28,781 nucleotides of DNA from contig NZ_SNUY01000058.1 in assembly GCF_004376175.1 (NCBI RefSeq), forward strand, positions 364 through 29,144, written 5' to 3'. The number at the start of each line of letters is the position of its first letter. Within the stretch, counting starts at the first letter, position 1. This stretch comes from Halalkalibacterium halodurans (lineage in GTDB: Bacteria > Bacillota > Bacilli > Bacillales > Bacillaceae_D). This document shows positions 1-28,781 of the stretch, piece after piece. The position numbers and the translations under genes were made by a program. The notes beneath the pieces are model-generated. The model saw only the letters and a list, made by a program, of their open reading frames with translations, did not search any database and was not told where the DNA came from.

Positions 1-71
1 TCCTGTAACTTCCTCCAAACTAGCTGTTCAAGTTCTTTTAAAGTTGGGTATTCTGTGTTATTCTTTTGCAT
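1..71 (-). CDS. 5' end (23 codons) of a gene running off the left edge, N-terminus MQKNNTEYPTLKELEQLVWRKLQ; possibly an ISLre2/UPF0236-type transposase
   Basis: ATG at 69-71 (minus) with AAAGGAG (79-85) 7 nt upstream. The frame stays open to the window edge. The transposase guess rests only on remembered N-terminal similarity. Confidence 0.35.
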   Translation of the reverse strand, partial: MQKNNTEYPTLKELEQLVWRKLQ

Positions 72-175
72 AGGGTTTCTCCTTTGAATCGGGTTTTTGT
101 CGACTATGATTCTACCAAGGAGAGACCCTTTTTTCATGTATTTTGCTTAATCCCTACCGCGCTTTCGCTTGGTGG

Positions 176-219
176 CCTGATCAACCAGGTAATGAACTTC
201 CATTACCTGGTTGATCAGG
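176..219. repeat. Perfect 19-bp inverted repeat with 6-nt loop (cctgatcaaccaggtaatg / aacttc / cattacctggttgatcagg)
   Basis: Read directly from the sequence. A T-rich tail (ttatttcttct) follows on the + strand only. No + strand gene lies upstream for it to terminate. Confidence 0.8.
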
Positions 220-357
220 TTATTTCTTCTCCCACAATCATTTTACTCATACATGAATGAAAAACCACTGGACAGATTCTAACCGATGTCATACCGTCCC
301 ACCATCCTCTGCCTTTATCCATCAAACGAAAGTCATTCGCCACTCGAAACAAAATAA

Positions 358-386
358 TTGAAATACGCCCGATAAATCTCTAAACT
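358..386 (+). promoter_or_regulatory. Putative sigma-A promoter for rarD (TTGAAA-17 nt-TAAACT)
   Basis: -35 at 358-363 and -10 at 381-386 with 17-nt spacing, about 50 nt upstream of the rarD start. Confidence 0.4.
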
Positions 387-433
387 AGATCTATCCATTG
401 TTATTGAATTTTCAGAAGATGAGGGGAACAGCC

Positions 434-1360
434 ATGAAAAATCAACAAAAAACCGGTGTCATCGCGGCCATTAGCGCCTATCTTATCTGGGGATTTTTAC
501 CCCTTTATTGGAAGCTGGTGGATGAAGTGCCAGCAAGTGAAATGCTCGCCCATCGTATCGTTTGGTCTCTTGGGTTCATGGTCATTTTGTTAGCTGTCAT
601 GAAGAAAAATCGCCAAGTGATGAGAGAAATCTTGGATACCTTAGCAAATAAAAAGACAGCCTTTGGCATAACGATGGCTGCCATTCTCATCAGCATGAAC
701 TGGTTTATTTTTATTTATGCGGTCTCAAGTGACAAGGTCATCGAAGCCAGTCTCGGCTATTATATTAACCCGTTAATTAACGTCTTGCTAGCGATTGTTT
801 TTTTACGGGAGAGCTTATCGAAATGGGAAGTAGCTTCTTTCCTTTTAGCGGCTGCTGGTGTATTGAACATCACGCTTCATTATGGGTCCTTCCCTTGGGT
901 CGCCTTCGCCCTAGCCATTTCCTTTGGCGTGTATGGCCTGATAAAAAAAGTCGTTTCCCTTAGCGCATGGGCTAGTTTAACAATTGAAACATTGATCATG
1001 ACTCCATTCGCTTTGCTGTTCCTTCTCTACATTCCGCTCTCAGGAGGAGCAAGTGCCTTTAGCCTGAACCATTTGTCTACTGCGTGGCTGATCATCGCAT
1101 CTGGAGCCGCAACAGCGTTACCTTTGCTACTGTTCGCAACGGGAGCCAAGCGAATCTCTTTTTCGCTAATTGGTTTTTTGCAATACTTAGCCCCAACGAT
1201 CATGCTCATGCTCGGAGTTTTTCTCTTTCAAGAACCCTTTAGCCGTGTACAGTTCGTCTCCTTCTTGCTCATCTGGACTGGCTTGATTATCTTCACCATC
1301 TCACGTTCGCGAACCGCTGGTCGATTGAAAAAAGAAGCCTTAGCAAAAGCAAGTGCATGA
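434..1360 (+). CDS. rarD: EamA/DMT-superfamily permease, RarD family
   Basis: Ten-TM-like hydrophobic profile. Motifs AYLIWGFLPLYWK, HRIVWS and EASLGYYINPLINVLL match the RarD signature. Start moved to ATG 434, which has GAGGGGAA upstream; the ORF-track start 398 has no RBS. Confidence 0.85.
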   Translation: MKNQQKTGVIAAISAYLIWGFLPLYWKLVDEVPASEMLAHRIVWSLGFMVILLAVMKKNRQVMREILDTLANKKTAFGITMAAILISMNWFIFIYAVSSDKVIEASLGYYINPLINVLLAIVFLRESLSKWEVASFLLAAAGVLNITLHYGSFPWVAFALAISFGVYGLIKKVVSLSAWASLTIETLIMTPFALLFLLYIPLSGGASAFSLNHLSTAWLIIASGAATALPLLLFATGAKRISFSLIGFLQYLAPTIMLMLGVFLFQEPFSRVQFVSFLLIWTGLIIFTISRSRTAGRLKKEALAKASA

Positions 1361-1401
1361 GGTAGCGATCCCGAAGTTAGATTTTCATTCTACTATTAAA
1401 A

Positions 1402-1440
1402 AAGCACCTGTCGCCTCTGTTAAAGAGACGACAAGTGCTT
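1402..1440 (-). terminator. Rho-independent terminator of the glutamine synthetase gene
   Basis: 17-bp stem. Its two imperfect positions are G-U on the minus strand but C-A on the plus strand. A T-run (ttttttaat) follows only on the minus strand. Confidence 0.7.
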
Positions 1441-1451
1441 CATTCCAATGA

Positions 1452-2819
1452 TTAAAATTTACCTTGGTAAGCTGCTACTTCCCAATCGTGAACCGTTGTA
1501 CGGAATTCATCCCACTCTCCACGTTTCAACGCTACATACTCGCCGAAAGCGTGCTCACCGAATGTTTTCTTACCAATTTCCCCTTCTTCAAAGCGATTAA
1601 TTGCTTCTTCAAGGCTTGTAGGTAAGTTTTCAATTCCGCGCTCAGCAATTTCCTCTGCGCTCATGTGGAAGATATCAGCATCAACAGAAGCTGGTGCTGT
1701 AAGCTCTTGTTCCACTCCGTCCAAACCAGCAGAAGCGACAACAGCGAATGCTAAATAAGGGTTAGCAGCTGGGTCTGGGCAACGGATTTCCACACGTGTT
1801 CCAGCTCCGCGTGTTGCTGGAATACGGATTAGTGCCGAACGGTTGGAAGCAGACCATGCGATGTAGCAAGGTGCTTCATATCCTGGCACAAGGCGCTTAT
1901 AAGAGTTTACAAGCGGGTTCGTTACCGCAACGAAATCTTTTACATTTTCAATTAAACCAGCAATAAATTGATAAGCTGTTTTTGAGAGTCCTAGTTTGTC
2001 ACTTTCATCATAGAATGCATTTTCTTGCTTCTCATCATCAAACAATGAGATGTTTGTATGCATTCCGCTACCGTTTGCACCACCAAGTGGCTTCGGCATA
2101 AATGTTGCGTGAAGCCCGAATTGCTTCGCAACGGTTTTAACGACCCATTTATACGTTGTCGCTGCATCAGCAGATCCTAAAGCATCAGCATATTTAAAGT
2201 TGATCTCATGCTGGCCCTCAGCTACCTCGTGGTGAGACGCCTCAATGGTAAAGCCCATGGCCTTTAACGTACGATAAATTTCAAGGCGAACTTTTTCTCC
2301 GTTATCTTTTGGAGATGGTTCGAAGTATCCACCGATGTCTTGTGTCTGCTTTGTAGGAAGTCCATACTCATCTGTTTCAAAAAGGAAGAATTCTAATTCG
2401 GGTCCGACACTGATGGAATACCCTTTTTCTTTTGCACGTTCTACCGTTTTCTTTAAGATGTTACGCGGATCTCCTTCAAAGTCAGACCCATCTGGCTTTT
2501 TTACGCTACAGAGAAAACGCCCTTCTGAATAGCCCTCTTCTTCCGTCCAAGGCAATACAGCAAATGTTGTTAGGTCAGGCTGCAAGTATAAATCTGACTG
2601 GTTGATCGGTGTGAAACCAGTAATGGATGAACCATCGAACATAATTTTTCCATCAACCACGCTATCGATTTGTTCCGCAGTAACAGTTACATGCTTTAAA
2701 ATTCCTTCAATATCTACGAACTGTAGGTGTAGAAGTTCAACGTTTTTCGTTTTGATTGTCTCTTTAATTTCCTCGATCAAACTCTCACGCGTCGGCACTG
2801 AAACGGTCGTCATCTTCAT
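1452..2819 (-). CDS. glnA: Glutamine synthetase, type I
   Basis: 455 aa with GSI hallmarks (NGSGMHTNISLF, SASNRSALIRIP, RVEIRCPDPAANPYL). Start taken at ATG 2819, 5 nt after AGGAAG; ATG 2813 is also possible. The track start 2825 is a GTG abutting the RBS. Confidence 0.9.
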   Translation of the reverse strand: MKMTTVSVPTRESLIEEIKETIKTKNVELLHLQFVDIEGILKHVTVTAEQIDSVVDGKIMFDGSSITGFTPINQSDLYLQPDLTTFAVLPWTEEEGYSEGRFLCSVKKPDGSDFEGDPRNILKKTVERAKEKGYSISVGPELEFFLFETDEYGLPTKQTQDIGGYFEPSPKDNGEKVRLEIYRTLKAMGFTIEASHHEVAEGQHEINFKYADALGSADAATTYKWVVKTVAKQFGLHATFMPKPLGGANGSGMHTNISLFDDEKQENAFYDESDKLGLSKTAYQFIAGLIENVKDFVAVTNPLVNSYKRLVPGYEAPCYIAWSASNRSALIRIPATRGAGTRVEIRCPDPAANPYLAFAVVASAGLDGVEQELTAPASVDADIFHMSAEEIAERGIENLPTSLEEAINRFEEGEIGKKTFGEHAFGEYVALKRGEWDEFRTTVHDWEVAAYQGKF

Positions 2820-2835
2820 ACACACTTCCTTTTCT

Positions 2836-2852
2836 TGTAATGTAATGTGACA
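2836..2852. promoter_or_regulatory. TnrA/GlnR box 1 (TGTAA-TGTAATG-TGACA)
   Basis: Perfect match to TGTNA-N7-TNACA. It lies between the putative -10 and the RBS of glnA. Confidence 0.55.
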
Positions 2853-2870
2853 TCTTTAATTGTTATCATT

Positions 2871-2899
2871 ACTGTATAGGAACAGAAAGTGCCTCGCAA
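2871..2899 (-). promoter_or_regulatory. Putative sigma-A promoter of glnA (TTGCGA-17 nt-TACAGT on minus strand)
   Basis: -35 at 2894-2899 and -10 at 2871-2876 (minus strand) with 17-nt spacer. Confidence 0.4.
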
Positions 2900-2905
2900 T
2901 GGGTT

Positions 2906-2922
2906 TGTTAGATTATCTGACA
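2906..2922. promoter_or_regulatory. TnrA/GlnR box 2 (TGTTA-GATTATC-TGACA)
   Basis: Perfect match to TGTNA-N7-TNACA, ending 6 nt upstream of the putative -35. Confidence 0.55.
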
Positions 2923-3141
2923 AACACTTTGATAAGGAGATTTTTCCCATAATCGAATAAAGCTTATAACGAAGGGATAGGAAACGCTTACAAAAATCTG
3001 AAAAATCAGATTTATGATTCATTAGAACTACGGATCTTATGTAAACTGAAAAGGTCAGAAATACGTGGCTGCCGTCTAGTGTTTATGGCGAAAGCGATCT
3101 TTTCTTACCCTTTAATCTTAACGAAGGTAATCTACAATAGA

Positions 3142-3174
3142 ATAAAAAAAGAGTGAATGTCTATCCATTCACTC
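3142..3174 (-). terminator. Orphan rho-independent terminator-like hairpin with no credible gene upstream
   Basis: 9-bp stem gagtgaatg/cattcactc with 6-nt loop. A 7-nt T-run follows on the minus strand (A-run 3144-3150 on plus). Confidence 0.5.
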
Positions 3175-3500
3175 CAAATAAAGGGGGGTATTTCGATGAA
3201 AAAAACTCTTGCAATGATGGGTTCGTCTATACCGTAACAATTTTTTCTACACAGAACAACCGCTTGCGACAATTCTTCACAAGAATCATACAACCTTAAC
3301 AAGGTTTTTACGCAACAATTACATTTGATCGTGTCAGAAAGTGTACTTTTCCTCATTTTTCTTACGACCGCTTAGTCGGATCGTTATATGCTAAGTCCTT
3401 TAACAAAGACATTGATTACAAACAAAGGATTTAAACTGAAGCTGGGACAAAACACAGTAATAAGAGTGTTTATTTTATATGGGGTTTATGGTTTCAAGAA

Positions 3501-3587
3501 CACTCGCTTCCCGCGGGCAAGGCTTCAGCTAATCGGGGAATGGGCCCCGATGGATCTTCAGCTCTTGCTTTTCCCCTAGGCGTCGCG
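3501..3587. repeat. GC-rich island in an AT-rich spacer; possible copy of an interspersed Bacillaceae intergenic repeat
   Basis: cactcgcttcccgcgggcaaggcttcagct...cttcagctcttgcttttcccctaggcgtcgcg is clearly more GC-rich than its flanks and contains a duplicated cttcagct. The repeat-family idea is from memory only. Confidence 0.3.
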
Positions 3588-3633
3588 AATTTTGACCATT
3601 AACTTGGAAACGGCCGTAGTTATCCGTATAAAG

Positions 3634-3676
3634 AAAAAGGTTCGGATCATTTTAATTTGATGATCTGAACCTTTTT
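3634..3676. terminator. Bidirectional terminator downstream of the glucosidase gene
   Basis: Stem aaaaaggttcggatcat / atgatctgaaccttttt, with T-runs on both strands. Confidence 0.7.
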
Positions 3677-3717
3677 AATTACGTCTGGCTAGTTCTATCC
3701 CTGCCTCTGTTCCATCG

Positions 3718-5379
3718 TTAAGATTGCCAGCGATATACCCTTGCTTCATACGGACGTAGCTTATCTTTCGCCCCTTGTGTTTTGTAGTTACCAAGCACAC
3801 GTTCCTTCTCCCCAATTAACTTGAGTGGGAATTGGAACGATACCTCATCAGCAAACATATTCACCAGAATGAGCGCGCTCTCTTTCTCTAGTGTACGCGT
3901 ATAGGCAAAAATCTGTTTATGCTCAGGCAAGACAAGATCGTAACTGCCATAAACAAAAAGGTCCGATGACTTCCTTAATTCAATCATCTTCTTATAATAA
4001 GAAAGAACAGAATCCTCTTCTTTTAGCTGCTTCTCTACATTGATTTGTTTATAATTTGGGTTGACCCCCATCCATGTTTCCGTTGCTGTTGAGAAGCCTG
4101 CATGCTTTTGATCGTTCCATTGCATCGGCGTACGGGAATTATCTCTCCCCTTTTGCCAAATGATCTCCATAATTTCTTCATGGGAGCGTCCTTTTTCTGT
4201 TTCAATTCGATAAAAGTTTTTCATCCCTACATCATCGTAGTCCTCTATTGAAGGAAAACGGACATTCGTCATCCCAATCTCCTGCCCTTGGTAAATAAAC
4301 GGAGTACCCTGCATAAAGAAGAAAAGCGTCCCCAATGCTTTTGCACTTTCTTTCCAATATTCCTTATCATTTCCCCATGTGGATACGCTTCTTGGTTGGT
4401 CATGATTTTCAAGAAATAACGCATTCCACCCTTTTCCTTCAAGTCCTTTCTGCCATGTCGTAAAGATACTCTTGAGTTCAGCAAGGTCAACCGTGCCATT
4501 TACTCCTTTATCCCACAATCCTAAATGTTCAAACTGAAAGATCATATTAAAGGCACCATGATCTTCTCCAACCCAATCGTCCGCTTGTTCCACAGTTACC
4601 CCATTTGCTTCGCCTACGGTCATAATATTAAAGTGATCGAACGTCTCCCGTTTCAACTCTTGCAAGTATTCATGAATACCTTCACGGTTCATATGCCCCT
4701 CAAAAGAAGGAACATAATCGAGCCCTTTTGGATTCGGTAAATCTGGTAACCCTTTTACTTTTTTAATATGAGAAATGGCATCCACACGAAATCCGTCGAT
4801 TCCCTTTTCGAGCCACCAATTGATCATTTGATATAACGCTTTACGCACGTCCCTGTTTTCCCAATTTAAATCAGGTTGTTTTCTCGAGAAAATATGCATG
4901 TAATATTGGCCTGTAGCCTGATCATACTCCCAAGCGGAACCGTTGAAAATAGACTCCCAGTTATTTGGTTCAGAACCGTCCTCTTTCGGGTCACGCCATA
5001 TATACCAATCCCTTTTCGGGTTATCCTTGGACGATCTTGATTCAATAAACCACGGATGTTCATCCGATGTATGGTTAATGACAAGGTCGATAATGAGCTT
5101 CATACCTCGGCGATGAACCTCATGTAATAATTGATCAAAATCTTCCATTGTCCCAAACTCATCCATAATATCTTGATAGTCGCTAATATCGTAACCGTTA
5201 TCATCATTTGGTGATCGATACATCGGACAGATCCAAATCACATCGATCCCTAGGCCTTTTACATAATCTAATTTTTCAATAACTCCTTGGAGATCACCAA
5301 TTCCGTCCCCGTTAGAGTCACAAAAACTTCTCGGGTAAATTTGGTAAACAACCGCTTCCTTCCACCATTGTCTGTTCAA
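3718..5379 (-). CDS. malL: Oligo-1,6-glucosidase / alpha-glucosidase, GH13
   Basis: QWWKEAVVYQIYPRSF, DLVINHTSDEHPWF, GFRVDAI and FLENHDQPR are GH13 subfamily signatures. Start set to TTG 5379, which has GGAGGGGG 9 nt upstream and gives 553 aa with the usual N-terminus. Confidence 0.9.
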   Translation of the reverse strand: MNRQWWKEAVVYQIYPRSFCDSNGDGIGDLQGVIEKLDYVKGLGIDVIWICPMYRSPNDDNGYDISDYQDIMDEFGTMEDFDQLLHEVHRRGMKLIIDLVINHTSDEHPWFIESRSSKDNPKRDWYIWRDPKEDGSEPNNWESIFNGSAWEYDQATGQYYMHIFSRKQPDLNWENRDVRKALYQMINWWLEKGIDGFRVDAISHIKKVKGLPDLPNPKGLDYVPSFEGHMNREGIHEYLQELKRETFDHFNIMTVGEANGVTVEQADDWVGEDHGAFNMIFQFEHLGLWDKGVNGTVDLAELKSIFTTWQKGLEGKGWNALFLENHDQPRSVSTWGNDKEYWKESAKALGTLFFFMQGTPFIYQGQEIGMTNVRFPSIEDYDDVGMKNFYRIETEKGRSHEEIMEIIWQKGRDNSRTPMQWNDQKHAGFSTATETWMGVNPNYKQINVEKQLKEEDSVLSYYKKMIELRKSSDLFVYGSYDLVLPEHKQIFAYTRTLEKESALILVNMFADEVSFQFPLKLIGEKERVLGNYKTQGAKDKLRPYEARVYRWQS

Positions 5380-5404
5380 GATAAATCGCCCCCTCCACCT
5401 TATG

Positions 5405-5416
5405 GCAAACGTTTGC
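5405..5416. promoter_or_regulatory. LacI-family-type operator palindrome GCAAACGTTTGC
   Basis: Perfect 12-bp palindrome with a central CG, 26 nt upstream of the malL start, just upstream of the RBS. Confidence 0.45.
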
Positions 5417-5547
5417 ACATGCTCCTTTATTATATTTGCTTTTTGTAAAGAATACAATTGTTTCTTGTCAATTTCAACTCAATTGCGCAAACGATTTCTC
5501 TTATTTAAATCCCGTTTATTGTATAAGATAGAAATTTAATCATTTAA

Positions 5548-5565
5548 TATGTTTCACGTGATACA
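5548..5565. promoter_or_regulatory. CACGTG-centred palindrome, copy A (atgtttcacgtgatacat)
   Basis: 18-bp palindrome with one mismatched pair. 16 of 17 positions are identical to copy B at 7722-7738. Confidence 0.4.
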
Positions 5566-5894
5566 TTAATTCGAGTAAGTATAGATTTAACATACTTTTG
5601 TAAAATGTTCATATAGTGATTAACTCGTCGTTCTTATCCCAGACTCATTTTATAAAGCGAGCGACAGTGTCGCTAGTGTTACTTTTGAACAAGCTACATA
5701 AAACTTTAGCTATCGTCAGGTACGGTTGTTTAAACGTTCGACCCATCAAAGTGAATAAAAATTTTAGTAGTATGTTAGTAAACTCAGTGTTTCCTATCCC
5801 CTTTAAACGGCAGCAAGATTCATAGTCTCTTTCCACCCTCCCTCTCGAATGACTTTGCTTATAAAAGTTTTATACTTTTTTACGGCAAAAAAGT

Positions 5895-5936
5895 AAAAGT
5901 CGGATAAACCGATACAAAACGGTTCACCCGACTTTT
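5895..5936 (-). terminator. Rho-independent terminator of the SbtA-like gene
   Basis: 17-bp stem whose two imperfect pairs are G-U on the minus strand. A T-run (ttttactttttt) follows on the minus strand. Confidence 0.65.
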
Positions 5937-5965
5937 TTGTTTTAAGGTTTACTCCCCTCTCTTCT

Positions 5966-6979
5966 CTAATGAAGCAACTTCGCAAATTCAAAATAAAGAG
6001 GAATACCGAAGATAAGATTGAACGGGAAAGTGACCCCTAGTGATAGCCCTAAATAAATCGATGGATTTGCCTCTGGTACAGACGTTCGCAATGCAGCAGG
6101 AGCCGCAATATAGGAGGCGCTCCCTGCTAAAATCCCCATCAATGTTGCTCCCCCAACTGATAAACCGGCAAGTGTTCCTACGAGAACACCCAACGCCCCA
6201 AGCAAAATCGGGGTCAGTACACCGAACAGGATGAGTTTGATTCCGTGCTTTTTAACTTCAGGTAAACGTTCGCCAACGGTTAACCCCATATACAAAAGGA
6301 AAAGAATCAGAACGCTTTGATACAAGTCGATAAAAAGAGGTTGAACCATCGGAATCGCTCGTTCACCTACTACAAGGCCAATAATTAGGCTTCCTAGAAG
6401 TAATATAATGCTTTTTCCAAAAAAGCTTTCCTTCAGTACTTCTTTATCAATCAGTCCCTGATGCCCTGAGACAATTCCCACTCGTTTAGAAGATAAAGTT
6501 GTTGGAACAGCCTGTTGCCTTTCAATGATGCTTAATAACAATAAGGATACTAAAATTGCAGGACTTTCCTTTAACACAACCATCGCATTCATAAATCCTT
6601 CATAGGTCGTGCCACTTTTCTCAAGAAACGATACAGCCGCACCATAAGTTACTATACTCGTCGATCCATAAGTGGCAGCAAGCGCAATTGAGTTCTTTAA
6701 GTCCACTTTCATAAACAAGCGTGTAATCATAAGAACGATAACCGGGATCAACATGCCTAAAAATATCGTCCCAATAACTGGCCCAATTACCGCTTCGAGA
6801 TGATAGTGTGAAAGTTCAATCCCTCCCTTTATTCCGATCGCAATCAAAAGGTACATACTTAACGCTTCTGTCAATCCTTTTGGAAACTGCAAATCAGATT
6901 TAAAGGTCGCAGCAATAATACCTAATAGAAAAAACAAGACTACAGGTGATATCAAGTTTTGTATGATGATTTCACTCAC
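5966..6979 (-). CDS. Sodium-dependent bicarbonate transport family permease (SbtA-like, DUF897)
   Basis: 337 aa, polytopic. N-terminus ...SPVVLFFLLGIIAATFKSDLQFPKGL...LLIAIGIKGG resembles the SbtA family. GTG start with GAGGGAGGAA 6 nt upstream. Confidence 0.75.
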   Translation of the reverse strand: MSEIIIQNLISPVVLFFLLGIIAATFKSDLQFPKGLTEALSMYLLIAIGIKGGIELSHYHLEAVIGPVIGTIFLGMLIPVIVLMITRLFMKVDLKNSIALAATYGSTSIVTYGAAVSFLEKSGTTYEGFMNAMVVLKESPAILVSLLLLSIIERQQAVPTTLSSKRVGIVSGHQGLIDKEVLKESFFGKSIILLLGSLIIGLVVGERAIPMVQPLFIDLYQSVLILFLLYMGLTVGERLPEVKKHGIKLILFGVLTPILLGALGVLVGTLAGLSVGGATLMGILAGSASYIAAPAALRTSVPEANPSIYLGLSLGVTFPFNLIFGIPLYFEFAKLLH

Positions 6980-7018
6980 TTTTTATTCCTCCCTCTAACG
7001 AAAATATGCAATAAAAAA

Positions 7019-7085
7019 ACCGACAATTTAAGAATAGATGGTCTTATCACCATACATTCAAAAAATTGTCGGTTTATCTTCAACA
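7019..7085 (-). terminator. Intercistronic terminator/attenuator-like hairpin between the DUF2294 and SbtA-like genes
   Basis: 12-13-bp outer stem aaaccgacaatt / aattgtcggttt. The ~35-nt loop contains an inner 5-bp stem (atggt/accat). A 7-nt T-run follows on the minus strand. Confidence 0.5.
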
Positions 7086-7118
7086 AACATTATGTTCTTC
7101 GAAGATCTCCCTGTTATG

Positions 7119-7484
7119 TTATGAAAAATTTTTTTCAACATCATTCTCTAATTTAAACACAATGATCCGTTCTCCTGTACGTGTGCTTAAATCAGTATGA
7201 ATGCTTAGCACCTGCTCCCCTATGATCGAGCGAATGATTTCTTTCAAATCTTTTTCTCCCGATTCAACCAAGTCAGCGCGAGTTCGTTTAATTGAAATTC
7301 TTCCTTCTTGGGTTTCACACAAGGCATATTCTGCAGGGGTTAAGATCCCTCGCAATGTGACAATGATCATATTTCGCAAAAGGTCTGTTTTCACTGAGAC
7401 AGATCCTCGTCCGAGATAATCTTTTTCCCATTGCGTAAGAGCTTTACTAATTTCTGATTCAACCATTCCTTTTGTTTTATTCAT
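7119..7484 (-). CDS. DUF2294 (MpsC-like) protein
   Basis: 121 aa. The pattern ESEISKAL...YLGRG..SVKTDLL.NMIIVTLRGILTPAE...RTRADL...IIVFKL fits the DUF2294/MpsC family. The RBS spacing for ATG 7484 is short (GAGGG-3 nt), so the start is uncertain. Confidence 0.75.
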   Translation of the reverse strand: MNKTKGMVESEISKALTQWEKDYLGRGSVSVKTDLLRNMIIVTLRGILTPAEYALCETQEGRISIKRTRADLVESGEKDLKEIIRSIIGEQVLSIHTDLSTRTGERIIVFKLENDVEKNFS

Positions 7485-7629
7485 TGTCCCTCATCAATTT
7501 CCTATCGAAATCTTACAGAATAATACTAGGCTTTCAATCCTCTTACAGCTTTTTCAGATAGCCAATCGCATGATTAAACTATATGCTAAAGCCTTGCTAA
7601 AGGATTTACTATGGTCAGCTTATACATTT

Positions 7630-7658
7630 TAGTTTAAAGTTTATCCACTATGAAGTCA
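7630..7658 (-). promoter_or_regulatory. Putative sigma-A promoter of the DUF2294/SbtA operon (TTGACT-17 nt-TAAACT)
   Basis: -35 at 7653-7658 and -10 at 7630-7635 on the minus strand. Implies a leader of about 135 nt. Confidence 0.4.
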
Positions 7659-7721
7659 ACATTTAATTAGGAAGAAGTTCGCCCTGTCATCCTACAGAAG
7701 CGCTTTCATACTCTATCCATC

Positions 7722-7738
7722 AATGTTTCACGTGAAAC
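7722..7738. promoter_or_regulatory. CACGTG-centred palindrome, copy B (a-tgtttcacgtgaaaca)
   Basis: Perfect 16-bp palindrome at 7723-7738 in the divergent intergenic region between the DUF2294 operon and the yhfW-like gene. Confidence 0.4.
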
Positions 7739-7837
7739 AATTTAGAAACTTCCCAAGAAAAGATGCACGTATATACATTATTTCCTAGGGATTGGTAACA
7801 ATGATAAAAAAAGATACGTATATGAAGGAGGATGGCC

Positions 7838-9364
7838 GTGAGCGAGCAATACAAACAGCCAAATACACTTGAGCCTTACTGGAGACAATCCACTCCCCTA
7901 CCTGACTTTAAGCCACTGCAAAATGATTTACGAGTTGATGTCGTCGTTGTTGGAGGGGGAATCACTGGAATAACCACCGCTTACTTGCTACAAAAAAGAG
8001 GTAAGAAAGTGGTCATTCTTGAAGCAGATCGATTTTTCAATGGAACGACTGGGCACACAACAGCCAAAATCACTGCCCAACACGGATTGATCTATGATGA
8101 ATTTATTCAACATTTTGGCGAGGATAAAGCAAAGCAATATTACGATGCGCAGATGGAAGCTAAGACTTTCATTAAAAACACCGTTCAAGACTTATCAATT
8201 GATTGTGATTTCCAAGAGCATGACGCCTACATCTACACAAATGCTAACCGGTATCTAGCGAAATTAGAACGAGAAATGCGCGCCTATGAAAAACTACAAA
8301 TTAATGGATCACTGATTGACTCGATGCCTCTACAAGTCCCAATAAAAAAAGCGATTGTCATGAAAGGTCAGGCACAGTTTCATCCAATTGCCTACTTAAT
8401 GAAGCTCGTTCAAGATTTTATAGACCGTGGCGGCCTCATTTTTGAGCACACGGTTGCAACAGATGTTGATAAAGGCGAGCACCGAACGGTTCTTACGAGA
8501 GATGGTCATAAAGTAACGTGTGATTATGTCGTTGAAAGCTCCCACTTCCCTTTCTTTGATCGCGGCTTTTACTTTTCTCGTATGTACGCCGATCGCTCTT
8601 ATGTTCTTGGCCTAAAAGTAAAAGAGCCATATCCTGGTGGCATGTACCTCTCAGCTGAGGACCCGCCACGATCGATTCGCCATGCGTCTTACCAAGGAGA
8701 AGACCTCTGGCTCATTAGTGGAGAAACACATAAAACAGGACAAGGGATGGATACCGACTACCATTATGAAGCACTAGAATCTTTTAGCCGTGAGATGTTT
8801 AATGTGACTGACATTTCTTACCGTTGGTCTGCACAAGATTTAGTTACCCTTGATCGGATGCCTTATATCGGACCAGCCACAAGCAATGATCCTCATATAC
8901 TTGTTGCCACAGGTTTTCGAAAATGGGGCATGACCAATGGTACAATCGCAGCTCATGTAATCACAGATCTGATTATCGGCCAAGTAAACGCCTATCAAAA
9001 GCTGTTTGCTCCACAGCGATTTGTCGCTGATCCAAGCCTTCGTAAATTTTTCGCATATAATGTCGACGTAGCTAAACACCTCATTGACGGTAAAACAGAA
9101 AAAGGTTCACGAACCCCTGAATCGTTGCAAAAGGATGAAGGAGACGTGGTAAACGTAAACGGTAAGCGTGCAGGTGGCTATCGTGATACGGATGGAGCCC
9201 TGCATCTCGTGGACACCACGTGTACCCATATGGGATGTGAAGTAAGTTGGAACCATGGAGATCGTACCTGGGATTGCCCTTGTCACGGATCGCGCTTTTC
9301 GTATGACGGAGAAGTTGTTGAAGGTCCTGCAAAAAAACCATTGAAAAAAATCGATCATACCTAA
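7838..9364 (+). CDS. yhfW: FAD-dependent oxidoreductase with C-terminal Rieske [2Fe-2S] domain (YhfW-like)
   Basis: N-terminal dinucleotide fold [15 protein letters not shown]-terminal Rieske motif CTHMGC...CPCHGS. Start moved to GTG 7838 (GAAGGAGG + 6 nt), because ATG 7832 abuts the RBS. Confidence 0.8.
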
Positions 9365-9378
9365 CGACCATTAAAACG

Positions 9379-9419
9379 AAAAAGGACTGCTATGGTCATT
9401 TCCATTAGCGGTCCTTTTT
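9379..9419. terminator. Bidirectional terminator between the yhfW-like and VOC genes
   Basis: Stem aaaaaggactgctatgg / ccattagcggtccttttt with T-runs on both strands. It overlaps the VOC stop codon. Confidence 0.7.
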
Positions 9420-9797
9420 TTGTTCCACATGTAATTCGATTTGATTTCCATCGGGATCTAAGCAAAATATTTGCGCAAACCCGCTTCTACTTGTGCGATT
9501 TTCTCGATAGGCTACGTTATGCTTTTGAAGCCATGAAAGTGTTTCCTCATAATCTTGTACGCGAAGAGCAAAATGTGCTTCCTTAGTATCAATCGTTGGT
9601 TGCTCCCTCAACATCTCCGTTTGATCATAAACAATGAGATGGATTTGTTGCTCTCCTACCCCGAACCATGCACCATCAAAGTCAAAATCAGGACGCTCCA
9701 AAGGTTTTAAACAGAGAACATCTCGGTAAAAAGTGACCGCTTTATTTAAATCAGTAACAGGGAGGCTTACATGATGTAAACATTCATATGAAATCAT
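9405..9797 (-). CDS. VOC (glyoxalase/bleomycin-resistance/dioxygenase) family protein
   Basis: LHHVSLPVTDL..A..FY.DVL.L...ERP and GNQIELH are typical VOC motifs. Start set to ATG 9797 (GGAAGGAG + 10 nt), giving 130 aa. Confidence 0.7.
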   Translation of the reverse strand: MISYECLHHVSLPVTDLNKAVTFYRDVLCLKPLERPDFDFDGAWFGVGEQQIHLIVYDQTEMLREQPTIDTKEAHFALRVQDYEETLSWLQKHNVAYRENRTSRSGFAQIFCLDPDGNQIELHVEQKKDR

Positions 9798-9856
9798 CAA
9801 ACGACAGCTCCTTCCATGCTCGTAAATAATAGATGCCTCCCGTCTATCATACATCG

Positions 9857-11488
9857 TTACTTCCCGAACGACGACAAAAATTTCACACGGTCCCCCATTG
9901 GTGGTATTTGTGAATCAACTATTGCAAGCTCTAGTATGGCAGGCCCATCCGTTGGCAGCAACGAGCTGATGCGCTCCTCTTTGAGATCTGCCAATGATTC
10001 GATTCGAGCCGTCGGTATTCCGACTGACTCCAATAGCTTTGAGAGATTGACTGGCGCTTGTTCAAAACGAGGATGGGTTCTTTGATATTGCAAAGCATGG
10101 CCATGATAGACCATCCCTAGCCTTGCATTATTTACAATCACAAACAAAATTGGGAGCCCGTACTCCTTAGCCGTTAATACCTCCATTCCATGCATAAAAA
10201 AGCAACCATCTCCCGTAATGCAAACTGTAGGACGTTTTCGATCGACCATAGCCGCACCAATGGCAGAACCTATCGCTGTTCCCATCGCACCGAAATGTAC
10301 ATTGATATTAAACGTATCCGGTTCATAAACGTCCATGTAATGAATCACATAGGACATAAATTCCCCTATGTCTATATGGTAACGTGCTGTTGGTGGAAGA
10401 GCTTGCTGAATGCTTAGTAACAAGTGCTGGCTCGTGTATTCTTTATTCACTTTGTTTTCTACTCGTGCAATTGGTTGCGGTTGATGATCTCGCCCTAGCC
10501 GCTCCAACTCTAGATTCAGCTCAGTCAACGTTATTTTTACATCTCCAACTATCGGAAAATCGATTTTATATTTTCTATTAAACACGGTTTTATCGTGATC
10601 TAACTGAATAACATAACGTCCATCCGTTAGCTTTTTGTTGTAGTTATTTGTCGCTGTTTCCCCCAAGCTTGATCCGATAATAAAGAGCCCATCTCCCTCT
10701 TCTCCATTGAGTAAGTCAGAGGCAGTAGTATGTCCAGCAAATCCGAATACTCCTTTATTAAGCGGGTGACCTGAAGGAATGTATCCCTTCGCTTGAGGTG
10801 TTGTAACGATTGGCCAACGTAACCGTTCTGCCATCTCAATTGCTTCACGCACCGCTCGTCGAACACCTTGGCCAATAAAAACAATTCCGTTCTTTAACTC
10901 TGTTAATTCTCGTGCGGCTTGTTTTACTGACTGATTTGAGGGCATGGTGCGTGGTTGTGTCGGATAAGAAGGTAGGTCGGGTGGTTCGATCGTCTCAAGC
11001 TGAACATCAATTGGCATGGCCACATGGACAGGGCCGGGAACAGGCGAAAGGGCGATCGTCACCGCTTTCTCTACTTCCGAAAGCAAATCGCTCCCTTTTC
11101 GAACCGTCACACTATATTTAGTAACCGGTGCATACAGCGGCTGAACATCCAACTCTTGTGAAGCGTTCAACCCCTCTGTATTAGTCGGTACAGCTCCGGT
11201 AAGAAACAGAATCGGGAGCTGTTCTCGCATCGCGTTCGCTGCTCCAGTAAGAAGATTAGTGCTGCCTGGTCCACTACAACCAATGGCAACCGCTAGCTGG
11301 CCAGAGTATTTCGCATATGCTGCCGCCATATACGAAGCGGCTCCTTCGTGTTTGGCAATAACCGGCGTCATTTGTGGCATTGAATACAGCTCATCAAAAA
11401 AAGCATTTACAGATCCTGCTGGAATTCCGAAAACCGTATCAACCCCGCCCTTTGCTAAATAATCTAAAACACTGCGCACTGCTTTCAA
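9857..11488 (-). CDS. Thiamine-pyrophosphate-dependent enzyme, acetolactate synthase-like
   Basis: 543 aa. N-terminal TPP-Pyr domain (VFGIPAGS...HEGAA.YMA.AYA). C-terminal GDG-x24-NN TPP motif (ITGDGCFFMHG...VIVNN). TTG start after GGGGAG. Confidence 0.85.
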   Translation of the reverse strand: MKAVRSVLDYLAKGGVDTVFGIPAGSVNAFFDELYSMPQMTPVIAKHEGAASYMAAAYAKYSGQLAVAIGCSGPGSTNLLTGAANAMREQLPILFLTGAVPTNTEGLNASQELDVQPLYAPVTKYSVTVRKGSDLLSEVEKAVTIALSPVPGPVHVAMPIDVQLETIEPPDLPSYPTQPRTMPSNQSVKQAARELTELKNGIVFIGQGVRRAVREAIEMAERLRWPIVTTPQAKGYIPSGHPLNKGVFGFAGHTTASDLLNGEEGDGLFIIGSSLGETATNNYNKKLTDGRYVIQLDHDKTVFNRKYKIDFPIVGDVKITLTELNLELERLGRDHQPQPIARVENKVNKEYTSQHLLLSIQQALPPTARYHIDIGEFMSYVIHYMDVYEPDTFNINVHFGAMGTAIGSAIGAAMVDRKRPTVCITGDGCFFMHGMEVLTAKEYGLPILFVIVNNARLGMVYHGHALQYQRTHPRFEQAPVNLSKLLESVGIPTARIESLADLKEERISSLLPTDGPAILELAIVDSQIPPMGDRVKFLSSFGK

Positions 11489-11777
11489 TCAAATCAACTC
11501 CCCAACTTAAATATTAAGGTTGATTCTTTCTTTCGCTCGTGCCATGCTGTCATCATTTTGAAAATTTACATCATATAACAAATTTCGTTTAAGAAAGCAT
11601 TTTTCCTGCCACAACTCAAAGATTGTTGGTATAAAAGTAATATAAAGGATTTGTAAAGAACGGCTTATTGGCTCAGCTTTTGTCCCCCTTTGTACACAGA
11701 CAAGTTCATCTGCAAAACGAAATTTCTGGGCTTCTCCTGTTTTTTTGCCGACTTTACGCTAAGACGCCTCGAACGAA

Positions 11778-11807
11778 TAAAAAAAGCTCGGGAGCAAAAC
11801 CCCGAGC
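11778..11807 (-). terminator. Rho-independent terminator of the DUF77 gene
   Basis: Stem gctcggg / cccgagc followed by an 8-nt T-run on the minus strand. Confidence 0.6.
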
Positions 11808-11812
11808 GACGT

Positions 11813-12091
11813 TTATTTGCTTTTGTTTTCAATGGACACACCTTCTGGACGATAGTGAATTTTGACGTTCGTCATGACTTCAGAAGCTCCCGCGTCGATG
11901 CCTACTTGCTGCGCTTGCTTAATGAGGGAAAATACATCATCAAGCTTGCCTTCAACCACTGTCTCCATTGGCCCTACCTCATATTTGAGTCCAGATTCTT
12001 TCACGACCTCTACAATTTCCGGGATGACCCCATGTGTGTCCATATCTTTACCATTTGGCATAACTTGAAAGCCAACTGTAACTTCTGCCAT
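11813..12091 (-). CDS. MTH1187/YkoF-like (DUF77, UPF0045) small thiamine-binding-type protein
   Basis: 92 aa. AEVTVGFQVMP.G........I.E.V.V...SGLKYEVGPMETVVEG fits the family pattern. Start at ATG 12091 (AAAGGAGG + 9 nt). Confidence 0.65.
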   Translation of the reverse strand: MAEVTVGFQVMPNGKDMDTHGVIPEIVEVVKESGLKYEVGPMETVVEGKLDDVFSLIKQAQQVGIDAGASEVMTNVKIHYRPEGVSIENKSK

Positions 12092-12169
12092 TACACCCAT
12101 CCTCCTTTCATTTTCTCGTTTCTGAATAGTTTACCGTTCTGTCCTGTTTTTAAACATAAGTTAAACCAT

Positions 12170-12208
12170 GAAAAAACAACACGTGCGGTGTACATGCCGC
12201 ACGTGTTG
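12170..12208 (-). terminator. Rho-independent terminator of the M20 peptidase gene
   Basis: Perfect 12-bp stem caacacgtgcgg / ccgcacgtgttg with an 8-nt loop. T-run (ttgttttttc) follows on the minus strand. Confidence 0.75.
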
Positions 12209-12212
12209 GACT

Positions 12213-13589
12213 TCAATTTTCCTCTATGTTGGCTAGCTCATGCCAATAGTGACATAAAGTAACGAGGCCTTTATCAAAATTTTCAAGGTGGAAATGTTCA
12301 TTCGGCGCATGAAAATTTTCGCTTGGCAGTCCAAATCCCATCAGGACGATCGGTAGCTTCATTAAGCGATGAAATGTTTCAACGACTGGGATCGATCCTC
12401 CCATCCGTGTAAATACAGCTGGCTCTCCATATATGGTTTCATAAGAACGTGCGGCTGCTTGAATCGCAGGGTGGCCAACCGAGGCAGCAAAAGGGCGCCC
12501 CGTGTCAAATCGAGTCGTCGTCACCTTTACCCCTGGTGGTGTATGGGCTTCAATGTGCTTTTCGATGAGAGACGCAATTTGATCCGGGTCCTGATCTGGG
12601 ACGAGACGGCACGTGATTTTTGCATGGGCTTCAGAAGGGATGACTGTTTTTACCCCTTCTCCTTGGAAGCCTCCGTAGATTCCGTTGATTTCTAACGTCG
12701 GACGAATCCATGTCCTCTCAAGAGTAGAGAAGCCTTCTTCACCAAACAATTCTGTTACCCCTAGTTCATCCTTCATTTCATCATCGTGGTGATCAAGTCT
12801 TGCAAAGCTCTCCCGTTCCTCTGGAGAGGCGTCCACCACATCGTCATAAAATCCTTCAACCATAACCTGTCCTTTTTCATTTCTCATCGAATCAAGAAGT
12901 TGGACGAGCGCGTGGACGGAGTTTTGCACAGCACCTCCGTATAAACCTGAATGGAGATCCCCTTTTGTTCCTTTGACGTCGATTTGTAAGCTACAAAGCC
13001 CGCGTAATCCTGTACAAATGGCCGGTTTTCCTTTTCCGAGCATCGGCGTATCAGAGATCACGAGGACATCTGCTTGAAGCTTATTTTGCTCCTGTTCAAC
13101 GAATGGATCTAAGTTTGGGCTACCGATCTCCTCCTCCCCTTCAATAATCAATTTGACGTTTACAGGGAGTGTGCCTTCCGTTTTTAATAGGGCCTCCAAT
13201 GCTTTTATATGCATGAATGTTTGCCCTTTATCGTCGGTCGCTCCACGTGCAAAAATTTTCCCTTCGCGAATCGATGGCTCAAAAGGAGGTGTTTCCCATA
13301 AATTGATAGGATCGACAGGCTGGACGTCATAGTGGCCGTAAATGAGCACAGTCGGCTTTCCCTTCGCATGGAGCCAATCAGCATACACGAGGGGATGTCC
13401 CTTTGTCTCGATCATTTCCACATGTTCTAACCCTGCCTTTTGCAGTGTGTCTACGAACCAAGCAGCTGCTTTTCGCACATCTTCCTTATGCTCTGATAAA
13501 GCGCTCACACTCGGTATGGCGAGAAGCTGTTTCAATTCGTCTAGGTGCTCCTCGCGTTTTTGCTCTAAATATGTACGTACATCATTCAT
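12213..13589 (-). CDS. M20-family metallopeptidase (dipeptidase/ArgE-DapE-like)
   Basis: HYDVQPVDP, ARGATDDKG and IEGEEEIGS are M20 metal-binding/catalytic motifs. Start set to ATG 13589 (GGAAAGGAG + 8 nt). Confidence 0.85.
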   Translation of the reverse strand: MNDVRTYLEQKREEHLDELKQLLAIPSVSALSEHKEDVRKAAAWFVDTLQKAGLEHVEMIETKGHPLVYADWLHAKGKPTVLIYGHYDVQPVDPINLWETPPFEPSIREGKIFARGATDDKGQTFMHIKALEALLKTEGTLPVNVKLIIEGEEEIGSPNLDPFVEQEQNKLQADVLVISDTPMLGKGKPAICTGLRGLCSLQIDVKGTKGDLHSGLYGGAVQNSVHALVQLLDSMRNEKGQVMVEGFYDDVVDASPEERESFARLDHHDDEMKDELGVTELFGEEGFSTLERTWIRPTLEINGIYGGFQGEGVKTVIPSEAHAKITCRLVPDQDPDQIASLIEKHIEAHTPPGVKVTTTRFDTGRPFAASVGHPAIQAAARSYETIYGEPAVFTRMGGSIPVVETFHRLMKLPIVLMGFGLPSENFHAPNEHFHLENFDKGLVTLCHYWHELANIEEN

Positions 13590-13797
13590 GTGCCATGCTC
13601 CTTTCCCTTCCATATAGTTCGCTAAGCGAAGTAATTCCCTTTGCCTCCATCGTAGCACAGAAGGCTAAAAAAGTTGAGCAAAGCGGTTCTATTGATCCGT
13701 TTGTTCCGAAAAGAGTGTCAGATTTTTTCACATAGATGAAAAGGATCATCTTATCTATGGTACACTGGTAGAAAAGGCTTTTAAGGGTGATCGTCTT

Positions 13798-14349
13798 ATG
13801 GGCAAGTGGGTATCCGTTGCAGAAAAACGTCAATTCCTTAAATGGTTCCTCACACAACAATTAAAACGAAAAGATGCGAAGCGGATACTTGAATACCTTT
13901 TACAACATTATCATTTGCTCGAACAAGTGATGTTTACTGAAGAAATTCGCGGCCGTGAACGAACGCTCGTCATTTCTACCTTGCAGTCAGATGAGCCAGG
14001 GTTTGCTTTTTATTTATACCGAAGGAAAATTGAAGATCCGATTCGAGCACTCGGTGAACTTCAAGCGAACCCCGCTGACCCGATCTACTTAATTTTGCAT
14101 TTCCACGGAAAAGCGCAAAATCACCAATACTTACAAATGCTCGATTCCGAATCCCGCGAATACATTAAACGTTTCAAGCAGTTTCAAGCATATAAAGAGG
14201 AAACCGACTCACTCATCGAAGCTGTTCTTATCGAAAATGAGAAAAAGATGTTGCTTCAGCAAATTGATGAAGCTCTTGATCTCAAGGATGAACGGCGCTT
14301 TAAAGATCTCGTGAAGAAGCTACAAGAGCTAGATAGACGGTCTTCCTAA
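13798..14349 (+). CDS. ypiB: UPF0302 YpiB/ReoY-family protein with C-terminal IDEAL domain
   Basis: 183 aa. N-terminal ...KRQFLKWFL... region and a literal IDEAL motif (QQIDEALDLKDERRFKDL) near the C-terminus. Confidence 0.7.
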   Translation: MGKWVSVAEKRQFLKWFLTQQLKRKDAKRILEYLLQHYHLLEQVMFTEEIRGRERTLVISTLQSDEPGFAFYLYRRKIEDPIRALGELQANPADPIYLILHFHGKAQNHQYLQMLDSESREYIKRFKQFQAYKEETDSLIEAVLIENEKKMLLQQIDEALDLKDERRFKDLVKKLQELDRRSS

Positions 14350-14387
14350 CCTACTATTGAACTTCTCGTCCCCTCGGAAGTTCTTTT

Positions 14388-14852
14388 TCACGTGCCATCA
14401 CTTTGCTCTTCGTCTTTTTCGACCGGCAAGATATACCGGTATGGAACAGGAGAACCAATCACCGTAGACGTGTTAATGTTTCCATACGGGATAAGCTTAT
14501 CAATTAAGATCCTCATGCTGTTCATGTTCGGGACAGCCGCCTTCAACATATAGCTAACCTCTCCTGTCACCCGATGACATTCAATAATCATCTCTTCCGA
14601 TTTCACCATGTCTTCAAAGTCTTTTAACGGTACACGCAGTCCGCTCACTAGAATAATTAATAGCATGTCTCGTCCGACCCCTGCTAAGGAAATGCGAGCA
14701 CTATATTCTTCAATCACACCACTTTCTTGAAGCCGTTGCAACCGTTCAGAAACGCTCGGGCGGCTCAAGGCTAACTCTTTTGAAAGCTCGCTTATCGTCG
14801 TCCGTGCATTTTTTTGCAGCAGCTCAAGCAATTTTATATCAAGCTTATCCAT
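14388..14852 (-). CDS. Lrp/AsnC-family transcriptional regulator
   Basis: DKLDIKLLELLQKNARTTISELSKELALSRPSVSERLQRLQESGVI is the classic AsnC HTH, followed by a RAM domain. Start at ATG 14852 (AGGAGGG + 5 nt). Confidence 0.85.
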   Translation of the reverse strand: MDKLDIKLLELLQKNARTTISELSKELALSRPSVSERLQRLQESGVIEEYSARISLAGVGRDMLLIILVSGLRVPLKDFEDMVKSEEMIIECHRVTGEVSYMLKAAVPNMNSMRILIDKLIPYGNINTSTVIGSPVPYRYILPVEKDEEQSDGT

Positions 14853-15025
14853 ATCCACCCTCCTGTTTTACCATATTGAAGCCATCCTATAAAAAATACA
14901 TTCAAAATGGAGTCAATACTCACCTTTTTCATTCATTATACTATGCCCTATTTCCATTTAACATTCTAAAATTAAAAGTAGAGCATATGTTGCGCGGAAT
15001 TTTTAACAACGTAGGTGGGTTGCAC

Positions 15026-15661
15026 ATGAAGAAATGGCTGTGGATTTTTTTAGGCATTGTGATTACGAGCTGTGGCGTTATTTTATTACGTCATGCTAAC
15101 CTTGTTACTGGAGGGACAGCCGGGCTTTCCTTAGGCATGACGTATCTTTTCAATCTTCCGTTTGCGTTAACCTTTTTTCTCGTGAACGTTCCGTTTTACC
15201 TTTTTTCCTTGCTACGAATGGGTTGGAGCTTTACACGATCCACGATCATTTCTGTATCCTTGCTTTCCTTGGTGACGAGCTTAGACGTTTGGCTGCCTTC
15301 TTTCAACGTCCCTGTTTGGCTCGGTGCCGTATTCGGCGGCGGTTTGATTGGCCTTGGTCTATCGCTCATTTTTATGAATGGCTCGTCTTTAGGAGGGGCA
15401 AACATTTTGGCCCTCTACTTACAAAAACGATTGGCGATCGATCCAGGGAAAACAAACTTCTTGTTTGACGTTTCTGTTGTTCTTCTTAGCATGGTGTCCG
15501 TTGGCGTCATCCGCGGTCTTCTGTCGATCCTATCGATTGCGGTCACCTCTCGCATTATTAGCTACTTCAAAAAAGAGATCGCTAGCCGCCAGTTGGCTGA
15601 AAAACCGAAGTCCTCTTCTATGGCATCAACGCCAAATTCACGGATTCCAGTGGCAGAGTAA
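15026..15661 (+). CDS. YitT-family membrane protein (no C-terminal DUF2179 domain)
   Basis: TGGTAGLSLG and NGSSLGGANILALYLQKR...GKTNFLFDVSVV match the two YitT membrane repeats. Start at ATG 15026 (AGGTGGG + 6 nt). The track start 14780 overlaps the divergent Lrp gene. Confidence 0.65.
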   Translation: MKKWLWIFLGIVITSCGVILLRHANLVTGGTAGLSLGMTYLFNLPFALTFFLVNVPFYLFSLLRMGWSFTRSTIISVSLLSLVTSLDVWLPSFNVPVWLGAVFGGGLIGLGLSLIFMNGSSLGGANILALYLQKRLAIDPGKTNFLFDVSVVLLSMVSVGVIRGLLSILSIAVTSRIISYFKKEIASRQLAEKPKSSSMASTPNSRIPVAE

Positions 15662-15685
15662 AGGGGCATTCGTCTTTTCCGATAG

Positions 15686-15731
15686 AAAAGCCTGTATCGT
15701 CGATTACTAAGTAATCTTGATACAGGCTTTT
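15686..15731. terminator. Bidirectional terminator (long hairpin aaaagcctgtatc...gatacaggctttt)
   Basis: 13-bp outer stem plus an inner gattac/gtaatc stem, with T-runs on both strands. This is the first strong hairpin downstream of the ECF-sigma gene string. Confidence 0.7.
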
Positions 15732-15747
15732 TCAAAAAACCATTCGT

Positions 15748-16008
15748 TCAATTAGTCCTTAGCCTTGTTCTTTTCATTAGATAAAAGACGGCTGCGAGCA
15801 TGATGGGGATGACAGGGGTGTAAATAACCCAAGGAAACGGTGGATGCATGCTCACAAACCAAGCATTAGGGTAAAGTAAAATGGCACATACCACCATCCC
15901 AACCCATGAACGTTTCACAAAGGCATAGCCAAACAAAAGAACGGATGCAATGAGCAATGGATAAAACAAACTGAGAGCACCAAATAAGAAACTCATGACA
16001 CCTTCCAC
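15748..16008 (-). CDS. Small hydrophobic membrane protein, no family recognised
   Basis: 86 aa with 2-3 hydrophobic segments. GTG start with GGGAGGG 6 nt upstream. The terminator lies immediately downstream. Confidence 0.4.
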   Translation of the reverse strand: MEGVMSFLFGALSLFYPLLIASVLLFGYAFVKRSWVGMVVCAILLYPNAWFVSMHPPFPWVIYTPVIPIMLAAVFYLMKRTRLRTN

Positions 16009-16104
16009 AACCAGCCCTCCCCACTGTCACAAAGTTTGATCGTAAACATGATCTTTTCCTATGTTTTTCTATATTATAAAAGGATTTCCGAAAACGTTCT
16101 AGCT

Positions 16105-17454
16105 TTATTCTTTCGCTATTAGGAGTTTTGTTCCTGCCTCTTTTGTTCCCTGCTTCGTCGTAAACAGAATCGGATGAAGGCATAAGGCCATTCCTCCGAT
16201 GATGAGAAGCACAGCTCCGACAATCTGAAAGAGCAAAATGATGCCGATGAGATGAATAAGCCATGCCCCTAGAAGTGGTGGTAAAAGGATGGCCATGCTG
16301 ATCAAAGACTGATAGATTCCTGCCACCTGACTTACTTCCTGCTCCCTCGGCTCCGTCTGGATAATGTAATTGGAGACGACCATGGACGTACCTGTACCTA
16401 GCCCCGCGATCAATCCAAGCCCGATCGGAATCATCATGAGGAAGCCCTCCTGCAGCATCCCTATTCCCAAAAACGCAATCCCGATACAGATCATGGCCCC
16501 AGCCAACCACATCCCTACGTTACGCAGCTTCTTCATTCTGCCGAGAAAGGCCATCATGGCAATCGCACCAGTCCCGATCGCCGCCATGATCCACGCCACC
16601 ATTTGGGGCTGAGCGGCTGCAATTTGCCGAAATAAGACTGGGAACTGAATATCGACCATTTGAATTACCGACATTCCTAACAAAGCAATGGCGAAGGAAA
16701 AGTAAATGACCTTTCGCTTAAAAACGACTTGCCAGCCTGCTTTCCAACTTGCCCAGAACGATGACTGATTTTCCAAAGAAGTGTCCTTTTCTACTACTTT
16801 CACGTTACGAAACAAGGTCGTCAAGAGAAGCGCTGATAATAAAAAAGCAATGCCATTTAAGAGAATGAGCGTGTGAGGTGAGAACGCCGTTAGTAACGCT
16901 CCACCCCCCATCGGCCCAATGATTTTCGCCGCTTGAGAGACGGCGCCATTCCACGTAATCGCCTGCAATCGTAAATCGTCTCGTATAAGCTGCCTAAGCA
17001 AGCTTTGTTGGGCAGGGTAATGGACAACGTTGACAGTCGCTCGCAATGAGATGATTCCTAACACAACGAGAGGATGACCAGTGAACAAAAGCGAGATTGT
17101 GAGTAAAGACGTTACCCCATCCGCTACAGCCATAACCTTCACTTTGTGATACTTTTTAACAAATACACCAGCAAATTGGCCGAACAACATTTGCGGTAAT
17201 GCAAAGGCAATTGGAATGAACGCTAACAATAGCGGATCAGCGTTCCATACGTAGCCGAATAATACAAGAAGGGCGACAAGATCGAGCCACTGCCCAACCA
17301 TTGAAATGCTATAAGAAGTAAAGAGCTTTTTGTAACCTGGTTGCTGCCAAAGAGTCTCTCGTTTTTTCGTGGTCTTCACAAGAACCTTTTGTTTATGTGC
17401 TTCTTCCCATTCATTTAAACGATCTTCCACGATCGCCTCTCGACACGGGTCCAT
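16105..17454 (-). CDS. MFS transporter (MFS_3 / EntS-like type) with ~40-aa charged N-terminal extension
   Basis: 449 aa, 12-TM-like profile. Its start is 16 nt after the stop of the preceding ORF. Confidence 0.85.
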   Translation of the reverse strand: MDPCREAIVEDRLNEWEEAHKQKVLVKTTKKRETLWQQPGYKKLFTSYSISMVGQWLDLVALLVLFGYVWNADPLLLAFIPIAFALPQMLFGQFAGVFVKKYHKVKVMAVADGVTSLLTISLLFTGHPLVVLGIISLRATVNVVHYPAQQSLLRQLIRDDLRLQAITWNGAVSQAAKIIGPMGGGALLTAFSPHTLILLNGIAFLLSALLLTTLFRNVKVVEKDTSLENQSSFWASWKAGWQVVFKRKVIYFSFAIALLGMSVIQMVDIQFPVLFRQIAAAQPQMVAWIMAAIGTGAIAMMAFLGRMKKLRNVGMWLAGAMICIGIAFLGIGMLQEGFLMMIPIGLGLIAGLGTGTSMVVSNYIIQTEPREQEVSQVAGIYQSLISMAILLPPLLGAWLIHLIGIILLFQIVGAVLLIIGGMALCLHPILFTTKQGTKEAGTKLLIAKE

Positions 17455-17470
17455 TTTAGCCGCCTACTTT

Positions 17471-18667
17471 CTATAAGGACAATGTCCCGATGTTTTCAAC
17501 TTGAACTTCTTCTCTCACTTCACTAGCTACTGTCAAGATTCCGCTTATAAGGCGTCCCTTTCTCTGAATTAGCGCTTTTTGCGTAGCATGCTGAACAATT
17601 ACTTCGCCAAGGATATCCATTTCGCCAATCCGTTCGTTCAACAACGATTCTTCAATGTCCTCAGAAAGTGTTAAGATCCCATCAACAATGACCTCCGTCC
17701 CCTTTTCTAACCCAAGAAGGTCGCTAGCCGTCCAATCCTCCTCTTTTCCTACGTAACGCAATTGATTGGCAAAGGTGAGAACATCGGTTTCCAATCGTTC
17801 TAATCGTTCATAGATAAGATCTTCAATGTCTTCATGACAGACGATGAAAGAGGTGGAATGAATCGACGAAATGGCCTGTTCGAAAGCCTCTCGCGAAATT
17901 CCAGCTTCAAAGATAATCGGAGATTCCGTATAGATGGACTGCTGGCGAAAGCGCCGGATCGAGCGAGCATTGATTCGAAGGGAGGACGAAATCGGTTCAA
18001 ACCCTTCAGGAATGACAGTTGCGACTCCTGTTACTTGACCTTTTTGGTAAAACGCTGCTTGTTGGTTACTGTAGACCTTCACCTTCCCATTCACTTCAAT
18101 CGCCCAAATTTTCTCGTGAAAGAGGTCAAGATCAAGATCCGCCGCTAACGTTAATTGTCCATTGACGATCAGATGCGTGTTCGTTTGCAACCCTTGTAAA
18201 TAACCGTTCGTCATCATAACGACTCCTACTTCCAATCGTGGTGGCGCTCCTTCATATACTTTCACTTGTCCCGTTCCTTCCTTCAAAATGAGCCCAATTG
18301 CTCCCTTCAACTGAGGTGGAACAAAAAGGTTTCCTGTCATTTTTAATTGACAGGCCGTTCGTTTGATATGCTCGACCGTTACATCATGATCTACGACTAC
18401 GATTCCGGTCACAAGGAGCGTCATCGGTTCATCCACCGCTTCTAAATAGGCGGCATCCAACGTACAGACACCCGTGACAAACCGTGCATCCCCTGGAACC
18501 TCCAAGGTGGCACCTATATTTCCAATCGCTAGTTTCGTTAAAAGGTGGGCGTTTTCTTTTCGATATAGCACCGTACCAACATTCTTAATCGAATCCACTT
18601 CTTTAATGCTATCTTCCGTCGCCTCTAACAAATTTAAAACCCCGATATTGCCAAACGTGCGGCCCAT
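17471..18667 (-). CDS. Uncharacterised soluble acidic 398-aa protein with ~55-aa internal repeats; candidate non-canonical partner of the upstream ECF sigma factor
   Basis: Long ORF whose ATG lies 1 nt after the sigma gene stop. It has no TM-length hydrophobic stretch and no HxxxCxxC. Internal repeats are visible by eye (aa 62-116, 165-218, 325-380). Confidence 0.75.
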   Translation of the reverse strand: MGRTFGNIGVLNLLEATEDSIKEVDSIKNVGTVLYRKENAHLLTKLAIGNIGATLEVPGDARFVTGVCTLDAAYLEAVDEPMTLLVTGIVVVDHDVTVEHIKRTACQLKMTGNLFVPPQLKGAIGLILKEGTGQVKVYEGAPPRLEVGVVMMTNGYLQGLQTNTHLIVNGQLTLAADLDLDLFHEKIWAIEVNGKVKVYSNQQAAFYQKGQVTGVATVIPEGFEPISSSLRINARSIRRFRQQSIYTESPIIFEAGISREAFEQAISSIHSTSFIVCHEDIEDLIYERLERLETDVLTFANQLRYVGKEEDWTASDLLGLEKGTEVIVDGILTLSEDIEESLLNERIGEMDILGEVIVQHATQKALIQRKGRLISGILTVASEVREEVQVENIGTLSL

Positions 18668-18668
18668 A

Positions 18669-19142
18669 CTATCCTTCCTCCTTCATGTACTCTCGTAACT
18701 TTTTCACCGCAAGTCGAATGCGGTAACGCACCGTAGAAGCCGGTACGCCTACTTTTTCACTTATTTCTTGACTCGTTAGCCCAAGCCAAAAATGCTTGAA
18801 CACAAGATCACTTAACGATGCTGGCAGCTTAGACAAAAGATCGACCATTTCTACGTAAGATGTTCCTGCTGTTGTAAAGGGCGGGATCACACTATCATCC
18901 CAATCTGTTTCCCGCTTTTCCTTTCGCCTAATATCGATGAGCTGATTTTTCATCACCCGATAAAACCAAGCCTTTTGCTTATGCCTCGGCCAATCCAGTA
19001 ATTCCGTACACCTTAACGACTTTTCCATCGCGTCTTGTATTAAATCGTTCGCCTCTTGCTCGTTACGGCTAATGGTACGAGCAAATCGATATAGATCCTG
19101 TTTCAGCTCCTCATATAGCTCACTCACCTTCACATACGTCAC
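18669..19142 (-). CDS. ECF-type (group 4) sigma-70 family RNA polymerase sigma factor
   Basis: 157 aa with region 2 (ANDLIQDAMEKS...WFYRVMKNQLIDIRRK) and region 4 HTH (LTSQEISEKVGVPASTVRYRIRLAVKKL). The exact start is uncertain: GTG 19142, or GTG 9 nt downstream. Confidence 0.85.
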   Translation of the reverse strand: MTYVKVSELYEELKQDLYRFARTISRNEQEANDLIQDAMEKSLRCTELLDWPRHKQKAWFYRVMKNQLIDIRRKEKRETDWDDSVIPPFTTAGTSYVEMVDLLSKLPASLSDLVFKHFWLGLTSQEISEKVGVPASTVRYRIRLAVKKLREYMKEEG

Positions 19143-19280
19143 TCACCTTTTCGGCTTTTTCTTTTTCACTTAGATAACGAATGAAACCGAGAAATTGATA
19201 ACATGAAAGGAAAAAAATTTTTTGATGGCAATCAGGGGATCGTTCGGTTAGGGGAACCAGCATCATTGGGAAGGATGAAA

Positions 19281-19306
19281 ATACCCCTATCGCGATGATA
19301 GGGGGT
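19281..19306 (-). terminator. Terminator of the hmoA-like gene
   Basis: Stem cccctatc / gatagggg with a 5-nt loop, followed by tattttcat on the minus strand. Confidence 0.5.
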
Positions 19307-19312
19307 GACTCG

Positions 19313-19621
19313 TTATTTTTTCGCTAACACTTCATAAACGTCTTGACGGCCATCCAATATGTATGAAGGCTTTGGTATCCCACGATTTTCCCGATGTCCA
19401 GCTAGATGGGCGTCACTTTTCTCCCAAGTTTTCCACGCTTCTTCCGATTCCCAGCGAATGATGACCACCACTTCCTCATCTCCACGGCGCTGTTTTTTTC
19501 GCAGGATGTTCATATCAATAAACCCCGGCTGTTCTTCAATGAGTCCTTTACTAGCAAATTTTTCGACGATTTTATCGCTATGTCCCTCTTCTACACGTAG
19601 TGTTTTCACTTGAAAAAACAT
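19313..19621 (-). CDS. hmoA: ABM-domain heme-degrading monooxygenase (HmoA/YetG-like)
   Basis: 102 aa. RRGDEEVVVIIRWESEEAWKTWEKSDAHLAGHR is the ABM/IsdG-like core. Start at ATG 19621 (AAAGGAGG + 9 nt). A Fur site lies in the promoter. Confidence 0.7.
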   Translation of the reverse strand: MFFQVKTLRVEEGHSDKIVEKFASKGLIEEQPGFIDMNILRKKQRRGDEEVVVIIRWESEEAWKTWEKSDAHLAGHRENRGIPKPSYILDGRQDVYEVLAKK

Positions 19622-19644
19622 GAGATCATTCCTCCTTTCCTCCA

Positions 19645-19674
19645 ATTATATTTGATATTGATTATCATTATCAA
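19645..19674 (-). promoter_or_regulatory. Putative sigma-A promoter of hmoA (TTGATA-18 nt-TATAAT)
   Basis: -10 at 19645-19650 and -35 at 19669-19674 on the minus strand. Confidence 0.45.
19653..19673. promoter_or_regulatory. Fur operator: two overlapping 7-1-7 boxes offset by 6 bp
   Basis: tgatattgattatca (19653-19667) and tgattatcattatca (19659-19673) each differ from TGATAATNATTATCA at one position. They overlap the -35 and spacer of the hmoA promoter. Confidence 0.65.
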
Positions 19675-19714
19675 ATATAAAGTGGCTGCCTCGGTGCTAC
19701 CAAAGTGTTCAAAT

Positions 19715-20101
19715 TTATTCTTTACAGCATTGAAATTCTTCCAAAACTTTGGATTTGTCGCCATAAACCTTTTCTAGGTGATCCTCTCCCCAATAGCATA
19801 AAAGGTCTAGCGCAGGTTTTAATCCCCATCCATAGGGCGTTAACTCATACTCCACTTTAGGAGGGACCTCGTTATAAACCTTGCGTGTAATGATCTCATC
19901 CTTTTCCAAACCCCTGAGCTGAGTGGTTAGCATTTTTTGAGTAATGGCTGGCATTAACCGACGGAGCTCAGACGTTCGCTTACGACCTGTCATTAAGTGG
20001 TATATAATTAAAGGCTTCCATTTTCCTCCCATTACTTCTAAAGCCGCTTCCACTCCAACTTGATACTTCTTTTGACCGCCATTTTTCCTCTGTTCCGTCA
20101 T
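19715..20101 (-). CDS. HxlR-family winged-helix transcriptional regulator
   Basis: GGKWKPLIIYHL..G.KRTSELRRLMP.ITQKMLTTQLR.LE.D.II.RKVY.EVPPKVEYELT is the HxlR signature. Confidence 0.85.
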   Translation of the reverse strand: MTEQRKNGGQKKYQVGVEAALEVMGGKWKPLIIYHLMTGRKRTSELRRLMPAITQKMLTTQLRGLEKDEIITRKVYNEVPPKVEYELTPYGWGLKPALDLLCYWGEDHLEKVYGDKSKVLEEFQCCKE

Positions 20102-20340
20102 CTCCTAACCCTCCGTTACAAGGCTGTGTTTGCTTAGAACAACCAGTCCCCTCAACCCGTTACTCAGATTCGTTTTTAGGGGCTCTGCCTAGGGAACTTC
20201 CATGTTCCTATGGCACCTGGATCATCCTATAGAACTTAAAAGTACCTACTTCCAGATAATTTCCTTACTGTTTATAATAGCATCAGCCATTGATCAAGGC
20301 GAGAAATTAGTTGCTAAAGAAAGGTAGTGAAGATACAAAC

Positions 20341-20919
20341 ATGAAAGTATTAACCGTTGTTTCACACCCGAGAAAAGATTCCTTGACCTTTGAGGTAGCC
20401 GAGCATTTCGTAAAAGGCCTTACCGAGTCTGGTCACGAGTATGAAATATTGGATTTGCATGAGATTGGTTTTGATCCTGTTTTAAAAGGGGTAGATGAAC
20501 CGGATTGGTCAGTTGCGGAACAGCCATTTTCCCCTGAAGTAGAAATGGAAATAAGGCGGATGAAGGAGCATGATGCCTTGGCACTTATTTTTCCACTTTG
20601 GTGGTGGCATTTGCCGGCTATGCTAAAAGGGTATATTGACCGAGTATGGAATAACGGGTTTGCGTACGGTGCAAATCACCTTCATCATCAGCAAGTCTTG
20701 TGGATTGGTTTGGCCGGTGTTTCGAAAGAACAGATGAAAAAGCGTAACTATGATGAAATGATTACTCATCTGCTCAATGTGGGAATTGCAGATTATTGCG
20801 GTGTTTCCAATTCCAAGGTTGAATTCTTATATGAGACACTGGATTCCCATCCCAATCATTACGAAATGCTGCTGAACGAAGCTTATCGCTTAGGATTGAA
20901 CTATGACAAGGATCATTAA
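20341..20919 (+). CDS. NAD(P)H dehydrogenase (quinone) / flavodoxin-like fold FMN reductase
   Basis: MKVLTVVSHPRKDS... and IFPLWWWHLPAMLKGYIDRV match the Flavodoxin_2 family. It is divergent from the HxlR regulator. Start at ATG 20341. Confidence 0.8.
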   Translation: MKVLTVVSHPRKDSLTFEVAEHFVKGLTESGHEYEILDLHEIGFDPVLKGVDEPDWSVAEQPFSPEVEMEIRRMKEHDALALIFPLWWWHLPAMLKGYIDRVWNNGFAYGANHLHHQQVLWIGLAGVSKEQMKKRNYDEMITHLLNVGIADYCGVSNSKVEFLYETLDSHPNHYEMLLNEAYRLGLNYDKDH

Positions 20920-20966
20920 TATTAAAGAGCTCCGTTTTATGCAAAATGCTCAATATAACAAAACAC

Positions 20967-22202
20967 TTACGCTCTCTGGGTGGTTTCCTCGGAACCAACA
21001 GGCTGATGATTCAGTTGATAAAATACGTGCATCCTCCATGCAAGCAATGTAGATACGAGCATAAGCCCGCCAAGAATGAGAAATAACACTTGAAATCGGT
21101 ACGCCTCTGCTAGGAGACCTCCTACTCCGGCTCCTAATGGAATCGCTGATTGGGCGAGCAAGGCCCGTACAGTAAACACACGGCCACGCAGATGTTCTGG
21201 TACCCGCCGCTGGTAAAAGGTCGTATTGTTAATCGTAAACGCCATTGCGAAGAAGCCTTGCATGGTTGCAATCCCAATGGCAATCCAGATGCTTGTAATG
21301 AACCCAAGGGCCATCATGAGAAAGGAAGAGACGGTCAAGCAGCCGAGCATCACACGTCGCAAATTTTTTGGTGGTGGGTACAATCCGCACAAAAATGAGC
21401 CAAGGACCATTCCTAAAGAATAGACTGACATAAACAAGCCGTACTGAAATTCCGTCCCATGTAAATGCTCAAGGACGTAGGGCAAAAACATAGGCAAAGC
21501 AGCACCACTGCTAAAATTAATCATCATCATTAGCAAACCAACCGAAAACAACACTGGATATACTTTGTAAAAGGACATCCCTTCTTTGAACATTGTCAGC
21601 CATGAGGCTCGATCATTCGTTTTCGCGCGATGTACACGATCCAGCATTAAAAGCAAAAAGCCTGATACCGTTAAGGCGATCACAATAAAAACGAGCAGTG
21701 GCAATGGACCGACTAAGACGATGAGTCCTCCGCCTAGAGCGGGACCGATAAGCATGACGATTTGCATTGTTCCTTCGAGGATCGAATTGCCTCGCTGTAG
21801 ATGTTTTTCCGGTAAAATATGAGCCACATAAGCCATCCCAGCAGGGCGAAACAGCGGTTCCGCAATCCCGGTGAGCACGGCTGCCATAATCAAGACGGGA
21901 GCCGTTAACATGTCTCCTACCAACAAGACGGTCGGCACGAAAAAGGCGACGGCACGAATCCACTCGGACGCAACCATTACCACTTTATATTGAAACCGAT
22001 CTAGATACGGACCTGCGACTAGATTGGTCAGCAGCTTTGGAATCATAAAGGCAATCCAAACCCCGCTCATCGCGACAAGGGAGTCGGTCAATTGGTACAT
22101 GAGCCAACTGACTGTAAACGTAGTGAAGGTACCTCCAAGGGCGGAAACGCTTTGTGCGATCCACAAAACGACGAAAGGCCGTTTAAAAAAAGGCTGATCC
22201 AT
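20967..22202 (-). CDS. MFS transporter (MFS_3 / EntS-like type)
   Basis: 411 aa, 12-TM-like profile. N-terminus ...FVVLWIAQSVSALGGTF is typical of this MFS subgroup. Confidence 0.85.
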   Translation of the reverse strand: MDQPFFKRPFVVLWIAQSVSALGGTFTTFTVSWLMYQLTDSLVAMSGVWIAFMIPKLLTNLVAGPYLDRFQYKVVMVASEWIRAVAFFVPTVLLVGDMLTAPVLIMAAVLTGIAEPLFRPAGMAYVAHILPEKHLQRGNSILEGTMQIVMLIGPALGGGLIVLVGPLPLLVFIVIALTVSGFLLLMLDRVHRAKTNDRASWLTMFKEGMSFYKVYPVLFSVGLLMMMINFSSGAALPMFLPYVLEHLHGTEFQYGLFMSVYSLGMVLGSFLCGLYPPPKNLRRVMLGCLTVSSFLMMALGFITSIWIAIGIATMQGFFAMAFTINNTTFYQRRVPEHLRGRVFTVRALLAQSAIPLGAGVGGLLAEAYRFQVLFLILGGLMLVSTLLAWRMHVFYQLNHQPVGSEETTQRA

Positions 22203-22286
22203 TGGTCACACGCTCCCTTCAATGATGGATAATAATCGTCCCTCCAACTGTATAAGTCCTTCTCTGCGGGAAAAACGCAACTAATG

Positions 22287-22324
22287 AAAAAAGCGCCAGG
22301 GGTATAGACACCCCTAGCGCTTTT
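22287..22324 (-). terminator. Rho-independent terminator of the coat protein gene
   Basis: 10-bp GC-rich stem gcgccagggg / cccctagcgc, whose imperfect pair is G-U on the minus strand. A T-run follows on the minus strand. Confidence 0.7.
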
Positions 22325-22331
22325 CGTTCGG

Positions 22332-23015
22332 TTAGTTTTGATACATTTGGCCTGCCTGTGGCATTTGCGGCTGACCGTTAGCCGGTGCGAAGCCAGACAT
22401 CATTTTTTGCATATCTTGCTGTGCCAATTGTGGTACTTGATAATAGGCATGTTGGTTTTGGTAAAGGAAAAGCTCATACGCCATTTCGACCACATTCGGT
22501 ACACTGTCAGCAAGCACTCGGCGAACGACAGGATTGGTTGCCTCTAAGGAAGCCGTCGTTAGCATGGTTGCCTGTGATTTCATTAATCCAAGCATATGAC
22601 CGGAAATTCCTTGGTCAGAAACTTCGTTGATCGATTGCATTGGTTTCTTCGGCTGGCTTGGTTTAAAGCCATAGGTGACATTATTGCTAAGCTGCATGTT
22701 GTACACCTTTGTTCCGTGGGAAGGCTTGCTTCCTGTATTGAAACACTCACACAGAATGTTGTATTGATCGGTCAAAAACGAATACTGACGATCCAAAATG
22801 TTCAATAACTGCTGATCTTTCACGAAGGTGCGGAACATCATATATTGGTCTAGAACGCCGATGGTACTCGTCAAGACTTCCTGAACATCAAACACCTCAT
22901 GACCGCCATGGCTCAAGTTACTAGGCATTTGAGTCGAATTCATCTGTTGTCCTGGCGCCGGCATTTGTTGCTGGTTCATTTGTTGGTTCATCTGCTGATT
23001 GAATTGAGTGTTCAC
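22332..23015 (-). CDS. Spore coat protein, Coat_F (CotF-like) family, with Q/M/N-rich termini
   Basis: The HEVFDVQEVL...DQYMMF region resembles the Coat_F domain. GTG start with GGAGG 9 nt upstream. Confidence 0.65.
   Translation of the reverse strand: MNTQFNQQMNQQMNQQQMPAPGQQMNSTQMPSNLSHGGHEVFDVQEVLTSTIGVLDQYMMFRTFVKDQQLLNILDRQYSFLTDQYNILCECFNTGSKPSHGTKVYNMQLSNNVTYGFKPSQPKKPMQSINEVSDQGISGHMLGLMKSQATMLTTASLEATNPVVRRVLADSVPNVVEMAYELFLYQNQHAYYQVPQLAQQDMQKMMSGFAPANGQPQMPQAGQMYQN
22962..23000 (-). repeat. Imperfect 12-15-nt tandem repeat encoding NQQM-NQQM-NQQQM
   Basis: catttgttgctggtt / catttgttggtt / catctgctgatt on the plus strand. Confidence 0.7.
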
Positions 23016-23138
23016 AGGTGAAAACCTCCATTGATCTTAGTGGTGTTACGCCATTTAGTATGCGCGTGCACACGCCTACTTTACCTCACTTTTTTTGCCA
23101 ACGATCTGCATGGATGGTCACCCTGCAAACACCATATT

Positions 23139-24050
23139 CTATAGGTAGGAAGCTGATTTGGACTGTACTAAAATTTCGCTAAGGGCGTCATCGATCGTTT
23201 CGTATTGGAACGTAAAACCTGCCTGAAGCAAGCGTTCTGGTAAGACCCACCGGCTTTTTAAAATGAGCTCAGACTCTGTTCGCAATAAAAAGGTACCGAT
23301 TTCGAGCATCCATGCGGTTGCAGACAAGCCAATTTTCATATTCATGGCACGCCGGATAGCTGTCGTTAACACTTTATTGGAAACGGGGTGCGGGCTTGTA
23401 CAATTAATTACTCCTTCAAGCGCTTCTTGTTCTTCAATAAAGCGAATCACACGGAATACGTCCTCTACGTGGATCCAACTGACCATTTGCTTTCCTGAAC
23501 CTTGTTTGCCGCCAAGGCCGAATTTCGTCAAATAGCGATACGGTGTCAGCGCTCCTCCATCACCGCCTAAAACAATGGAAATTCGCAATGCCGTTTGCCT
23601 TGTGTCCGGCAATTGAAAGGAGAAGAATGCCTCTTCCCAAGCTTTCGCCACATTTTCCGAAAAGCCAGATCCGAGTTCACCATTTGCTTCGGTCATTGGT
23701 CGATCTTCAGCGTGGCGATAAATGGTCGCCGTACTTGAATTAAGCCAAAGCTTTGGTGGCCGCTCGCAAGCTAACACCGCTTCACCTAGTTTGTTAGTCG
23801 TGTCAATCCTCGACTGCAAAATCGCTTTTTTATTTTGTTCATTGTAGCGGCAGTTCACCGACTTTCCTGCTAAATTGACGAGCATGTCCGCCCCCTCTAA
23901 CGCTTCACGAACAGCCTCTGAATCATCCCATGAAACGTGTGGAGCCCTTCTCGAAATAATTACGACTTCATCGCCGTTCTCCACAAAGCGTTGTTGCAAG
24001 TATTGACCGATAAATCCTGTCCCACCAGCTAACACTATTTTTTTCGTCAT
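23139..24050 (-). CDS. yfhF: TIGR01777-type SDR (NAD-dependent epimerase family with DUF1731 C-terminus), YfhF-like
   Basis: 303 aa with an N-terminal Rossmann fold IVLAGGTGFIGQYL. The overall length and C-terminal domain are typical of the family. Confidence 0.8.
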   Translation of the reverse strand: MTKKIVLAGGTGFIGQYLQQRFVENGDEVVIISRRAPHVSWDDSEAVREALEGADMLVNLAGKSVNCRYNEQNKKAILQSRIDTTNKLGEAVLACERPPKLWLNSSTATIYRHAEDRPMTEANGELGSGFSENVAKAWEEAFFSFQLPDTRQTALRISIVLGGDGGALTPYRYLTKFGLGGKQGSGKQMVSWIHVEDVFRVIRFIEEQEALEGVINCTSPHPVSNKVLTTAIRRAMNMKIGLSATAWMLEIGTFLLRTESELILKSRWVLPERLLQAGFTFQYETIDDALSEILVQSKSASYL

Positions 24051-24137
24051 CTAATCCCTCAATTCTTGGCAAATAGTTCTTACCTCTAGCTTAGCAAATG
24101 AATCCACTTTTTCCGACAGTTAAAACAAACTTTTATG

Positions 24138-24166
24138 TTGACTTTCTTCATCCGTTTTTTTATAGT
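24138..24166 (+). promoter_or_regulatory. Putative sigma-A promoter of the siderophore-binding protein gene (TTGACT-17 nt-TATAGT)
   Basis: -35 at 24138-24143 and -10 at 24161-24166. Confidence 0.45.
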
Positions 24167-24184
24167 AAAGATTGTGAACGATAT

Positions 24185-24199
24185 TGATAATCATTTTCA
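24185..24199. promoter_or_regulatory. Fur box (TGATAATCATTTTCA)
   Basis: One mismatch to TGATAATNATTATCA. It sits just downstream of the putative -10 and 21 nt upstream of the start codon. Confidence 0.6.
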
Positions 24200-24219
24200 C
24201 TTATAAAGGAGCACAAACA

Positions 24220-25146
24220 ATGAAACAACGGAAACACTTATTACTTCTCACCATGTTGCTTTTCGCTTTGCTTGTAGTCGCTGCTTGTGGAAGCAATACA
24301 GATGCACAACAAGCTGACGAACTAGAATCCAAAGATGGAATGATCACATACGAGTCAGAAGCGGGTCCCATCGAAGTCCCTGCCAACCCTCAGCGTGTAG
24401 TCGCCTTAGGCTTTACTGGCAATATCCTTGCCCTTGATGTAAATGTTGTTGGTGTTGACACTTGGTCAAAGAACAATCCTAACTACGAACAATTGCTTCA
24501 AGACGTAACGGAGGTATCCGAGGAGAACCTAGAACAAATTATGGAGCTAGATCCTGATTTAATTATTGCTTACTCTACTGTACAAAACGCGGAACAGCTT
24601 CAAGAAATTGCACCAACCGTATTGTACACTTACAATAACCTCGACTACTTAGAACAGCATGTTGAAATAGGCAAGCTATTAAACAAAGAAGAGGAAGCTC
24701 AAGCATGGGTTGATGACTTCAAAGCTCGTGCAGAGCAAGCTGGAGAAGAGATCAAAGAAAAAATTGGGGAAGATGCAACTGTTTCCGTGATTGAAACATT
24801 TGAAGATCAACTGTACGTGTTCGGTAACAACTGGGGACGCGGCACCGAAATTCTTTATCAAACGATGGGCTTAGCGATGCCGGAAAAGGTGGAAGAAATG
24901 GCACTTGCCGACGGTTATTATGCCCTATCGTTTGAAGCGTTACCAGAGTTTGCTGGAGATTACATCATCTTAAGCAAAAATGACGAAGCTGACAATTCAT
25001 TCCAAGAAACGAACACGTATCAAAGCATTCCAGCGGTGCAAAATGGCCAAGTATTTGAAGCCAACGCAAAAGAATTTTACTTTAATGATCCACTTTCCCT
25101 CGAGCTTCAACTTGAATTTTTTAAAGAACACTTTTTATCTGAATAA
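24220..25146 (+). CDS. Iron-siderophore ABC transporter substrate-binding lipoprotein (FhuD/YxeB-like)
   Basis: Signal peptide with lipobox LVVAAC|GS. The pattern ...PQRVVALGFTGNILALDVNVVGV...LDPDLII... is typical of cluster A-2 siderophore binding proteins. Start at ATG 24220 (AAAGGAG + 8 nt). Confidence 0.85.
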   Translation: MKQRKHLLLLTMLLFALLVVAACGSNTDAQQADELESKDGMITYESEAGPIEVPANPQRVVALGFTGNILALDVNVVGVDTWSKNNPNYEQLLQDVTEVSEENLEQIMELDPDLIIAYSTVQNAEQLQEIAPTVLYTYNNLDYLEQHVEIGKLLNKEEEAQAWVDDFKARAEQAGEEIKEKIGEDATVSVIETFEDQLYVFGNNWGRGTEILYQTMGLAMPEKVEEMALADGYYALSFEALPEFAGDYIILSKNDEADNSFQETNTYQSIPAVQNGQVFEANAKEFYFNDPLSLELQLEFFKEHFLSE

Positions 25147-25147
25147 T

Positions 25148-25190
25148 AAAGAGAGAAGCTGTCCAGTCCCCCCGGTCAGCTTCTCTCTTT
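25148..25190. terminator. Bidirectional terminator between the convergent SBP and ABC exporter genes
   Basis: Perfect 14-bp stem aaagagagaagctg / cagcttctctcttt with a 15-nt loop. T-runs on both strands. Confidence 0.75.
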
Positions 25191-25195
25191 TTGCC

Positions 25196-26417
25196 TTATA
25201 CTTGTGCTCGAACAAGGAATTCTCCAAATTGGGCGCGGTGCAAACGAGCATAAATTCCACCTGTTTGTAGCAATTGCTCATGGCTTCCTTGCTCTGCAAT
25301 ACCTTCTTTCGTGACCACGATGATTCGATCAGCATTTTTAATCGTTGCCAGACGGTGTGCAATGACGAGCGTCGTTCTGCCTTTGCTTAATTCTGATAGC
25401 GACTGCTGAATCGCGAGCTCCGTCTCTGTATCAAGGGCGGAAGTAGCTTCATCTAAAATTAAAATAGGTGGATTTTTTAGGAACATTCGAGCAATCGATA
25501 GCCGCTGTTTCTGTCCCCCTGATAGTTTGACTCCTCGCTCACCGATGACCGTTTCCAGACCATCTGGCTGGCTTAGGATAAAATCATCCAACTTCGCCTT
25601 GCGAGCAGCCTCCATAATTTCATCATCCGTTGCTTGAAGGTTGCCATAGGCAATGTTCTCTTTCACCGTTCCTGAAAATAAGAAGACATCTTGCTGCACA
25701 ATCCCAATTTGATTGCGCAAACTCTCGAGTTTCATTTCACGAATGTCGAGCCCATCAACTACAATCCTTCCGTCCTTCACCTCATAAAAACGAGGCAGCA
25801 AGCTACATAGCGTCGTTTTCCCAGCTCCAGAAGGGCCGACAAACGCTACTGTTTCACCTGCACGAATGGTAAGATCAATATTTTTTAGCACATCGTCCAT
25901 CCCGTCATAACCAAACGTGACCCCTTCATATTGGATGTTCCCCTGAATGTTCCATTCTTTCGCTCCAGGAGCATCTTCAATATCCGGTTCGGTATCGAGA
26001 ATTTCTGTATATCGCTTAAATCCAGCAATCCCTTTAGGATAACTTTCAATAACGGCATTAATTTTTTGGACCGGCTGAATCAGAATGTTCGATAATAAAA
26101 TAAAGGCGACAAACTCTCCATATGTCAAGCTTCCAGAGATGACAAACCACGTTCCGACTAGCAGAGTGAGCAGCGTAATCGAGCGCATCAGCACATAGTT
26201 CGCCATTACGTTTTGCGCCATAATTTTATAGGATGCGAGCTTTGTTTTCCGATAACGCTGATTGTTTTTCGCAAATTGAGCCTGTTCATAGCGCTCATTC
26301 GCAAAAGCTTGAACGATCCTAATTCCCCCAATGCTATCCTCGACCCGTGCATTAATATCGCCTACATCTTGAAACATACGGCGAAAAGTTGTCGTCATTT
26401 TTTTATTAAAGTAAACC
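25196..26417 (-). pseudogene. 3' portion of an IS-disrupted ABC exporter (TMD C-terminal half + NBD)
   Basis: Walker A GPSGAGKTT, signature LSGGQKQR and Walker B ILILDEATSALD. The reading frame continues upstream of the track ATG through NKK to the IS junction. Confidence 0.85.
26409..26417. repeat. Target-site duplication, left copy (AAGTAAACC)
   Basis: Identical 9-mer directly flanks both IS termini. Confidence 0.8.
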
Positions 26418-27822
26418 CACTAGTGTTGCATAAAAAATATCGCAATTTTCAGTCTAATAATTTTCCCTTAAAAGAGCCAAAAAAGTAATTACCCTAATAA
26501 AGGTGGCTCCGTCCATTTGGAAAATATTTTACATAAAGACTAGGGTGACAGTAAGGTTTTAAGGTTTAAGGAATCGTCTTTTCTTCAATTTTTCGTATCC
26601 AGATCCGTGCCGGCTTCCATAATGCAGCCCGTAAATAACGGCTGATCTGCAGGATTTTTCGCTTACTCTCTGTTTCAATTTGAGATAAAACATGGAGACA
26701 ATAAACGATCAAAGCGATGAATACCTGATTTTGAATCGCCCATTCACTCTGACCATAAAACTTTTTGATATTCAGGTGCTGTTTGATCCATTTGAAAAAC
26801 AGCTCAATCGCCCAGCGCGATTTGTACATGTCTGAAATCTCGTCAGCACTCAAATCAAACCGGTTGGTGATCAATTGAAGTTCATTTCCTTTTGAGTCCA
26901 TGACGTTTAAGAGTCGAAACACATTTTCAGCCCGGTTCTGTGTGGTGCCGATCAACACCATTTGGTCAGACAAAACAGATGAATCTTCGGGGAGGCTAAA
27001 ATCGTCCATCACTCGAATGACAGCGTTCTTCTTCAGCCGCGTTAAGAAGAAGTAACCATCATCTGTCATGCGATCAAATCGCTCATAATCAAGGTAGCCA
27101 CGATCAAACACGTACATGCATTCCTTGTCATCAACCATGACTTCAAGCTGACCGCGGTCATGCTCACCGGCAGTTGTCATCACCGCTTTTTCAGGGTAAG
27201 ACGTTCCCTTTTCCATGAAAACGAGCCGCAAATGTAATTTGACGCCGGCTTTTGTTTTACGGAATTTCGCCCATCTGTGACTCGTCAGATTGAGCGGCAA
27301 CGTGCTCGAATCAATGATTTTCAGGGGCATTACCATCTTTGTGGCGTGCGTTCTGGCATGAATATTCCCCACCAGATCCAGAAATAAAAGCTGGAACAAA
27401 TCCGGATTCAAACCGTTTAACCGTCTCGACAGCTGAGAAATACTGATCGAATCAAGATCAATCTCTTGTTGAAGCTGGTCATCAAACAGGCAGTCGCCAA
27501 GCGCATGCAAACTTTCGACTTCCTCCAGCTGCGCAAAAAGCAGTAGTTTCAGGAATGATTCTGTCGTTAATTTCTTTGTATAATAGTCTAATTTCATGGT
27601 TTTCACGTGATCTTCAAAAATATTGAGATTTATGTAAGAAAACCATTGTCCAAATGAAGTTTTTCGTGTAATCTTGTCCATGCGTTAGTCCTTTTTTAGT
27701 GGATTTGGACGGGTTACCACCTGACTTATCCATTATAAAGGACTTTTTTCTTTGCCATAAACAAGATTAGTGAAGGTTTCGAGTCTTTTTAATAGTTTGA
27801 ATCAATTAATGCAACACTAGTG
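26418..27822 (-). mobile_element. IS4-family insertion sequence, 1405 bp, apparently intact
   Basis: 14-bp perfect terminal inverted repeats (cactagtgttgcat ... atgcaacactagtg), a 9-bp direct repeat of the target and a single 371-aa DDE transposase ORF. Confidence 0.85.
26566..27681 (-). CDS. IS4-family DDE transposase
   Basis: Candidate catalytic positions IIDSSTL, VFDRGYLDYERF and YKSRWAIELFFKWIKQHL (the Y-2-R-3-E-6-K region typical of the IS4 family). Confidence 0.85.
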   Translation of the reverse strand: MDKITRKTSFGQWFSYINLNIFEDHVKTMKLDYYTKKLTTESFLKLLLFAQLEEVESLHALGDCLFDDQLQQEIDLDSISISQLSRRLNGLNPDLFQLLFLDLVGNIHARTHATKMVMPLKIIDSSTLPLNLTSHRWAKFRKTKAGVKLHLRLVFMEKGTSYPEKAVMTTAGEHDRGQLEVMVDDKECMYVFDRGYLDYERFDRMTDDGYFFLTRLKKNAVIRVMDDFSLPEDSSVLSDQMVLIGTTQNRAENVFRLLNVMDSKGNELQLITNRFDLSADEISDMYKSRWAIELFFKWIKQHLNIKKFYGQSEWAIQNQVFIALIVYCLHVLSQIETESKRKILQISRYLRAALWKPARIWIRKIEEKTIP

Positions 27823-27831
27823 AAGTAAACC
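27823..27831. repeat. Target-site duplication, right copy (AAGTAAACC)
   Basis: Identical to 26409-26417. Confidence 0.8.
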
Positions 27832-28322
27832 GCAAAAATGATAATGAAAGGTACAACGCAGAAAAGAGCGACCGCCAGCTGCCAATGAATCGACAGCATA
27901 ATCGCAAAGGCACCAACGAGTGTCATAATCGCGACGAACACGTCTTCGGGACCGTGGTGAGCCACCTCGCCAATCTCCTCCAAATCCTTTGTAAGTCTCG
28001 AAATGGAATGACCTGTCTTATTGTTGTCATAATAGCCAAATGATAGCTTTTGCATGTGCTCAAACAGCTTTTTTCTCATATCAGACTCAATGTTGATCCC
28101 TAGCTTATGCCCCCAATAAGTAACGACATATTGCATAACCGTGTTTAGCAAATACACAAAAAGCAAACCGACACACGCCCAAAAAATAATCTGCCAGTTC
28201 CCTTCTGGTAGCAGACGATCGATCACTTGATTGACTGCTAACGGAAATGCCAGCTCTAAGATTCCAACAAATACCGCACAAAAGAAATCAAGAAAAAACA
28301 AACCTTTACCTGAATTATTCAT
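27823..28322 (-). pseudogene. 5' portion of the IS-disrupted ABC exporter (TMD N-terminal half), possibly also 5'-truncated
   Basis: The translation ...LELAFPLAVNQVIDRLLP...KLSFGYYDNNKTGHSISRLTKD... is typical of an ABC exporter TMD. The last 10 residues of the track ORF are IS-encoded. ATG 28322 has no usable RBS. Confidence 0.8.
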
Positions 28323-28505
28323 ACCTCGAACATAAATCAGGGTTTTAGGCCAAAAACGATTAGATTCCCGATCCCTTTGAAAGAATCATGGTTATTTTTC
28401 TTCTGAAAAGCATCTTTCTAGAATGAGGAGCGGAAAAATGCCTGTTTTTGGGCATACTTCTCCCTTGGTCTTAAATCGTGTTTTAAAAAACAGGATTTTT
28501 CGATT

Positions 28506-28781
28506 CTATCCTAGCTTTAGCTGTTGAATCCGCTGAAGTACTTTCCAGAAAAAATCTTGGTATACAAAACTAGAGGACAATTTAAAATGAAGGGATCGTC
28601 CTGATTTCACTAATTTACTAGCCACTTTAATGACCCTTGTACGTATGGTTTCAATTTGCATCCCTTTTTGTGCTTCTGGAAAGCAAAGCGTACGTAGCCA
28701 ATTCGTTAGGTTATAGGCTAACAGGCTCATCATCATTTTTACTTCATTCACTTGAAAAGAGTGACTGCTCATTTTATCCAA
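28506..28781 (-). CDS. C-terminal part of an IS1380-family-like DDE transposase (partial, runs off the right edge)
   Basis: ...MSLLAYNLTNWLRTL...IETIRTRVIKVASKLVKSGRSLHFKL... resembles the conserved C-terminus of IS1380-type transposases. The frame is open to the window edge. Confidence 0.55.
   Translation of the reverse strand: MDKMSSHSFQVNEVKMMMSLLAYNLTNWLRTLCFPEAQKGMQIETIRTRVIKVASKLVKSGRSLHFKLSSSFVYQDFFWKVLQRIQQLKLG

What the first reader, a model, noticed from the sequence alone, without database searches (positions are those of the whole stretch)
15748..19142. ECF sigma factor coupled to a soluble 398-aa repeat protein instead of a recognisable anti-sigma factor, followed by an MFS pump
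Seen in the sequence: the 157-aa ECF-type sigma gene (18669-19142, regions 2 and 4 only) stops 1 nt before the ATG of a 398-aa ORF (17471-18667). A 449-aa MFS gene (16105-17454) starts 16 nt further on. After 96 nt with no terminator hairpin comes an 86-aa hydrophobic ORF (15748-16008). The first strong terminator is at 15686-15731, so all four genes look co-transcribed. Established: the gene translationally coupled downstream of an ECF sigma is normally its anti-sigma factor. That is usually a single-pass membrane protein with an N-terminal helical anti-sigma domain, often carrying HxxxCxxC. The 398-aa product differs on every count. It has no hydrophobic run longer than about 9 residues, only three scattered Cys, no HxxxCxxC, an acidic composition and a repeat-built architecture. 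I do not recognise it as any named family. Inference: it is a candidate cytoplasmic, non-canonical regulator (anti-sigma, sensor or adaptor) of this sigma factor, with the MFS transporter as output or signal-coupling partner.
Basis: partly seen in the sequence, partly recalled or inferred. Interest (0 to 1): 0.7.

Follow-up and report, generated by a model that had tools for sequence, protein, structure and literature searches.

The report
ECF sigma with conserved soluble repeat-protein partner
An alternative sigma factor gene in Halalkalibacterium halodurans is always paired, here and in over 100 other bacterial loci, with a gene for an uncharacterised soluble 400-residue repeat protein that sits where an anti-sigma factor normally sits, making it a strong candidate for a new structural class of sigma-factor regulator.

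Summary
On the minus strand lie an ECF sigma gene (18669-19142), a 398-aa gene (17471-18667, "X") that starts 1 nt after the sigma stop, an MFS gene, an 86-aa membrane ORF and a strong terminator.

X is soluble and acidic. It has four homologous modules of about 85 aa behind a conserved N-terminal cap. It has no anti-sigma domain and no significant match in the PDB or BFVD.

The sigma-X pair is the conserved unit.
- From X: 39/39 genome loci, 7/7 very distant relatives and the closest relative (A. xiaoxiensis) have this sigma directly upstream.
- From sigma: 52/53 assessable relatives at 31% identity or more have X at +1. More distant relatives carry membrane anti-sigma-like proteins there instead.

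A conserved autoregulatory promoter (CCAACAC-N14-CGTTATCT) matches published group ECF213. No regulator was found for the Bacilli subgroups of that group.

The MFS gene is linked in only two genera, and the 86-aa ORF in one species.

Best reading (about 0.55): X is the cognate cytoplasmic anti-sigma or sensor of this clade, built on a new fold.

The parts
19284..19304 (-). Terminator-like hairpin ending the upstream ABM-family gene (19313-19645). It marks the sigma operon as a separate transcription unit.
   Evidence: 8-bp stem, 5 GC pairs, T-run. One search gives the neighbour's Pfam ABM annotation in the near-identical locus L049.
19166..19209 (-). Autoregulatory ECF-type promoter. The -35 element lies at about 19193-19201 (TTATCAATT, against the family consensus CCAACACTT). 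The -10 element CGTTATCT lies at 19172-19179.
   Evidence: It is the only PWM hit in the window: score 25.2, next best -2.6, shuffle maximum 15.3. The same motif lies upstream of sigma in 34/39 genome loci, in 5/7 distant loci and in most metagenome loci. It matches the ECF213 s3/s5 motif CCAACA-Xn-CGTTATCTA.
18669..19142 (-). ECF (group 4) sigma factor gene. The true start is probably GTG 19133, giving 154 aa.
   Evidence: Sigma70_r2 and r4_2, TIGR02937. Orthologues at 50-60% identity occur in 39/39 loci. Start-codon reasoning.
18672..18684 (-). Ribosome-binding site for X (GAAGGAGGAAGGA), embedded in the last codons of sigma. The sigma stop TAG is at 18669-18671, followed by 1 nt and then the ATG at 18665-18667.
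   Evidence: The equivalent GGAGGAGGA with stop/start spacing of -4 to +2 nt occurs in all 39 genome loci.
17471..18667 (-). Gene for X, a 398-aa soluble acidic repeat protein: N-cap residues 1-54 (18506-18667), module B 55-140 (18248-18505), module C 141-225 (17993-18247), module D 226-315 (17723-17992), module E 316-398 (17474-17722).
   Evidence: AF2 model pLDDT 89.8, pTM 0.70. Module homology. Conservation pattern. No TM segment and acidic charge. Family size of 623 representative clusters.
16105..17454 (-). MFS efflux-type transporter (449 aa), 16 nt downstream of X. It is a lineage-specific addition and not part of the conserved module.
   Evidence: Pfam MFS_1 and MFS_3, TIGR00900 below cut-off. 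An orthologue at 46% identity lies after X only in A. xiaoxiensis L050. It is absent from all other loci.
15748..16008 (-). 86-aa hydrophobic ORF with about 3 TM-like segments. It is found only in H. halodurans and may have its own promoter (TATAAT in the 96-nt spacer).
   Evidence: No family match.
15686..15731 (-). Strong intrinsic terminator hairpin with a 13-bp outer stem. It also faces the convergent YitT-family gene at 14780-15661 (+).
   Evidence: dG -27.5 kcal/mol, z = -6.63, 0/200 shuffles as stable.

Best explanation
The sigma gene and X form a self-contained, autoregulated two-gene signalling module.

The ECF sigma factor transcribes its own operon from the conserved promoter CCAACAC-N14-CGTTATCT. 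X is made in fixed proportion by translational coupling.

X is a cytoplasmic, acidic solenoid-like protein. It has a conserved N-terminal cap and four homologous modules of about 85 aa, each made of Gly-centred strand/helix units of 22-24 residues. I propose that X binds the sigma factor directly and holds it inactive, so it acts as an anti-sigma factor. A cytoplasmic cue would then release sigma. The cue could be a ligand, a partner protein, or proteolysis or unfolding of X.

X therefore fills the role that a single-pass membrane anti-sigma factor fills in the neighbouring sigma clades, but with an unrelated fold and an intracellular input.

In H. halodurans and A. xiaoxiensis an MFS efflux gene has been appended to the operon. 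There it is probably a local output by read-through.

What is shown:
- gene anatomy and coupling
- near-obligate co-occurrence in both directions
- the conserved promoter
- solubility and repeat architecture
- absence of any known anti-sigma domain or catalytic signature

What is inferred:
- that this sigma recognises the conserved promoter
- that X binds sigma
- that the effect is inhibitory
- the nature of the signal
For: (1) X to sigma. In 39/39 genome loci from Neobacillus, Planococcus, Planomicrobium, Halobacillus, Indiicoccus, Tuberibacillus and others, the orthologous sigma ends -4 to +2 nt from the X start, with a GGAGGAGGA RBS. In 7/7 very distant members (about 20-27% identity, loci at 29-67% GC) an ECF sigma lies directly upstream and nothing else is conserved.

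(2) Sigma to X. In a metagenome scan seeded with the sigma alignment, 52/53 assessable sigma relatives at 31% identity or more have X at +1. The one exception has a truncated sigma gene.

(3) Positional replacement. Sigma relatives at 24-30% identity that lack X (L123, L126, L127) have a +1 protein with a TM segment and an anti-sigma-like N-terminus. Casas-Pastor et al. found 1-TM anti-sigma factors at +1 for ECF213 s1/s4/s7 but none for the Bacilli subgroups s3/s5/s6.

(4) A conserved autoregulatory promoter creates positive feedback that needs a brake. It is the only such site in the 28.8-kb window.

(5) X looks like a binding scaffold and not an enzyme. Across 118 representatives (median 25% identity), the conserved positions are Gly, Asn, Pro and hydrophobic residues at repeat periodicity. 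The family is uniformly acidic (99% have pI below 6) and none has a TM segment. The model is confident.

(6) No intact-sigma/no-X locus and no X/no-sigma locus was seen. Two of the three decayed loci (L113, L128) have lost both genes' integrity. In the third, L049, sigma is nearly intact and X is N-terminally truncated.
Against: - No direct evidence of sigma-X interaction.
- X has none of the defining features of known anti-sigma domains, so the assignment rests on context alone.
- Conserved coupling would also be expected for an obligate co-factor or for a co-expressed effector.
- Sigma pI is variable (5.0-11.0), so there is no consistent charge-complementarity argument.
- One H. halodurans strain carries a near-intact sigma with X truncated to residues 152-398. 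So loss of the X N-terminus is at least tolerated.
- The regulon is unknown. Only small ORFs with a second sigma-type promoter were seen, in 6 other loci.
Confidence: 0.55

Rival explanations
1. X is the main co-transcribed effector or cargo of the operon. It would be a cytoplasmic scaffold or structural repeat protein whose production is the purpose of the sigma factor, and it would not control sigma activity. Sigma would be controlled elsewhere, for example transcriptionally.
For: X has no anti-sigma domain. No other conserved target gene lies nearby, and the only sigma-type promoter in the window drives sigma-X itself. Repeat proteins of this kind are often scaffolds. The weak structural resemblances are to LRR/FNIP solenoids.
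Against: An autoregulated sigma with no inhibitor would be a runaway positive loop. The stop/start overlap is conserved across phyla, which is typical of stoichiometric partners. Out-clade relatives have anti-sigma-like proteins at exactly this position. In six loci further sigma-type promoters drive other small genes, so X is not the only output.
Confidence: 0.2
2. X is a positive partner. It would be a co-factor, chaperone or sensor-adaptor that sigma needs in order to be stable, to bind core RNA polymerase, or to be activated. This would resemble the TPR or WD40 C-terminal extensions of some ECF sigmas, but supplied in trans.
For: Co-occurrence is obligate in both directions. Repeat domains are known to act as activating extensions on other ECF groups (review PMC8999054). 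Two of the three decayed loci have lost both genes together, rather than leaving sigma alone.
Against: This sigma has complete sigma-2 and sigma-4 domains and needs no complementing subunit. Gene order and coupling match the anti-sigma convention. Canonical anti-sigma factors occupy the homologous position in neighbouring clades.
Confidence: 0.15
3. X is a ribbon-helix-helix DNA-binding transcription regulator, as the Pfam RHH_8 label carried by several members in databases would suggest.
For: The whole-protein score on PF17723 is 26.9 bits against a cut-off of 25.4. Of 23 members, 20 hit weakly.
Against: No single stretch passes on its own. The match covers only profile positions 57-116 of 119, not the N-terminal RHH part. 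Only module B matches individually, at 13.7 bits. The predicted structure is a repeat solenoid with no RHH motif.
Confidence: 0.03

Closest known systems
ECF sigma group ECF213 (Casas-Pastor et al. 2021, NAR 49:986; supplement of bioRxiv 10.1101/2019.12.11.873521), Bacilli subgroups s3/s5/s6
   Same: The predicted promoter CCAACA-Xn-CGTTATCTA is identical to the motif found here. The taxonomy is the same (class Bacilli). The sigma has a minimal sigma-2/sigma-4 architecture.
   Different: [quoted passage not shown] Here a conserved +1 partner is identified. The X-linked clade also appears wider than Bacilli: it includes Clostridium, loci at 58-67% GC, and one locus with a T9SS-tail neighbour.
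Canonical ECF sigma / class I anti-sigma pairs (for example SigW-RsiW, RpoE-ChrR, SigH-RshA)
   Same: The gene order is sigma then partner, with translational coupling, an autoregulated operon and one partner per sigma. ChrR, RshA and RseA show that cytoplasmic anti-sigma factors exist.
   Different: X has no helical anti-sigma domain, no zinc motif and no TM helix. It is a 400-aa strand/helix repeat protein with no significant PDB or BFVD match.
ECF sigma factors with repeat-containing C-terminal extensions (TPR-type groups, WD40-type ECF57; review PMC8999054)
   Same: A protein-interaction repeat domain is dedicated to one ECF sigma factor and presumed to sense a cytoplasmic partner.
   Different: Those domains are fused in cis and are activating or modulating. 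X is a separate polypeptide, and its repeat type is unrelated to TPR or WD40.
Tt-RpoE1 / Tt-TolB of Thermoanaerobacter tengcongensis (PMC3397946)
   Same: A Firmicute ECF sigma whose immediately downstream, oddly annotated gene was shown experimentally to be the anti-sigma factor. The sigma is autoregulated.
   Different: Tt-TolB is 645 aa with a TM helix (residues 39-61) and binds sigma through a 39-residue N-terminus. Its promoter is tGTTAC-N16-CGTC. It is not related to X.
Pfam PF17723 (RHH_8)
   Same: One X module weakly resembles the C-terminal half (positions 57-116) of this profile.
   Different: The ribbon-helix-helix part is not matched. X is about three times longer and consists of four such modules plus a cap.

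Membership tests
ECF (group 4) sigma-70 family (the sigma gene) | Sigma-2 and sigma-4 domains only, with no sigma-3 or sigma-1.1 | tested here: met
   Pfam Sigma70_r2 (residues 9-77) and Sigma70_r4_2 (98-149) only. TIGR02937 scores 75 bits against a cut-off of 42.9.
ECF213 (ECF classification 2.0) | Group-specific predicted promoter CCAACA (-35) / CGTTATCTA (-10) upstream of the sigma gene (subgroups s3, s5) | tested here: met
   The window has ATCAAT...CGTTATCTA at 19166-19209. The orthologue consensus is CCAACACTT-N12-TCGTTATCTA. The published motif is cited.
ECF213 (ECF classification 2.0) | Assignment by the group or subgroup HMMs of ECF Hub | not testable with these tools
The supplement file with the sequences was cut when stored.
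Class I anti-sigma domain (ASDI/ZAS), for X | N-terminal helical bundle of about 80-90 aa (zf-HC2, RskA and related profiles) | tested here: not met
   No Pfam or NCBIfam anti-sigma profile matches. The predicted N-terminus is strand-rich with only short helices.
Class I anti-sigma domain (ASDI/ZAS), for X | HxxxCxxC zinc motif (ZAS subclass) | tested here: not met
   The motif is absent. There are only 3 scattered Cys, of which only C277 is conserved, at 79%.
Membrane-anchored anti-sigma factor, for X | At least one transmembrane helix | tested here: not met
   The maximum 19-residue hydropathy is 1.34 in X and no higher than 1.84 in 118 representatives.
Anti-sigma factor (functional definition), for X | Direct binding to, and inhibition of, the cognate sigma factor | not testable with these tools
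No experimental data were found.
Pfam RHH_8 (PF17723), for X | Whole-protein score above the gathering threshold | tested here: met
   26.9 bits against 25.4. It is a sum of weak repeats and no single stretch is significant.
Pfam RHH_8 (PF17723), for X | N-terminal ribbon-helix-helix DNA-binding motif | tested here: not met
   Only profile positions 57-116 are matched, and only by module B.
Leucine-rich repeat / FNIP-type solenoids, for X | Significant sequence or structure match to LRR families | tested here: not met
   No LRR Pfam hit. Best Foldseek E-values are 7e-3 (PDB) and 2.8e-2 (BFVD), with TM-scores below 0.25.
Major facilitator superfamily (gene 16105-17454) | MFS_1 profile and multiple TM segments | tested here: met
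   MFS_1 scores 106 bits, plus MFS_3. Many TM-like windows are present.

The most novel reading that the evidence does not exclude
X-type proteins are a previously unrecognised structural class of cytoplasmic anti-sigma factor. They are a cap-plus-four-module strand/helix solenoid with no anti-sigma domain. They regulate an entire ECF clade (ECF213-like) present in Bacillales, Clostridia and probably other phyla, and they sense an intracellular signal.
Probability: 0.5. Interest if true: 0.75.

Novelty: new variant of a known kind. Interest (0 to 1): 0.62.

Why it matters
ECF sigma factors are one of the largest bacterial signalling families. For many groups the regulator is unknown. For the Bacilli subgroups of ECF213, the published classification states explicitly that none was found.

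This analysis assigns those subgroups a conserved partner. The partner family numbers hundreds of 50%-identity clusters, has no annotation, and has no structural relative in the PDB.

If X binds and inhibits sigma, it would add a new fold to the short list of anti-sigma architectures. It would also be a new, purely cytoplasmic input route into ECF signalling. The compact and apparently orthogonal sigma / partner / promoter triplet (CCAACAC-N14-CGTTATCT) could be useful for synthetic circuits.

The hypothesis is directly testable. The promoter, both genes and even a natural N-terminal deletion allele of X are defined.

Tried and rejected
(1) Pseudo-complex AF2 prediction. There is therefore no interaction model.

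(2) Structure and sequence searches for a known fold.
- Foldseek against the PDB and BFVD gave nothing at E below 1e-3.
- A profile search of PDB sequences gave nothing below E = 0.38.
- NCBIfam gave no hit.
- PADLOC gave no hit for X, the MFS or the 86-aa ORF, and only an insignificant HTH match for sigma.

(3) RHH_8 as an identity for X was rejected. Only the non-RHH half of the profile matches, and weakly.

(4) Tt-RpoE1/Tt-TolB as the same system was rejected. It has a TM protein and a different promoter.

(5) The MFS and the 86-aa ORF as part of the conserved module were rejected. They are linked in 0/39 genome loci and in only L049/L050 among all 130 loci.

(6) A mobile-element origin was not supported. 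tblastn found no match in the plasmid or phage collections.

(7) Additional sigma-type promoters in the window were sought as regulon members, and none was found.

(8) Literature searches for ECF213, PF17723, RHH_8 and novel soluble anti-sigma factors found no description of this family.

(9) Charge complementarity between sigma and X was dropped. X is uniformly acidic, but sigma pI ranges from 5.0 to 11.0.


Full report
**1. The observation**

The window comes from Halalkalibacterium halodurans: the 398-aa product is 100% identical to a hypothetical protein of that species.

On the minus strand lie, in order:
- an ECF-type sigma gene (18669-19142)
- a 398-aa ORF, here called X (17471-18667)
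- a 449-aa MFS gene (16105-17454)
- an 86-aa hydrophobic ORF (15748-16008)

The sigma has only Sigma70_r2 and Sigma70_r4_2 domains and passes TIGR02937.

The junction reads GAA GGA TAG T ATG. One nucleotide separates the sigma stop from the X start, and a strong RBS (GAAGGAGGAAGGA) lies in the last sigma codons. X and the MFS gene are 16 nt apart.

The hairpin at 15686-15731 folds at -27.5 kcal/mol (z = -6.6) and is a credible terminator. A separate terminator-like hairpin at 19284-19304 closes the upstream gene.

X has no TM-like segment, a pI of 4.84, three Cys and no HxxxCxxC.

- The sigma start is more likely GTG 19133 (154 aa), because the RBS overlaps the GTG at 19142 and orthologues are 154-159 aa.
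- The spacer before the 86-aa ORF holds a perfect TATAAT, so that ORF may have its own promoter.

**2. What X is**

X has no NCBIfam, PADLOC or anti-sigma Pfam match.

It scores marginally on Pfam RHH_8 (26.9 bits against a cut-off of 25.4). No single stretch is significant. Only profile positions 57-116 are matched, which is the part outside the ribbon-helix-helix motif, and only module B of X matches on its own. The label is therefore misleading.

An AlphaFold2 model built from 23 homologues is confident (pLDDT 89.8, pTM 0.70). It shows alternating strands and short helices. Foldseek finds nothing significant in the PDB (best E 7e-3, TM below 0.2; insulin-receptor L domains and LRR proteins) or in BFVD (LRR/FNIP proteins, E at least 0.028). 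A profile search of PDB sequences is also negative.

hhalign on sub-alignments shows four tandem homologous modules: residues 55-140, 140-225, 225-320 and 315-398. Pairwise probabilities are 96.7-99.4% with E from 5e-10 to 4e-21. The modules follow an N-terminal cap of about 55 residues.

Across 118 representatives (median 25% identity to X), the conserved positions are almost all Gly, Asn, Pro and hydrophobic residues. Gly recurs every 22-24 residues. There is no catalytic constellation. The N-cap is the most conserved part.

All 118 representatives lack TM segments, and 99% have a pI below 6.

An exhaustive profile search finds 623 representative clusters at 50% identity with E up to 1e-3, and 170 with E up to 1e-30. 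Nearly all are full-length at about 400 aa. X thus belongs to a sizeable, unannotated family of soluble repeat proteins.

**3. The conserved unit is sigma plus X**

Starting from X:
- In 39 of 39 loci from reference genomes, the orthologous sigma (50-60% identity) ends -4 to +2 nt from the X start, with a GGAGGAGGA RBS. The genera include Neobacillus, Planococcus, Planomicrobium, Halobacillus, Indiicoccus and Tuberibacillus.
- No other gene is shared by all loci.
- Seven of seven very distant family members also have an ECF sigma immediately upstream and nothing else in common. They include Clostridium amylolyticum, loci of 58-67% GC, and one locus whose neighbours carry a T9SS sorting tail.

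Starting from sigma:
- A metagenome scan with a sigma alignment returned 80 loci.
- Of sigma relatives at 31% identity or more with enough downstream DNA, 52 of 53 have X at +1. The one exception (L128) has a truncated sigma gene.
- All but one of the no-X cases lie at 24-30% identity. Three of them (L123, L126, L127) encode a +1 protein with a TM segment and an anti-sigma-like N-terminus.

The MFS gene is linked to the pair only in H. halodurans and in Alkalihalobacillus xiaoxiensis, where it is 46% identical and lies 13 nt after X. The 86-aa ORF is found only in H. halodurans.

X is not found on plasmids or phages in the collections searched.

**4. Promoter and classification**

A conserved ECF-type promoter, CCAACACTT-N12-TCGTTATCT(A), lies upstream of sigma:
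- in 34 of 39 genome loci
- in the window (19166-19209, with a slightly diverged -35)
- in 5 of 7 distant loci
- in most metagenome loci, with invariant spacing

A PWM finds only this one site in the 28.8-kb window: score 25.2, next best -2.6, shuffle maximum 15.3.

The motif equals the predicted promoter of group ECF213, subgroups s3 and s5 (CCAACA / CGTTATCTA), in the ECF classification of Casas-Pastor et al. That work found one-TM anti-sigma factors at +1 for the Chloroflexi and Planctomycetes subgroups. [quoted passage not shown]

No paper in the searchable library discusses ECF213, this partner family, or a comparable soluble repeat regulator. The Tt-RpoE1/Tt-TolB pair looked similar at first. 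It is a membrane anti-sigma with a different promoter.

**5. How it most likely works**

The anatomy is that of an autoregulated sigma/partner module. It has a positive-feedback promoter, stoichiometric coupling, obligate co-occurrence, and a partner that sits where neighbouring clades have canonical anti-sigma factors.

The most economical reading is that X is the cognate anti-sigma factor or sensor. It would be cytoplasmic, built on a new fold, and would bind sigma through its solenoid surface. The highly conserved N-cap is the best candidate contact. Confidence is about 0.55.

Rival readings:
- X as a co-expressed effector (0.2)
- X as a positive co-factor (0.15)
- X as an RHH DNA-binding regulator (0.03)

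The decisive missing piece is any evidence of physical interaction.

**6. Side observations bearing on function**

Another H. halodurans assembly is 99% identical but lacks window 18232-18691. That leaves sigma short by only its last 10 residues. X is reduced to residues 152-398, preceded by its own internal AGGAG-ATG.

Two metagenomic loci show analogous decay. L113 has a junction deletion. L128 has a truncated sigma and no X.

In six other loci, a second promoter of identical spacing drives small ORFs of about 50-65 aa. These are the only hints of a regulon.

**7. Verdict**

The proposed role of the MFS pump is lineage-specific at best.

Relative to what is known, this is a new variant of a known kind: a sigma/regulator pair with a structurally novel, unannotated partner family. 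It also fills a stated gap in the ECF classification.

Noticed in passing
window 18232-18691 (compared with locus L049, assembly GCA_036223865.1): A second H. halodurans assembly is 99.2-99.6% identical to the window but has a 460-bp deletion across the sigma/X junction, with short microhomology at the breakpoint. Sigma ends ...RIRLAVKS (its last 10 residues are lost). X is reduced to residues 152-398. This is either a natural N-terminal truncation allele of X or an assembly artefact.
   Followed up: partly
window about 18218-18231 (minus strand, inside X): An internal AGGAG-N5-ATG lies at Met150/151 of X. In the deletion strain it sits directly after the new sigma stop. It could also act as an internal start in the intact gene.
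   Followed up: no
loci L097/L101 (3872/2089), L105 (1876), L090 (6259), L031 (3808), L014 (4237): Second sigma-type promoters (CCAACAC-N14-CGTTA[TG]) occur next to the module. Each is followed by an RBS and a small ORF of about 50-65 aa, for example MKNLYKAQDP...ILREWSGHMARLL and MFDFNQAIVKQRIHDMIKEAEEYRLARQL.... These are candidate regulon members. No equivalent exists in the window.
   Followed up: partly
loci L113 and L128: These are decayed copies of the module. L113 has sigma residues 1-120 followed directly by an ORF matching X positions 245-400, which is a junction deletion like the one in H. halodurans. L128 has sigma residues 1-101 only and no X within 3 kb.
   Followed up: partly
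window 19133-19142: The sigma start codon is probably GTG 19133 and not GTG 19142. The Shine-Dalgarno sequence AAAGGTGAG overlaps 19142, and orthologues begin at the equivalent of 19133.
   Followed up: yes
window 16009-16104: The 96-nt spacer between the MFS gene and the 86-aa ORF contains a perfect TATAAT, with a weak -35 (TAGAAC) 17 nt upstream. The small membrane ORF may be transcribed independently.
   Followed up: no
window 22273-22287 (compared with L049 503-1413): The other H. halodurans strain carries about 0.9 kb extra here. It encodes a 302-aa HTH_5/HTH_20 regulator upstream of the second MFS gene (window 20967-22202). The window strain lacks it.
   Followed up: no
window 19313-22202: Immediately upstream of the sigma operon lies a cluster of small detoxification and regulatory genes. 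By the Pfam annotations of the near-identical locus L049 these are: ABM monooxygenase-like (19313-19645), HxlR regulator (19715-20101), Flavodoxin_2/FMN reductase (20311-20919, + strand) and a second MFS_3-type transporter (20967-22202). No sigma-type promoter was found among them.
   Followed up: partly
loci L021, L022, L023, L026, L038 (Neobacillus novalis/vireti group): These five X-linked loci lack the CGTTATCT -10 element upstream of sigma, although sigma and X are intact. Autoregulation may have been lost or re-wired in this subgroup.
   Followed up: no
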